Shown: positions 1-60,990, numbered from the stretch's first letter. The stretch: DNA of 60,990 nucleotides from Candidatus Kaiserbacteria bacterium (GCA_021413775.1 JAIOPS010000036.1:1-60990); one strand, 5' to 3'. Translations and numbers: made by a program. Notes: generated from the sequence alone by a model not told the origin.

Positions 1-50
1 ATTGCGATAACGACTCCAATAATCAATCCGGTGCGTTGAAATGTAGTCAT
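1..50 (-). CDS. 5' fragment of a membrane/secreted protein running off the window (MTTFQRTGLIIGVVIA...)
   Basis: ATG at 50 on the minus strand, open to the window edge, hydrophobic N-terminus; CACAAT -10-like hexamer 6 nt upstream. Confidence 0.55.
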   Translation of the reverse strand, partial: MTTFQRTGLIIGVVIA

Positions 51-130
51 GGCGCAATTGTGCTCAAGAATGGAAAAACTGCAACAGGGAGCTGTGTCTG
101 GTCAAAGAATCTGTGCGGTGTAGGATTATG

Positions 131-309
131 CGGCTGCTGCGTAGACTTCTGGCAGTCGGGTCCGTATCCCTAGGCCCGTAGAACCTCGACTCGCCGCCGG
201 CAAGGCTTTCTCCCGATCGCTCGCCGGTTCGGCACCCTCCTCGGTTCGTAGACCTGTGGCGCGTACGTGTGTGCCGCCGCTTTACGAGCCCGGGAGGCTT
301 TTTCTTTTT
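131..309 (+). ncRNA. candidate structured non-coding RNA ending in a terminator-like hairpin and U-tract
   Basis: Four consecutive hairpins (131-158, 157-178, 193-233, 236-297) with several G-U pairs on the + strand; T-tract 299-309; TAGGAT -10-like hexamer at 121-126. Confidence 0.35.
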
Positions 310-327
310 ACCTATATAATGCAGCCC

Positions 328-978
328 ATGACGTATCAGGAGCGTGTGCGCGCACTTCTGACTTCCCCGGAGAAGAAACTTTTTTCGCGACTTTCAACGC
401 CGCGCAAAGTGCAGGATTATCTCGATACGCTTCCCGTAAATTTCGAACTGAAGGGCGAGACGTACATGTCGCCGCGCACGATGCTTGATTCCGGCGTCGC
501 GCATTGCTTTGAAGGCGCGACGTTTGCGGCCGCCGTGTTCGCGTACCATGGCCGAGAACCGCTCCTCATGGATTTGCAGACAACCGGCGATGATGAGGAC
601 CACGTCGTCGCTCTTTTTCAGGAGAATGGTTTCTGGGGTGCCGTCTCGAAAACGAATCACGGCATACTCCGGTACCGCGATGCAGTGTATGCGACGCCGC
701 GTGAGCTTGCGATGTCGTACTTTCACGAGTACTACCTTGAGAACGGCGCAAAGACACTGCGGCACTACTCCAAGCCGTACGACCTCTCGCAATTCAATCC
801 GACGCGCTGGGTTACATCTCCGGAGAGCCTTGAGTGGCTTGTGGACAAGCTCGATTGGTGCCGGCACTTCCCTGTCGCGCCGAAGAAAAATCTGACGCAG
901 TTGCGTGCGGTGTCCAAGCTGGAGCGGCGCAATCTCAAGCACACGGAGTGGGCCAAGAACGGCGCACGCAAAGCTTAG
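328..978 (+). CDS. conserved hypothetical protein, transglutaminase/papain-like fold
   Basis: AHCFEG and EDHVVALF motifs; start placed at ATG 328 because TATAAT (315-320) lies 7 nt upstream. Confidence 0.65.
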   Translation: MTYQERVRALLTSPEKKLFSRLSTPRKVQDYLDTLPVNFELKGETYMSPRTMLDSGVAHCFEGATFAAAVFAYHGREPLLMDLQTTGDDEDHVVALFQENGFWGAVSKTNHGILRYRDAVYATPRELAMSYFHEYYLENGAKTLRHYSKPYDLSQFNPTRWVTSPESLEWLVDKLDWCRHFPVAPKKNLTQLRAVSKLERRNLKHTEWAKNGARKA

Positions 979-2249
979 AGATAACTGAGCGGATTCAGGT
1001 ATCCCGTGAGCGGTGCGATAGGCATCGTGGCGTTCGCGCAGGGCGTCTTTGTCTGTGTGGCAGCTCCGAGCGTCATTATTTGAGTCGCAGAGGATACGTA
1101 CACGCCGAAGTGCAGGTGCGGACCGGTCGCGTAGCCGGTCTCGCCCGAATAGCCGAGGAGCTCACCTGTCGCGACGGTCTGACCCTTAGTCACGGAAATC
1201 TGCGAGAGGTGCGCATACATTGTGTTCAAGCCATTGGAGTGCTGAATCATGACCCACTTGCCGAACGAGTAGCATCCCTTTACTGCATCCGTGTTGCCCG
1301 TGCCGAGGATTACGCCCGAGAGCGCCGCTTTTATCGGCGTTCCGATGGATGCGGCAAAGTCCATGCCGTTGTGGCCCTTGCCGGCGTATGCGCCTGATTT
1401 GGCGAAATCCGTGTTGCCGAAGTACTGCGTAATACGTACGTTGTCGAGCGGATAATGCAAAACGCCTTTGCCGGCTTTCGTAATCTCGCTCGGCGCAACG
1501 GTGTAATTCAGTTTCGCCTGCAGGTCGTTGAGCGCGTCTTCGAACGCGGCTTCCTGCGCTTTTTTCTGAGCAAGAATTTTCTGATAGTTCGCTTCCTGTG
1601 CTTTCGTCTGCGAGAGGAGTTCCGCTTGCGATTGGCGGGTCGCACTGAGTGAGCCCTGCTGTGTCGTAAGTGTTTTCTGCTGCGTCAAAAGGAGCTCATG
1701 CTTTTTTTCGGCGGCGGTTTTAGAGTCGGTAAGCTCCTGCTTTTCGGTATTGAGCACCGTTATCTTGTCTCTCACAGCCTGCTGTATCTGTGCCTGAGCA
1801 TCGGCATCTTCCCAGATGCTCGTAAATGTCTCTGAAGAAAGTACCGCAAACGCGAGCGGTTGGGATTCCGTCTCAACGAGAAGCCGGAAGGATTGTTTCA
1901 GGGCCTCCGTGTCCTTATCTATAGTCGCCTGCGTAGATTCAATAGTATGACCGAGCGTCGATATTTGCGCCTGTGTCGTTGATATCTGCTTTTGCGTAAC
2001 GGCGATGCTGCTCTGCAGCTTCTTCTTCTGTAGGTCGAGCTGGTTTATTTTATTCTGCAGCGTATTTTTCTGCGTCGTGGTCGTCTTGAGTTGCGCCTCG
2101 TACTGCGCTATCTCTTTGTTGAGCTGGTCGATTTGAGTGTTGTTCTGGTCAATCTGTTTTTGCAGCTCTTCAACACTCTGAGCAAATGCCGAAAACGGCA
2201 CGTACAAAAAGCACACTGCGATAAGTGAAAACGTGAGAATGCGCCTCAT
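975..2249 (-). CDS. M23 family peptidoglycan endopeptidase with signal peptide and long coiled coil
   Basis: Signal peptide, heptad coiled coil, HNGMD and GPHLHF zinc-binding motifs. Confidence 0.9.
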   Translation of the reverse strand: MRRILTFSLIAVCFLYVPFSAFAQSVEELQKQIDQNNTQIDQLNKEIAQYEAQLKTTTTQKNTLQNKINQLDLQKKKLQSSIAVTQKQISTTQAQISTLGHTIESTQATIDKDTEALKQSFRLLVETESQPLAFAVLSSETFTSIWEDADAQAQIQQAVRDKITVLNTEKQELTDSKTAAEKKHELLLTQQKTLTTQQGSLSATRQSQAELLSQTKAQEANYQKILAQKKAQEAAFEDALNDLQAKLNYTVAPSEITKAGKGVLHYPLDNVRITQYFGNTDFAKSGAYAGKGHNGMDFAASIGTPIKAALSGVILGTGNTDAVKGCYSFGKWVMIQHSNGLNTMYAHLSQISVTKGQTVATGELLGYSGETGYATGPHLHFGVYVSSATQIMTLGAATQTKTPCANATMPIAPLTGYLNPLSYL

Positions 2250-3592
2250 AGACCGAGGCGTTGGCGCGCGTTTGAGATTCTCTCAAGCGACGCATGTTTT
2301 CCTATAATGGATGCAATCATGAACGGGTCCGGAGATTTCTCGCGGCCGGAAAGCGAATACCGAAGCGGCCATAGTACGTTGCCGCGGCCTTCGGAAGTGG
2401 CGTATTCCCACACGCTCTCTTTCAGACGGTCGTGATCCGCGAAACTTTCCTCGGCCAGGGCGGACCATACTTCATGAATCTTCTGCAGGTGGCGGGAAGC
2501 GTCGGCCGCAGTAGATTTTTTCTGCACGATGGAGGCGCTATCGGGTTCCGGGTGCTTGAAGAAGTAATCGAACTCCCCTTCCTCCGCCATGGGTGCGATG
2601 TCTCCGCTTGCGGCGATGCGCTCGCGCAGAACAGGCACTGTTTTCAGCGCTATCGAATCATTCCAGTCCACTCCCCTCTTTTCAAGTGCGGTGCGGAGTG
2701 CGGGAAGCGCGTACGCGGCAAACTCTTCGTCGGAAAGTCGTGCGAGGTACTGTTTGTTGTACCAGCGGAGTTTTTCCACATCGAATACCGCGCCGCTCTT
2801 ATGAATGCTCGATATCTCAAAAAGTTCTATAAGCTCCTGTAGTGTAAAAATCTCCTGCTCCGTACCGGGATTCCAGCCGAGGAGGGCGACGTAGTTGATG
2901 AGTGCGTGCGGCAGTATCCCCTGTTCGCGGTAGTACCGCACCGATGAGCCTTCGCGGCGCTTCGACATCTTGCTCTTATCCGGCATGAGAATGAGCGGCA
3001 GGTGCGCGTATGCGGGCACTTCGAAACCGAGTGCCTGATGCAGCAGAATGTGGCGCTGTGTGTTGGAGACATGGTCTTCACCGCGTATGACGTGGGTCAC
3101 ACCCTCGTCGTGGTCGTCTACGACGACGGCGAGATGGTACAACGGTTCGGACATCGAGCGCGCAATCACGAAATCACCGAGCTCTGTAGTGTCGAATGTG
3201 ATGTCACCACGGATAAGGTCGGTGAATGTAATCATCTGACCGCTGTTCCTGAGTCTGATGACCTCGACCTCCTTCGAGGCATCGTCCTTTGCCGGCTCCC
3301 GCGAAACGTACGCGAGGTCCCGTGCAATGAGGTCCGTGAGAACTTCCGTGTGACGGGGACGATGCTCGGACTGTTTGAATGTTTTATCCGCGTTGAGTCC
3401 CAGCCAGGCGAATTGTTCAAAGATATCCGCTTCGAATTCAGGACGGTTACGCTCGAGGTCGGTGTCTTCGATGCGGAGAATAAATGAGCCGCTGTTTTTC
3501 TTTGCGAAAAGGTAGCAAAAGAGCGCAGTACGGGCTAATCCGAAGTGAAGGTAGCCGGTGGGGCTCGGCGCTATGCGGGTAACGGGATTCAT
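2246..3592 (-). CDS. gltX: glutamate--tRNA ligase
   Basis: RIAPSPTGYLHFG (HIGH-like), LRIEDTD, IRGEDH, KMSKR. Confidence 0.95.
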   Translation of the reverse strand: MNPVTRIAPSPTGYLHFGLARTALFCYLFAKKNSGSFILRIEDTDLERNRPEFEADIFEQFAWLGLNADKTFKQSEHRPRHTEVLTDLIARDLAYVSREPAKDDASKEVEVIRLRNSGQMITFTDLIRGDITFDTTELGDFVIARSMSEPLYHLAVVVDDHDEGVTHVIRGEDHVSNTQRHILLHQALGFEVPAYAHLPLILMPDKSKMSKRREGSSVRYYREQGILPHALINYVALLGWNPGTEQEIFTLQELIELFEISSIHKSGAVFDVEKLRWYNKQYLARLSDEEFAAYALPALRTALEKRGVDWNDSIALKTVPVLRERIAASGDIAPMAEEGEFDYFFKHPEPDSASIVQKKSTAADASRHLQKIHEVWSALAEESFADHDRLKESVWEYATSEGRGNVLWPLRYSLSGREKSPDPFMIASIIGKHASLERISNARQRLGL

Positions 3593-3596
3593 AAAG

Positions 3597-4739
3597 TTAT
3601 ACGGGTTCGTGTTCGACTGCTATTTCGACAAGCATTGCGGCGATTTTGTGAGCGGCATGCGGCCGGGCGTATTCGAGAGCCGCGGCCTTCATCGTATCGC
3701 GCGCGGTAGCGTCGCCTACGATGCGGTCGATTTCCGCCACGAGAATGTGCGAGGAGAGATTGCGCTGCTCTATAACTTCAGCGGCTCCGGAGCGCGCATA
3801 CGAAAAAGCGTTTTCCGTCTGGTCGTGGGAAATGTCTTCGGGAATAGGAATGAGAATTGACGGAATTCCCCAGCTCGCGATTTCGAAAATAGTTCCGGAA
3901 CCGGCGCGCGCGATGATGAGTGTCGAAATACCCGCAGCCATACGCATGGCGAGTGTGTTGAGGAGGCCGAACGCACGATAGTGGTCACGCTGCGGTGAGT
4001 TTTCCAATACGACCCGGGCGATGCCCGCCACGCCTTCCAGATTTGCGGTCCCGGCCTGATGCACGATGTTGTACTTCGTGACCAGGTCGGGCAATGAGCT
4101 GAGTACCGTTTCGTTGATGGCCTGGGCACCCTGCGAACCTCCCATAATGAATATAGTCGGGACGTTCGGATCAAGCTTCAAAAATTCATACCCGCCTTCC
4201 TTAGCGGCTGTTTCGATTTCTTTGCGTATCGGATGTCCGACCCGGGCGATTTTGTCCCGGACTTTTGCGGGGAACTTCATCGCAGCGTCCGGATGCGCGA
4301 CGCCGATTTTGTACGCGAACTTTGACGACCAGAGAGAGACTCTTCCCGGGTTTGCGTCGGCATCGTAAATAACCACGGGAAGGCGCAAAAGGCGCGCCGC
4401 GTACAGTGTCGGAAATGCCGCATAGCCGCCCGTGGAGAAAATGACATCCGGGTACAGTTTGTACAGCTGCATGACGGAGCTCGCGATACCGGCAGCGGTT
4501 TTAAACATGTCGAGCACATTCAAAAAACTCGGATAGTGACGCAGGCGTCCCGCAGAAGACTTTTGCCATTGGATGTCGTGTTCGAGCAGTGCGGATTTAT
4601 CAAAGGGTTCAGGTCCGAGGTATATGAGTTCCGGCTCGAGAAGAACCTTCTCTTTCGTGATGTCCTCCAAAGCTTCGGCAACGGCGATGAGCGGGTAGAA
4701 ATGCCCGCCTGTGCCTCCTCCTACGAGAACGATACGCAT
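3597..4739 (-). CDS. murG: UDP-GlcNAc:lipid I N-acetylglucosaminyltransferase
   Basis: GGGTGGH, GGSQGA, ARAGSGT motifs; next to ftsW and mraY. Confidence 0.95.
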   Translation of the reverse strand: MRIVLVGGGTGGHFYPLIAVAEALEDITKEKVLLEPELIYLGPEPFDKSALLEHDIQWQKSSAGRLRHYPSFLNVLDMFKTAAGIASSVMQLYKLYPDVIFSTGGYAAFPTLYAARLLRLPVVIYDADANPGRVSLWSSKFAYKIGVAHPDAAMKFPAKVRDKIARVGHPIRKEIETAAKEGGYEFLKLDPNVPTIFIMGGSQGAQAINETVLSSLPDLVTKYNIVHQAGTANLEGVAGIARVVLENSPQRDHYRAFGLLNTLAMRMAAGISTLIIARAGSGTIFEIASWGIPSILIPIPEDISHDQTENAFSYARSGAAEVIEQRNLSSHILVAEIDRIVGDATARDTMKAAALEYARPHAAHKIAAMLVEIAVEHEPV

Positions 4740-4788
4740 CGCCCTATTGTAACGTCCCTGAGCCCTAAAACAATGAGCATTTCAGTGC

Positions 4789-5904
4789 TTATGCGGAGGT
4801 GCGAGCGCTTTTGAAACGGGAAATGCTCAGGAGCAGGCCTGCGGCTGCGAGGGAGACCAGCATGGCGCTACCGCCTTGGGAAATAAACGTGAGCGGGATG
4901 CCGGTGAGCGGCGCTACGCCGAGCATCGCGGCGATGTTGATGAAGGCTTCCACGACAAGGTACGTGCAGATGCCGATACCGAGGAGTGCGCCGAACATAT
5001 CGGGCGCACGCGCGGAGACCGTATAGCCGCGAAGAGCAAACGAGAGGTACAGCAGTATCAGAAAACCCGCCCCCAAAAATCCCAGCTCCTCGGCGGCGAC
5101 GGCGAATATCGAATCGCCCATCGGTTCGGGCAGATAGGTAAACTTCTGAATCCCCTGGCCGAATCCGCGTCCTGTGAATCCGCCGCTGCCGACGGCAATG
5201 AGGGATTGCTTAATCTGGTATGACTGCCCCTGCTGTCCCTGTGCGGGGTTCAGGAAGGTTTCTACACGGTCGCGGATGTACGGCTTCATCGTTGCGAGGA
5301 GTCCCAAGCCGAGAATGCCGATGACCAAGACAAGGAGAAGGTCGCGCACGGACGCGCCTGCTGCGAGGAACATCGCGCCGACGGAGAAACAGATGATACT
5401 GAGCGTACCGATGTCCGGCTGCAGTATCAAAATTGCCGCAGGTACCGCGAGTATGCCGAAAAAACCGCCCAGTCCGTACAAGAGTGTGCCGATTTTATTT
5501 TTGTAAACTGAAAAGTACGTCGCGGCAAAAAGTATCGCACCCACTTTCATTGCTTCGGAAGGTTGAAACGACATGTTCATGAGCACTATCCACCGGCGTC
5601 CCCCGCCGTGACTCATGCCGATATGTGGTACGAAGACCGCCGCGGTTGCAAGAATCGACAGAGCGAAAATGTACGGCGTGTAAGGCTTCCAAACGCGGTA
5701 GTCGATGTAAGTAAGAGCAACCAGAAGAACAGAACCCAGGCCGAGGCCGAGTACGAGGTGACTGAAAAAGACGCTCGACATGCTCGAGCCCCTCGCAAGA
5801 AGCCCGAATGCGGCCGAAGCGAAGATAAGCGCGCCCGAAATAATGAGTATCGCGATGAGCGACGCAAGAGGCTTATCAATGCGGTTTTTTGTTCTTCCTG
5901 CCAC
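4789..5904 (-). CDS. ftsW: SEDS family peptidoglycan polymerase FtsW
   Basis: Multi-TM; FQPSE, QPDIG, YLPE, PLTGIPLTFISQGGS motifs. Confidence 0.9.
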   Translation of the reverse strand: MAGRTKNRIDKPLASLIAILIISGALIFASAAFGLLARGSSMSSVFFSHLVLGLGLGSVLLVALTYIDYRVWKPYTPYIFALSILATAAVFVPHIGMSHGGGRRWIVLMNMSFQPSEAMKVGAILFAATYFSVYKNKIGTLLYGLGGFFGILAVPAAILILQPDIGTLSIICFSVGAMFLAAGASVRDLLLVLVIGILGLGLLATMKPYIRDRVETFLNPAQGQQGQSYQIKQSLIAVGSGGFTGRGFGQGIQKFTYLPEPMGDSIFAVAAEELGFLGAGFLILLYLSFALRGYTVSARAPDMFGALLGIGICTYLVVEAFINIAAMLGVAPLTGIPLTFISQGGSAMLVSLAAAGLLLSISRFKSARTSA

Positions 5905-5916
5905 CGCTGAATTCTA

Positions 5917-7011
5917 CTATACGACCGGCGTTGCAATTGCGGCGAGTGCGATGATAACGCCCGCAACAGCAAAGACAACGGAAAGCACCCAGTACCGCAT
6001 GACGACTTTCGTGCCCGGCCAACCGATTGCCTCGAAATGGTGATGGAGCGGCGCTATCCGGAGAAGCTTCCTGCCAAGAACACGTTTCCAAAAGACCTGC
6101 AGGATATCGGAGAGCACCGTGACGACGAGAAGCGCCCCGATAATCGGCAAAACGGCGACCCCGACGCCGCCGCCGAGCTTGTCGGTCATGAAGGCGACGA
6201 CGGCAAGCGCCAGCGTGAGCCCCATCGTGCCGGTGTCGGTCATGTAGAAGCGGGCGGGCGGGATGTTGAACCAGAGAAACGCGAGGAGTGCCCCGACGAT
6301 GGAGGCGCAGAATGCCGCGAGGTTAATCTGACTCTGGGCGAATGCGATTATCGTATATGAGGCGAATATGCTCGCGAAGACGCCGCCGGAGAGTCCGTCT
6401 ATGCCGTCAATCACACCGGACGCGTAGAGCGCGAGCGACATGAGAATAAAAAACGGAATGATGAATGCGCCGAGATAGAGCGGATGCGCAAACGGAATGT
6501 TTATCACGGATACATCGAGCTTCGCCCAGAACCACCAGCCGATGACGAACGAAAGCGCGAGCACGATGAGAAGGCGGTACCGCAAGGGCAGTCCTGTCCC
6601 ACCCTCCTGAATAACGAGGAGGTCGTCTACAAGACCGACAAGCGAACCGATGATGAGAGCGGTCAGCGGTATCCACGTCTGATTGCGGCTGAGAAAGTCG
6701 AGGTGCGGAAGCTGTTCGGGGAAAAGGTATGCGGCAATCGCCGTACCGAAGACGGTAAAAAGCACGGACGCCCAAATAATGATGCCGCCCATGCGCGGGG
6801 CGCGGACCTCGTGCGAGACGTGCAATCGGTTGAACTCCGATGCGGACGAGCCGTCCAGTGCGACCTTGCCTGCACGCTTCTTCCACGCCTTATGTGCGTA
6901 CAAATAGTGCGCAACGACAGGGGTGAGAAGCATGCCGATGACGAACGCGGTAGTTGCGGGTACAAGTACGCGGATGAGGTCGATATGCGTAGCAGCTGTT
7001 TCAAATACCAT
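5917..7011 (-). CDS. mraY: phospho-N-acetylmuramoyl-pentapeptide transferase
   Basis: PRMGG, DGIDGL, FNIPPA, APLHHHFE; start moved to ATG 7011 to avoid overlap with the upstream gene. Confidence 0.9.
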   Translation of the reverse strand: MVFETAATHIDLIRVLVPATTAFVIGMLLTPVVAHYLYAHKAWKKRAGKVALDGSSASEFNRLHVSHEVRAPRMGGIIIWASVLFTVFGTAIAAYLFPEQLPHLDFLSRNQTWIPLTALIIGSLVGLVDDLLVIQEGGTGLPLRYRLLIVLALSFVIGWWFWAKLDVSVINIPFAHPLYLGAFIIPFFILMSLALYASGVIDGIDGLSGGVFASIFASYTIIAFAQSQINLAAFCASIVGALLAFLWFNIPPARFYMTDTGTMGLTLALAVVAFMTDKLGGGVGVAVLPIIGALLVVTVLSDILQVFWKRVLGRKLLRIAPLHHHFEAIGWPGTKVVMRYWVLSVVFAVAGVIIALAAIATPVV

Positions 7012-7015
7012 ATGA

Positions 7016-8008
7016 TTATCGGCCTCCGGTAACGGACTCCCGGGCAAGCGGAACAATTTTTTTCATATCAGTGAACCGGCCCTCGTGCGTTGAGCCGAGT
7101 ACCACCGCGGCAATCGGGTGATCCAGTCCGATATCAAAAACGACGGTCAGGTTTCCGCCCGCGAGATCGGTGTACCCGGTTTTCCCCATCGCAAGTCCGG
7201 GAATGTCTCCGAGGGCTTCGTTGGTATTGAACGCGGTCGTCGTGTCGCCGTCTTCGCCGCGCAGGTGCAAACCGTCTTCGGTCGTTGCCGAAAAGAGAAG
7301 CGGCGAAGTGGATGCGGCGTATGCCATCATCGTCGCAACATCGCGTGCGCTCGCATAGGCTCCCGCCTGCGTCACCGACAGGTCGAGTCCGTTCGCATTT
7401 AAAAAGTACGCGTGCTGCATGCCGATTTCCTGAGCAAGACTGTTCATGCGCCAGATTGTCGCATCCTCAGCGGGAGAAGCGGGAAATTTCGCATGCACTG
7501 AGTCGTTCGCTGCGGCTGCGAGAATATTCGCGCCTTCATTCGATGAGGCGATAAGGGTGAAGTTGATGATGTCTCTCACCGACCAGCGTTCGCCTGCAGC
7601 GAGACGCTCCGTCGCGCCAGGAGGCGATGTATCGTACGGAATCGTTACGACGGTATCGAGCGGAAGCGACTCCGCAACAGCGAGCGTCAGCATAATTTTC
7701 GTAATGGACGCAAGGGGGAGCTGCGCGTCGGCGTTTTTTTCAAAAAGAACCTTATGAGTCTTCATGTCGTACACGATTGCGGACTTGGCCGTCAGTACCA
7801 CATCGCGGAACGGGTCAGCTACGGCAGCGGCGGCCGTTGCGCTCTGGCTCGCGGGAGGCTGCTTCGTCGTATCCAGAAACTGAACGACGAAGAGAAATGA
7901 TGCGATACCCATAAGAAAAATCGACGCCACGCCGTAGAGCCGGGGCGGTTGCAAAAGACTCTGTAACCCGTTAGAGGGCTGATTCGGTAGATTCTCCGGC
8001 ATCTGCAT
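7016..8008 (-). CDS. D-alanyl-D-alanine carboxypeptidase (peptidase S11)
   Basis: PLASITK (SxxK), SSN and GKTG motifs; N-terminal TM anchor. Confidence 0.9.
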   Translation of the reverse strand: MQMPENLPNQPSNGLQSLLQPPRLYGVASIFLMGIASFLFVVQFLDTTKQPPASQSATAAAAVADPFRDVVLTAKSAIVYDMKTHKVLFEKNADAQLPLASITKIMLTLAVAESLPLDTVVTIPYDTSPPGATERLAAGERWSVRDIINFTLIASSNEGANILAAAANDSVHAKFPASPAEDATIWRMNSLAQEIGMQHAYFLNANGLDLSVTQAGAYASARDVATMMAYAASTSPLLFSATTEDGLHLRGEDGDTTTAFNTNEALGDIPGLAMGKTGYTDLAGGNLTVVFDIGLDHPIAAVVLGSTHEGRFTDMKKIVPLARESVTGGR

Positions 8009-8543
8009 GGAACGGACTGCTCGATTGCTCGAAAGCGGCCAATTCGCTTGCTATTTTAGCATAATCAGGCAATTCAGCGAGATTTCGGACACCGATATGC
8101 GCGAGAAGTTCAGTCGTCGGACGGTACAGGTATTCTCTTTGGTCATTCGGATTCTGCGCGCGTTCGATGAGGCCGCGCGCGGTGAGCGTACGTATCGTCG
8201 ATGACGTGTTCACGCCGCGGATGTAATCAATCTGAGAACGTGTCGAGGGACCCCGGTAGAGGAGAATCGAGAGGACCTCGAGCCCCGCGTCTCCGATTTC
8301 GCGTCCGACCTCCCTCTCAAATGCCTTCTCGATTGTGCCGGCTACCGACGCGGCAACGGTCAGAGCAACTTCGGTTTCTGTTTCAACAATTGAGAGGCCT
8401 GTTCCCTCTTTGCGGGCAGCAAGATCGTGAACACCGGCGGTAAGTGCCTGAGCATCCACCTCGAGCAGCTGCGTAAGCTTTTTACGCGCCAGAGAGCCTC
8501 CCTCTGAAAACAGCAGTGCTTCAATTCTGTTCGCGAGATCCAT
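7971..8543 (-). CDS. scpB: SMC-Scp complex subunit ScpB
   Basis: IEALLF, LEVLSILLY, IDYIRGVN; follows scpA; TATACT 6 nt upstream of ATG 8543. Confidence 0.9.
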   Translation of the reverse strand: MDLANRIEALLFSEGGSLARKKLTQLLEVDAQALTAGVHDLAARKEGTGLSIVETETEVALTVAASVAGTIEKAFEREVGREIGDAGLEVLSILLYRGPSTRSQIDYIRGVNTSSTIRTLTARGLIERAQNPNDQREYLYRPTTELLAHIGVRNLAELPDYAKIASELAAFEQSSSPFHADAGESTESAL

Positions 8544-8559
8544 ACAGGCAGTATACCGT

Positions 8560-9285
8560 TCAGGCGCCGTAGCGCGGAGCGCCGACCTGTTCGATTTCGA
8601 TTGTAATGTCTTCAAACAATTTTTCCTGCGAAACGCTCGCTGAACCGGAGCGGACCAGCTCAAGCATGGCCAGAAAATAGACAATGACCTCATGCTTGTC
8701 ACGCGTCTGTGTGAGCTCACTGAAACGTGCCTTAAAAGCGGTGGTAAGCCGTTTCTTCAGACCCGCGATGACATCTTCGAGTGCGAGTACGGGCGCAACG
8801 CTCGCCTCGATGAGAGTCTCCGGCTTCGGAAGAATCTGGAGGAGTTTTAGTGCTGCGGCGTGGATAGTGTCGACAGATGATTCCGCCGGAGAGAAAAACG
8901 CGGCGCGAGCGGGACTCCTCACGGGAAAACGGTACGGCGCAAGACCCCACGACTTGCGAAGCATCTTCGCACATTCACGGACGATGCGAAGCCGCGCCAG
9001 CCGGCGTTCGAGCTCGTCGACCGACTCGCGCTCCTCTTCGGTCAGATCCATCGAAGGGAGGAGGGTCCTGGATTTGATAAGTAACAGCGTTGATGCGACA
9101 AGTATGAACTGCGCCGTTTCTCCCAGCGGCAGCGAGGGGAGTTTCTCTACGTACGCGAGATATGAATCGGTAACGTCAGCGAGCGAGATGTCGGTAATCG
9201 ACATTTTCCGCGCCTCTATCATGTCGAGAAGTGCCTCGAGCGGTCCCTGGTACTGTTCCGTTGCAAGCGTGAATTTTTCGCTCAT
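8560..9285 (-). CDS. scpA: segregation and condensation protein ScpA
   Basis: YQGPLEALL, LLLIKSRTLLP, FLAMLEL. Confidence 0.9.
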   Translation of the reverse strand: MSEKFTLATEQYQGPLEALLDMIEARKMSITDISLADVTDSYLAYVEKLPSLPLGETAQFILVASTLLLIKSRTLLPSMDLTEEERESVDELERRLARLRIVRECAKMLRKSWGLAPYRFPVRSPARAAFFSPAESSVDTIHAAALKLLQILPKPETLIEASVAPVLALEDVIAGLKKRLTTAFKARFSELTQTRDKHEVIVYFLAMLELVRSGSASVSQEKLFEDITIEIEQVGAPRYGA

Positions 9286-10676
9286 GCTTTCTTGTCGATG
9301 CGTATGCCGAGTTCGATTAACTGTTCGGGTGTAAGCGGCTTCGGCGCGCGCATAACCGCCGTCTGGCCGCCTCTGCTCATCGGAAACGCGACGACTTCCC
9401 GCAAATACGATTCCCCCGCCAGGTTCATGATGTTGCGCTCGATTCCGAACGCAATACCGCCGTGAGGAGGAGCGCCGTATTTGAAAGCCTGCAGCATGTG
9501 GCCGATTTTTTCCTCAATTTCCTCGTCGCTCATCCCCATCGCTTTGTATGTCGCTTTCAGTATCTCCGGCTTGTGCGCACGGATGGAGCCGCCGCCGGAT
9601 TCGAAACCGTTGCAAACAAGGTCGTATTGCGTCGTAAGAATATCTCCCAGGTTTTCTCCCTTCATCAGAGCGTCGAGGTGCTCGGGAATAGGCATTGAGA
9701 ACGGATTATGAGTAAACGTCCATCGCCCGTCGTCCGTCTTCTCAAAAAACGGAAAGTCCACGACCCATGCGTACGCGAGTACACCGTTCGCTTTATCTTC
9801 TTCCGTGCGAAGGTCAAATTTGTCGGCACCGTATTTCTCCATTGCGTCCTTGTAGCCGATACGGGGGAACGGCTTCTCTTTTATGGTGAAGCCCATTGTT
9901 TCGACGGTACTCGTTATCATCGCCTCCATAAGAGACATGACGTCATCGCGGGTCACGAACGACATCTCGACATCTATCTGAGTAAACTCGAATCCGCGAT
10001 CGGCGCGGAGGTCTTCATCGCGAAGACATTTCGCAATCTGGAAGTATCGCTCTATTCCGCCGACCATGAGCAGCTGCTTGTACTGTTGCGGCGACTGCGG
10101 CAAAGCGTAAAAATTACCGGGGTTGTGACGGGACGGGACCACGAAGTCGCGCGAGCCTTCGGGCGTGGACTCCGTAAGAAGCGGAGTCTCTATTTCGGCG
10201 AATTTGTTTTGGAAAAGGAACTCTCTGCAGAGCTGAACGAACCGGCTTCTCAGGCGCATGTTTTTCTGCATGCGCTCGCTCCTGAGGTCGAGGTAGCGGT
10301 ATTTCAGCCGGGTGTCCTCGCCGATTACTGAGGTATCGGAAGAAATATCGAAAGGCGGCGTTTCAGCAGCAGCCAGGATTTCAATACCCTCAACCTGGAG
10401 CTCGATGTCGCCGTTCAGCTTCCCCGTCTGGACGTTCTTCTCCGGACGTGCGTTCACGATACCTGTGACAGCGACTACGAATTCGGTGCGCACATCGCGT
10501 GCGGATTCTATTGCGGGGCTTTTCGGCAGAACAACGCCCTGTACCGTTCCCGTCATGTCGCGAAAATCAAAAAAGACCATCTTCCCCTGGTCACGGCGGA
10601 CACTTACCCATCCCTGAATTGTCACGCTTGAGCCGACATGCTCTTTCAAGTCTTCTATGTATGTCCGGGTGCTCAT
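9282..10676 (-). CDS. aspS: aspartate--tRNA ligase, bacterial type lacking the GAD insertion
   Basis: OB-fold N-terminus, RLKYRYLDLR, LPQSPQQYKQ, FTQIDVEMSF, GAPPHGG. Confidence 0.93.
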   Translation of the reverse strand: MSTRTYIEDLKEHVGSSVTIQGWVSVRRDQGKMVFFDFRDMTGTVQGVVLPKSPAIESARDVRTEFVVAVTGIVNARPEKNVQTGKLNGDIELQVEGIEILAAAETPPFDISSDTSVIGEDTRLKYRYLDLRSERMQKNMRLRSRFVQLCREFLFQNKFAEIETPLLTESTPEGSRDFVVPSRHNPGNFYALPQSPQQYKQLLMVGGIERYFQIAKCLRDEDLRADRGFEFTQIDVEMSFVTRDDVMSLMEAMITSTVETMGFTIKEKPFPRIGYKDAMEKYGADKFDLRTEEDKANGVLAYAWVVDFPFFEKTDDGRWTFTHNPFSMPIPEHLDALMKGENLGDILTTQYDLVCNGFESGGGSIRAHKPEILKATYKAMGMSDEEIEEKIGHMLQAFKYGAPPHGGIAFGIERNIMNLAGESYLREVVAFPMSRGGQTAVMRAPKPLTPEQLIELGIRIDKKA

Positions 10677-11608
10677 ATGGTAACGCCAATTTTAGCCCGA
10701 ACGGCATTCATCTTCGCGGACGCGAGCATGCGGGCGCGCTCCGCGCCGTCGGCGAGCATCCGCCTCATTTCGTCGTCGGTGATGGCGTCGCGTTTCTCCC
10801 GCATCGGAGCGACGAGGGCTTCGATGTCCTCCACCAGAGCATCTTTCAACGCTTTGTACTTCCCCTTGTTCGCCGTGTACAGCTCGCCGAGCGAGTCTCT
10901 ATCCCGAAGCAGTGCATGGATGGCGTACACATGTTCGGGGCTTTCGGCGTTTGAATCGGTGACGATGGACATAACCGCCTTCGCAATCTCGTCTTTCGTA
11001 CCGAAAAGCGGAATGGTATTGCCGTATGATTTGCTCATCTTTTTTCCGTCCGTACCCGGCACAATCGCGACATCGCGCATGATGCGCTCCTTCGGCTCCT
11101 TGAAGGTCTCACCGAACGCGTTGTTGAACTTCATTGCCGCCTCACGGGCGTATTCTACGTGCTGCTGCTGATCGGAACCGACCGGAACGACGTCTGTGTC
11201 GTAGAGAAGTATGTCGGCCGCCATGAGCATCGGATAATTAAAAAGTCCGGCGTTGGCCTCCAGACCTTTGGCGACCTTGTCTTTGTAGGCGTGCGCCTGC
11301 ATAAGAAACGGAACCGTAACGAGACATTCGAATATCCAGGCCAGCTCCGTGTGCTCAGGTACGTCGCTTTGTTTAAAAATGACGGCTGCGGATGTGTCAA
11401 TTCCCGCCGCAACGTAATCTTTTGCGACGTTCATAATGTTTGTGCGGAGCTCGGCCGGTGCACGAAGCGTCGTCAGTGCGTGATAATCGGCAATCATGAG
11501 AAAACTTTCGTACTCCTTCGAGAGCTCAACAAACGGCTTGAGTGCGCCGAAGTAGTTGCCGATATGAAGCATTCCGGATGGCTGAAGACCCGTCAGTAAC
11601 CTTTGCAT
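10673..11608 (-). CDS. trpS: tryptophan--tRNA ligase
   Basis: TGLQPSG-HIGN, YPMLMAADIL, KMSKS; ATG 11608 with TATATT 7 nt upstream. Confidence 0.95.
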   Translation of the reverse strand: MQRLLTGLQPSGMLHIGNYFGALKPFVELSKEYESFLMIADYHALTTLRAPAELRTNIMNVAKDYVAAGIDTSAAVIFKQSDVPEHTELAWIFECLVTVPFLMQAHAYKDKVAKGLEANAGLFNYPMLMAADILLYDTDVVPVGSDQQQHVEYAREAAMKFNNAFGETFKEPKERIMRDVAIVPGTDGKKMSKSYGNTIPLFGTKDEIAKAVMSIVTDSNAESPEHVYAIHALLRDRDSLGELYTANKGKYKALKDALVEDIEALVAPMREKRDAITDDEMRRMLADGAERARMLASAKMNAVRAKIGVTI

Positions 11609-11647
11609 AGCGCTCAATATAGCAGGAAATCAGGCATTATCTATTCA

Positions 11648-13261
11648 TTATGCGACAGGCAGTTCGATGACGAACCTCGAGCCTTTGCCCGCTCCGTCGG
11701 ATTCCGCCCACACTTTTCCCCCGTGCGCTTCCACGACTTCTTTCGCGATGTAGAGGCCGTAACCGGTCGAATGCGCGTTTACCTTTATGGAGTCGGTACC
11801 GTGACCGCCTTCGGTAAAGAGCCGCTTCATATCATCCGGCGTTATTCCCACCCCGGTATCCGTGACGGTAAACCGGTACCGGGCCCCGCTGCGGACGGCA
11901 TCCACCTTGATGCTTCCCGACGGCGTGTACTTGATGGAGTTGTCGATGATGTTACGGAACACGTGCCGTTTGATTTTATCCTCGTCGCCCGTAAACAGGC
12001 AGGGTCCCGTTACGGGTATGTGAAATGACAGGTCGACGCCCTTCTCGTGCGCCTGAGGCGCCAGGTCGCGTACTATCGCATCGAGTGCCAGCGCAATATC
12101 AAACGACTGTTTGTGGTAGCTCACGGTTCCCTTCTTAAGATTCGATGCGTCGAGGATGTCTATGACCGTATCCACTCCTTTTCGTGTATCCGCAAGCGCG
12201 GAGACGGAGAGGTCCCGCAGCTGCGGGGTAACCTCGCCCACGTCACCGGATCTGATGGCGTCGAAAACAGCCGCGTTCTTCGTGAGATAGCCTTTGATTT
12301 CATGACTGATGAAATGCAGGAGCGACTCCTGCTGCCGGTTGGCTTTTTCGAGTTCCTGTTCCTGTTCCTGTATCAGCTCTCTCTGTCTGACGAGGTCGAG
12401 CGTATCCTGCACAATTTTGATTGAACCGATGAGCACAACGATGAATGCGGTGACGTTAATCGCAATACCACCGATGTCCGTCGAATACAGAACGTTTACG
12501 AAACTGAAAACAGTCACCATAAATCCCAAGAACGCCGTCGTTGCGACTTTCAGTTGAAACAGGTGGTGACGGTATATCGCATACGACGTCAGTCCGATTA
12601 TGGGGAGGAGAAAGAGTGCTGCAAGAGGAATAAAACTCAGCTGGTTGAGCATAACCGGCAGAAACACGTTGAAGAGCAGAATCAGTACGGCCGTAAGGAG
12701 CATACCGAGAAAAAACACGAAGACCTGCCGGCGTTCAACATCGTGTGCCGCGCGCCATTTCCGGTACAAATGGAGAACTCCGGTGATGAGAAGTCCGAAT
12801 GCCACAAGCGAGAAGAGCGCGATGCCGGGACCTCGCGAAGGATTGGTCACTTCTCCCGCGGGTGCGAGATGCGTTACGCCGGAGAAGACAAACGGAGTGA
12901 GTGTAAGCAGCGCGGTTGCCGCGACCACGGGGGTCAGTATATTCCGGTACCACCCCGGGAATTCTATGCGGGTCGAAGGGAAAACATATGCCAGCCGGAA
13001 GAAAGCGTACGCGTGCAGGACTGAAATACAAATATGTACCCGTAGGGCCCAAAGAGTCGCCGTCGTTGTAGTGAATCGGTACTCCAGGTAATTTGAAATC
13101 CCCCACACGACGGTGAGCATTGCAAAAAGGAGAAACGTTCTGTTCGTGATGCTGGTGCGGTCGTTGAGATAAATGAGAACGCCGAGTAGTGCGATACCGG
13201 TAATGGATATGCCGACCGAAAGCAAATCAAAGTTACTGCCGACGAGCTGCGTGATTCCCAT
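11648..13261 (-). CDS. sensor histidine kinase with about 9 N-terminal TM helices (HisKA_7TM-like intramembrane sensor)
   Basis: About 9 hydrophobic segments; H-box FISHEIK, N-box NIIDNSIKY, G1 DTGVG, G2 STGYGL. Confidence 0.92.
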   Translation of the reverse strand: MGITQLVGSNFDLLSVGISITGIALLGVLIYLNDRTSITNRTFLLFAMLTVVWGISNYLEYRFTTTTATLWALRVHICISVLHAYAFFRLAYVFPSTRIEFPGWYRNILTPVVAATALLTLTPFVFSGVTHLAPAGEVTNPSRGPGIALFSLVAFGLLITGVLHLYRKWRAAHDVERRQVFVFFLGMLLTAVLILLFNVFLPVMLNQLSFIPLAALFLLPIIGLTSYAIYRHHLFQLKVATTAFLGFMVTVFSFVNVLYSTDIGGIAINVTAFIVVLIGSIKIVQDTLDLVRQRELIQEQEQELEKANRQQESLLHFISHEIKGYLTKNAAVFDAIRSGDVGEVTPQLRDLSVSALADTRKGVDTVIDILDASNLKKGTVSYHKQSFDIALALDAIVRDLAPQAHEKGVDLSFHIPVTGPCLFTGDEDKIKRHVFRNIIDNSIKYTPSGSIKVDAVRSGARYRFTVTDTGVGITPDDMKRLFTEGGHGTDSIKVNAHSTGYGLYIAKEVVEAHGGKVWAESDGAGKGSRFVIELPVA

Positions 13262-13263
13262 AG

Positions 13264-14313
13264 TTACTTTTCTTCCACGGAGGACGCGAACGGCAAGCGG
13301 GACGCACGGGCAGTCGGAGCCTCGGCGCGTCCCACGCGGAACATAAAGACGAGATTGCCGTGTATACCGAATGCCGCCTTCGCGGTGTCATAGGAGTCGG
13401 TAATGAGTGCGCGCTGAGCGGCCGAAAACGTTCCGTCATCCCCGCCCTGAATAAGCAATCTGAAGAAAAGCACGCCTGTAAGCGGCTGCAGTGAAAGCCC
13501 CGAGGCGGCGGCGGTAAGCCATACGCGCTCAAGCGCTCTCCCCGCATCCACAAAAGCGCGCGGCTCAAGACTGGGTATGCTCAACGCGCCGAATGCGGCT
13601 GCAGCGGCGTTCGTCGCGCCGTTCTGTGAACGGACCATTTTATGCATTCCGAGCGCGGTCATACACCGGGCGCGACTCCACGCACGTAAGAGCCGGAAGC
13701 CTGCTCGCGCAGGGGGCGGAAGCTCGAGAGTCTCGATGTAAAAACCGATAGAATTCTTATCGTCCTCTTCCTTGGTCCAATTGATATGCGAAAAAAAGAA
13801 GTGATGAATAGCCTTGTGTGTAAGCATCACTTCCTCATTTACCGCACCGATATTTCCGAGTGTTTTCAGGGTTGCTGAATCGTCCACAAGAGTAATTTCC
13901 CCCATGAACCCCGGGGCCGCATTTTTAAGACGCATGCTCTCTGAATCTGAGAGAGGGTCAGCAGCGTAGGCCTTTCTGTTGGACGTGCGCGCTTCGATGA
14001 ATGCGGCTAGCGGGTCGGGTAGTGCTTGCCCGGAAATTGCTATGGTCGCAATGTGCGTAATATCGGTGCTCGGAAAGTAACGCACATCACAGGCTGCCCC
14101 CCTTTCGGATGCGGCGAGACAAAAATTTTCCAGCGCGGCGCCGTTTGCCATGTATGAAGCACGCTGACCCCAATTGTACGGCGATGTATCACGCTCCGGC
14201 CTGTTCCAGAGTTCGACAGTCTCGCCTTTTACGATAAACCGCCAGGGTTGGCAATTCTCGCCCGACGGAGCGCGAAGAGCTTTCTCGAGTGCGTAACGGA
14301 TGACATCGTTCAT
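13264..14313 (-). CDS. nitroreductase-fold (FMN-binding) oxidoreductase, Acg/Rv1355c C-terminal type
   Basis: RAPSGENCQPWRF, R-T-S-N-R-K-A-Y, AGRALERVWLTA, ARASRLP; ATGA overlap with the ThiF gene. Confidence 0.85.
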   Translation of the reverse strand: MNDVIRYALEKALRAPSGENCQPWRFIVKGETVELWNRPERDTSPYNWGQRASYMANGAALENFCLAASERGAACDVRYFPSTDITHIATIAISGQALPDPLAAFIEARTSNRKAYAADPLSDSESMRLKNAAPGFMGEITLVDDSATLKTLGNIGAVNEEVMLTHKAIHHFFFSHINWTKEEDDKNSIGFYIETLELPPPARAGFRLLRAWSRARCMTALGMHKMVRSQNGATNAAAAAFGALSIPSLEPRAFVDAGRALERVWLTAAASGLSLQPLTGVLFFRLLIQGGDDGTFSAAQRALITDSYDTAKAAFGIHGNLVFMFRVGRAEAPTARASRLPFASSVEEK

Positions 14314-15491
14314 AAATCAATATTAAATTTCTTCGCGAACGAACGGGCGACGTTCAGCCTCCGGGCGGATTCCTCCGGAGTACCCCACGCGGGTATCAGC
14401 TTTTCATCGAGAGAGATGAGCGCACGGTTATTTTCCAGTGATTCACCCGTCAGCACCTTGCGCGCACAGTACGCAACCGCCGCGCCGTTAATCATCGCCG
14501 CACCCCCGAGTTGCGGCCATGAGACTATCGTCTTGCCCATTTCCATAAGCGATTCCTGCATGCGCTCCGTCACATTTTCAGGACCGACCAGCTTTGTAAT
14601 GAGGCGACCGGTTTCGAATTTATCAAGACCTCGGAGCATGGCATAACTCACATCGCCCATGCGTCCGTGAAAAAAAGGCGTTTCGGGATCGAGGTCGTAT
14701 CTTTCTATATCGACGACCGCATTATCACCGTTGTCTGCGGCCATCAATACGGGAATACGCCGTTTTCGGGCTTCTTCGCGAATGAGACATTTGACCGCAA
14801 GGTTATCTATTTCGTCAATCACGATGTCGAGACCTTCAAAAAAATCGCTGATGGACTCCTCCTGAAGACCGTCGGTAAAAACCTCGACAGAGGCGTAAGG
14901 GTTCATTTCATATATGCGTCGGGCGGCCATGTGAACCTTGAGCTCGCCGAGCTCGGTCACGCCCGAGAGGATACGGTTCGTGTTGGTGAGAGCGAGCCGG
15001 TCCATGTCGGCAATTTTCATATGCCTGCCGCCTCCCTGCAGCGCGATTGCAAATGCTACGCTCGAACCGACGGAGAGTCCCGCTATGCCGATGGACGCGG
15101 AATAAAAGCGTTTCTGCTCGTCGGCGGTAATGAGATTCATGTTACGTGCCGTTCGTACCGCGTAGAAATCATCCTCGGGAAGAACATGAGAGAGTGCGGA
15201 AAGCCAGGGAAAATACACCCATCGGCCGTGCCGAAGAGTATCGCCGAAGGAATCGAAATATGTCCCGAACTGTGTCTTGAAATCCGGGGTATAGACTAAA
15301 GCTGGATTTTTTATGCCGAAAAGCTCAAGTTGCTGCTCCCGGTAGTCGTCAGAGACGCGACGGATACTACCCGATGCCATGAGAGAGGTGACGGTGTTAC
15401 GGTCCTCATCTTTTGAAAGGTCGAACAAGGTCGACAATGTCGAGAGTTGCGTATCCCCCGCGTCTTTCAAGAGACGTGCCAGGTCATCCAT
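14310..15491 (-). CDS. ThiF/E1-like adenylyltransferase, Rv1355c N-terminal type
   Basis: WVYFPW, RTARNMNLIT, GIAGLSVG nucleotide loop, IADMD-TNTNR, DEIDN, SWPQL. Confidence 0.88.
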   Translation of the reverse strand: MDDLARLLKDAGDTQLSTLSTLFDLSKDEDRNTVTSLMASGSIRRVSDDYREQQLELFGIKNPALVYTPDFKTQFGTYFDSFGDTLRHGRWVYFPWLSALSHVLPEDDFYAVRTARNMNLITADEQKRFYSASIGIAGLSVGSSVAFAIALQGGGRHMKIADMDRLALTNTNRILSGVTELGELKVHMAARRIYEMNPYASVEVFTDGLQEESISDFFEGLDIVIDEIDNLAVKCLIREEARKRRIPVLMAADNGDNAVVDIERYDLDPETPFFHGRMGDVSYAMLRGLDKFETGRLITKLVGPENVTERMQESLMEMGKTIVSWPQLGGAAMINGAAVAYCARKVLTGESLENNRALISLDEKLIPAWGTPEESARRLNVARSFAKKFNIDL

Positions 15492-15531
15492 AAGTACGTG
15501 GCTCTCAGTATACCGCGGTTTTATTGAGGCG

Positions 15532-17079
15532 TTATGCCTTTTTTACCCACTTGTGCTTCGTGCCGTGCGCGAAATGTTCCGCATGATTGTGCGCCCACGT
15601 AATGACGCGCGGATTTACACGGTCCTTCATAGCACCGACGAGGTAGTGATACTCGGTGCTTTTCTGCATAAGACTTTGTTTAATCGCCAGCCCGATTTGC
15701 GCAATGATCTCGTGAGTGCCGTCGACTGAATCCTTGAGCTCGACGTTGACCTCGAGGTACTCGTCCTGATTTTCCGCATGTTTTGTAAACATTGTAAATT
15801 TACCCGTGACGAATGGCTCGAGTTCGGCGGAGTGCAGTCCGTGGCGGATATGTTCCGGGAAGATTATCGCGCCGTAGAGCTTGGTGGAGAGGTCTGCACG
15901 CTCGTACACGTACACGAAGGGCAACTCCCTCACGGTGTCAGCGATACCGGCTTTTTTGATTTCGGCTTTGAGGTCTATCCCCTCCGCTGCGCAGATGCGC
16001 TTCACTTCCGAGTACGTCAATACGCCGCCATGGTCCCCGATATCAAATCTGACGAGAGGCAGCGCGCTTCCGGCGGTCGCATAGATCCGGTTATCAACCG
16101 CCTCGAAGCTTACGAACGACGGTACGAACTGCGCGAGTGTCGGCAGTCTGGTGGCATCGGAAAAGAGCGCCGGAAAAAGCGCCGGATGCGCGATGCTCAG
16201 ATGCCTGATAAGAATGGACAGCGGGGTTTCGGTGGCCATGGTCCCGAGTTCCGCGCTGCCGTAGATATTCATGACATCCCGGTGCGGATTTTTCATGCCC
16301 GTTTTCCGCATAAGGTAGTCGCGGAATTCCTCGGAAAAACCTTCCGCGGCGCACACGACACGCATATCGAAATGCTTCCAGGTCACACCGTTTTCCGGAC
16401 CGTCATCGATAACATCTTTCACAAACGGCGGATAGCCGCACAGTATGAGCTGCGTGTACTGCGGTCCGATTTCGCGGAGCGCCTCAAAGATTTCCTTCTT
16501 GTTTACACCCGGAGTAAGAATTGTGAGGGGGAAATCACGGTCAGAAATTCTTTTGAATGCCTCATACGTGATTATGCCGCCGATCCATACGCCCATGCCG
16601 AATGCGACAATGACGAGTGTCGGTTCTTTCGGGTTCAACCCGCTGTTCTCGAGAAATGTGCGGTGGTACACGTACGACTGCTCGTCTGTCGCGCCTGTAC
16701 GCGGAAAATAAAAGGGTTTGCCGGTCGAACCTGATGTCGCGGAAAGAACAAGCGGCTTACCTGCGAGCGCCCCGGGGAGAATAAGGTCCTCCCATGCGGA
16801 CTTTCTCAGGTAGTTGTCTTTCGACATCGGGGGTACTTTTTTGAAATCCGCTATTGAGTTTACGGTGCGGGAAAGAGTCCCTCGCTCTTTTAAAAAAGTC
16901 CGATATGCGGGAACATGGGAGGCCGCGGTTCTGAATATCTCAAGCATGTACTCCGACTGCATCGCGGACCATTTGGCTGAGCTGCCCGACGGTCCCGGCT
17001 GCAGAAAGAGCGACATCCTCTCAAGGGCCGAGCGTTTCTTGTCGGCAGCCGTCGAGCGCTTCTGACTGGGGCTTTTCAT
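15532..17079 (-). CDS. phenylacetate--CoA ligase family (PaaK-like) adenylate-forming enzyme
   Basis: ATSGSTGKP P-loop, IYGSAELG, VRFDIGD, YERAD core ANL motifs. Confidence 0.88.
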   Translation of the reverse strand: MKSPSQKRSTAADKKRSALERMSLFLQPGPSGSSAKWSAMQSEYMLEIFRTAASHVPAYRTFLKERGTLSRTVNSIADFKKVPPMSKDNYLRKSAWEDLILPGALAGKPLVLSATSGSTGKPFYFPRTGATDEQSYVYHRTFLENSGLNPKEPTLVIVAFGMGVWIGGIITYEAFKRISDRDFPLTILTPGVNKKEIFEALREIGPQYTQLILCGYPPFVKDVIDDGPENGVTWKHFDMRVVCAAEGFSEEFRDYLMRKTGMKNPHRDVMNIYGSAELGTMATETPLSILIRHLSIAHPALFPALFSDATRLPTLAQFVPSFVSFEAVDNRIYATAGSALPLVRFDIGDHGGVLTYSEVKRICAAEGIDLKAEIKKAGIADTVRELPFVYVYERADLSTKLYGAIIFPEHIRHGLHSAELEPFVTGKFTMFTKHAENQDEYLEVNVELKDSVDGTHEIIAQIGLAIKQSLMQKSTEYHYLVGAMKDRVNPRVITWAHNHAEHFAHGTKHKWVKKA

Positions 17080-17085
17080 GTGGTT

Positions 17086-17114
17086 ATTTTACAACGCAAA
17101 CGTCTATCTGTCCA
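17086..17114 (-). promoter_or_regulatory. sigma70-type promoter of the ligase-ThiF-nitroreductase-kinase cassette
   Basis: TGGACA (17109-17114), 17 nt spacer, TAAAAT (17086-17091), 6 nt, then ATG 17079. Confidence 0.6.
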
Positions 17115-17214
17115 TCTCTGCGTCCTGATTAGCGGTACCGAGAATGCATGCAAAACGCTACCCGATCAGTATCAGGTTCGCAGGTCCCTCGCGCAATCAC
17201 CCGCTGTGCAGTAT

Positions 17215-18288
17215 TTAGAGTCCTTCGTTGCGAAGCTTCTCGATGTGCTCTTTGGCTGACTTGGAAAGCTTCTTCGGAAATTGTACGTCGATACGGATGA
17301 GCAAATCTCCACGTGAACGTCCGTGCGGCACACCGTGATTTTTGACACGCACAACTTCGCCGTGGACTGTGCCGGCAGGAATTTCTACGGGAAGCTCACC
17401 GTCGAGCGATTGGACTCTGTACGTTGCGCCGAGAAGCGCGTCGGTCAGTTTTACGGGAAGCGACATCAGAAGTGCGTTTCCTTCCCGCGTAAATGCGGAA
17501 TCAGACTTAACGTGCAACTTGACGTAGAGGTCGCCGGCCGTGCCGCCGGGAACGGCCTCTCCGCGGCCGGGCATCCGTATCATTTCTCCGTTGTCGACGC
17601 CCGCAGGAACGCGGATTTCAATCTCCTCTTCTTTTTTTGCCACACCCGCACCGCGGCACGTACCGCACGGGCTTTCCGGGACCTCTCCCCGACCGTGACA
17701 CTTGGGGCATGCTCTGTTGGATGTGAAGGAGCCGAAAAAAGAATTTCGCGTTTCGTGAATTTCTCCCTTGCCGTTGCAGGTCGAGCAGGTCGTGAGCTTG
17801 GTGCCCGGCGTTGCACCGCTCCCGTCGCACGTGGCGCATATTCCCGTTTTCGTCAGAAGGACACGTCTCTCAGCGCCGAAGACGGCTTCCTTAAATGAGA
17901 GTTCGATATCTATAGAGATGTCACGGCCCCGCTGCTCGCGCGACCCGCCGCCGCCGAAAACGTCGCCGAAGATATCGCCGAGGTCGAATTCAAAAGCTTG
18001 CCCGTTGAACCCCTGCCCGTTGAACCCCTGAAAATTGGAGAAATCAAAGCCGCCGAACCCTTGGCCTTGCGAGCCGCCGCCCGCAAACGTCTTGCCGTAC
18101 GTGTCGTATTCCGCACGCTTCTTCTTATCCGAAAGCACTGCGTAGGCCTCGCTGGCCTCCTTGAACTTGGCCTCGTCGCCCCCTTTTTTGTCGGGATGAT
18201 GCTTCTGAGCGAGCTTTCTGAATGCCGACTTGATGTCGCTTTCGCTCGCATTGCGGGCAACTCCCAGTATCGCGTAGTAATCTTTCAT
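17215..18288 (-). CDS. dnaJ: chaperone DnaJ
   Basis: J domain with HPD, G/F-rich linker, four CxxCxGxG repeats. Confidence 0.97.
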
Positions 18289-18324
18289 GCAATTGATTAT
18301 AGGTATCTCGTAACGCTTCGCAAC

Positions 18325-19173
18325 TTAGGAGAATAGAAATGTTTTTATGAACCTTTCATAGCGCCACGTCTGAAGTTTCGGCCATGCCTGCATGCGGACC
18401 GTTGACCATACGGCGCGGCAGAACGCGAAATCACCGTAATACTGAGAAACGGCCGGAAATCCCGCACGCGCGCATACGGCATCGCACATTGCGAGATATT
18501 CGAGCTTCTGTGAAGGCGTGAAGCGGTACTTCGCGACGTACTCGAAGTCTCCCGGGTCCGGAAACCATTCGACTGTCGAGAGCGCGCAAATCGCGTCGAA
18601 TCCGAACGGTGCGGAAAATGAGTCTTCAAAATCGATAACGCCGAGCGGGTACATGTTTGAGGGATTGAAGTCCCCGTGCGTGAGTACGTACGGGAACCCC
18701 GATATCTTCTGGAGCACGCGCTCGAACTTATCCCGGAGAGATGTTATGTACTGCGGCAATTCTTCCCGCAAAATGTCGAGGTGTATGCCCTTTGCGAAAT
18801 TTTCCGGATCAGGAGTCACGAGCGCTTTTGATTGCGCCGTAAGGTAGCGTTCAGAAACACACAGAAAATCACTGAAGTGGGCGTCAGATACGGAGCCGAG
18901 CGTGCTGAAGTCGCTTTCAAACAGGTCACGGAAGCGTTTCTCACCGAGCGATTGCTCTATGAAGTATGACTCTGTGCCAAACGAACCGACAGAGAGTATA
19001 GACGCAACAGGAAAACCGAGCGCTTCCATTTTCTGATGCGTTGTAAGCTCGCGGGATACAGCCGCCGCGTCGCCGATTCGCAAGTAGCTATCCTTTCCGC
19101 GATAGACGCGCTGTCCGCTGCGCTGCTTCGTAACGAGGGTGAAGTCCGTACCCTCGACTGTGAGATTAGGCAT
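18325..19173 (-). CDS. aminoglycoside phosphotransferase/choline kinase-like protein
   Basis: THGDFNPSN Brenner motif and VIDFE; ATG 19173 overlaps the dnaK stop (ATGCCTAA). Confidence 0.8.
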
Positions 19174-21025
19174 TCGCCTCCGGCCCGCCTTCCGGCTTCG
19201 GTCCTTCAGACGATTGGCCCTTCGATGCATCCGACATTGCCTGCCCGATAGCGCTCATCGCGCCAGAGAGCGTCTCTGTCGCGGACTTAATCGCGGCCGA
19301 GTCATTGCCTCCGCGAACGGATTTTGCGGCATCAATTTTGTCCTGAACGTTTTTGCGGACATCTTCACTTACCTTCTCACCGTGTTCCTTGAGTGCCTTC
19401 TCTGCGCTGTAGATTGTCTGGTCAGCGTGGTTCTGTGCTTCGACGAGATCCTTTTTCTGCTGGTCTTTTTCGGCATTTGTCTCCGCATCCGTCCGCATTT
19501 TTTCAATCTCCGCATCGGAGAGTCCCGAGGAAGCTTCTATGCGAATGGACTGCTCTTTATTGGTGGTTTTGTCCTTCGCTTTCACCGAGAGAATGCCGTT
19601 GGCATCGATGTCGAAGGTAACCTCCACCTGCGGCATTCCGCGCGGCGCCGGCGGAATACCGTCGAGATTGAATCTGCCGAGCGATTTATTGTCTGCAGCC
19701 ATAGGACGCTCGCCCTGGACGACGTGAATTTCAACTGAGGGCTGGTTGTCCGACGCGGTAGAAAATGTCTGCGAGCGCGACGTCGGTATGGTTGTATTGC
19801 GTTCGATGAGCTTTGTCGCGACACCGCCCATCGTCTCGATACCAAGAGAGAGCGGGATAACGTCGAGCAGAAGAACATCTTTCACGTCGCCCTGCAGAAT
19901 TCCTCCTTGAATTGCAGCACCGACCGCAACAACTTCGTCGGGATTTACGCCCATGTGCGGCTTCTTGCCGAAGAATTGTTCGACAGCCTTTTGCATCGCA
20001 GGCATTCGTGTCTGGCCTCCGACGAGAACAATCTCCTGGATGTCGGCGTTCTTGAACGGAGATGCTTCCATCGCGCGCTTCGTGATTGCCATCGCGCGGT
20101 CGAGAAATTCCGTCGAAAGCTCCTCAAGCTTGCCGCGCGTCAGTTTCAGAAGGAGATGCTTCGGACCGGATGCATCCGATGTTATAAACGGAATGTTAAT
20201 TTCCGTTTCCAAAGCCGTAGAAAGCTCTATCTTCGCCTTCTCCGCGGCCTCATCAAGTCGCTGGCGCGCGAGCGTGTCATTGCGGACGTCTATGCCGGAC
20301 TCTTTGCGGTACTCATCGGCAATCCAGTCCATTATTTTCTGATCGATGTCTTTACCGCCGAGGTGCGCGTCGCCGTCGGTCGAGCGGACCTCAATGACGT
20401 CATCACCGACTTCCAGTACTGATATGTCGAATGTACCGCCACCGAAATCGAAGACGACTATTTTTTCATCTTTCTTCTTGTTGAATCCGTATGCGAGCGC
20501 CGCCGCGGTCGGCTCATTGATGATGCGCTTCACGTCGAGACCGGCGATTTTGCCGGCGTCTTTGGTCGCTTGGCGCTGCGTATCGTTGAAATACGCCGGG
20601 ACCGTAATAACGGCTTCGGTGATTGTCTCGCCCAGGCGCGCTTCCGCGTCGGCCTTGAGCTTCTGAAGAATCATCGCCGAAATTTCTTCCGGGCGGTACC
20701 ACTTGTCCCCCATCTGCACCTCGATGCCGCCGTTGTCGGCTTTGCGCATTTCAAACGGAACGGCTGCCTTGTCCTTTTGGACGGCGGGCTCGTCAAAGTT
20801 GTGCCCGATGAACCGTTTAATCTGGTAAATCGTATTCTTCGGATTAGTAACAGCCTGACGGCGCGCAATTTGGCCGACGAGGCGTTCGCCTGTTTTAGAG
20901 AGTGCGATAACTGAGGGTGTCGTCCGTCCGCCTTCCGCGTTTTCGATGATAATCGGTTCTCCGCCGCTCACGACGGCAACCGCTGAGTTGGTCGTACCCA
21001 AGTCAATACCGAGTATTTTAGCCAT
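19166..21025 (-). CDS. dnaK: chaperone DnaK
   Basis: [32 protein letters not shown]. Confidence 0.98.
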
Positions 21026-21032
21026 ATAATAT

Positions 21033-21578
21033 TTATTTTTTTATTATTACCTGTGCAGGTCGTATCACTCTGCTGCTCGATTTATACCCGTACCTGAGGA
21101 TGCGCGCAATAGTATTTGATTCTCCGGCGACATCGTCAAGCTCCTGTACCGCTTCGTGTATGTACGGGTCGAACGCGTCGCCGATTTTTCCGAAGCGTTC
21201 GATACCGTATCGCGCGAGCACGTCGAGCAGCTGGTTCCGTACCTGCTCCATGCCCGCCCTCCAGTTTTCATCCACAGAGAGCCACGATTCCGAGCCTGCT
21301 GCCATATCAAAACTGTCGAGAACCGGCAAAAGGTCCTCCGCCATGCTCTCCTTTCCGCGCAGAAGCGCCCGTTGCATATCAAGCGCAAGCTCCTTTTTTG
21401 CATTTATCGCATCGGCTTTGCAGCGCTGCCACCCGTCCAGGTACTCCTGTCGCTCGCTCTTAATTGTCGCAAGCTCATCTTTGAGCTTCTGCATCTTGGC
21501 CTGTACGGCACCTACAGCACCGACCTCATCTTCCGGCTCAAAATCGATGTGTTCTGTGTCATCCGAGTGTGTATCCAT
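21033..21578 (-). CDS. grpE: nucleotide exchange factor GrpE
   Basis: [19 protein letters not shown]-x5-IRPAQV; directly upstream of dnaK. Confidence 0.93.
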
Positions 21579-21632
21579 AGCGAGCAGAGTATACCAAATA
21601 CAGTTAAACCAAAAAGGCCTGCGCATCGTCGC

Positions 21633-21658
21633 AAAGAAAAACGCCCCAATGGGGCGTT
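21633..21658 (-). terminator. intrinsic terminator after rpsI
   Basis: AACGCCCC-aat-GGGGCGTT stem followed by a T-tract on the minus strand. Confidence 0.75.
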
Positions 21659-21662
21659 GTTT

Positions 21663-22055
21663 CTATCGCTTCGACCACTGCGGAGCACGACGCGCCGCTT
21701 TGAGACCGAACTTTTTGCGCTCTTTCGCACGAGGGTCTCGTTTCAAGTAACCTTTCGCTTTCAAATCTTTGCGCTGCTCCGGAACGAGCTCAATCATTGC
21801 GCGCGAGATACCGAGCCGCACAGCCTCTGCCTGAGCCTTGTGGCCGCCGCCACGCACATGCGCGGACACGGAGAATGTTGCACCGAGCTCCTGCATCGGA
21901 GCCAGCGCCGTTTTCACCATGGACGAGAGCGGGAAGTAATCTTCGGCAGGTTTGCCGTTGACCGTCATCGAAGACGTCTTCGCGTCGGTCAATCTGACAC
22001 GCGCTGTCGCGGTCTTCCGGCGTCCTACTGCTTCTGTGTATTCTTTCGTAGCCAT
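21663..22055 (-). CDS. rpsI: 30S ribosomal protein S9
   Basis: GRRKTATARV, RDPRAKERKK, PQWSKR. Confidence 0.97.
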   Translation of the reverse strand: MATKEYTEAVGRRKTATARVRLTDAKTSSMTVNGKPAEDYFPLSSMVKTALAPMQELGATFSVSAHVRGGGHKAQAEAVRLGISRAMIELVPEQRKDLKAKGYLKRDPRAKERKKFGLKAARRAPQWSKR

Positions 22056-22056
22056 A

Positions 22057-22407
22057 TTATTGCGTGATGGTTAGATTCTTCATGCGTGCGACAAGCATGG
22101 TGTTGCGCGGGAGCATCCGCTGGACGGCGACGCGTACCGCCTCTCCGGGCTTACGTGCATTCATCATGGCAAGAGTCTCTTTCTTGAGACCTCCCGGAAA
22201 ACCGGAATACTTCGTGTAGGTCTTTTGTATCTTCTTTTTCTCGCGCGTGTAAATTTTGGATGCATTTGTGACCGTCACCTTAACGTCGCTGAGAACATTC
22301 GGCGTGTAGTCCGCGCTCATCTTTCCCATGAGAGCCTTCGCTGCTTCGGATGCGACGCGTCCGAGCGTTCTGCCGGAAGCATCAATAGTATGTGTAGTTT
22401 TCTTCAT
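22057..22407 (-). CDS. rplM: 50S ribosomal protein L13 (short form)
   Basis: IDASGRTLGRVAS, YSGFPGGLK, AVQRMLP. Confidence 0.95.
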   Translation of the reverse strand: MKKTTHTIDASGRTLGRVASEAAKALMGKMSADYTPNVLSDVKVTVTNASKIYTREKKKIQKTYTKYSGFPGGLKKETLAMMNARKPGEAVRVAVQRMLPRNTMLVARMKNLTITQ

Positions 22408-22409
22408 AG

Positions 22410-22763
22410 TTATTTGACGAATTCAATGCGAGCCTGCTCTCCGACGCGCTTGCCGACACGGCCGAGGCGTACGATGCGCGTATAGCCTCCTGCGCGCTTC
22501 TGGTAACGCGGAGCAAGCGTATCATGGAGCTTCTTTACCGCGACCGCCGAGCCGATTCTGCTGAGCGTCATGCGGCGCGACTGAAGCGTATTGGCCTTGC
22601 TCGCGGTCACGAGACGCTCGATGACAGGACGAAGCTCCTTTGCTTTTGCGACCGTCGTTGTAATACCCTCGTGGAGAACGAGAGAGCGGGCAAGAGACTT
22701 AAGCAACGCGTTGCGCTGATTTTTCCCTCTCCGTAGTGTTCGCTTCGCGTTGTGGTGCCTCAT
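22410..22763 (-). CDS. rplQ: 50S ribosomal protein L17
   Basis: MRHH, ITTTVAKAKELR, RAGGYTRI. Confidence 0.97.
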   Translation of the reverse strand: MRHHNAKRTLRRGKNQRNALLKSLARSLVLHEGITTTVAKAKELRPVIERLVTASKANTLQSRRMTLSRIGSAVAVKKLHDTLAPRYQKRAGGYTRIVRLGRVGKRVGEQARIEFVK

Positions 22764-22767
22764 ACAT

Positions 22768-23745
22768 TTATTGTGAACGGAGCGTCAAACCGAGGTTTGA
22801 AAGTGCGCGCTTAATATCCTGAAGTCCCTTTTGGCCGAGACCTTCAATTGCAAGGAGGTCATCTTCTCGTTTGCGTGCGAGTCCGCCGACTGTGCGGATA
22901 GACGCATTATCAAGCGCGAGTTCGACACGCTGCGGCAGGTGAAGCTCCGTGATGCGGGTCTTGAGTATCTCAGCGTCCATCGGCTGCGACTTATCATCGC
23001 GACCGGATACGGCGGCGTCCGTTGTCATAGACATAGGAGCCTCTTCCTCGACTTCCTCTTTGAAGCCGACGACGGACTTGAGCTGGTGAATCATGGTTTC
23101 GATGGAGCGTTCGAGTGCTTCGCGCGGCTCGATGGTGCCGTCCGTCTCGATGAGAATCCGAAGACGGTTGAAGTCAGTTCTGTCACCGACGCGCATGTTC
23201 TCCACTTCGTAGTTGGCGCGGCGAATCGGACTGAAAATCGCATCGAGTGCAATCGTGCCGATATCAACGCGCTCCTTCTGGTGCTCCTCTTTCGGAATGT
23301 ATCCGAGGCCGCGCTCCGCGCGAAGTTCGAGTTCGAAATTGATTTTACCGGTAACGTCCGCGATGTGCTGTTCGGGATTGAGGATTTCTACCTGACCGGG
23401 CAGCTTGAGATCGGCGGCGGTGACGGTCTGAGGACCCTTCACTGAAAGCGTAATCGTCTGCGGCTCGTCAGAGAGAAGCTTGAAGCGAATCTTGCGGAGG
23501 TTGAGAAGAATCGTAACGACATCCTCCTTTACTCCCTCGATTGTCGAGAACTCATGGGATACGCCCGGGATTTTTACGTGCGTCACGGCCGCGCCGGGGA
23601 GAGACGAGAGAATAATGCGGCGGAGAGAGTTGCCGAGTGTGTAACCGTAGCCCGGATAGAGACCGTCTATCTCATAGGTGCCGCTTCGTTCGCTTTCGGC
23701 GACGACACGCGGCTTCGATGGCAATGCAATGTGATAATCAGACAT
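22768..23745 (-). CDS. rpoA: RNA polymerase alpha subunit
   Basis: GYGYTLGNSLRRIILSS, HEFSTIEGVKED, alpha-CTD. Confidence 0.97.
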   Translation of the reverse strand: MSDYHIALPSKPRVVAESERSGTYEIDGLYPGYGYTLGNSLRRIILSSLPGAAVTHVKIPGVSHEFSTIEGVKEDVVTILLNLRKIRFKLLSDEPQTITLSVKGPQTVTAADLKLPGQVEILNPEQHIADVTGKINFELELRAERGLGYIPKEEHQKERVDIGTIALDAIFSPIRRANYEVENMRVGDRTDFNRLRILIETDGTIEPREALERSIETMIHQLKSVVGFKEEVEEEAPMSMTTDAAVSGRDDKSQPMDAEILKTRITELHLPQRVELALDNASIRTVGGLARKREDDLLAIEGLGQKGLQDIKRALSNLGLTLRSQ

Positions 23746-23857
23746 AGGATGATGGACCTGTTAGGATATCCTGTTACTTATAATGTGAAAACGCCGCTAA
23801 ATAAGACCGCTTGTAAGAAGGAATTGACCGGGAAATAAAACGCCCGCCAGTATACCA

Positions 23858-24463
23858 CTATCTGCTGTAGAACTCAAACACCGTCGGATAATCAAGACCT
23901 GTTTCGACCGGTGTGAATTGCGGATCACCCGTTACCTCGGCGGAAAGGCTCCCCATGTCGACGGAAAGCCACTGCGGAGTAGAGCGGTGATTTTCTTTGT
24001 CGGCGAGAGCCGCGTAGAGCGGGCTCTTCCGGTTGCCTTCGCGGACGGAAACCTTATCCCCTATCTTGAGGTGGTGGGACGGGCTCGTGATGCGGCGTCC
24101 GTTGACCGTTATGTGACCGTGAGAGACCGCCTGGCGTGCCGCACGGCGGGTCGTAGCGATTCCGGCGCGGTATACGGCTGAATCCGCACGAAGCTCAAGC
24201 GCACGGTGAAGTGCCTCTGAGGGATTGGCGGCCTCGAATGCCTTCTCCGCATAGTTGGAAAGCTGCTTTTCTGAAAGACCGTACGTGAAGCGTACCTTCT
24301 GCTTTTCAAGAAGCTGTCGTCCGTAGTCCGAACCGCCGCCGCGGCGCTGCTTCTTCGGCTTGGCGTTCGCTTCGGAGAGAGCGAATTTCTGCGTCTGGGT
24401 CTGCTCGAAGACGGCAGCACCGAGGCGTTTCGCTATTTTGTACTTTGATTTAATGGGAAGCAT
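23858..24463 (-). CDS. rpsD: 30S ribosomal protein S4
   Basis: SDYGRQLLEKQK, ARQAVSHGHI, VFEFYSR. Confidence 0.96.
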   Translation of the reverse strand: MLPIKSKYKIAKRLGAAVFEQTQTQKFALSEANAKPKKQRRGGGSDYGRQLLEKQKVRFTYGLSEKQLSNYAEKAFEAANPSEALHRALELRADSAVYRAGIATTRRAARQAVSHGHITVNGRRITSPSHHLKIGDKVSVREGNRKSPLYAALADKENHRSTPQWLSVDMGSLSAEVTGDPQFTPVETGLDYPTVFEFYSR

Positions 24464-24475
24464 ATAGATATAAGA

Positions 24476-24910
24476 TTAGACTCGGCGGGGTTTCTTGGCG
24501 CGGGGTCCGTTGTGCGGAACCGGTGTGTCATCTGCGATTCTCGAAATGTCGATGCCTTTGCCGGCGAAGCCGCGGAGCGCGGATTCACGTCCTGCACCGA
24601 CGCCACGAATGACGACGTCCACCTCCTTGACACCGATGATGACGGCCTTGTCGCCGACCAGTTCGCCGACTTTTGCAGCAGCAAACGGAGTGCCCTTCTT
24701 CGCTCCGGAAAAACCGAGGCTGCCGGACGTAGACCACGCCACGGCGTTGCCTGACTTATCGGCCAAAAGCACTTTCGTGTTGTTGTACGTCGCGTGAATG
24801 TGGAGCGTACCGGCGACGACGTTCTTCTTGGCGACACGCGCCAAAGAGCGGGATTTGAGTCCCTGGTCGACGCTACCGCCGCTTTTCCGTATGATTCGCT
24901 TTTTTCCCAT
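24476..24910 (-). CDS. rpsK: 30S ribosomal protein S11
   Basis: ATYNNT, KGTPFAA, DTPVPHNG. Confidence 0.97.
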   Translation of the reverse strand: MGKKRIIRKSGGSVDQGLKSRSLARVAKKNVVAGTLHIHATYNNTKVLLADKSGNAVAWSTSGSLGFSGAKKGTPFAAAKVGELVGDKAVIIGVKEVDVVIRGVGAGRESALRGFAGKGIDISRIADDTPVPHNGPRAKKPRRV

Positions 24911-24951
24911 GTAATTTTTTTATAGATATCAGTTTCGACGCACGTTACCGA

Positions 24952-25332
24952 CTATGTCTTCTCAAGCTTACGGCGACCTGATGTCATCGTCTTACGGACG
25001 TTGCCGCGGACGGTGCGTGAGTTTGTCTTTGTGCGCTGACCACGGGCCGGTAGATGTTTCGCGTGGCGCGTTCCCCGGTATGCCTTCACATCCCGCAGAC
25101 GGCGGATGTTGCCGGCAATTTCGCGCTTGAGTTCACCCTCCACCATAAACTTCTCGATTGCTTCGCGCAGCGCCGTTTCTTCCTGCGATGTAAGATCCTT
25201 CGGCTTCTTGCCGGCGTCAATCTTGAGTGATGCGAGAGCGACGAGTGCACGCGGCCGGCCGACACCGAACACGGCCGTCAGACCGATTTCGAGCCTCTTT
25301 TCTTCAGGTATGGTTACACCGGCAATACGCAT
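24952..25332 (-). CDS. rpsM: 30S ribosomal protein S13
   Basis: RIAGV, YRGTRH, RGQRTKTNSRT. Confidence 0.97.
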   Translation of the reverse strand: MRIAGVTIPEEKRLEIGLTAVFGVGRPRALVALASLKIDAGKKPKDLTSQEETALREAIEKFMVEGELKREIAGNIRRLRDVKAYRGTRHAKHLPARGQRTKTNSRTVRGNVRKTMTSGRRKLEKT

Positions 25333-25356
25333 GATAAGTATCTGAATTTGAAATAA

Positions 25357-25470
25357 TTAACCTTGGCGCTGCTTGTGACGGGGATTCGTGCAAATGACCC
25401 ACACGCGACCGCGGCGCTTGAGCGAACGGCAGTGCGTACAAATCTTTTTAACTGATGCTTTTACTTTCAT
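25357..25470 (-). CDS. rpmJ: 50S ribosomal protein L36, zinc-binding type (not in the ORF track)
   Basis: Hand translation [37 protein letters not shown], between infA and rpsM. Confidence 0.96.
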
Positions 25471-25482
25471 ACAAGTGTACGG

Positions 25483-25689
25483 TTATGACCGTCTGATTAT
25501 CCTCGCCCGGCCACCGTACGAATCAAGCTGAACTTGAACACGATCGCCAACCAACACTTTAATGCGATGCAATCGCATTTTGCCGGCCAGGTACGCGAGA
25601 ACGTTCCTGTCGTCTGACAACTTGACCTTGAAAAGTGTATTCGGAAGCGCCTCGTCGACGATCCCTTCTACAACTTCTGGTTCAGCCAT
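25483..25689 (-). CDS. infA: translation initiation factor IF-1
   Basis: EALPNTLFKV, AGKMRLHRIKVLVGDRV; ATG at 25689. Confidence 0.95.
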   Translation of the reverse strand: MAEPEVVEGIVDEALPNTLFKVKLSDDRNVLAYLAGKMRLHRIKVLVGDRVQVQLDSYGGRARIIRRS

Positions 25690-25734
25690 ATCAGCGCGTC
25701 GTAGAATAGCAGCTCCTTTTGGCTCAGTCAAGCC

Positions 25735-27132
25735 CTACTTAGCGGGATTTACGACCGTGACCTTGATTGAAGCCGCATTTTTCGGAAACACGCTCGACCA
25801 GAACGGTTCGATGCGTGCACGAGCCTCCTGAACCCCCTCAAACCCGGTGACGATGTTCTGGAACGCGCTCTGGTCCTTTCCGGCAAGAGCCTCCGTCAGG
25901 GCCTTGGTATCGACCCGCCAGACGATGAGCGCGTTTCCTATGAGAGTGAATGACATCGGGTCTACGCCGAGCGTCGAGGATGCGGACGTCATGTGAGCGC
26001 CGTATCCTTCACCCGGAATAATGAACATGGATGCGTTATCCGTATTTGAAGAGACGGATTGTGCGACTGCCGCAGCGAAAGCATCCGCCGGGAATACAGG
26101 GATCAGGACGTGTGCCTTTTGATGTATCCGGACCTTGCCGCCGGCCTCCGATGTGGTCGGCTCATCCTGGTACTGCACTTGAACAAGGTCGGTAAACACA
26201 ATCGACGAATCGTTTTCGAGAGCTTTCGCCGCATCGCGGACTTTGCCCTCAAGGCGGGAGCGGATGGCTGCAACTGTCGTATCGGTATCAGCCTGAGACA
26301 CGCCGGGCTTGTCGCCCGAAAATCCTCCCGTGAATGCCGCATTCGATGAGGCGTACACGTGCGCATACATATCAGGCGTTGATTTCAGACCGGGTAAGGT
26401 GAAGCGCGAAATCGGTCCGACGTTGTACTTGTCACCGACCTGGTCGGCCACGACAGTCACTGTAACGCTGCCCGGAGTACTGCCGGATTTCGCCGGCACG
26501 ACAATATCCGCCGGTGCCCTGAAAACGAGTCCGTCCGGAGTTTCAAAACGGGTCGTTTTTATCAGTTTTACGGGAGCGCTCGAGAAATCATTGAATACGG
26601 TTATCGACCCCGATGCTTTTTCCTCGGAGTGCACAGTACCGGTGCTGGTAACGGTGTCGGAATCCTCAAGATCCACTGTCTGGACGGTGTACGGAAGCGT
26701 TCCGCTCGCCGCCGCAACGGACGGGTAGGCCGTGAACTGACTGGTTTGATCGAAGATTACCGCATGCGTTTTCGGCGTCACTGTCACCGTCGTCGCCCGA
26801 AGGGCCATGAGAAGAAGAATTGCGAGTGCCAGCACGGAAACTGCTGCGACAACCCATAGCCATATTCTGTGCGGCGGGGCTTTTCTGACGAAATCGGATT
26901 GCTGGGTCATTTCAGGCATCGGGCGTCGCGGTCTGGACGGGTTGATGTTGACGTTCCGTATGGACCTGTCGGGCGACGGTGGGTCCAGGTCAGGCTCCTC
27001 TTGTGAGATTTCCGGCTCCGGCGGCATGGTCGAGTTCGATGTACTCATCGGCGAGACAGGAACGCGGCGCGGAGGTTCAATATCGTGAGGCTGCTCCGGA
27101 GGAATGATGTCTTGAAAGTAATCTTTTACCAT
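25735..27132 (-). CDS. bitopic membrane protein with a baseplate-J-like extracytoplasmic beta domain
   Basis: Pro-rich disordered N-terminus with DIIPP, one TM, then KASGSITVFN..TRF..GLVFR..V.VVADQVG.YN..F.GG pattern. Confidence 0.6.
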   Translation of the reverse strand: MVKDYFQDIIPPEQPHDIEPPRRVPVSPMSTSNSTMPPEPEISQEEPDLDPPSPDRSIRNVNINPSRPRRPMPEMTQQSDFVRKAPPHRIWLWVVAAVSVLALAILLLMALRATTVTVTPKTHAVIFDQTSQFTAYPSVAAASGTLPYTVQTVDLEDSDTVTSTGTVHSEEKASGSITVFNDFSSAPVKLIKTTRFETPDGLVFRAPADIVVPAKSGSTPGSVTVTVVADQVGDKYNVGPISRFTLPGLKSTPDMYAHVYASSNAAFTGGFSGDKPGVSQADTDTTVAAIRSRLEGKVRDAAKALENDSSIVFTDLVQVQYQDEPTTSEAGGKVRIHQKAHVLIPVFPADAFAAAVAQSVSSNTDNASMFIIPGEGYGAHMTSASSTLGVDPMSFTLIGNALIVWRVDTKALTEALAGKDQSAFQNIVTGFEGVQEARARIEPFWSSVFPKNAASIKVTVVNPAK

Positions 27133-27200
27133 ACGTGAAAATTAAGAAGTATTCCCCATTATACCGAATTAAGGCCCGCCGATTCACGGTGCGCTTGAAA

Positions 27201-28346
27201 TTATGTGGATTGTTCCTCGATAGCCGCGTATGCGCAATCGAGTGCAAGCATCGGATTTACAGGTGTTTCAGCTCGTACCCACGTATCCATGTGTCCTGCA
27301 TCCAACTGCGTCACGTTGAACGGCATCGCTGTGACGGTAAATTGGGTGAAATCTATGCGCGCTAAAAACATACCGAGCCAGGATAGAAGGTCTTGGTGCG
27401 CAATAAGAATGAGATTATTGGGCAATTTACGTTCGTGAGCGCAAGCACTGAAGACCTCGCCGAACACGCGCACCAGTTCCGGCTCGGCAAGCGCGATGGC
27501 TTTTTGAAGCGCAAGACATGCGTCATCCGCACACGCATCGCGCTCAAGCATCCTGAACAAACCCAGCGTCTCCTCCGGCGGGCGGGCGCCGTGCACTCTT
27601 GCAAGAATACTTCGCACACCTTCCTGGACAACATGCTGATCGGTCGGGATGCCGTCACGCAGCACTGTAACGCTCGACGCAAGCACTCCGACATTAACGA
27701 CGACTGCGTTCTGGGAGTCATTGCCCCGCAAGAGGACCGACGCTGTCACTCTCTCGGCCGAACGCCAGTGCATTGCGGTAGAAGGCAGCGACGCCTCCAA
27801 AGCCGTCGTAATATTCGCCTTGAGCGCACGGTCACATGCACTCGCAATGGAAACAACATCCAAAGAGCGGGCATACTTACCCTCCGGCCGGTTTGTCGGA
27901 TATCCGTTCAGTCGGACAGAAAGTACGCCTGCTTCCAGCAACTTCTGTCTGTCCAGTGACTCCGCGGTGAGTGACTGCTGAGCGATGGAAGCAATATGAC
28001 TCGCATGCACGCGGATTTCCCCCGGAAAGTCTCTGCGCCCGGTGAGAATTTTCGAAGAAGTCCACGGTGCGTGCAGAACAACATACACCCGGTCAGGGGC
28101 CGCAGACGATAAAACGAGCGGCAGACTTGCGCGCGTTCTTTTTACGGCTTCCGCAATCTCCTCCGTTACACGACCGACAGCCTGCTCGGGTGTGCGTTCC
28201 TCAAGCGAAAGCGTCGAATATCCGGATGCAAATATCCGCGAGAGGCCCTTTTGCGGCACGTGCATGAATGCGCACCATACGTAGCCGCTGCCAATATCAA
28301 TGACCGCAACGGAGCGCTCCCGATTCAAACTCAAAATTCCCGCCAT
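27201..28346 (-). CDS. FtsA/PilM-like actin-fold protein with degenerate ATPase motifs
   Basis: AVIDIGSG phosphate-1 motif, VRLNGY, VVVNVG degenerate phosphate-2 motif. Confidence 0.6.
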   Translation of the reverse strand: MAGILSLNRERSVAVIDIGSGYVWCAFMHVPQKGLSRIFASGYSTLSLEERTPEQAVGRVTEEIAEAVKRTRASLPLVLSSAAPDRVYVVLHAPWTSSKILTGRRDFPGEIRVHASHIASIAQQSLTAESLDRQKLLEAGVLSVRLNGYPTNRPEGKYARSLDVVSIASACDRALKANITTALEASLPSTAMHWRSAERVTASVLLRGNDSQNAVVVNVGVLASSVTVLRDGIPTDQHVVQEGVRSILARVHGARPPEETLGLFRMLERDACADDACLALQKAIALAEPELVRVFGEVFSACAHERKLPNNLILIAHQDLLSWLGMFLARIDFTQFTVTAMPFNVTQLDAGHMDTWVRAETPVNPMLALDCAYAAIEEQST

Positions 28347-28404
28347 TCGTGTCAGTATAACTCGTTCGCAAGCTCGCGACGTCGAAAAAATCTCACTATG
28401 TGCA

Positions 28405-30318
28405 TCAGTCGATAACAGCTTTGATTCTTCGGATACCCGAAGCGACCGCTTCTTCTTTCGTTATCTTAAACGTACCGGCGAGCTCAGCGGTATTGGTGAC
28501 GTGCGGACCACCGCAGAATTCAATTGAAAACGCTTCTGCAAAACGTGGGTCATCTTGTGATGCGCTCACGGGTCCCACGGAATACACCGACACCATGTCG
28601 GGATACTTGGCGCCGAATTCATGTTCTGCACCGAGTTTTTCCGCCTGATCCTTCGGCAATGTAGAGCGGATGACCGGCAATTTTTCCCGTATTTTCGCGT
28701 TTACGATGTTCTCGACTTGCGTGCGCTCTTCCGCGGTCATTTTTTGTCCGTAAGAGAAGTCGATACGCAGACGTTCCTGAGTAATATTTGAACCCCGCTG
28801 CTTTACGGTCGGTCCGAGAACCTGCTGAAGCGCCCTGAGGAGCAGGTGATGGGCGGTGTGGAGTCGCGTCGTTTTTTCTGAAGTGTCGGCAAGGCCGCCT
28901 TTGAATTTTTGTTCGGCTCCGGCGCGTGACAAGTCGCTGTGCTTTTCCATGAGCGCGCGGAAGGCCGGTTCATCGACGCGGAGACCGCGCTCATGTGCGA
29001 TTTCTTGCGTCATTTCGAACGGAAAACCGTACGTGGTAAAAAGCATGTACGCATCGTCTCCCGAAATATCGGCCGACGCGATTTTCTCGAACTCCTTCAT
29101 TCCCTGCGCAAGAGTGCGCGCGAACTGCACCTCCTCCTTCCAGATTTCGTCCGTAATCTCCTCGTACGCCTGCTCGGTGCCGATTTCCGGGTACGCATGT
29201 TTGTATTTCTCGATAATGATTATCGCCGAGCGGACAAGCATGCTGTCCTCCTTCTGTCCGTCGCCGAAACCGAGTTTTGCACTGTGCTGTGCCGAGCGTC
29301 GTATGAGTCTGCGCAGTATGTAGCCGCGCTCGGTATTCGAGGGCCGCACGCCGTCTCCGAGCATCATCGTCGCCGCGCGCATGTGATCCGCGACAATGCG
29401 GAAGGAGCGGCGATTCGCCGCGTCATTGTAGTCCTTATTCGAAAACTGCTCGAGAAGCAGGATGATATCGGAGAAAACGTCCGTGCGGAAAACGTCCGGG
29501 TCACCGTTTGATGCGGCGGCAATGCGCTCAAGTCCCCCGCCGAAGTCGACATTCTGTTTTGGCAGAAGTGCAAACGAACCGTCCTTCTGTTTCAGGTACT
29601 GCATAAAAACAGAATTACAGATTTCCATGAATCGCCCGCAGTCGCAGTTGGGATGACACTCGGCACCGAATGCGGGATTGTGCTCGGTTCCGAAATCGTA
29701 AAATATTTCGGAATCCGGTCCGCCCGGCTCTCCGGCCGGCATCTTCTCGGGCGTACCTGCCCTGCTCCACCAGTTTTTTTTCGCGTCGTAGTAAAAGATG
29801 CGGCCGTCCTGCATTCCCTTCGTGTATCCGTCGGCCTCCGAACCGATTTCAACATCTGCCGCGTCTATGCCCTTTTCGCGGAAAAGACGTTTCCAAATCT
29901 CCACTGACTCGGTGTCCCGCGGCAAAGCGTTCTTCTCGTCACCCATGAATACGGTGACATAGAGCTTTGAAGCATTCAGTCCGATAACGTCGGTGAGAAA
30001 AGCGAAAATCCAAGGCAACTGCTCGCTCTTGAAATAGTCACCGAACGACCAGTTGCCGAGCATTTCAAAAAAGGTCGTGTGGCGGTTGTCTCCGACCTCG
30101 TCGATGTCCTCGGCGCGGAAGCTTTTTTGCGAATCAACTATCCGTGCACCCTGCGGATGCGGCTCGCCGAGAAGATACGGCAATATCGGCTGCATGCCTG
30201 AGCCCGTGAAGAGCGTCGTCGGGTCGTTTTGTGGCACGAGCGATGCGGAAGGCACAATCACATGCCCCCGCTCTTTGTAATACTCAAGGTATTTTGTCCG
30301 GACGTCGTTGATATTCAT
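28405..30318 (-). CDS. alaS: alanine--tRNA ligase, short form ending after the editing domain
   Basis: DPTTLFTGSGMQ, HTTFFEMLGNWSFGDYFK, HTAHHLL and CGGPH editing motifs. Confidence 0.95.
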   Translation of the reverse strand: MNINDVRTKYLEYYKERGHVIVPSASLVPQNDPTTLFTGSGMQPILPYLLGEPHPQGARIVDSQKSFRAEDIDEVGDNRHTTFFEMLGNWSFGDYFKSEQLPWIFAFLTDVIGLNASKLYVTVFMGDEKNALPRDTESVEIWKRLFREKGIDAADVEIGSEADGYTKGMQDGRIFYYDAKKNWWSRAGTPEKMPAGEPGGPDSEIFYDFGTEHNPAFGAECHPNCDCGRFMEICNSVFMQYLKQKDGSFALLPKQNVDFGGGLERIAAASNGDPDVFRTDVFSDIILLLEQFSNKDYNDAANRRSFRIVADHMRAATMMLGDGVRPSNTERGYILRRLIRRSAQHSAKLGFGDGQKEDSMLVRSAIIIIEKYKHAYPEIGTEQAYEEITDEIWKEEVQFARTLAQGMKEFEKIASADISGDDAYMLFTTYGFPFEMTQEIAHERGLRVDEPAFRALMEKHSDLSRAGAEQKFKGGLADTSEKTTRLHTAHHLLLRALQQVLGPTVKQRGSNITQERLRIDFSYGQKMTAEERTQVENIVNAKIREKLPVIRSTLPKDQAEKLGAEHEFGAKYPDMVSVYSVGPVSASQDDPRFAEAFSIEFCGGPHVTNTAELAGTFKITKEEAVASGIRRIKAVID

Positions 30319-30803
30319 GAAAGTGCGTGTGCGAGACCGATAAGCGCTACGCTATCTACCGTATTATACATTTTCAGCGTTGAATCAATCTTTTCCAGGG
30401 GTATCCACTCGGCGGGACGTATGTATGCGGATTCTTCCGCTGCGAAACCGTCCTTCTTTATATCGCCACCCGTGTACTCGCACTTGTAGTAGAACATGAT
30501 CGCGTGGAAACTTTTCTTGTTCACCGGATGCAAAAAGAACTGCTCCGTCATAAACAGCAGGTCGCCCTTCCTCACGCTGACGCCTGTCTCTTCTCTGACC
30601 TCGCGCGCAAGAGCCTCTTCAAGCGTCTCCCCTTTTTCGACAGCACCACCCGGGAAGTCATAGCCCTCCCACTGGGCCGAAAGCAGCACGGCACCGTCTT
30701 TGATAATGACTCCGTATACGGAGGGGCGGAATTCCAACGTGTCCTTGCGGACCTCGGCGCTTTCCCCACGCTCATTTTTGCAAATGACTGTTTCGGCATT
30801 CAT
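30315..30803 (-). CDS. NUDIX hydrolase
   Basis: GGAVEKGETLEEALAREVREETG Nudix box; TACACT 7 nt upstream of ATG 30803. Confidence 0.9.
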   Translation of the reverse strand: MNAETVICKNERGESAEVRKDTLEFRPSVYGVIIKDGAVLLSAQWEGYDFPGGAVEKGETLEEALAREVREETGVSVRKGDLLFMTEQFFLHPVNKKSFHAIMFYYKCEYTGGDIKKDGFAAEESAYIRPAEWIPLEKIDSTLKMYNTVDSVALIGLAHALS

Positions 30804-30874
30804 GCGCACGAGTGTACCACTTTTCAGCACTCTTGTTGCCCAGGCGCTCACATGACGATACTATGCGCATCACT

Positions 30875-32146
30875 ATGGAATACATCTCTCACACACTTTC
30901 CAACGGCTTACGCGTCATATTCGCTCCCATGCCGCAAACGACGACCGCTACGGTTATCGTAATGAGCGGAACCGGCTCGCGCTACGAGAACGCGTCAGAA
31001 AACGGCCTCGCGCACTTTCTTGAACACATGTTTTTCAAGGGGACGGCTAAGCGCCCCAGCGCACGGGTCATTAGCGAGGAACTGGATGCGATTGGCAGTA
31101 TCTACAACGCGTTTACGTCGAAGGACCGTACCGCGTATTACGCGAAAGTGAGTGCGCGCTACATCGACACCGCGCTCGACGTCATCAGCGACATATTTCT
31201 CAACTCAACGCTGCCGTCGAAGGAGATTACGAAAGAACGCGGCGCAATCATTCAGGAGATAGATATGTACGAAGACATGCCGATGTATACCGTCGACAAC
31301 GTGTTCGATGCGCTTATTTTTGGACCGGAACACCCGCTCGGACGAACCATCCTGGGACCGAAAGAAAACATCCGCGCGTTCAACCGGCGTGACTTTACGT
31401 CGTATCTCAAGCGAAACTACACGCCGGGAAATACTGTTGTGTGCGTAGCGGGCTCGTTTCCGCAGAAGAAAACTCTCGAGTCAATCCGCAAAACGTTCGG
31501 GCATATTCCGGCCTCCGACGTGCCGCAACATCAACCCTTCTCGTTCGCTCAGGAGAGTCCGCGCATGGCAATCAAAGAAAAGAAGACCGACCAGACTCAG
31601 TTGATGCTCGGAGTTCCCGCCTACCCCTATCTGCATAAGGACGAGTACGCTATCGACGTACTGTCCACGATTCTCGGCGGCGGCATGAGCAGCCGACTCT
31701 TTATGGAAGTGCGCGAAAAGCGGGGTCTCGCATACTCCGTTCAGGCGTGGGCGGAAAAATATCCCGACATGGGCTACTTCGTTGTACAGGCGGGCGTTGA
31801 GCACGGAAAACTAGAAAAGACCGTCTCAACGATACTCGGTGAATTCCGCAAAATTAAGCGTGTGAAAGTCTCGCCGCAGGAACTTCGTAAGGCAAAATCA
31901 TACATGAAAGGCACGATGAGTCTTTCTCTGGAGACCAGCGACCGCATCGCACAGAGCGCCGCGTCCTCACTTATCTCTATCGGGCGTGTCCGTACTCTCG
32001 AAGAAGTGATGAAGGGTATAGACGCCGTCACTGCGGAAGATATCCAGCGCGTCGCGCAAGATACCCTTCAGACCAAGCACCTGAACTTTGCGGTCATCGG
32101 ACCGCATGCGGATGTGAAAAAATTTGCCCCTCTTTTGCGTACGTAG
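30875..32146 (+). CDS. M16 family zinc peptidase
   Basis: AHFLEH inverted zinc motif, NAFTS, GGGMSSRLF-EVRE. Confidence 0.92.
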   Translation: MEYISHTLSNGLRVIFAPMPQTTTATVIVMSGTGSRYENASENGLAHFLEHMFFKGTAKRPSARVISEELDAIGSIYNAFTSKDRTAYYAKVSARYIDTALDVISDIFLNSTLPSKEITKERGAIIQEIDMYEDMPMYTVDNVFDALIFGPEHPLGRTILGPKENIRAFNRRDFTSYLKRNYTPGNTVVCVAGSFPQKKTLESIRKTFGHIPASDVPQHQPFSFAQESPRMAIKEKKTDQTQLMLGVPAYPYLHKDEYAIDVLSTILGGGMSSRLFMEVREKRGLAYSVQAWAEKYPDMGYFVVQAGVEHGKLEKTVSTILGEFRKIKRVKVSPQELRKAKSYMKGTMSLSLETSDRIAQSAASSLISIGRVRTLEEVMKGIDAVTAEDIQRVAQDTLQTKHLNFAVIGPHADVKKFAPLLRT

Positions 32147-32193
32147 CCTCTACATCGGCTCTGTATCCGGTTTGCATCCGGAGGATACCGGAG

Positions 32194-32451
32194 TCACCAT
32201 GTTGCGCCTTCGAGCCGCAAAATTTCTTTTTTCCGGAGTGCACCTCCCCTGTTGTATTCCCCGAGTCCGCCGTCGGTTTTGACGACGCGGTGGCACGGAA
32301 TCGTTTCATCGTAGTTTGCACGCATTACGGCGCCGACGGCGCGAGCCGCTTTGGGATTGCCGGCCTTTGTCGCAACCTGCTTGTATGTCATCGTCTTTCC
32401 CTTCGGGATTTTTTTGACGATATCGCGCACCTTATCGCTGAATGTTTTCAT
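32194..32451 (-). CDS. methylated-DNA--protein-cysteine methyltransferase (minimal MGMT domain)
   Basis: IPKGKTMTY, ARAVG, IPCHRVV active site. Confidence 0.88.
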   Translation of the reverse strand: MKTFSDKVRDIVKKIPKGKTMTYKQVATKAGNPKAARAVGAVMRANYDETIPCHRVVKTDGGLGEYNRGGALRKKEILRLEGATW

Positions 32452-32461
32452 ATCACGCGTA

Positions 32462-33229
32462 CTATTTCTTTTTTGCGAACGCAATCATTTTCTTACCCAC
32501 CGCCTCGCGATACTGGCAGAAATCGCAGGCGTCTCCCGGTGCGGGAAGCTCGTCACTGTCCAGGCACTTTTTTATTTCCTGTATCGTACCTTCGACCCAG
32601 TCCGTAGAGCCGGTGTAGGGAACGAGTGTCAGTTCGAACTCAAGTTTTGCGTCAAATGCTTCCCTGTCTTTGCTGGCATTCGCGTACACCCAATAGCCGA
32701 CATCGGAGACAGTGAAGCCGCTCTCCCGGAGAAGCCATTGATAAATTTCAATCTGACGCTTATATCCGTCGTGCCATTCTTCGTCCAAAGACTCAATCTT
32801 GCCGTCTTTGCTTGTAGCCTTGTAGTCGACGACGATGAGCTCGTCGTTCGGCGTGACCCAAATATCGTCCACACCTCCGCATACGGTAAGTCCGGTCTTG
32901 TGTTGAATCACAACACCGCCGCGCAACGCGTCACGCCACTCATCCATCTTGGCGTGCGCGAACGGAACGGCATCAAGGCCGTATGCTTCCATGAGCGGAT
33001 GCGGCGTCTTTAGCGCCCGGTGCGCATCAAATTCTTTTTTGAGGAGTGCATCGACCGCAGAATTCAGGTTGAACGGATATCCGGGCGGGCGGGCGGTGCC
33101 CAGTTTATTGTCTATATAAAAACACCGGGGACAGTCCATAAAAAGACTGATTTTCGAACGCGACAGACGCCAGCTCTTGCCGCCGTAATTCCAATTCGGA
33201 TTGCGCTCAGGCTTGTAGTACTGACTCAT
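32462..33229 (-). CDS. PD-(D/E)XK nuclease, Cas4/AddB-like with a probable Fe-S cluster
   Basis: CPRCFY, GGVDD, VVDYKAT, QIEIY, CDFCQY. Confidence 0.82.
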   Translation of the reverse strand: MSQYYKPERNPNWNYGGKSWRLSRSKISLFMDCPRCFYIDNKLGTARPPGYPFNLNSAVDALLKKEFDAHRALKTPHPLMEAYGLDAVPFAHAKMDEWRDALRGGVVIQHKTGLTVCGGVDDIWVTPNDELIVVDYKATSKDGKIESLDEEWHDGYKRQIEIYQWLLRESGFTVSDVGYWVYANASKDREAFDAKLEFELTLVPYTGSTDWVEGTIQEIKKCLDSDELPAPGDACDFCQYREAVGKKMIAFAKKK

Positions 33230-33251
33230 GGACCGAGTATATCATCCGGCG

Positions 33252-33758
33252 CTAACGGAGGTACGAACCCGCATCTGTCGTGTCTACGTGTCTGTCTTCA
33301 AACCAGTGCTTGAAGCGGTCTTCGATATACCACATACCAGTAAACATAATGAGCGCGAGTAAGGTCGAAAATACGGCGATGGAAAACATACCGAATCCCA
33401 CCGCCATGCCGACACCGGCTGCAATCCAGAGCCCCGCTGCGGTCGTTACACCGTGCAGCGCGTCGTGACGGAAAATAATGAGGCCGCCACCGATGAAACC
33501 GATGCCCGTCACGATGGAGCCGGCGATTTGGAGCGGTTCAAGACTTGCGACAAGACCCAGGTACGAGCTGTCGACGAATGAACCGACGACCACGAAGAGG
33601 CACGCGCCGAGACTCACGAGCCCGAACGTCCGCGTGCCCGCAGCCTGCTTCGCAAGAATGGCCCGCTCAGTACCGATTGCGCCGCCGAGGAGCATCGCCA
33701 CGAGGAGTTTGAGAAATTGCAACGTTACGGGTTCGAGAATAAACGGCGCCGTGTGCAT
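33252..33758 (-). CDS. MgtC/SapB family membrane protein
   Basis: IGTER, AGTRTF, GIGFIGGG, GVTTAAGLW. Confidence 0.9.
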   Translation of the reverse strand: MHTAPFILEPVTLQFLKLLVAMLLGGAIGTERAILAKQAAGTRTFGLVSLGACLFVVVGSFVDSSYLGLVASLEPLQIAGSIVTGIGFIGGGLIIFRHDALHGVTTAAGLWIAAGVGMAVGFGMFSIAVFSTLLALIMFTGMWYIEDRFKHWFEDRHVDTTDAGSYLR

Positions 33759-33808
33759 ACATGGTCAGTATAACGCATCTGTGTGACGGTCCCGTACACT
33801 ACCACCAT

Positions 33809-34633
33809 TTAGACTGCACAGAGGTGCCGCGCCTCGTCGATAACTTCGGAAATCTTTTCGGGATGCACACCGCTCTCTTTGAGCAAATGAGGAGCCATGA
33901 TGTCCTTACAAAGGACTATTTTCCGGTCCAAAAGCCGTCGCTTCTCCCCCTCGGAAAGGGTTGTGAGTGCTGTCAGCGGATGCACCCGCGCTTCTTCGAT
34001 GAGTTCGCGCAAGCCGCGTGTCTGGGGATAATCCCAGCCGAGAAGCGTAAGGTTCGAGCACTGCGCATAGCGAATGGCGCTCTTCGTGAACACGGTGTTT
34101 GTGACAAGCCAGCCCTCGTCTACACGCGAGGACGCGAGCGGTGAACGGCCGAGGTCTTCGTATCGTGCATGGACATACAATGCATCTTTAATATCCGTCT
34201 TCCCTCCCGGTTCGTTATGGAACTTCGCCTCAACGCCGACGCGCTTGCCGTCTTTCTCGGCGACAACATCAACCTCATGCGATGCGCAGCGACCGACGAG
34301 CGTAACGTCCGTCGCAACGTGCCACCCGTGAGCTTTGAGAACGGCTGCAAGAAACTGCTCAAACGGAAATCCCGACGGTCCCAGGCCGAAGAGCGCCCGG
34401 CGCATGGAATAGCGTGCTGCGACGGGAACGTCAGCCTCGCGCTTAAGCAACTCGAAGGCACTGCGATAAATGTCCTCGGTGCGGACACCGAAATGCAGGT
34501 CACGAAGTACTGAGGCAATGATTCTCGCACGCACAACTGAGGAAGCGCCTGCGCGGGCAAGAGAATGCTCGAGTCGTACCGCATCAAACGGTTCAAGTTC
34601 ACCGTCGGCCTTTGTGACGAGTATGGAATGCAT
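33809..34633 (-). CDS. ATP-cone domain fused to an Mrr-like restriction endonuclease domain
   Basis: VTKADGELEPFD ATP-cone; GFPFEQF, HEVDV, VEAKFHN, LVTN. Confidence 0.78.
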   Translation of the reverse strand: MHSILVTKADGELEPFDAVRLEHSLARAGASSVVRARIIASVLRDLHFGVRTEDIYRSAFELLKREADVPVAARYSMRRALFGLGPSGFPFEQFLAAVLKAHGWHVATDVTLVGRCASHEVDVVAEKDGKRVGVEAKFHNEPGGKTDIKDALYVHARYEDLGRSPLASSRVDEGWLVTNTVFTKSAIRYAQCSNLTLLGWDYPQTRGLRELIEEARVHPLTALTTLSEGEKRRLLDRKIVLCKDIMAPHLLKESGVHPEKISEVIDEARHLCAV

Positions 34634-34637
34634 GGTT

Positions 34638-35048
34638 TTATTCTGTGTCACCGACAACCTGATTCACAACCAAGGTCAGTGGATTCTCCTCGAGCAGACC
34701 GATAAATTGGACACCGGTAGCCGGAGCGAATACTACGGTATGAAAAACGCGCGGTGTCTCGTCCTGAATGCACTCAACGGACGGTTCGTTCCAGAGAGAA
34801 AATTGAAGCTTGTACGTAGTCGCCGAAATCGATTCGGTAGAAACAGCGAGCTCGGAGCACGTCTCCGGAACCATCACCATCCCGGTGAGATGGTGTACGC
34901 CGGGTGCAATTGTGTCCCGTATCTGAACGATGTGGGCCACATCGGATGCCTTTGCGCGGATTGCGCTTCCGGTAAACAGAAAAAAACAGTACGAGACGCA
35001 CACCGATACCACAAAGAACCACGACAGTCGCCGTACCATATCAGCCAT
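34638..35048 (-). CDS. hypothetical membrane-anchored/secreted protein
   Basis: N-terminal hydrophobic segment, two conserved-looking Cys in the soluble part; TACACT 7 nt upstream. Confidence 0.65.
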   Translation of the reverse strand: MADMVRRLSWFFVVSVCVSYCFFLFTGSAIRAKASDVAHIVQIRDTIAPGVHHLTGMVMVPETCSELAVSTESISATTYKLQFSLWNEPSVECIQDETPRVFHTVVFAPATGVQFIGLLEENPLTLVVNQVVGDTE

Positions 35049-35106
35049 TGCGCTCAGTGTACCGTTTAGCAGCCGTGATACACAATCTTCGGTGTTGAGA
35101 ACCGGA

Positions 35107-36156
35107 CTACATCATCGTCGGAGAAATCTCACCGCCTCCGAGACACACATCATCGTCATACAGAACAAGCGACTGACCGGGTGAGACGACATGCGGATGA
35201 GCAAACGTCGCGGTGTGCGAACTGTTTTCAACAAGGATACGGGCGGAAAACGGCGTCTCTCGATATCGTGCTTGCGCGGAAAAATCACGCGACAGGTCGG
35301 GCTGCTCATGTATCCAATGCATGTCCGATAACGCGACACTCTCGACCTCGGCGGCGGTGCTCTGTGCCGACACAGTGACCGTGTTGCGCCCGACATCGGT
35401 CGAGACGACATAATGCGGCGCCTCGTGCGGAGAATCCGGCAACATCCGAAATCCGTGCCGCTGGCCTCGTGTGTAAAGCGCGGCACCGTCATGTGTACCG
35501 ACTTTTTTTCCATCCGTATCGAGTACGTCCCCCTGGGCGAGCGGTATGTACTTCGCCAGGAACTCCGGCAACGTTATAGCTCCCGCAAAACATAGTCCCT
35601 GGCTGTCCGGTTTTCGCGCGACGGGAAGTTCAAATTTTTGTGCAAGTGCACGAACTTCACTTTTGCGGTACGTACCGACCGGAAAAAGAATGCGTGCAAG
35701 GTCTTTTGATTCCAGACGATGCAAAAAGTATGACTGATCTTTCGCTTCGTCTATACCGCGCAGCAGTTTTCCGTTCGCCGCCCGCGCGTAGTGTCCGGTA
35801 GCTACGTACTCCGCCCCCTCTTCATGTGCCCACCGCATAAAAGAGCCGAACTTGATGGAACTATTGCAGAGGACATCGGGATTCGGGGTTTTGCCCGTCC
35901 GGTACGACGTAATCATTTCTTCTATGACACGGGTTTTGTATTCTTCAGACAAGTCAATTTCTTTAAACGGAATTCCGAGCGCCGCACATACACGCATCGC
36001 ATCGAGCCTGTCTTCTCTCCATGTGCACTCGGTAAATTCAGGTTGCCATATCTTTATGAATGCACCCACAACAGCGTACCCTTCCCGCTGCAGAAGTGCC
36101 GCCGACACGGCGCTGTCTACTCCACCGGAGAGTCCGACGAATACCTTCTTTTCCAT
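35107..36156 (-). CDS. mnmA: tRNA-specific 2-thiouridylase
   Basis: SGGVDS, TPNPDVLCN, ATGHYA, KDQSYFL, DSQGLCF. Confidence 0.96.
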   Translation of the reverse strand: MEKKVFVGLSGGVDSAVSAALLQREGYAVVGAFIKIWQPEFTECTWREDRLDAMRVCAALGIPFKEIDLSEEYKTRVIEEMITSYRTGKTPNPDVLCNSSIKFGSFMRWAHEEGAEYVATGHYARAANGKLLRGIDEAKDQSYFLHRLESKDLARILFPVGTYRKSEVRALAQKFELPVARKPDSQGLCFAGAITLPEFLAKYIPLAQGDVLDTDGKKVGTHDGAALYTRGQRHGFRMLPDSPHEAPHYVVSTDVGRNTVTVSAQSTAAEVESVALSDMHWIHEQPDLSRDFSAQARYRETPFSARILVENSSHTATFAHPHVVSPGQSLVLYDDDVCLGGGEISPTMM

Positions 36157-36190
36157 GCCGCTACAATACCGTATGAGGAGAGGAATAACA

Positions 36191-37225
36191 CTACGAACCG
36201 AGATAGAGCCGCTTATACCGTAAGTGCTGCTCGTACGTTTTCGAAAAATGAGTCACGCCGTGATTATCCGCAAGGTAAAAAAGGTAATCGCTCTTCGTCG
36301 GGTCCGCCGCGGCCTTCAGAGAGTCGAGCGAGGGCGAGCCGATCGGTCCCGGCGGCAATCCTTTATTCACATAGGTATTGTACGGAGAGTCTGAGCGAAG
36401 GTCGGTCATCGTCAGCTGGAAGGTGCCCTTGCCCAGTGTGTATAAAAATGTGACGTCCACCTGCAACGCCATACCGCGTTTGATGCGGTTCCACAGAACT
36501 CCTGCGATCATTTTTCTGTCAGCGGTATTTCGGGCTTCACGTTCGACAATCGACGCCATGATTACGATATCCGATAGCGAGTGCGACGATGAGGCCACGA
36601 GAGGTGCAATTTCGGTCTCATGAAGGTCGAAATTTTGCCGCATTGTTTTGATGACGGTATCTTCAGTCGCATTCGGAAGAAAAAAATATGTGTCGGGAAA
36701 CAGGTATCCCTCTAGCGGCTTCGCTTTTTCCAGGAAGCTCTGCGGATCAAAGCGGAGGAGTTGGCTGCCGTAGATTATCGCCATAGACCGGGTGGTGGCA
36801 CCTTCCGTAATTCGAATCCTGATGGGCTCGAGTCCGAACGCGCCGATTGCAATCGCGCGTGCGACGGAGAAAACGTCGAGCGGCTGTTTAAAAAGGTAAT
36901 CTCCCGCGTGAACAGTCTTTTCGTGACCGAGAACTGTGACTACAATCCGGAACGCAATCGGAGAACGGATAACTCCGTCTTCCCGTAACTGCGCCGCAAT
37001 TTCCGATAAGGTCGCACCCTCTCGCACACTGACCAGTTGGTCAACCGGAAAGGTCCGCGGGGGCTGAATCATCGTGAGGTATGCAGCGGTAACAACGATT
37101 CCTGCCGAGACGAGAAACAGCACGGTGCGCCTGTTCGCATGCAAGCGCCATCTCTCAGAAAGCTCCGACTGCAGTCGGTCGGAGGAATCGAGAAATTTCT
37201 GTAACCAGTCGATAAGAGGCTGCAT
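36191..37225 (-). CDS. mltG: endolytic transglycosylase MltG
   Basis: LEGYLFPDTY, ASIVERE, SPYNTY, GLPPGPI. Confidence 0.93.
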   Translation of the reverse strand: MQPLIDWLQKFLDSSDRLQSELSERWRLHANRRTVLFLVSAGIVVTAAYLTMIQPPRTFPVDQLVSVREGATLSEIAAQLREDGVIRSPIAFRIVVTVLGHEKTVHAGDYLFKQPLDVFSVARAIAIGAFGLEPIRIRITEGATTRSMAIIYGSQLLRFDPQSFLEKAKPLEGYLFPDTYFFLPNATEDTVIKTMRQNFDLHETEIAPLVASSSHSLSDIVIMASIVEREARNTADRKMIAGVLWNRIKRGMALQVDVTFLYTLGKGTFQLTMTDLRSDSPYNTYVNKGLPPGPIGSPSLDSLKAAADPTKSDYLFYLADNHGVTHFSKTYEQHLRYKRLYLGS

Positions 37226-37237
37226 GGTGCTCGCGTA

Positions 37238-38647
37238 TTACGTCGGGAGGTTAGGCGGCGCAGGCGCCTTCGTCGCGGGGATGCGCTGAAGACCCGGTGT
37301 AGACGATGTGCGGGAGGGCGGATGCCACATCGTCGCAAGAGTCTCGTTCGTGACGATATTGGTCGGTGTAATCCATGGAGAGTGATGAAAAATGCGGCGA
37401 CGATACGCATCGAGAAAGCGCCTCGCTGTCAGATTCCATCTGAAATCGTGCAAATCCTGCCAAGGATAGTCGAATGGATTATGCCAACGGCGCGGTCGGA
37501 AATGCGCGGCATAGTGAGGATTACCGATTGGCTTCCATAGCCATCTGGTTCCTGTGTATGTCGGGCCGTGCATGTGACCTGTTGTGATGTAGCATCCGCG
37601 AGCTCCGATTTCAAAGGGATATTTACCCAAATGGCGCTGAAGCGTTTTCATCTGCTCCTGCTGCATCCACGTCGCACGCGGCTGCGGCTGACGTTCATCT
37701 TTGCCCACTCCGAGTTCCGACACGACATCTTTATCCATGATTGCTGCGCGCGTACGGATTTTCTCGACCTCGTGCTCAACCATGTGTATCCAGTCGTGAT
37801 CCTGCTCCTGCTGGAACAGAACACCGAGGTTACCGCACTTTCGTATGACAATTTGCGCCCAGATTTGCTCCTGCGGCTCGATGTTGCTCATGAATTCCAA
37901 AACCGTCGACAGCGGGTCTATCTTGAACTCCTCTTTCGGATCTTTGTCGAGTTCGAAGTCAATATACGACTTCGGTTGATAGGCATTGATGGCAAAGGAG
38001 TCGTTCGACGGACCGTGATACGACTCAAGGCGCCAATCGGTGCAATAGATACTGTGAATCTTCGGGTCGAAGTCGAACTTGGTCGCGTAATCTTCGACGA
38101 CATGCAATTCCACCTCCGGATACTGTCCGTAAATCGCAGACTCGACTTCGTTCTGGTAATTTTTCCAGCACCAGATGAAGAAGTGGAGTTCGCCGCCGAA
38201 CGACGCGATTTCGAACGAAAAGAACGGCCGCACTTGCCCCTTCCAGCCACGGTGAATAAAGGTCGTCTCGCCCGACGAAATGGAGAACAAGCTGAAGCAA
38301 ATCTCCATGGCCCGCGGAGATTTGTAGATGTCGCGCGGTACTTTCATCTCCAGCAGTACCGGATTTCGACCGGAGAGAAAAAGTGACTGTGAATACCAGA
38401 CCCACACGCGCCAAAAGCCGATAAAGAGAGATATCGGAACCCATATCGGAGCTGTGCCGAAGAGCCAATTGAATGTAAAGAGAGGCAGGCTCGGAATAAG
38501 CTGTCCGAGAAAAATGTACAGCCCCGCAAAGAGCGTCATGAGAAACATTCCGCGCGAGACTCCCCACTCGCCGATCCAGCCTACCCAGGCGTCCAGGTCG
38601 AGCCACTCGTCGTTGATTTTTTGCAGCGGACTTTTTCCGTGCGACAT
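37238..38647 (-). CDS. conserved CPR membrane protein of unknown function
   Basis: Two N-terminal TMs; LEMKVP..KSP.AME, FSFEIAS.GGE, IYGQYPEVE..EDY pattern; no P-loop. Confidence 0.6.
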   Translation of the reverse strand: MSHGKSPLQKINDEWLDLDAWVGWIGEWGVSRGMFLMTLFAGLYIFLGQLIPSLPLFTFNWLFGTAPIWVPISLFIGFWRVWVWYSQSLFLSGRNPVLLEMKVPRDIYKSPRAMEICFSLFSISSGETTFIHRGWKGQVRPFFSFEIASFGGELHFFIWCWKNYQNEVESAIYGQYPEVELHVVEDYATKFDFDPKIHSIYCTDWRLESYHGPSNDSFAINAYQPKSYIDFELDKDPKEEFKIDPLSTVLEFMSNIEPQEQIWAQIVIRKCGNLGVLFQQEQDHDWIHMVEHEVEKIRTRAAIMDKDVVSELGVGKDERQPQPRATWMQQEQMKTLQRHLGKYPFEIGARGCYITTGHMHGPTYTGTRWLWKPIGNPHYAAHFRPRRWHNPFDYPWQDLHDFRWNLTARRFLDAYRRRIFHHSPWITPTNIVTNETLATMWHPPSRTSSTPGLQRIPATKAPAPPNLPT

Positions 38648-38698
38648 GTCGAAATAATAGCACGCAAATACTCGGTTTTTGATTTATCGTGAGGCACA

Positions 38699-38736
38699 TA
38701 CAAACTGACCCCGTCGAGTGACGGGGTCTGTTTGTA
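38699..38736 (-). terminator. strong hairpin downstream of the sigma70-r4/HARE-HTH gene
   Basis: TACAAAC-t-GACCCCGTC gagt GACGGGGTC-t-GTTTGTA inverted repeat. Confidence 0.6.
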
Positions 38737-38750
38737 GATAATTGAGAGAG

Positions 38751-39773
38751 TTACTTCGAGAGCGCGTAGCGTCCGTCGGAAAGTCGCGTAAACATACCGT
38801 TCTGAAGATTCACGGCGATTGTCGCGTCTTTGACATATCGCTCGCGCTTCACGCGGTCCACTATTTCTTCACGCGTGAGCGGACCTTCGCGCTCCAGAAT
38901 TCCTTTGACGACATCGCGCACGACCCCTGGCTCGTATCCCCACTCCTTCAGTGCGTAGAGGCCACGTCCGACCAGCACAAAACGATTGTCTTTGATGAGT
39001 TCGTTGTGCGTGGTCGCGGGATGTGTCTCGCGGCCGAAAAGCTTCTGAATGCCGGCCGCAACTTCAGTGAAGTGCATCGGAGATCCGTGGCGCTTCAGTG
39101 TGAGGTACGCAAAATCCCGGGTGTTCTTGATACGGACATGCGGGGAATCAAGACGACCCCATTCACCGAGCGGATTTTTACCGACACGCTTTGAAATAAG
39201 CAGCCAGCGCTCCAGAACTTCAGGCTGCCGGTTCTTGATACCCTGCTGCTTGAGGGCCTTTGCGAACAATTCTATGAACTCTTCCTGGGGAGTGAGTCTG
39301 TTCGGCTCGAGTGATTCATACAGAGCGGTGAGCGCGGCCTCAACCTGTTCGGACAGCGCAGCATCCACATGCCAGCGCGTCTTAAAGTCGGCGTCTTCCT
39401 TGGCACGGTCAAACGGATGTCCCACCGTCAGCAAGAAGATAATGTGATTATGGTCGGTCTCGTTTTTGGCGAGATGACCGAGGAGCGTTTCCTCTGCAAG
39501 CACGCTTCCCAGTGCATGCATCGCCTTCTTAAGGTCTTCCAGCGCAGCAAGCTGGCGTTCGTAACTCTCAGAGTCACGCACGCTTGCGATACCGTGATTC
39601 TCAATCTGACGGATGCGCTCGCGGGTAATGCCGTATTCCTGGCCGATTGCGTCCAGCGTGCGGCTCTCGCCTTTCGGCGTAAGCCCGAAACGGTCAACAA
39701 GCACCCTTCGTGAGCGGTCCGGCAGCTCGTTTAAGAGCTCCTTCGTGATTGATTTTGGTGAAAATGACAACAT
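38751..39773 (-). CDS. sigma70 region-4 HTH plus C-terminal HARE-type (RNAP delta-like) winged HTH protein
   Basis: RTLDAIGQEYGITRERIRQIE; GSPMHFTEVA..THNELI..RFVLVGRGLYALKEWG. Confidence 0.75.
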   Translation of the reverse strand: MLSFSPKSITKELLNELPDRSRRVLVDRFGLTPKGESRTLDAIGQEYGITRERIRQIENHGIASVRDSESYERQLAALEDLKKAMHALGSVLAEETLLGHLAKNETDHNHIIFLLTVGHPFDRAKEDADFKTRWHVDAALSEQVEAALTALYESLEPNRLTPQEEFIELFAKALKQQGIKNRQPEVLERWLLISKRVGKNPLGEWGRLDSPHVRIKNTRDFAYLTLKRHGSPMHFTEVAAGIQKLFGRETHPATTHNELIKDNRFVLVGRGLYALKEWGYEPGVVRDVVKGILEREGPLTREEIVDRVKRERYVKDATIAVNLQNGMFTRLSDGRYALSK

Positions 39774-39916
39774 GGTGCTTTTTTTGATATCTCACCCTAA
39801 TAATTGTTTGGCTTAAAATAAGGCTTTTCCGGCTTCATTTGACTATTCCAGCTACTGTGGTTTCGTTGTATCAAATATATGACATCTCGTCAAGCCGAGG
39901 CGGTTGTGGGCTCAGC

Positions 39917-39934
39917 GGGGACAGCTTGTCCACA
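39917..39934. promoter_or_regulatory. DnaA-box-like inverted pair upstream of dnaB
   Basis: GGGGACAG-C-TTGTCCACA; TTGTCCACA is one mismatch from TTATCCACA. Confidence 0.45.
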
Positions 39935-40000
39935 CGAAAGCAACAGAATCGGACCGGGAAAGATACCGTGCGGGCGGTGAATGAATGCTACTATCGGGTT

Positions 40001-41395
40001 ATGTCCGCACTCAATCCCCGACTCCCTCCGCAAGATATTGAAATGGAGCGCGCACTTCTCGGCGCACTGCTTATCAACCAGGGCGCAATGTACGAAGTTG
40101 CCGACCTTGTAGCCGTGGATTCTTTCTATGCGGGCAAGCACCGCACCGTGTTCGATGCAATGCTTACGCTCTACGCAAAGGGCGAGCCCATCGATGTCGT
40201 TACGGTCTCGGGCAAACTCAAGGAACGCAAGCAGCTGACAGACATCGGGGGCGCCGCGTATCTTTCGGAGCTGACGAATACCGCCGCATCTCCCGGAAGT
40301 GCCCGTCACTATGCGCAGGCGGTACAGTCAAAATTTATTTTGCGCAGTCTCATCGACGCCGCGACGAAAATCGGAGAACTGGGATTCCAGGAAGACCGCG
40401 ATATCGAACAGATTCTTGACGAAGCTCAGTCGGCGGTCTTTCGTGTCTCTTCCACACCGATGCTGCAGTCCTTTTCCGCTATCAAGGATGAACTGGCGGA
40501 AGCATGGGAGCGGCTCGAACACCTGCAAAAAAATGCCGGCGCAATGCGCGGTGTACAAACCGGCTTTAAAGCTCTCGACAACATGCTGGCGGGATTCCAG
40601 AAATCCGACCTCATTATCCTCGCCGCCCGACCTTCGATGGGTAAAACGGCGCTCGCTCTCGACATCGCCCGACAGACGGCCACGAAATTCAAAACTCCCG
40701 TGGGCATATTTTCTCTCGAAATGAGTTCCCAGCAGCTCGTCGACCGTATGCTCGCGGCTCAGTCCGGTGTGGATTCCTGGAGGCTGCGCACCGGTAAAAT
40801 TAAAAGCGACGAGGAATTCGAACGCTTGCAGGAAGGTATGAGTGCTCTCTCAGAAGCGCCTATTTATATCGATGACAAGCCGGGCTCGACCGTGCTCTCG
40901 ATGCGCTCCGTCGCACGACGCCTGAAAATGGAGAAGGACCTCGGCCTCATCATCGTCGACTACCTCCAGCTCATTACGCCGACCTCAGGTAAGGCCTCGG
41001 ATTCCATGGTGCAGCAGGTCACCGAAATATCGAGGGCACTGAAAGGCATGGCCCGAGAGCTCGACGTTCCCGTCCTCGCCCTCTCTCAGCTCTCGCGCGC
41101 CGTTGAGCAACGACGCGGACGTCCGCGCCTCTCCGACTTGCGCGACTCAGGCTCCATTGAGCAGGACGCCGACGTCGTGATGTTCATTCACCGCGAGGAC
41201 AAGATGAATTCCGACATGGGCGCCGAGAAGACGAACATCGCGGAAATACTCATCGAAAAGCACAGAAACGGGCCGGTCGGAAAAATCGACCTGCGCTTTG
41301 ATGAAGATAAAACGACGTTTATGTCCGTCGACAAGAGCGACTTTGGAGATTTTCAGCCAGAGGCATCCGTCGTTGATTCTTCCGAGCCGTTTTAA
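40001..41395 (+). CDS. dnaB: replicative DNA helicase
   Basis: LPPQDIEME, AARPSMGKT, IVDYLQL, DLRDSGSIEQDAD; ATG 40001 with TACTAT 6 nt upstream. Confidence 0.97.
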   Translation: MSALNPRLPPQDIEMERALLGALLINQGAMYEVADLVAVDSFYAGKHRTVFDAMLTLYAKGEPIDVVTVSGKLKERKQLTDIGGAAYLSELTNTAASPGSARHYAQAVQSKFILRSLIDAATKIGELGFQEDRDIEQILDEAQSAVFRVSSTPMLQSFSAIKDELAEAWERLEHLQKNAGAMRGVQTGFKALDNMLAGFQKSDLIILAARPSMGKTALALDIARQTATKFKTPVGIFSLEMSSQQLVDRMLAAQSGVDSWRLRTGKIKSDEEFERLQEGMSALSEAPIYIDDKPGSTVLSMRSVARRLKMEKDLGLIIVDYLQLITPTSGKASDSMVQQVTEISRALKGMARELDVPVLALSQLSRAVEQRRGRPRLSDLRDSGSIEQDADVVMFIHREDKMNSDMGAEKTNIAEILIEKHRNGPVGKIDLRFDEDKTTFMSVDKSDFGDFQPEASVVDSSEPF

Positions 41396-41431
41396 CGCGG
41401 ACGCGCGGTACGGTGCGGTATACTCGCTTGC

Positions 41432-42025
41432 ATGGACTCAATCGAACGGCTGTCTTCCCTCTTTGAAAAATTTCCCGGTATCGGTCCGCGGCAGGCGGGG
41501 CGATTTGTACACTACCTCCTTCGCAGCTCTCCAAGCCTCCGCAAAGAACTCATAGACGCACTCCAGAATCTGGGAGGCTCGGTAAAACAGTGCCGTGAGT
41601 GCATGCGGTATCATGCAGGTACTGCGGATGTATGCGGTATATGCGCGAACCCGCAACGTGATAACCGGCTGTTGGCGGTCGTAGCATCTGATGCCGATCT
41701 CGCCGCATTGGAGAGAAGTGGCACGTTCAGCGGACACTATTTTGTCCTGGGAGGCACCATCTCACTTGCCTCCGAACACACGTCGAATCTTCGTCTGCCG
41801 CAGTTGCTTCAGGCGGTTTCTTCGCGCATGAAAAAAGGGCTTGAAGAAATTATTCTCGCACTGCCGGCGAATCCTGAGGGGGACGCGACTGCCGTTCGCG
41901 TACGAGAAGAACTTGCGGCGTCAGCGCTGCGCGTGACGAATTTGGGAAGAGGTTTGTCCACCGGGTCTGAACTCGAGTACGCGGACCCCGAGACTATTAA
42001 GAGCGCATTCAACTCGCGTCGTTAA
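41432..42025 (+). CDS. recR: recombination protein RecR
   Basis: FPGIGPR HhH, C4 zinc finger, Toprim domain, ELEYAD. Confidence 0.93.
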   Translation: MDSIERLSSLFEKFPGIGPRQAGRFVHYLLRSSPSLRKELIDALQNLGGSVKQCRECMRYHAGTADVCGICANPQRDNRLLAVVASDADLAALERSGTFSGHYFVLGGTISLASEHTSNLRLPQLLQAVSSRMKKGLEEIILALPANPEGDATAVRVREELAASALRVTNLGRGLSTGSELEYADPETIKSAFNSRR

Positions 42026-42096
42026 TTGTGCACAGCGCCGGATTCTCGAGCCACAGGCGATGATACGCTTACTGTAGGTCTTAGGGAGTGAACATC

Positions 42097-42330
42097 ATGA
42101 GCTGCACAAATTGCGGCCACCGGGCCGCCGCCCACAACGAGGACAGTCAGGAGCGCGCATCGTATCTCGCCTTCGAAAACATCGAAGGGTATCCCTTCTC
42201 GCTCAGCCAGTGCCTGACGTTCTGTTCGCCAGGGGTCTCGAGTATCTCCGCACCGCAGGTGCAGCAGCAGGCCGGCTCGACTGCGACCTCAAGCGTTAAG
42301 AACCGCTTCGCGCAGCGCCAGCAGGGCTGA
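42097..42330 (+). CDS. small putative zinc-binding protein (CxxCGx5H...CxxF)
   Basis: GGGAG SD 8 nt upstream; CTNCGHRAAAH...CLTF; followed by a hairpin. Confidence 0.5.
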   Translation: MSCTNCGHRAAAHNEDSQERASYLAFENIEGYPFSLSQCLTFCSPGVSSISAPQVQQQAGSTATSSVKNRFAQRQQG

Positions 42331-42353
42331 TTCGGCCCGATCGACCTTTTACC

Positions 42354-42376
42354 AAATGCACCCGGTGGGTGCATTT
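42354..42376 (+). terminator. hairpin after the small protein gene
   Basis: AAATGCACCC-ggt-GGGTGCATTT perfect inverted repeat. Confidence 0.55.
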
Positions 42377-42466
42377 CGCTTTGAAATCAATCCGCTGGCG
42401 ATTGGTTGACATTGATGCGACTTGTGTTTCAATCTCGGCAGCCAGTCCGTCACCAGAGAGGTCTCC

Positions 42467-42751
42467 ATGTTTAAAGGCATCACGTTATCTCTTGTCGCCG
42501 TATCCTTTGCGGGCTACGCATTCGGCGTCTTCGTAGTACCGAGCATTCCGCTTGTCCGACCGGGCGAGAAAATTCTCATCAGCATCGACGGCAGTGTGCC
42601 CCTGTACCTCCGTTGCAATGCCGCCGGTTTCGCTCGCCGGATGTTCATCGACATGAACGGTGCGCCGCTCTACGCGGAACTGAGCATCGGACGTATCGTC
42701 TACGGTGAATTGTCTGACTCCCGCGACGCAATCGCAATCTGCACCGGATAA
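42467..42751 (+). CDS. small hypothetical membrane-anchored protein
   Basis: GAGAGG SD, N-terminal hydrophobic helix; TTGACA-16-TTCAAT promoter-like sequence at 42406-42433. Confidence 0.5.
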   Translation: MFKGITLSLVAVSFAGYAFGVFVVPSIPLVRPGEKILISIDGSVPLYLRCNAAGFARRMFIDMNGAPLYAELSIGRIVYGELSDSRDAIAICTG

Positions 42752-42761
42752 GGAGCGGCGC

Positions 42762-42947
42762 ATGAAAGAACGCGACCCCTGTAAATACTGCGGTCGGGCA
42801 AAGTTGAGTCACGGTCGCTTGCGGTTCCTGATTCCCGGCGCGCGCGTCCAGCTCCTCGGCAAGCGATCGAAGCTGATCGACTGCGAACAGTATCGCGCGG
42901 CACCGATCAAAAAGTCTGTACCGCCAGCTGCCGAGGTGAACGAATGA
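42762..42947 (+). CDS. small putative zinc-binding protein (CxxCGx5H...CxxY)
   Basis: AAGGAG SD; MKERDPCKYCGRAKLSH...DCEQY; followed by a terminator. Confidence 0.55.
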   Translation: MKERDPCKYCGRAKLSHGRLRFLIPGARVQLLGKRSKLIDCEQYRAAPIKKSVPPAAEVNE

Positions 42948-42950
42948 GAA

Positions 42951-42983
42951 CGGCCCGCTTTGCAGCGGGCCGGTTTTTTATTT
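42951..42983 (+). terminator. intrinsic terminator between the islet and the convergent rplU
   Basis: CGGCCCGCT-ttgc-AGCGGGCCG followed by TTTTTTATTT. Confidence 0.8.
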
Positions 42984-42991
42984 GGTCTGGA

Positions 42992-43312
42992 TTACGGAAG
43001 CGCCGTAATGCGAACTTTGGCGAACGCCTGGCGATGACCCTTTTTCTTGGTGTAGCGGCTCTTCTGGCGGTAGCGCATAACGACGACTTTCGGCGCGCGG
43101 CCGTTCTCGACGAGCTCCGCGGAAACCTTGGCACCCTTGATGTACGGAGCGCCCATGTCCAGCTTCGAGCCGTCGTCGGTGAGGAGAACCTTGTCGAAGG
43201 TTATTTTGTCACCCGCCTTTTCGGCGCCCTTGAGGAGTTCAACGTTGAGGACGGTGTCGTTTGTGACGACGTACTGCTTGCCGCCCGTTTCTATGATAGC
43301 TATCTTGGCCAT
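42992..43312 (-). CDS. rplU: 50S ribosomal protein L21
   Basis: IIETGGKQY, KKKGHRQ. Confidence 0.96.
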   Translation of the reverse strand: MAKIAIIETGGKQYVVTNDTVLNVELLKGAEKAGDKITFDKVLLTDDGSKLDMGAPYIKGAKVSAELVENGRAPKVVVMRYRQKSRYTKKKGHRQAFAKVRITALP

Positions 43313-43388
43313 ACGTGGGCGAAACTATAGCCTATCGTCGGGCATTGTGCAATAGTACCCCTTGACCGTGAACCAGAGAGGCTTGGTT

Positions 43389-43664
43389 ATGTTCCTTGAT
43401 GAGAAGGCGGCAGGTGAACCGCACCGGCCCGAGAGGCCGGCAGGTCTCCCCAAGCGTTTGTGGGTGGCTATACTTTTACCGATTCCCGTCGCTATCTTCA
43501 GCTATACGTTTGCTGCTGTCTACGCGCTGCTCGGTATGTGGGAGAAGTCCGCCTTGATGAGCGGTATCGCCGAGATCAGCGTCGCGTTTTCGCTTGCGAG
43601 CATGCTCGTCGCGATAATCCGCGTGCGCGGAGACGCGTCCCGCGAAACGAACCCGCCATGGTAG
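43389..43664 (+). CDS. small two-TM hypothetical protein
   Basis: GAGAGG SD-like sequence, two hydrophobic helices; fills the gap between rplU and rmuC. Confidence 0.45.
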   Translation: MFLDEKAAGEPHRPERPAGLPKRLWVAILLPIPVAIFSYTFAAVYALLGMWEKSALMSGIAEISVAFSLASMLVAIIRVRGDASRETNPPW

Positions 43665-43679
43665 GCGGGTTCTCATTTT

Positions 43680-44762
43680 TCAATCCTTCCCTTCCAAAAG
43701 AGGCTTTTCTATCGCATCGAGTTCGAAACCGACGCCCTCGCCGGTTATTCTGAGCACGTCTTTATCGATTTTGCCCAGTTCTTTATAGCCGGAATTAAAG
43801 TGATTGACGGTCGTCGAGAGAGAGTTGCCGAGCTTCTTATAGTAATCCTCATATGCGTTGAGGTGACGCCCGAGCGCCTCGACATTTTTGGCGATATCTT
43901 TCGCAGTCTCTTCGATTTTAAAGGCCTTGAAGCCGTACAGAACCGACTGAAGGTAGGCAGCGAATGTCGTCGGAGAAACGATAATCACCTTTTTCTCATT
44001 GTACGCGTAGTCAATAAGATTCCTTGTATTGACCTTGACCGAGCCGACCTCGTTTATGAGCAGGTCGTAATAAATTGCCTCTGCGGGGATGTACATGAAC
44101 GCAAACGGCAGTGTGCCGTCCTTCGGCCGCACGTACTTGGCCGTCTCGTCGATGCGCATTTTGAGGTCATTTTTGAACTGTTTCTCCAGCTCCGCACGCT
44201 GCTCGTCGTCAATCGCGTTCACGAGACGCTGGTAATTATCGAGTGAAAATTTCGCATCCACCGGAATCACACCTTCCTTTGTCACGACCACCGCATCGAC
44301 GGTTTCTCCGCCGGGAAATTCGTACTGCATCTTGAATGAGCCCGGCGGCAGGATGTTGGCAAGAATAAGTTCAAGCGAAGCTTCGCCGAGATTGCCGCGC
44401 TGTTTTTGATGCTTCAGCACCTTCTCAAGATTCGCCAGTTGTTCCGCGATGGTCATAAAGCGGGTCGTGGACTCGTTCGTCTTAGTCTGCTCGATACGGA
44501 CTTCGGTAAGCTGCTTTGCAACGAGGTCACGTATATCCGTCGCAAGGCGCTGTGACTCGCTGAATTGCGATTTCATATTTTCGAACATTCTGGTCGTGCC
44601 CTCTCCGAGCTTCACATCAAGTGCGCGGGAAAGGTCCTGCATCTGCTGCTGCAAAAGCACAAGACCCTGCGTATCTTCCGGCTGTGCGGCATTCCGGCTC
44701 CACAGCAAATACGCGACGAGCGCGATGAGTACCACCAGGAGTCCGACAACGAGCCATTCCAT
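43680..44762 (-). CDS. rmuC: DNA recombination protein RmuC
   Basis: TM plus coiled coil; RGNLGE, PVDAKFS, FAFMYIPAEAIY, IVSPTT. Confidence 0.92.
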   Translation of the reverse strand: MEWLVVGLLVVLIALVAYLLWSRNAAQPEDTQGLVLLQQQMQDLSRALDVKLGEGTTRMFENMKSQFSESQRLATDIRDLVAKQLTEVRIEQTKTNESTTRFMTIAEQLANLEKVLKHQKQRGNLGEASLELILANILPPGSFKMQYEFPGGETVDAVVVTKEGVIPVDAKFSLDNYQRLVNAIDDEQRAELEKQFKNDLKMRIDETAKYVRPKDGTLPFAFMYIPAEAIYYDLLINEVGSVKVNTRNLIDYAYNEKKVIIVSPTTFAAYLQSVLYGFKAFKIEETAKDIAKNVEALGRHLNAYEDYYKKLGNSLSTTVNHFNSGYKELGKIDKDVLRITGEGVGFELDAIEKPLLEGKD

Positions 44763-44816
44763 GGGGCGATTGTATCACGGGCTCTTTTTCCCGATGTTTT
44801 GGTATACTGTGGCCAT

Positions 44817-45269
44817 ATGCTCACGCAACAGATTCGTTCGGACATGACTACTGCAATGAAGGCAAAGGATTCGCTCAAAGTGCAAACACTTCGCGGCGCC
44901 CTAGCCGCGTTTACCAACGAGCTCGTCGCAAAGGGACGGAAGCCGACGGAGGAGCTCGTCGACGCAGATACCGTGGTTGTGCTGAAACGGCTGGCAAAGC
45001 AGCGTAAAGACTCAGCAGAACAGTTCGAAAAAGGCGGCAGACCGGAACTTGCCCAAAAAGAGACGGCTGAGCTCGCCATCATCGAAGCATATCTCCCGCA
45101 GTCCGCTTCCCGTGAAGAAATCGAGAAGGTCGCGCTCGCTAAAAAAGAGGCCTTGGGCATCACCGACGCATCGGGAGCAGGCAAGCTTACAGGTGCGGTT
45201 ATGAAAGAATTCGCCGGCCTCGCCGACGGCAATGACGTGAAGGAGGTCGTTGCAAAGATTCTCTCCTAG
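44817..45269 (+). CDS. GatB/YqeY domain protein
   Basis: AMKAKD, KQRKDSAEQF..GGR.ELA..E, YLPQ, ADG. Confidence 0.9.
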   Translation: MLTQQIRSDMTTAMKAKDSLKVQTLRGALAAFTNELVAKGRKPTEELVDADTVVVLKRLAKQRKDSAEQFEKGGRPELAQKETAELAIIEAYLPQSASREEIEKVALAKKEALGITDASGAGKLTGAVMKEFAGLADGNDVKEVVAKILS

Positions 45270-46381
45270 AAACCGGCTCGCGGCTTCGAAACGTACAGCG
45301 AAAGAAGCCCGGCGGCTCCCGCGAAAAGGAACGCCGCGGCAAGTGCTGCGCTCATCATGAGAAACGGCGCAAGACCGCCCACGAGTACGCACAGGATAAC
45401 TCTTCCGATTGCATTTCCCATTTCTTTCAAAGCCGTAAACTCGTCCACAAACGTGTGATTGTCGGCGGCCTGCTCATGCGTAACGGTGTCAACGCCGTGA
45501 CGGTCCGAATCCGCGGCTGTTGAAAATATATTTACCAGTATTACCGCGCCGCCGTTTGCCGTGAAGATTCTGAATATCCAACCCGAGGCTGCCATGGCAG
45601 TGGAGACGACCGGCGTCATCAGAATCCCCGCACGATGCAGGACACCGCGAACGAGCATAGTGAGAAGCAGCGTTACGGAGAGCACGATTCCCAGGAGCGG
45701 ATATGACTGATACAGAAGCATCCAAACGGCGATGGGCCACAGAAGGAGGAGTACCGCTCCTTCAATGCCGCCGCATATCGCCGCGATGATAAGTCTGCGA
45801 TTCTCCGGCGCAACGAGTTCGTGAAATGTACCGCGGTACGTCCAGGAAAAACCTTCATGCCGCTCTGGAAGTCTGGCGAGCGGCAGCGTCGAAAGCGCGA
45901 GGACGGCGGATGCGCACGCAAAGAGGTATGCGGGCATATCAGTAAATGAGACGAGAAGACCCGCCGCAGCCGGCATCAGCGTAACAAGTATTTCGACGGA
46001 TGTTGTACTCTTCGAAACAACCAAACTGTACGGAACGAAGTACAGAGCACGATACACGCCCATGAGAAGTGCGAACGACGTTATTCCCCAGGCCATGTCG
46101 GATATGAAGCCGCCCGCGAATGCGGCGAATGCCGCTGCCGCGGAAAGCGTTGCAAGCAGCATCGGCATTTTCATGCCTCGGCGAGTATGCCGGGCCGCAA
46201 GCGGAGTCAGAAGAACGACAACTGTATGCGTAAGCGCGTACGTCAACACGACCGAAGAGAGCGCCGCAGAAACAGACAGTGAGCGTTCGAGAAAAAATTG
46301 GAACACCGCAACCCACGCGAACGCATGTGCGGCAGAAAGCGCGATGCGCAGCAGTGACCGGTGCGCAATGAGTGCGCTCAT
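45266..46381 (-). CDS. MFS-like multi-pass membrane protein
   Basis: About 11-12 hydrophobic segments in two halves. Confidence 0.6.
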   Translation of the reverse strand: MSALIAHRSLLRIALSAAHAFAWVAVFQFFLERSLSVSAALSSVVLTYALTHTVVVLLTPLAARHTRRGMKMPMLLATLSAAAAFAAFAGGFISDMAWGITSFALLMGVYRALYFVPYSLVVSKSTTSVEILVTLMPAAAGLLVSFTDMPAYLFACASAVLALSTLPLARLPERHEGFSWTYRGTFHELVAPENRRLIIAAICGGIEGAVLLLLWPIAVWMLLYQSYPLLGIVLSVTLLLTMLVRGVLHRAGILMTPVVSTAMAASGWIFRIFTANGGAVILVNIFSTAADSDRHGVDTVTHEQAADNHTFVDEFTALKEMGNAIGRVILCVLVGGLAPFLMMSAALAAAFLFAGAAGLLSLYVSKPRAGF

Positions 46382-46746
46382 AGAGGAGTCTCAAGAGTCG
46401 GTCTCCGGTGAATAGACGCGGCGAACAGCGGGACCAAAAGGACCAGTGCATATCCCACCCACACATTCCAGTCCAGATACATGCCCCATCCGGCATACGG
46501 TACGCTCATAATCGCATCGAGCACGGCGATTTCAATCACCCATATGACGGCGTACGGAAGAATGTCTTTCTTCAAACGGAACTGCAGCGAGAGACCCGCA
46601 AGCGTGGAAAGCAGGATGAGTGTCCCGAGCGCCAAAATCCGCGAAAACAAGTTCGGATACATCCCGTAGAGCGAAAGCCCTGCGACGAGCAGGTACATGA
46701 CCGCGTATATAACGACACCCCATCCGAACATTTTCTTGAGGTTCAC
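46378..46746 (-). CDS. four-TM hypothetical membrane protein
   Basis: Hydrophobic helices; CATAAT 6 nt upstream of GTG; overlaps the next gene's start. Confidence 0.65.
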   Translation of the reverse strand: MNLKKMFGWGVVIYAVMYLLVAGLSLYGMYPNLFSRILALGTLILLSTLAGLSLQFRLKKDILPYAVIWVIEIAVLDAIMSVPYAGWGMYLDWNVWVGYALVLLVPLFAASIHRRPTLETPL

Positions 46747-46795
46747 CGCTTCATTATGCGCGACGAAAGCCGATTTGTTCGGTTACGTGTGGATA

Positions 46796-47857
46796 TTAGT
46801 CACTTTCGGAATCCGATGAGGTCGCGACAGACGTCGATGCTGCCGTTGATGTCGCCGATGTAGTCCCGACCGTTGTATCGATTGAGAGGCGGATATCCGC
46901 ATCGATATGAACTCGCGCGGAATCGGCCGTTCGTGCCGCCGACTGGAATGTCGCGAAGGCTTCACCGAAGTCTCCGTCTTTCATTTTCTGATCACCGGCG
47001 GCAATGGTCTGTTCGGCGGTAGCCACCGACATACGTGCGACCAGCGATGATGTGGCGTCGGTCTTCGCGGCGGCTATGATGGACTCCTTTACTTTTTCCA
47101 GAGCGTTGCCGGCATTTTTTCGCGTGGAAAGAGCTGCGGCTTCTGCATGCTTCGTATCAGAGTGAGTGATAATCCTCTCTGCGGATGAACGTTTTGAAGA
47201 GACTTCCGCGTTACGTGCAATTACGCTGGCCAAAAGCGGCACCACGGACTCGGCACCTTCCTTATCAGCGAGCACTGAGAGAACTTGCGCATGACCGGAG
47301 AGAGTTGCTTCGAGATTCGACTGCGCCTGAACGGCATTCGCCGCGTCGCCTGCATTATCGGAATCCTCCATAGCGGCTACGTGCACGTTGAAGTCCGTGG
47401 CCGTCAGCGCGATTTGTGACTGAATTTGCGCGCGCGCAACAGGCGTCAGCTTCCCTTCTGCGGCAAGCTGCTCAGCTTCCTCCAGCCTTCTCGTCATTAA
47501 TCGCGTGTTCCAATCCGCTTTTTCCGACTGCGTAGAAGCAAGTCTGCCTTCGAGCGGTTCATTCACGTGGATTTTAATTGCGTACAGAGGACTTCCCGGA
47601 AGTGCGTTTTCTGCCGCATACGACGAACCGATTCCCACGACCAAAGCGAGGGCCAGCGCCGACGAGGCGAGTGCACCGAAAGACCGCCCCGTACTCCCGT
47701 AGCCGGAAAGCGCGTCGAGTATCCGGAGTCGTAACGGGGCGCGCACAGGATGCTCGCTCATGTACGCGCGCAAAGAGTTACGCATGTGTGCGCGCTCATT
47801 ATGCGTTAATGAACTTTTGCCTGAATCGTTTAAATCTTTTGTGTGTTCTTCAATCAT
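46796..47857 (-). CDS. DUF5667-type bitopic protein, probable anti-sigma factor
   Basis: TM followed by AENALPGSPLYAIKIHVNE and RRLEEA; near an ECF sigma. Confidence 0.7.
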   Translation of the reverse strand: MIEEHTKDLNDSGKSSLTHNERAHMRNSLRAYMSEHPVRAPLRLRILDALSGYGSTGRSFGALASSALALALVVGIGSSYAAENALPGSPLYAIKIHVNEPLEGRLASTQSEKADWNTRLMTRRLEEAEQLAAEGKLTPVARAQIQSQIALTATDFNVHVAAMEDSDNAGDAANAVQAQSNLEATLSGHAQVLSVLADKEGAESVVPLLASVIARNAEVSSKRSSAERIITHSDTKHAEAAALSTRKNAGNALEKVKESIIAAAKTDATSSLVARMSVATAEQTIAAGDQKMKDGDFGEAFATFQSAARTADSARVHIDADIRLSIDTTVGTTSATSTAASTSVATSSDSESD

Positions 47858-47916
47858 ACGTGCGGGGGTATTTCCAGGCGATGAGGCACTGTGCCGGCTC
47901 TCCGCCCCATGCTCTG

Positions 47917-47943
47917 TAGACGACCGGCATCCCGGTATCTTAC
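47917..47943 (-). promoter_or_regulatory. candidate ECF-sigma promoter
   Basis: GTAAG-N16-CGTCTA on the minus strand, upstream of the DUF5667 gene and downstream of the RRM terminator. Confidence 0.4.
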
Positions 47944-47970
47944 TTCACGGTCCGGGAACACCGTATACAA

Positions 47971-47998
47971 CAAAAGGACCCCGTACGGGGTCCTTTTG
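47971..47998 (-). terminator. intrinsic terminator of the RRM gene
   Basis: CAAAAGGACCCC-gtac-GGGGTCCTTTTG perfect inverted repeat. Confidence 0.85.
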
Positions 47999-48014
47999 CG
48001 AGTCAGCAAGAGAG

Positions 48015-48374
48015 TTACCAGTTGCGTCCGCCGCCGTTTCCACCGCGGCTTCCACCACCGTAACCACCACCGCCGTTGCCTCCACCGTAACCGCCACCTG
48101 AGTGACTGTCGCGGCGAGGGCGCTCCTCCATGGGACGGGCTTCGTTGACCGTAAGAGTACGACCACCAAAATCCTTTCCGTTCCACATGTCGATAGCCTT
48201 CTGAGCATCTTCGTCAGAAGACATTTCAACGAAACCGAATCCCTTCGAACGACCGCTCATCCTGTCCATGATGATTGCGGCCGACTCGACGGCACCGGCT
48301 CCGGAGAAAGCTTCACGGAGCTCGTCTTCAGACGTGCTGTAAGGCAGTCCGCCGACATACAATTTCTTCGCCAT
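48015..48374 (-). CDS. RRM RNA-binding protein with Gly-rich tail
   Basis: RNP2 LYVGGL, RNP1 KGFGFVEM, GRTLTVNEARP, GGY repeats. Confidence 0.95.
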   Translation of the reverse strand: MAKKLYVGGLPYSTSEDELREAFSGAGAVESAAIIMDRMSGRSKGFGFVEMSSDEDAQKAIDMWNGKDFGGRTLTVNEARPMEERPRRDSHSGGGYGGGNGGGGYGGGSRGGNGGGRNW

Positions 48375-48498
48375 GAGTCTACAAATTTTTTCCTCTAAAC
48401 ATGTAAATCAACCTTCCACTCGCATGGAAACTTACATTCCGAAATAGAGTACCATGGGCCTTAAATCGTGCAAGAGGGTGTGGACAAAACCTCGGGAC

Positions 48499-49044
48499 TC
48501 AGGTCTGAAGCACCTTCCTGTTCATCAGTTTACTCAGCCTCTCAATGCCCCGGTGGATTCTCACCGACACGACATTTTCCGATACGCCGAGTTTTACTGC
48601 AATTTCCCTCGGTGACATTTCATCTACGTACCGCATAGAGATGGCCGTCCGGTATATCTCATCGAGTCCGTTTAACATATGCATCGCCTCACGCGACGCC
48701 GGCGTATCCGCGAAATCTTTGACGGACTCGTCGACGGGCTCGAAGCCGTCCGCCTCCATCATCGCATCGAGGGAGGCTGATTTTTTCTTCCGTGAACCGT
48801 CTACGATAAGATTGTTCGCAACCCGATACAAAAATGCACGCATGTGGTCCACTTTTTTGCCTTCGCTCAGATAGAGCCAGGTGCGCGAAAAAGCCTCCTG
48901 CACAATGTCCTTTGCGGCTTCCCTGTCCCGCACGCGGATTACACAATGCCGAAAAAGCGCCTCGGAGTTCGCATCATACGCCTCGAGGAACTCGACCTCG
49001 AGCTTCTTGGACCACTCTAGTTGCCGGGGTTGTTTTTTTGCCAT
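48499..49044 (-). CDS. ECF-type RNA polymerase sigma factor
   Basis: AKDIVQEAF, FLYRVANNLIVD, SPREIA..LGVSENVVSVRIHRG. Confidence 0.92.
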   Translation of the reverse strand: MAKKQPRQLEWSKKLEVEFLEAYDANSEALFRHCVIRVRDREAAKDIVQEAFSRTWLYLSEGKKVDHMRAFLYRVANNLIVDGSRKKKSASLDAMMEADGFEPVDESVKDFADTPASREAMHMLNGLDEIYRTAISMRYVDEMSPREIAVKLGVSENVVSVRIHRGIERLSKLMNRKVLQT

Positions 49045-49283
49045 AGTGCCGGATATGTATTGCCATTTGAACATTTCCAACATGAAGAAAACATTAATAT
49101 CTTCATGCGGTCCGCGCCCGAGAGAAGCCGGCCGGCCGGATGCGGTTATTACACGAGGTTACGACGAGTTATTCCAAAGGTTATTTGAGGTCTGTGGGTC
49201 ACACATATTTTGCTCGCCGTCGCTCGCAAAATTGTCTGACCACGGCTCGCTGCCTCGCCTACTGGCTCGGCACCGCTGCGTCC

Positions 49284-49336
49284 GTCCACACAGCGAAAAA
49301 GCCTGCCGCAGGGCAGGCCTTTTCGTCTGTGTGGAC
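49284..49336 (-). repeat. long inverted repeat overlapping the tRNA 3' end (terminator or REP-like)
   Basis: GTCCACACAG-CGAAAA-a-GCCTGCC / GGCAGGC-c-TTTTCG-t-CTGTGTGGAC. Confidence 0.6.
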
Positions 49337-49404
49337 CCTAGCGGATTCGAACCGCTGACATCCACATTGCAAATGTGGCGCTCTACCAACTGAGCTAAGG
49401 GCCC
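49332..49404 (-). tRNA. tRNA-Ala(TGC)
   Basis: GGGCCCTTAGCTCAGTTGGTAGAGC...TTTGCAA loop...GGTTCGAATCC; G3-U70 alanine identity pair; CCA not encoded. Confidence 0.97.
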
Positions 49405-49463
49405 GCACCGAAAATGTACCAGTTCCGCCGAAAACGGCAACGCCTGTGTGGTACTCTCTCGAT

Positions 49464-50291
49464 ATGAAAGGCATGGAAACGCCCCGGCAGAGTGATTTCA
49501 GACGCGAGAGCATTGAAGGACCGCTCGACAGCGCTGTTTCATTTTCTCCCGAGAGAGGCGGTATCATCACGTCACTAAGACTCGCCGGTACGGAGGTTCT
49601 GTACATGGAGGAAGACACTTTCAAAGACCCGTCGAAAAATGTCCGCGGCGGTATTCCGCTTCTTTTCCCCAACAGCGGACCTGTCGAGCACGAACTGTTT
49701 CCCGGTTTGAAACAGCACGGCTTCGCCCGCACGATGAACAGCTGGAAATCAATGCCGACCGGAGGCAAGCCGCAATTCGCCGAGCGCTTGAGCGACACTG
49801 ACGCAACCCGCGAACAGTACCCCTACCCGTTTACTCTGGAGGTCGGCGGCTCACTCGAAGAGGACGGAACTTTTTTGATGTACCAGCGCGCAACGAACAC
49901 TGCCGGAACAGATTCAGCGATGCACATGCCTGTCGCGATGGGGCTGCATCCGTATTTCCGTGTGGCTGCAGCGGAAAAGGAAAACATTTCTTTTCAGTTT
50001 ACCGGCGGAGATGTCATCACACGGGATGTTCGTGTATGGGCCAAGGAAGGCGGCACCGTATCAGTAGACAACCCGGGCACATCCATGCCGGTACATATCC
50101 CGAGCATCGGCACGCTCGTCTTGACCGCTTCTCCCGAATACCGGAAGGTATGGATTTGGTCGCTGCCAGACAAAGATTTTATATGTATCGAACCGGTGAT
50201 GCGTGACGAAGGCGGACTCGTCCGCGACCCCGCGTACGTCGAGCCCGGCGAATCGCTCACCGGACGGTTTTCGATACGGCTGGAAAAATAG
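49464..50291 (+). CDS. aldose 1-epimerase / galactose mutarotase-like protein
   Basis: RGGIPLLFP, QHGFAR, GLHPYF, FICIEP. Confidence 0.88.
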   Translation: MKGMETPRQSDFRRESIEGPLDSAVSFSPERGGIITSLRLAGTEVLYMEEDTFKDPSKNVRGGIPLLFPNSGPVEHELFPGLKQHGFARTMNSWKSMPTGGKPQFAERLSDTDATREQYPYPFTLEVGGSLEEDGTFLMYQRATNTAGTDSAMHMPVAMGLHPYFRVAAAEKENISFQFTGGDVITRDVRVWAKEGGTVSVDNPGTSMPVHIPSIGTLVLTASPEYRKVWIWSLPDKDFICIEPVMRDEGGLVRDPAYVEPGESLTGRFSIRLEK

Positions 50292-50292
50292 T

Positions 50293-51261
50293 TCAGCGAT
50301 GCGTCCGTGCAAGGTGAATGGCGTGTTCGAGAAATTCCGGGACGGATGAACCGACGGCTTCGAGCATCTGAGGAAATGATGACCCCGGATACAGACCCGG
50401 TATCGCATTGACCTCGAGAAGATATACGCCGTAGGGCGTGCGTATCAGGTCGGCGCGAGAAAAATGAGCTAGACCGAGAGTCGCATGCGCACGTTTCGCG
50501 ATATTTTCCATGGAAAGCTTTTCCTCATAGGAGAACGGGCTCGGAACACTATGGCGCGCGAGCGACGCAAGATGCGCTTCCGGAGAAAGAAATTGCAGTT
50601 CGTGAGCAACAAGAGCCGGCGGAAGCGCGTACAGGTTTTCGTTACGGAAATTTTCAATGACACCGACAGACACTTCTTCGCCCCGGATATATTCCTCGAC
50701 CAGCGCGGCACCGAACGCATCCAGCACATCTGCAATCGCATCCGGTAACTCCCTGATGGTTTTCGCAATACGTATGCCCGCGCCTGCGCCTTCACTCGGG
50801 GGCTTCACAACGTAGGGCGGACCGAATTGTTCGAATACGAGACCAGACATGTCACCGGTGTGCATTTCATTCTGCAAGGAGAACGAAACGGCACGCGGCA
50901 TACGGATTCCCGCCTGAGAGAGCATTTCTCGCGCGCGGATTTTATTGAGCGCAATGCCCGATGCCTGCGCACGCGAGCCCGCATACGGCGTTCCGGAGCG
51001 GTCCAGGAGGCGCTGGAGCGTGCCGTCCTCGCCGACTCCCCCGTGAACTGCATTCAAGACAACGTCTACTTGTGAAAGTGTGCGCACGGGCGTCGACGGT
51101 ATTCCCCGCATATGCCACAGGCCGCTTTTGTCGATGAGAATGTCGCGCACTTCGTACTTGTCGGAAGGAAGCGCACTCATCATCACGGCACCGGTTTTAA
51201 GAGAAAGCGGATACTCGCTCGATGTTCCGCCGCGAATGACGCCTACAGTGACGCGAGTCAT
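50293..51261 (-). CDS. ddl: D-alanine--D-alanine ligase
   Basis: GGTSSEY.LSL, HGGVGEDG, VVKP, LEVNAIPG. Confidence 0.9.
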   Translation of the reverse strand: MTRVTVGVIRGGTSSEYPLSLKTGAVMMSALPSDKYEVRDILIDKSGLWHMRGIPSTPVRTLSQVDVVLNAVHGGVGEDGTLQRLLDRSGTPYAGSRAQASGIALNKIRAREMLSQAGIRMPRAVSFSLQNEMHTGDMSGLVFEQFGPPYVVKPPSEGAGAGIRIAKTIRELPDAIADVLDAFGAALVEEYIRGEEVSVGVIENFRNENLYALPPALVAHELQFLSPEAHLASLARHSVPSPFSYEEKLSMENIAKRAHATLGLAHFSRADLIRTPYGVYLLEVNAIPGLYPGSSFPQMLEAVGSSVPEFLEHAIHLARTHR

Positions 51262-51277
51262 CGAAAAAGTATACCAC

Positions 51278-51787
51278 CTAGCCTCTCAGATCCTCGAGCA
51301 GCAGGTTGGCGGGAACCTTGAAAACGGACGTGTCGGCATTCCACCACGGTTCACAACCTTCATCGAGCCGCAGCGCGGCTCCTGCGCCGGTGTTATCAGC
51401 CGTACCGGCACCGAGCAAGGTATCAAGGCCTATGACGATAGCGCTGTCGGAATCAGAATCCCAGACGAAAAAGCCGTCAGGCGTGAGGAGGGTATGCTTC
51501 GTCAAACCGCTTGATACATCACTGTAATCAATTCGCATCATATCGTCCGCGATGTAAGCGACTTTTTGTGCTGATGCGGAAAAATTGGACGCGCTCGTTC
51601 TGCAGATAGTGGCGGGCTTACCATGAACAATCTGCAACACGTCGCGCAGACTGAAATCGGAGGCGAGATGGCTGGTTGCCGCAGATATCACAGACGCGGA
51701 ATTGTAGCGGTACCACACATAGCCCGCTCCGCCGAAAACTACGGCGAAGAGCAGTGCAACTGCGGTCACGGCCCTCCCTTCAAACAT
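51278..51787 (-). CDS. hypothetical membrane-anchored protein
   Basis: N-terminal TM; C-terminal C..W..D...F.VP pattern; TATACT 6 nt upstream of ATG 51787. Confidence 0.65.
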   Translation of the reverse strand: MFEGRAVTAVALLFAVVFGGAGYVWYRYNSASVISAATSHLASDFSLRDVLQIVHGKPATICRTSASNFSASAQKVAYIADDMMRIDYSDVSSGLTKHTLLTPDGFFVWDSDSDSAIVIGLDTLLGAGTADNTGAGAALRLDEGCEPWWNADTSVFKVPANLLLEDLRG

Positions 51788-51791
51788 ACCC

Positions 51792-53033
51792 CTAGTATAT
51801 CTTGCCGCGACGCTGTCTGTGCCATGCAATACCGAACCTGTGGGATTCATTATTTGCGAGCAATATATCCCGTTCATACGCCTGAATGGCCCGCCCGTCT
51901 CCGATAATGCCTTTCGGTTGATGACGCTCATTCTTCACAACTCCGACGACAGGCACAAAGACCCCCGCTTTTTTCAGAATCTTTTCGGCGGCGCGCAGTT
52001 GTGCTTTCCCTCCGTCGACGACGAAGACGCGTGGCAGCGGCCACTCCGTATGATTCAGACGCCTTTCGAGTACCTCGCTCAGTGCCGCAACATCGTTATT
52101 GGTAACCGTCTGTATCTTAAATTTGCGATACGCGTTTTTTATTTTCTCTCCGTTATCGACGACCGTCATAACTCCCACAGTCTCTACTCCGGCAGTATGC
52201 GCGATGTCATATGCCTCAACTCGAACTCCCCCGCCCGCCGACACACGCTCAGTCCGTATAAGCGATACGTCTTTCACGTGCTCCAGCGCTGCACACTGGC
52301 GGCGCAATATTTCCGCCAATTCAAACTGCTCGTTTTTTGATGCGGCCTTCATCTCTTTTACCAGTTGCCGTTTCAAGCCCTGAAAATTGCCTGAGAATAA
52401 CTGTCGAATGTGCCGCATCTGCATCGCGTACGCTGTTTTTGACATCTCACCTGTGCACACGCCCGGACAGAGACCTATCTGCCTGTTGAAACACGGCTTG
52501 CATGTTACCTGCGAAGGATGCAGTGCCAACTGCTCGACACACGGCGTGCACTTAGCATCCCGGAACGGAAAGATGCGCCGAATTATTTTCATGGCCTCCT
52601 GCAGTTGGATTCCCTGCGGGAACGGTCCGAAAACATGACTCGTCTTCATGCCGCTGCCGCTTTGAAAAAGCTCTCTGCCGCGAATCACAAGAACTTTGGG
52701 AAAATCCTCCTTGGTCAAAACGACATAATTAAAGCTCTTATTGTCCTTCGACGCGACGTTGAAGGGCGGCATTTCACGCTTAATCAGATTCGCTTCAAGA
52801 ATCAGCGCTTCGAGTACCGAACCCGTCTGAATATGTGACACCGAATCCGCATCCTTCACCATCTGAGAAATAGCGGGAGCCCGCGTGACTGCAAGGTCCT
52901 TGGCGAAGTAACTCCGCACCCTGTCACGCAGGGAGGCCGCCTTGCCTACGTACAGAATCTTTCCGTCTTTTTTGAACTGATATATCCCCGGTTCGTCGGG
53001 AAGCTTGAATTGGTTGAGTTCCGCGCGATTCAT
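51792..53033 (-). CDS. uvrC: excinuclease ABC subunit C (short, no C-terminal HhH)
   Basis: GIY-YIG (PGIYQF..LYVGKA), Cys cluster, UVR domain, EAYDIAH, VDGGKAQ. Confidence 0.92.
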   Translation of the reverse strand: MNRAELNQFKLPDEPGIYQFKKDGKILYVGKAASLRDRVRSYFAKDLAVTRAPAISQMVKDADSVSHIQTGSVLEALILEANLIKREMPPFNVASKDNKSFNYVVLTKEDFPKVLVIRGRELFQSGSGMKTSHVFGPFPQGIQLQEAMKIIRRIFPFRDAKCTPCVEQLALHPSQVTCKPCFNRQIGLCPGVCTGEMSKTAYAMQMRHIRQLFSGNFQGLKRQLVKEMKAASKNEQFELAEILRRQCAALEHVKDVSLIRTERVSAGGGVRVEAYDIAHTAGVETVGVMTVVDNGEKIKNAYRKFKIQTVTNNDVAALSEVLERRLNHTEWPLPRVFVVDGGKAQLRAAEKILKKAGVFVPVVGVVKNERHQPKGIIGDGRAIQAYERDILLANNESHRFGIAWHRQRRGKIY

Positions 53034-53074
53034 ATGACGAGTATACCCAAACCGTTGTCCACAGCGAGTATTTT

Positions 53075-53102
53075 TTGACGAGGGCTTTTATGCGCGTATA
53101 CT
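53075..53102 (+). promoter_or_regulatory. sigma70 promoter of carAB
   Basis: TTGACG (53075-53080), 16 nt spacer, TATACT (53097-53102). Confidence 0.7.
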
Positions 53103-53111
53103 GCCATTTTA

Positions 53112-53213
53112 ATGACTCCGAAGATGCTCGCGCCGAATGACACCCCGACCGGGGCTCTTTTTTTGTCCGTATTTCCTCCCGCACGAAGCGGGATTTTTTC
53201 TACCGCGATATGA
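53112..53213 (+). promoter_or_regulatory. candidate attenuator: 33-aa leader ORF spanning two terminator-like hairpins
   Basis: MTPKMLAPNDTPTGALFLSVFPPARSGIFSTAI*; hairpin plus T-run at 53143-53164 and 53177-53199; stop overlaps the carA ATG. Confidence 0.5.
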
Positions 53214-54253
53214 AGCTCTACTTGGAGGACGGTACTTCGTACGCGGGCGAAGCTTTCGGCCACAACGGGCCTGCCACGGGCGAAGCGGTTTTCGCGACGG
53301 GCATGACCGGGTACGTTGAGTCTCTCACCGACCCCTCCTTCGCGGGCCAAATTCTGGTCTGCACCTACCCGCTCATCGGCAACTACGGAGTCCCCTCTCC
53401 GGATGTTTTCGAATCCTCCCGCATACACGTTGCGGGCCTGGTCGTCTCAGAGTACTCGGCGAATTACTCGCACCACGATGCATTGCAATCGCTCGACTCA
53501 TGGCTCAAGGCTCATAAAATCCCCGCACTTACGGGTGTAGACACGCGCGCCATAACCAAACGCCTCCGTGAGCGCGGCGTCATGCTCGGCCAGTTGAACC
53601 GCGGAAAACCCGGCGCGTTTGAGGACCCGAACCGGGAAAACCTTGTAGCGCGTGTGTCTCCGAAAGAGATCCGTGTATACGGCGACGGGCCTCTTAAAAT
53701 TGTGCTCGTCGATTGCGGCTCGAAAGAAAACATCGTGCGCTCGCTCGTCCGCCCCGGCATCACGCTCACCCGTGTGCCATGGAACTACGACTTCACCAAC
53801 GACGAGTACCACGCCCTCGTGCTTTCAAACGGCCCCGGGGACCCGGAGATGTGCGGGCCGACGGTCACACACATCCGTACTGCAATGCGTGCCGGTAAGC
53901 CCATCCTGGGCGTATGTCTCGGCAATCAGCTACTGGCTCTCGCCGCGGGCGGTTCGACGTACAAGCTCAAGTACGGGCACCGTTCCCAGAACCAACCGTG
54001 TATCGAGAGCGCTACCGGTCGCTGCTACATCACGTCTCAGAATCACGGCTTTGCGGTCGACGCCTCTACGCTCTCCTCAGGCTGGTCCGTATGGTTTACC
54101 AATGCGAACGACGGGTCCGTCGAGGGTATCCGGCACAGCACGAAACCGTGGCGCTCCGTCCAGTTTCATCCTGAAAGCTCACCGGGACCCACCGACACAG
54201 CCTGGATATTTGATGAATTTCTCAACGGTCTTCCGAAACAGATACGCATATGA
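53210..54253 (+). CDS. carA: carbamoyl-phosphate synthase small subunit
   Basis: TGMTGY.ESLTDPS, YPLIGNYG, SNGPGDP, GVCLG, QFHPE. Confidence 0.96.
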   Translation: MKLYLEDGTSYAGEAFGHNGPATGEAVFATGMTGYVESLTDPSFAGQILVCTYPLIGNYGVPSPDVFESSRIHVAGLVVSEYSANYSHHDALQSLDSWLKAHKIPALTGVDTRAITKRLRERGVMLGQLNRGKPGAFEDPNRENLVARVSPKEIRVYGDGPLKIVLVDCGSKENIVRSLVRPGITLTRVPWNYDFTNDEYHALVLSNGPGDPEMCGPTVTHIRTAMRAGKPILGVCLGNQLLALAAGGSTYKLKYGHRSQNQPCIESATGRCYITSQNHGFAVDASTLSSGWSVWFTNANDGSVEGIRHSTKPWRSVQFHPESSPGPTDTAWIFDEFLNGLPKQIRI

Positions 54254-57200
54254 TATTCCCGAAAAAAATACTTTTGCTCGGTTCGGGCGGCCTCAAAATC
54301 GGTCAGGCGGGTGAATTCGACTACTCAGGTACGCAGGCGATAAAAGCGTACAAGGAGGAAGAGATTTCCGTGGTGCTGATGAACCCGAACATCGCCACCG
54401 TCCAAACCGATGACAAGCTGGCAGACTCCGTATATTTTCTTCCCCTCACTCTGGAATTCGCGACGAAGATAATAGAAAAAGAAAAGCCCGATGCGATAGC
54501 GCTTTCCTTCGGCGGCCAGACCGCGCTCAATCTCGGACTTGAACTTGAATCCGCGGGAATTCTGAAGAAGCACCATGTTCGTGTCTTGGGCACGCCTGCA
54601 TCTGTTATTCGGGATACGGAAGACCGGGAGCTGTTTGTCAAACGCTTACGTCAAATTGACGTAAAGACGGCGCGCAGCATCGCGACGCGCACGGTTACTG
54701 AAGCCGTCACCGCTGCGAAGAAAATCGGCTACCCCGTGATGGTCCGCTCCGGTTTTGCACTCGGCGGAGAGGGCTCCGGTGTGGTCCGCTCGGAAAAAGA
54801 ATTGAAGAAAAAGCTTCACGAAGTTTTCCGTTCGGTCTCGCAGGTGCTCGTCGAAGAGTACCTGGGAGGCTGGAAAGAGGTGGAATACGAGGTTGTCCGT
54901 GACGCTGCAGACAACTGCATCACCGTCTGCAACATGGAGAACATCGACCCGATGGGAGTCCATACGGGCGAAAGCATCGTCGTCGCTCCGTCGCAAACGC
55001 TTTCGAATACTGAATATCATTATCTGCGCGAGGTCGCGATACGGACCATCAGGCATCTCGGTATCGTCGGTGAGTGCAATATCCAATATGCGCTGAATCC
55101 TGCTACGAGCGACTACCGTGTTATCGAGGTGAACGCACGTCTCTCCCGTTCTTCTGCACTCGCTTCGAAAGCGACCGGGTATCCACTTGCGTTCGTTGCG
55201 GCGAAACTCAGCCTCGGGTACAAACTGACCGAACTCAAGAATTCGGTTACGAAGAAAACCATCGCCTGTTTCGAGCCCGCTCTCGACTACCTCGTGTTGA
55301 AAGTCCCCCGTTGGGACCTGACGAAATTCGATAATGCGGTGACGCAAATAGGAACTGAGATGAAAAGCGTCGGCGAAGTGATGGCCATCGGACGAAGTTT
55401 CGAGGAGGCCCTGCAAAAGGCTCTCCGCATGCTTAACATCGGCGCGCAGGGATTCACCGCTCAACGAAACGGCAACTTTGCATTCAAGGGGTACGCGCAG
55501 GAGATAAGGGAGCCGACGACGAGGCGCATTTTTGCTCTTGCGCAAGCTCTATCCGCCGGTATCAGTACGAAGAAACTGCATGAACTCTCCCGGATTGACC
55601 CGTGGTTTCTGGATAAGATGCGCCGCATCATCGACATAGAATCCGATCTGAAGAAAGCGAAACGGATTGACGAGTCAGCTATGCGGAAGGCAAAACGTGC
55701 AGGATTCTCTGATGCTCAAATTGCGAGCATCAGGAAAACATCGCCGGATGCAATCCGGGCTCTGCGGAAAAAGCTTAAAGTCATTCCTGTCGTCAAACAA
55801 ATCGATACGCTCGCGGGTGAGTTTCCGGCGCAGACGAACTATCTGTATCTGACGTATCACGGTACGGAGAACGACATCGCCCCGTCCGACAAGCACGTCG
55901 CCGTACTCGGTTCCGGTCCGTACTCAATCGGCTCATCGGTCGAATTCGACTGGTCATGCGTGCAAGCCCTGAAGACCCTCCGCGCGCAGAAATTCGGGAC
56001 CATTATGATTAACTCCAATCCGGAGACTGTTTCCACGGACTACGACATGTCCGACAGGCTGTACTTCGACGAACTGAGTCTTGAGCGCGTGCTTGATATA
56101 ACGGAATTCGAAAAACCGAAAGGCGTAATCGTCTCGACAGGCGGCCAGATTCCGAACAACTTAGCACTGCCCTTGGCCGGACACGGAGTGACCGTACTCG
56201 GTACCGCTCCGCACGATATTGACCGTGCCGAAGACCGTCATGTGTTTTCAAAACTTTTGGATACACTGAACATACAGCAACCGGGCTGGACGGAAGTTAC
56301 GACACCGGCCGCCGCCAAACGCCGTGCGCGTGAACTCGGCTACCCGGTTCTCGTTCGTCCGTCGTACGTACTTTCCGGCTCAGCAATGAAGGTCGCGTAT
56401 GATGAAAAGTCCCTTCTCGCGTTTCTCAAACACGCGGCGGATGTCTCCTCGGACCATCCCGTCGTAATTTCAAAATTCATTGAGAACGCCCGTGAGATAG
56501 AAATGGACGGCGTCGCACAAAACGGCAAGCTCGTTATTTATGCCATAAGTGAGCACGTGGAAAATGCCGGTACGCACTCCGGCGATGCCACCGTTGTACT
56601 GCCGCCGCAGCGAACCTATCTGGAAACAATCCGGAGAGCGAAAGGCATCACGAAGGATATCGTTGAATCTCTGAAAATTACCGGGCCATTCAACATGCAG
56701 TTTTTGGCGAAAGACAATCACTTGATGGTTATCGAATGCAACGTGCGTGCATCACGCAGCTTTCCTTTCGTCTCCAAGGTGACGGGCCACAACTTCATCG
56801 ATATCGCGACCAAGGCCATTCTTGGGGTTACCGTGTCCGGTCACTACCGTACAGTAGAGCTTGATACCGTCGCGGTAAAGTCACCTCAATTCTCGTACAG
56901 CCGTATCCGCGGTGCAGATCCGACCACGTCCGTGGAAATGGGCTCGACGGGCGAAGTCGCATGCTTCGGTGATACGTACAGCGAGGCGCTCATCAAATCC
57001 ATGATGGCCGCCGGATTCCGTTTGCCGAAGAAAAACATTCTCATCTCCCTCGGCGGTGAAGAAAACAAGATAAAACTTCTGCCGACGATTCAAAAGTTAT
57101 CCGAGATGGGCTTCTCTCTCTATGCAACCGAGCACACCGCGGATTTTATCCGCAGTCACGGGATGAAATGCGAAAAAGTATACAAAGTGCAGCACAAGGG

Positions 57201-57429
57201 CTCGCCGAATGTCACGGAGCTTCTCGAGAGCGGGGTACTCGACCTCATCATAAATATCCCGGTTCGCGTCAAAGACGCAATCGACGGTTTTATCGTCCGC
57301 CGCAAAGCGATAGATTTGAACATTCCGCTCATAACGAACAGGCAGCTTGCGGAAGGATTCGTCACTGCACTCTCCGAGACAGATGTACACTCAATCCCGG
57401 TAAAGAGCTGGGCGGAGTACCGCGAGTAG
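54250..57429 (+). CDS. carB: carbamoyl-phosphate synthase large subunit
   Basis: IGQAGEFDYSG, GWKEVEYEV, two ATP-grasp domains, MGS domain. Confidence 0.97.
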   Translation: MIFPKKILLLGSGGLKIGQAGEFDYSGTQAIKAYKEEEISVVLMNPNIATVQTDDKLADSVYFLPLTLEFATKIIEKEKPDAIALSFGGQTALNLGLELESAGILKKHHVRVLGTPASVIRDTEDRELFVKRLRQIDVKTARSIATRTVTEAVTAAKKIGYPVMVRSGFALGGEGSGVVRSEKELKKKLHEVFRSVSQVLVEEYLGGWKEVEYEVVRDAADNCITVCNMENIDPMGVHTGESIVVAPSQTLSNTEYHYLREVAIRTIRHLGIVGECNIQYALNPATSDYRVIEVNARLSRSSALASKATGYPLAFVAAKLSLGYKLTELKNSVTKKTIACFEPALDYLVLKVPRWDLTKFDNAVTQIGTEMKSVGEVMAIGRSFEEALQKALRMLNIGAQGFTAQRNGNFAFKGYAQEIREPTTRRIFALAQALSAGISTKKLHELSRIDPWFLDKMRRIIDIESDLKKAKRIDESAMRKAKRAGFSDAQIASIRKTSPDAIRALRKKLKVIPVVKQIDTLAGEFPAQTNYLYLTYHGTENDIAPSDKHVAVLGSGPYSIGSSVEFDWSCVQALKTLRAQKFGTIMINSNPETVSTDYDMSDRLYFDELSLERVLDITEFEKPKGVIVSTGGQIPNNLALPLAGHGVTVLGTAPHDIDRAEDRHVFSKLLDTLNIQQPGWTEVTTPAAAKRRARELGYPVLVRPSYVLSGSAMKVAYDEKSLLAFLKHAADVSSDHPVVISKFIENAREIEMDGVAQNGKLVIYAISEHVENAGTHSGDATVVLPPQRTYLETIRRAKGITKDIVESLKITGPFNMQFLAKDNHLMVIECNVRASRSFPFVSKVTGHNFIDIATKAILGVTVSGHYRTVELDTVAVKSPQFSYSRIRGADPTTSVEMGSTGEVACFGDTYSEALIKSMMAAGFRLPKKNILISLGGEENKIKLLPTIQKLSEMGFSLYATEHTADFIRSHGMKCEKVYKVQHKGSPNVTELLESGVLDLIINIPVRVKDAIDGFIVRRKAIDLNIPLITNRQLAEGFVTALSETDVHSIPVKSWAEYRE

Positions 57430-57432
57430 CAA

Positions 57433-57487
57433 TATAAAAACTGTGGGCCCCTCCCTCGTACGCAGTACAAAAGGGAGAGGCCCAACA
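57433..57487 (-). terminator. terminator hairpin oriented for minus-strand transcripts
   Basis: TGGGCC-c-CTCCCT / AGGGAG-a-GGCCCA stem; the mismatch becomes G-U on the minus strand and a T-tract follows. Confidence 0.6.
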
Positions 57488-57591
57488 CTCGGACGCTACT
57501 ACTAACAGAACTAAACAAGCGCAACAAACTCTACGCAATGTGTACGCCACAACGACGCTACACAATACTCAACGAATTACGCAACTCGTAC

Positions 57592-57695
57592 GCGGCGGAG
57601 TCGTACGGACTCCCTCGCTATCCGGTTTTTTTTCTTTTCCGGAAGCGGAAACGCCATTGGCTGCGACACCGGTAGTCAACGTGGCGTTGAGCCGC
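57592..57695. ncRNA. candidate four-way-junction structured RNA
   Basis: GCGGC/GCCGC closing stem around hairpins 57597-57613, 57616-57647 and 57650-57688. Confidence 0.3.
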
Positions 57696-57721
57696 CTTTA
57701 TAACCTTTCCGGACGACCCTG

Positions 57722-60358
57722 TCAACTTTTTTTCTTCTTGAGCACACGCTTCAGGTAGTATCCCGTGTGCGAGCCGTCGGTCCTGGAGACTTCTTCCGGA
57801 GTACCTTGTGCAACCACACTTCCCCCGCCCTGTCCGCCCTCAGGTCCCATGTCGATGATGTGATCGGCACACTTGAGGACATCAAGGTTGTGCTCGATGA
57901 CGACAACGGTGTTTCCTCGTTCAACCAACTTCTGCAGAATCTGTATAAGCTTCGCGACGTCATCGTAGTGCAAACCGACCGTCGGTTCATCGAGCAGATA
58001 AATACTCTTGGTGATATGCGGGCGGTACAGTTCGGAGGCAATTTTGACGCGTTGCGCCTCTCCGCCGGAAAGCGTCGTTGCACTTTGTCCGAGTTCCAGA
58101 TATCCGAGACCGACATCGTCGAGCGACTGCAGGCGGTCATGAATGGCCGGAATGTCTTCGAAAAATTTCATCGCCTCCTCGACCGTCATTTTGAGGACAT
58201 CGTGAATGCTTTTTTTCTGAAATTTCACCTCAAGCGTCTCTTTCATAAAACGCTTTCCGTTGCACACGTCACATGTCACGTACACGGTCGGCAAAAAGTG
58301 CATCTCGACTGCGACCAGTCCGTTGCCCTGGCACGCCTCGCATCTCCCGCCTTTTACGTTAAAGGAAAATCTCCCGGGTCCCCAACCGCGGGCTTTGGAC
58401 TCCTCGCTCATCGCAAACATGTCACGGATGTGAGTCCATGCGCCCGTGTACGTTGCCGGGTTCGAACGCGGCGTGCGTCCTATCGGCGACTGGTCGATGA
58501 GTATGGCGCGTCCGAGATACTCAGTACCGCTGAATTCCTTCACATTGTATATTTTCGCCGTGCGAAAACGCTTATCGAATCGCGCCTGGAGATTGCGGTG
58601 GACGACTTCGTAGAGGAAGGTCGATTTACCCGAACCGGAGACGCCCGTTACGGCGACGAGCTTGCCGAGCGGTATATCCACGTTCACATTCTTAATATTG
58701 AATTTATTGGCTCCGCGGATTTTTATCTTGCCTCTGTCTCCCGTGCGGCGCTTTTCCGGCACTTCTATCGCTGTTTCCTCGCGCAGGTATGAGAGTGTCC
58801 GCGAACCGGATGCGTTTGTCTTTGCAGTGAGAAGGTCGTCGAGCCAACCCGAAACGACGATATTGCCGCCGTGAGTACCGGCACCCGGTCCGATATCGAC
58901 GATGTAATCGGATGCATAAATAGTATCCTCATCGTGTTCTACGACCAGTACCGTATTACCGAGGTCGCGAAGTCGTTTCAATGTCTCAATAAGTTTATCG
59001 TTGTCGCGCTGATGGAGACCGATGGTCGGTTCATCCAAGACATAGAGCGCACCGACCAGGCCCGAGCCGAGCTGCGAAGCGAGCCGTATGCGCTGTGCTT
59101 CTCCGCCGGAAAGCGTATTGGCCTTTCTGTCGAGAGTGAGATACTCGATACCGACATTGAGCATAAATTGAAGCCGGCTGGTAATTTCTTTAATCACCGC
59201 TTTGGATATATCCTGTTCCTTCTTTGACAACTTCAACGTCGAGAAGAATTTCTGCGCGTCCTCAATAGACATGCCCGAAAGGTTTACGATGTTTGTGCCC
59301 TTCGCGGGGCCTTTATTTTCCGCCGGCTCCTTCACAGTACCGAGGAAGACGTTGAGAGATTCCGGTCGCAGACGCGCGCCCTCACACACAGGACACGGCT
59401 CGTCGCTCCAAAGATACCGCGTACCGAGACCCTTGCACTCAGGACACGCGCCATACGGAGAGTTGAAAGAAAAAAGTCGCGGTTCAACTTCAGGAAACGA
59501 AAAGCCGTCGTATGGGCACATAAACTTTGCCGACACAATCCGGCCCTTTCCCTCGGCATCTATTATTTTTACGAGACCCTCGGATTCGAGGAGCGCACGC
59601 TCAATCGCTTCGGAGGCCCGCTCGTGCGTACCCTTCGCATCGTCCTTGAATTCTGAAACGAAGATTTCGTCCACGAGCACGTCGATGTCGTGCCGGTCGT
59701 TTTTGTTGAGCACAATGCGCTCGCGCAGAGATGTCTCCTCACCGTCTATGACGACTTTCTCATACCCCTTGTTGAGAAGGTCGTAGAGCAGTTGGTAATA
59801 CTCACCTTTTCGGCCGACAATGACAGGAGAGAGAATTCGTATTTTTGCATCGCTGATACCTTTTGTGAGCTTGCCTTTACCGGAAATCTTCGGCGCCTTT
59901 TCAACTATATCGATGACGGACTCCAGGATTTCCTCATTCGACTGCTTACGGACTTCACGTCCGCACTGCGGACAATGAGGATGACCGATGCGCGCATAGA
60001 GAACACGCAGATAATCGTAAATCTCGGTAATCGTTGCGACTGTCGAGCGCGGGTTATTTGAACGACTTTTCTGGTCGATAGATATTGCCGGCGAAAGTCC
60101 CGTAATTTCGTCCACGTCCGGTTTCTGCATTTGCCGCAAAAATTGACGCGCATACGCGGAGAGCGACTCGACGTATTTGCGCTGCCCCTCGGCGAAAATA
60201 GTATCAAAAGCCAACGACGACTTGCCGCTTCCGGATAGACCGGTAAACACGACCATCTTGTTGCGCGGCACCTCCACGCTCACATTCTTGAGATTATGCG
60301 TGCGCGCACCCTTGATGACGATTTTATCCGCCCCGATGTCCCTGTTTTTATCTGCCAT
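57722..60358 (-). CDS. uvrA: excinuclease ABC subunit A
   Basis: [18 protein letters not shown], two LSGGEAQR signatures, zinc fingers. Confidence 0.97.
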
Positions 60359-60410
60359 ACAAATGTTTCGACCCCCTGGCTTGCGCTAGGGGTTCATACG
60401 GAGACTATAT

Positions 60411-60449
60411 CAAAAAGACGAGGGTTCCGGAAATCGGCCGGAACCTCGT
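60411..60449 (-). terminator. intrinsic terminator after murB
   Basis: ACGAGGGTTCCGG / CCGGAACCTCGT stem followed by CTTTTTG on the minus strand. Confidence 0.7.
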
Positions 60450-60467
60450 ACTACCCTCTGGCCTGCT

Positions 60468-60990
60468 TTAAAGAAGCGCCGCTTCCTCGCGTAGAGTGAT
60501 ATCGAATTCCTTTTGAACAGCGGCTTTGATTGTATCGGCGAGCTTTTTCACGTCTTCGGCGGTCGCTGAGCCCGTGTTTACGATGTAGTTGGGATGCTGA
60601 AGCGACGCTATGGCACCGCCCACTGTCGCACCCTTCATGCCTGCCTTTTCGATAAGCCATCCTGCCGGTACGCGGTTTTCTCGTGATTTCACGCCTTTCT
60701 CGGCTTCAAACATCTCAACGATGCGATGCGGTGCGACCGGATTCATAAAGTATGAGCCGGCTGCCTGCACGTTTTGCAGATGCCGTCTTTCGCGTTCGTT
60801 TATCGTTTCATCCACAAGTCGGCGGGATTCAGACGGCTCAACCGTCGTAAGCCTCAGAATAGCTCTCGTAATAATCCACTCCGGATGATCTTTAAAGAAA
60901 GAATGCCTGTACGAAAAATCACACTCTGCGTTTGCAAACTCCCGGCCCTCGCCCGTCGTCACATTGTACGCACGCACTGTAACCACGAAA
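60468..60990 (-). CDS. murB: UDP-N-acetylenolpyruvoylglucosamine reductase, 3' part (5' end outside the window)
   Basis: FSYRHSFFK, AGSYFMNP, AGWLIEKAG, HPNYIVN. Confidence 0.92.
   Translation of the reverse strand, partial: FVVTVRAYNVTTGEGREFANAECDFSYRHSFFKDHPEWIITRAILRLTTVEPSESRRLVDETINERERRHLQNVQAAGSYFMNPVAPHRIVEMFEAEKGVKSRENRVPAGWLIEKAGMKGATVGGAIASLQHPNYIVNTGSATAEDVKKLADTIKAAVQKEFDITLREEAALL

What the first reader, a model, noticed from the sequence alone, without database searches (positions are those of the whole stretch)
11648..17079. Putative signal-synthase plus receptor cassette: PaaK-like ligase, ThiF adenylase, nitroreductase and 9-TM histidine kinase
Seen in sequence: four co-oriented genes sit between housekeeping trpS and dnaJ. 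ThiF and nitroreductase overlap (ATGA), the kinase starts 2 nt after the nitroreductase stop, and the ligase lies 40 nt upstream of ThiF behind a full TGGACA-17-TAAAAT promoter. Established: ThiF-nitroreductase didomain enzymes such as oxazolone synthetase OxzB adenylate, cyclise and oxidise N-acyl amino acids made by a partner N-acyltransferase (OxzA). From memory, and to be verified, the Bacteroidota N-acyl-cyclolysine system couples similar chemistry to a sensor kinase. Multi-TM kinases without a periplasmic domain (LuxN, CqsS, AgrC) sense diffusible autoinducers. Inference: this cassette makes a cyclised and oxidised acyl- or aroyl-amino-acid-type molecule and detects it with the co-transcribed kinase. 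That would be a quorum-sensing or host-signalling circuit in a CPR bacterium with otherwise minimal biosynthesis. I know of no description of this gene combination.
Basis: partly seen in the sequence, partly recalled or inferred. Interest (0 to 1): 0.92.

Follow-up and report, generated by a model that had tools for sequence, protein, structure and literature searches.

The report
Oxazolone-type operon locked to membrane kinase
A tiny-genome (CPR) bacterium carries a four-gene operon that probably makes a small ring-shaped amino-acid derivative, and the operon ends in a membrane sensor kinase whose sensing half has travelled with these enzyme genes across the whole phylum, which points to a signal-maker and receptor pair.

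Summary
Four co-oriented minus-strand genes lie between trpS and dnaJ: a PaaK-fold ligase, a ThiF-like enzyme, a nitroreductase-like flavoenzyme and a 9-helix HisKA_7TM histidine kinase. The gaps are 40 nt, a 4-nt ATGA overlap and 2 nt.

ThiF plus nitroreductase is a split homologue of the Rv1355c/TrzS family. Characterised members (OxzB, TyzB/TyzC, TrzS) cyclise and desaturate N-acyl aromatic amino acids to oxazolones.

The cassette is not a local oddity. Ligase and ThiF co-occur in 35 of 400 sampled Patescibacteria genomes. The next gene downstream is a HisKA_7TM kinase in 27 of 39 and 40 of 67 loci, against 11 of 405 and 16 of 671 other flanking ORFs.

The kinase is a mosaic. On a sensor-domain tree, all 45 cassette-linked kinases sit on one side of one branch (support 98). 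The kinase core follows the host lineage, as do trpS and dnaJ.

So the enzymes and the sensor domain form one evolutionary unit, as in the agr locus. The chemistry, especially the ligase step, and ligand sensing remain inferred. My literature searches found no description. It is a new variant of a known kind, of high interest.

The parts
17086..17114 (-). Sigma-70-like promoter motif TGGACA-17-TAAAAT. Its -10 element ends 6 nt before the ligase ATG, so the mRNA would be leaderless or nearly so.
   Evidence: The region has 6 such sites against 4.5 +/- 2.1 expected from shuffles, so the motif alone is not evidence.
15532..17079 (-). PaaK-fold adenylate-forming ligase, 515 aa. It is not a PaaK orthologue. 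Proposed role: activates a carboxylic acid and joins it to an amino acid (inferred).
   Evidence: The AF2 model has pLDDT 87.2. The top Foldseek hits are PaaK1/2 (E 6e-23), with AjiA1 and ClxA lower in the list. G117, G120, R127, D349 and K508 are invariant in 26 homologues.
14310..15491 (-). ThiF-like ATP-dependent cyclase, 393 aa. It corresponds to the N-terminal half of the Rv1355c/TrzS family.
   Evidence: NF005901 scores 3e-100 over model positions 10-340. G138, G142, D162, D164, N170, N172, R173, K185 and D229 are conserved in at least 93% of 79 homologues.
13264..14313 (-). Nitroreductase-superfamily flavin-dependent oxidase, 349 aa. It corresponds to the C-terminal half of the Rv1355c/TrzS family and is Acg-like. 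It overlaps ThiF by ATGA.
   Evidence: NF005901 scores 7.7e-48 over model positions 376-717. A fused ThiF-NTR protein of 726 aa occurs in relative G099.
12362..13261 (-). Histidine kinase sensor module, residues 1-300. It has nine transmembrane helices (HisKA_7TM plus two more) and no extracytoplasmic domain. This part co-inherits with the cassette.
11648..12361 (-). Histidine kinase transmitter core, residues 301-537. It carries the H-box SHEIKG and the HATPase_c domain. This part follows the host lineage.
   Evidence: It is 69% identical to the core of cassette-free relative G005.
10673..11617 (-). trpS, the downstream housekeeping flank. It is not part of the system.
17215..18288 (-). dnaJ, the upstream housekeeping flank. 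It is not part of the system.

Best explanation
This is the minimal form of a conserved Patescibacteria operon that couples a small-molecule pathway to its own membrane receptor.

Proposed steps:
1. In many relatives an aminotransferase, an amino-acid dehydrogenase or an aromatic ammonia-lyase first deaminates an amino acid, probably an aromatic one, to a 2-oxo or acrylic acid. This gene is absent from the window (shown by gene content; the role is inferred).
2. The PaaK-fold ligase adenylates a carboxylic acid and joins it to the amine of an amino acid, giving an N-acyl amino acid. It thereby replaces the N-acyltransferase of the known oxazolone pathways (inferred).
3. The ThiF-like enzyme adenylates the amino-acid carboxylate and closes an oxazol-5-one ring, and the nitroreductase-like flavoenzyme desaturates it. 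This follows from homology to TyzB/TyzC, TrzS and OxzB.
4. The hydrophobic, labile product is sensed within the membrane by the nine-helix sensor of the co-transcribed kinase. The kinase then phosphorylates a response regulator encoded elsewhere (inferred). A candidate is the only single-domain receiver in this genome, which lies between two pilus-type ATPase genes (speculative).

My odds:
- Enzymes and sensor domain are functionally coupled: about 0.85.
- The pathway makes an oxazolone or dehydro-N-acyl-amino-acid type product: about 0.6.
- The kinase senses that product: about 0.45.
For: Homology: ThiF and NTR match the two halves of the Rv1355c family model at 3e-100 and 7.7e-48. [quoted passage not shown] A split TyzB/TyzC version exists (PMC10404671, abstract).

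Ligase: the fold is PaaK-like. Hits include AjiA1 and ClxA, and ClxA is described as an amide ligase (PMC12519233, listing). No Acetyltransf_5 match was found in the genome.

First-step genes alternate between loci: an aminotransferase, a Glu/Leu/Phe/Val dehydrogenase, or an aromatic ammonia-lyase (E 1e-152).

Co-conservation across the phylum:
- The ligase is in 42 and ThiF in 40 of 400 phylum genomes, and both are in 35.
- The gene just downstream of the cassette is a kinase in 27 of 39 and 40 of 67 loci. Among other flanking ORFs the figures are 11 of 405 and 16 of 671.
- The long kinases are HisKA_7TM+GAF+HisKA+HATPase_c.
- A sensor-domain match occurs in 33 of 35 cassette genomes against 59 of 353 genomes with neither gene. 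All 26 best sensor matches lie in ligase-bearing genomes.

Mosaic kinase:
- On the sensor tree of 63 genus kinases the cassette label needs 1 change (0 of 500 shuffles as low).
- On the core tree it needs 15 (107 of 500), on trpS 11 and on dnaJ 12.
- With 26 kinases from other families added, all 45 cassette-linked sensors fall on one side of a branch with support 98.
- On the core tree, genus against other families needs 2 changes.
- The AU test rejects cassette-linked cores as one clade (p 3e-9) and genus sensors as one clade (p 1.4e-4).
- The identity profile switches partner near residue 280-300.

A single-domain receiver is the commonest extra neighbour, in 22 of about 120 loci.
Against: - There is no biochemical or expression evidence of any kind.
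- The ligase could make a CoA thioester, as PaaK does. Nothing here distinguishes amide from thioester formation.
- The window lacks the deaminating first gene, and the genome has no orthologue of it.
- No response regulator is adjacent in the window or in any of the 63 loci examined from this genus.
- A kinase of the same family sits at the same position in cassette-free relatives. The kinase as such is therefore not cassette-specific.
- Homology-anchored replacement, using the conserved kinase core and dnaJ as arms, would carry the sensor along by position alone.
- Cassette-free sensors were sampled only in this genus.
- Ten of 40 phylum loci show no adjacent kinase. Two of these reach a contig end and one has a transposase beside the cassette.
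- All trees are quick IQ-TREE searches, and related genomes are not independent.
- The known flavin-dependent oxidases use O2, which may be scarce where such organisms live.
Confidence: 0.5

Rival explanations
1. The kinase is a regulator, not a receptor for the product. It senses an outside cue such as a host-derived aromatic acid, the pathway's substrate or membrane stress. It then controls the operon, and the product acts as an effector (antimicrobial, pigment or membrane lipid), or the operon processes a scavenged acid.
For: Conserved adjacency and co-inheritance fit any tight functional link, including substrate sensing. The PaaK-like fold and the amino-acid-deaminating partners also fit aromatic acid handling. 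Physiological roles of oxazolones are unknown, and no phenotype was seen on exposing bacteria to them (bioRxiv 10.1101/2020.06.11.147165, passage).
Against: The kinase is the last gene of the operon, with a 2-nt gap. This is the usual layout of autoinduction loops. The sensor type is tied to the enzymes over phylum-scale divergence while host and habitat vary. No exporter or immunity gene recurs among the neighbours.
Confidence: 0.27
2. The enzymes do not make an oxazolone. The ligase, ThiF and flavoenzyme modify a peptide or protein C-terminus or build another heterocycle, as ThiF-like enzymes do in RiPP pathways. The kinase reports on that product.
For: By the 2025 review, most ThiF-like enzymes act on proteins, peptides or tRNA (PMC12596934, passage). 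The N-acyltransferase that defines the known oxazolone clusters is missing. The NCBIfam scores are below the equivalog cut-off (336.5 and 163.3 bits against 476).
Against: No small precursor ORF fits in the 40-nt and 135-nt gaps. No YcaO, protease or transporter recurs. The best family match by far is Rv1355c/TrzS, and the closest solved ThiF relative, TcdA, also forms an oxazolone ring (PMC12596934).
Confidence: 0.13
3. There is no functional link. The slot between dnaJ and the kinase is a recombination hotspot, and the sensor half of the kinase hitch-hikes with whatever is inserted because the nearest conserved homology arm is the kinase core.
For: In this genus the slot holds many unrelated gene sets: SET-domain pair, KASIII-like, LPG_synthase_C+EamA and a reductase. 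Labels for the other slot types track the kinase tree only weakly.
Against: Outside the order the cassette lies in different neighbourhoods and is still followed by the same sensor type in 24 family-level lineages. Genome-level co-occurrence is 33 of 35 against 59 of 353. Tight or overlapping gene junctions are kept.
Confidence: 0.05

Closest known systems
TyzA/TyzB/TyzC, TrzA/TrzS (mycolic-acid Actinomycetota) and OxzA/OxzB (Pseudoalteromonas rubra): N-acyl tyrazolone and tryptazolone (oxazolone) pathways
   Same: A ThiF-like ATP-dependent cyclase sits adjacent or fused to a nitroreductase-superfamily flavin-dependent oxidase. The split (Tyz-like) and fused (Trz/Oxz-like, seen in relative G099) forms both occur. 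A methyltransferase is an occasional extra, as in the stieleriacine clusters (PMC12479983).
   Different: There is no N-acyl amino acid synthase. A 515-aa PaaK-fold ligase takes its place, often with an aminotransferase, dehydrogenase or ammonia-lyase. A dedicated HisKA_7TM kinase is attached. The host is a CPR bacterium. The product is unknown. The papers I read do not mention a ligase, a kinase or Patescibacteria.
PaaK phenylacetate-CoA ligases and the PaaK-fold amide/ester ligases ClxA, NatL2 and AjiA1 of benzoxazole pathways
   Same: The fold matches (Foldseek E 6e-23 to 2e-16). The ANL P-loop and the C-terminal lysine are conserved.
   Different: Sequence identity is only 15-18%. The protein is about 80 residues longer. 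It scores far below the PaaK equivalog cut-off (35.8 against 700 bits). Substrate and acceptor are unknown.
Staphylococcal agr locus (agrB-agrD-agrC hypervariable region)
   Same: Signal-making genes and the membrane sensor half of the kinase vary together as one unit, while the kinase's cytoplasmic half stays lineage-typical (PMC10482373, passage). The kinase lies downstream in the same operon.
   Different: The presumed signal is a small molecule from adenylating enzymes, not a ribosomal peptide. No AgrA-type regulator is adjacent. Cross-inhibition between types is unknown.
LuxM/LuxN and CqsA/CqsS: multi-pass kinases that sense membrane-permeant autoinducers (recalled, not checked here)
   Same: Multi-helix sensor without a periplasmic domain, next to a synthase gene.
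   Different: The sensor family (HisKA_7TM) and the synthase chemistry are different, and the kinase is not a hybrid kinase.
Bacteroidota N-acyl-cyclolysine (ACL) signalling
   Same: Two adjacent enzymes make an N-acyl cyclised amino-acid signal (PMC13080023, passage).
   Different: The receptor is a LuxR-family repressor, not a kinase. I could not read its enzymology, because the primary paper is not in the library.

Membership tests
Oxazolone synthetase systems (OxzAB, TyzACB, TrzAS) | ThiF-like adenylating cyclase with E1-type nucleotide-binding residues | tested here: met
   NF005901 scores 3e-100 (336.5 bits, below the 476-bit cut-off set for the fused protein). G138, G142, D162, D164, N170, N172, R173, K185 and D229 are conserved in at least 93% of 79 homologues. 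Which of these equals the paper's Asp217 was not aligned.
Oxazolone synthetase systems (OxzAB, TyzACB, TrzAS) | Nitroreductase-superfamily flavin-dependent oxidase adjacent or fused to the ThiF gene | tested here: met
   ATGA overlap. NF005901 C-terminal half scores 7.7e-48 and PRK14851 scores 1.2e-50. A fused 726-aa form occurs in G099.
Oxazolone synthetase systems (OxzAB, TyzACB, TrzAS) | Adjacent N-acyl amino acid synthase (OxzA/TyzA/TrzA) | tested here: not met
   None is in the window. PF13444 has no match in the genome (my choice of that Pfam family for this enzyme type is recalled). No acyltransferase is among the recurrent neighbour families.
Oxazolone synthetase systems (OxzAB, TyzACB, TrzAS) | Product is a 4-alkylidene-oxazol-5-one | not testable with these tools
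   Needs expression and LC-MS.
PaaK (phenylacetate-CoA ligase) equivalog | Score above the curated family cut-off | tested here: not met
   35.8 bits against 700 and 32.7 against 646. No Pfam AMP-binding hit.
PaaK-fold / ANL adenylate-forming enzymes | Two-domain PaaK-like fold with P-loop and C-terminal catalytic lysine | tested here: met
   Foldseek against 2y27 and 2y4o gives E 6e-23 to 4e-21 and TM by target 0.64-0.67. TSGSTG..P is conserved and K508 is invariant in 26 sequences. The motif names are recalled.
HisKA_7TM sensor histidine kinases | N-terminal PF16927 region plus H-box and HATPase_c | tested here: met
   PF16927 scores 38.6 bits (cut-off 28.6) and HATPase_c scores 5.3e-26. Pfam HisKA is not reported for the window protein at E<=0.01, but SHEIKG is visible and relatives score 2.8e-12.
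Classical two-component pair | Cognate response regulator encoded next to the kinase | tested here: not met
   trpS follows directly. Receivers in the genome lie on other contigs. A single-domain receiver is adjacent in 22 of about 120 loci elsewhere.
Autoinducer synthase-receptor circuits (agr, LuxMN and CqsAS type) | Synthase genes and receptor adjacent, with receptor sensor and synthase co-varying | tested here: met
Autoinducer synthase-receptor circuits (agr, LuxMN and CqsAS type) | The released product activates the receptor, with density-dependent autoinduction | not testable with these tools
   No RNA holder was listed. Needs experiments.
Bacteroidota ACL system | LuxR-family regulator as receptor | tested here: not met
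   The receptor here is a kinase. The ACL receptor is LuxR-type by the passage in PMC13080023.

The most novel reading that the evidence does not exclude
Patescibacteria share a phylum-wide chemical language. An oxazolone-type autoinducer is made by a ligase-ThiF-flavoenzyme cassette and read by a dedicated nine-helix sensor. The synthase-plus-sensor module is exchanged between lineages and grafted onto each lineage's own kinase core, so that the local kinase to response-regulator wiring is kept. The output may run through single-domain receivers to type IV pili, and so to attachment to hosts.
Probability: 0.3. Interest if true: 0.93.

Novelty: new variant of a known kind. Interest (0 to 1): 0.8.

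Why it matters
CPR/Patescibacteria have minimal genomes and almost no known secondary metabolism or cell-cell signalling. This four-gene unit takes up about 0.6% of an 867-kb genome. Its ligase and ThiF genes are both found in 35 of 400 sampled genomes of the phylum.

The finding bears on four questions:
- What oxazolones are for. The papers that discovered them call their physiological role unknown, and here the pathway comes with a candidate receptor.
- It would be the first concrete, testable candidate for a self-made signal and receptor in CPR bacteria.
- PaaK-fold ligases may substitute for N-acyltransferases in this chemistry.
- The kinase is a natural example of domain grafting. The sensor is swapped with the synthase while the transmitter is kept with the lineage, which is a ready design for chimeric reporters.

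Tried and rejected
- Promoter motif. It is real but not above chance, so I give it no weight.
- RNA evidence. No RNA holder was listed, and read laying was not used.
- Fold of the sensor. The model is confident, but Foldseek against PDB gave 0 matches at E<=0.001. The best were GPCR helical bundles at E about 1e-2 and TM 0.3-0.5. I read nothing into this.
- Pairwise-distance correlations between ThiF, ligase and sensor on 79 loci gave Spearman 0.39-0.50. They have no neutral control and are not used as evidence.
- The idea that kinase subtypes track every kind of slot content got mixed results. The SET-domain label needs 2 against 6 changes in one set and 4 against 4 in the other, and the KASIII label has too few rows. 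I keep this as a passing note only.
- I looked for the cassette's aminotransferase elsewhere in the genome. Only 24-27% identical paralogues turned up, and there is no aromatic lyase.
- Spread outside the phylum. The best 80 of at least 590 ligase loci are all titled as CPR lineages (one is labelled Gammaproteobacteria). The Atlas lists similar clusters of about 503 aa labelled Actinomycetota and Cyanobacteriota. I could not examine their neighbourhoods.
- Complex prediction was not used. A ThiF-NTR pass would rest on likeness to fused forms.
- The AU test on the 89-row core tree did not finish and is not reported.
- Supplementary files of the papers were closed. The network figures and tables of PMC12856293 and PMC10404671 might list CPR members or neighbouring genes that I could not see.

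Full report
**What is there.** The window holds four tightly packed minus-strand genes between trpS (10673-11617) and dnaJ (17215-18288).
- A 515-aa protein with no Pfam hit and only weak PaaK matches (NCBIfam 3.4e-9; 35.8 bits against a cut-off of 700).
- A 393-aa ThiF-family protein.
- A 349-aa nitroreductase-family protein.
- A 537-aa histidine kinase with an N-terminal HisKA_7TM region and a HATPase_c domain.

The TGGACA-17-TAAAAT motif exists at 17114-17086, but the region has 6 such sites against 4.5 +/- 2.1 in shuffles.

The genome is 867 kb in 43 contigs and 96.8% complete. The closest named ligase loci all carry Patescibacteria titles.

**What the enzymes are.** ThiF and the nitroreductase match the N- and C-terminal halves of one NCBIfam model, the Rv1355c family (3e-100 and 7.7e-48).

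Rv1355c is now characterised as TrzS. [quoted passage not shown] A split version, TyzB plus TyzC, makes tyrazolones (PMC10404671, abstract). The first example was OxzB (bioRxiv 10.1101/2020.06.11.147165, passages).

E1-type residues are conserved in at least 93% of 79 homologues. The nearest solved relatives are TcdA, which itself forms an oxazolone ring on tRNA by the review PMC12596934, and the Acg nitroreductase.

In all known systems an N-acyltransferase supplies the substrate. Here none is present.

The first gene instead has a confident PaaK-like fold (pLDDT 87.2). Foldseek gives PaaK1/2 at E 6e-23, and the list also includes AjiA1 and ClxA. ClxA is called an amide ligase in the abstract listed for PMC12519233. 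The P-loop and a C-terminal lysine are invariant in 26 homologues.

**Relatives add a first step.** In the same genus the canonical order is dnaJ, a 160-aa gene, aminotransferase, ligase, ThiF, NTR, kinase, trpS. Elsewhere the aminotransferase is replaced by a Glu/Leu/Phe/Val-type dehydrogenase or by an aromatic amino-acid lyase (E 1e-152). A methyltransferase or an alpha/beta-hydrolase is sometimes added.

Three alternative enzymes that each deaminate an amino acid to a carboxylic acid, followed by an acid-activating ligase, are what leads me to propose that the ligase N-acylates an amino acid. This step is inference. The window's own cassette lacks the first gene, and the genome has no orthologue of it.

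**Is the kinase really linked?** At first sight it is not. A full-length kinase lies beside trpS in most genus genomes (matches in 95 of 100), whereas ThiF is in only 18 of 100. Cassette-free genomes fill the slot upstream of the kinase with other genes.

Three further results reverse that reading.

*1. Phylum-wide synteny.*
- The ligase is found in 42 and ThiF in 40 of 400 sampled phylum genomes, and both in 35.
- In 40 loci that I fetched and annotated with my own ORF caller and BLASTP, a kinase follows the enzymes on the same strand in 30. In one more it lies 2 kb away. These loci come from 24 family-level groups and have unrelated flanks.
- In an automated count the immediately downstream gene is a kinase in 27 of 39 loci, against 11 of 405 other flanking ORFs.
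- A second set holds the 80 best of at least 590 ligase loci in 185,579 species genomes. It gives 40 of 67 against 16 of 671.
- In that set, 59 loci have at least 4.5 kb of sequence downstream. A kinase lies within 7 kb in 50 of them, and ThiF, NTR and kinase are all present in 42.
- The longer kinases are HisKA_7TM+GAF+HisKA+HATPase_c.

*2. Genome-level co-occurrence of the sensor domain alone (residues 1-290).*
- It matches in 33 of 35 genomes with both enzymes, 7 of 7 with the ligase only and 1 of 5 with ThiF only.
- It matches in 59 of the other 353 genomes, and mostly weakly.
- The 26 best matches are all in ligase-bearing genomes.

*3. The kinase is a mosaic.*
- Among 63 genus kinases (19 cassette-linked), the cassette label needs 1 change on the sensor tree (branch support 93; 0 of 500 shuffles as low).
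- It needs 15 changes on the kinase-core tree (107 of 500 shuffles as low). Holding the cassette-linked cores together is rejected (delta lnL 884, p-AU 3e-9).
- The flanking genes behave like the core: trpS needs 11 changes, dnaJ 12 and the two concatenated 8, all at the shuffle mean. The whole kinase on the same rows needs 2-3.
- After adding 26 cassette-linked kinases from other families, all 45 cassette-linked sensors lie on one side of one branch (support 98) and all 44 cassette-free genus sensors on the other. Genus and foreign sensors are interleaved.
- On the core tree the genus is nearly one group, with 2 changes. Holding all genus sensors together is rejected (p-AU 1.4e-4; the group was named after seeing the tree).
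- The window's kinase shows the join directly. Residues 1-280 are 60-75% identical to cassette-bearing G023 and G106 and 10-30% identical to cassette-free G005. From about residue 290 on, identity is 70-80% to G005 and 18-50% to the other two. G005 also has the nearest trpS.

**Reading.** The enzymes and the membrane sensor are inherited and exchanged as one unit, while the transmitter half stays with the lineage. This is the pattern of the staphylococcal agr hypervariable region, which spans agrB, agrD and agrC (PMC10482373, passage). It makes sense if the sensor must match the product while the core must match the local response regulator.

The pattern does not prove ligand sensing. Replacement anchored on the conserved core would also carry the sensor along, and substrate sensing or sensing of the membrane state would give the same pattern. 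I therefore put functional coupling at about 0.85 and product sensing at about 0.45.

**Output.** No regulator is adjacent here. Elsewhere the commonest extra neighbour is a single-domain receiver, in 22 of about 120 loci.

This genome has three receiver domains. One is in a hybrid kinase, one is an OmpR-type regulator beside another kinase, and one is a 130-aa single-domain protein between two T2SSE (pilB/pilT-like) ATPase genes. The last is a lead only.

**Novelty.** The papers on oxazolone enzymes and the ThiF review do not mention a ligase, a histidine kinase or Patescibacteria (0 occurrences).
- A search for Patescibacteria with oxazolone returned only unrelated gut-model papers.
- Two searches returned nothing: candidate phyla radiation with phenylacetate-CoA ligase and histidine kinase, and Patescibacteria with quorum sensing, biosynthetic gene cluster and histidine kinase.
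- HisKA_7TM appears in only two census papers.

The enzymes belong to a known kind, and receptor kinases for autoinducers are a known kind. The combination, the ligase substitution, the CPR host and the mosaic kinase are new, so I rate this a new variant of a known kind with interest 0.8.

Noticed in passing
Genus loci L069-L073 and L173-L212 (slot between dnaJ/160-aa gene and the kinase): Cassette-free relatives fill the same slot with other gene sets. These include a SET-domain protein (159-191 aa) with an unknown protein of about 215 aa (12 of 63 loci), a KASIII-like gene often on the opposite strand, LPG_synthase_C plus an EamA transporter, and an NAD_binding_4 reductase. Whether these also pair with their own sensor types is unclear (one search gave mixed results).
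   Followed up: partly
Own genome, contig C29:36289-39600 (L295): The only single-domain response regulator of the genome (130 aa) lies between two T2SSE ATPase genes, one pilB-like (481 aa) and one pilT-like (353 aa).
   Followed up: partly
window 18325-19230 (-): An APH-like phosphotransferase gene (301 aa, PF01636 9e-8) sits between dnaK and dnaJ. It is present at this place in some genus members (for example L069, L071, L190, L212) and absent in others. Its ORF overlaps the dnaK ORF end by about 65 nt as called.
   Followed up: no
L057 (G099) 4458-6638: ThiF and the nitroreductase are fused into one 726-aa protein in this same-genus relative. Its cassette starts with an aromatic amino-acid lyase instead of an aminotransferase.
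   Followed up: partly
ThiF matches in G057, G077, G472, G187 and G163: In-frame stop codons (TGA, TAG or TAA) lie inside otherwise full-length ThiF matches. They may be decayed copies, sequencing errors or recoding.
   Followed up: no
L133 (G326), L157, L290: Two HisKA_7TM kinases lie in tandem after one cassette. In L133 a single-domain receiver sits between them.
   Followed up: no
L169-L171 (G145, G172, G181): A reduced form has the ligase directly followed by the kinase, with a short ThiF-like gene of 263-276 aa in two of the three loci and no nitroreductase in any. All 7 ligase-only genomes still have the sensor.
   Followed up: no
Genus and order loci, 160-aa gene after dnaJ (for example L007:11301-11783): A conserved gene of about 160 aa with no Pfam match follows dnaJ in most relatives but is missing from the window.
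   Followed up: no
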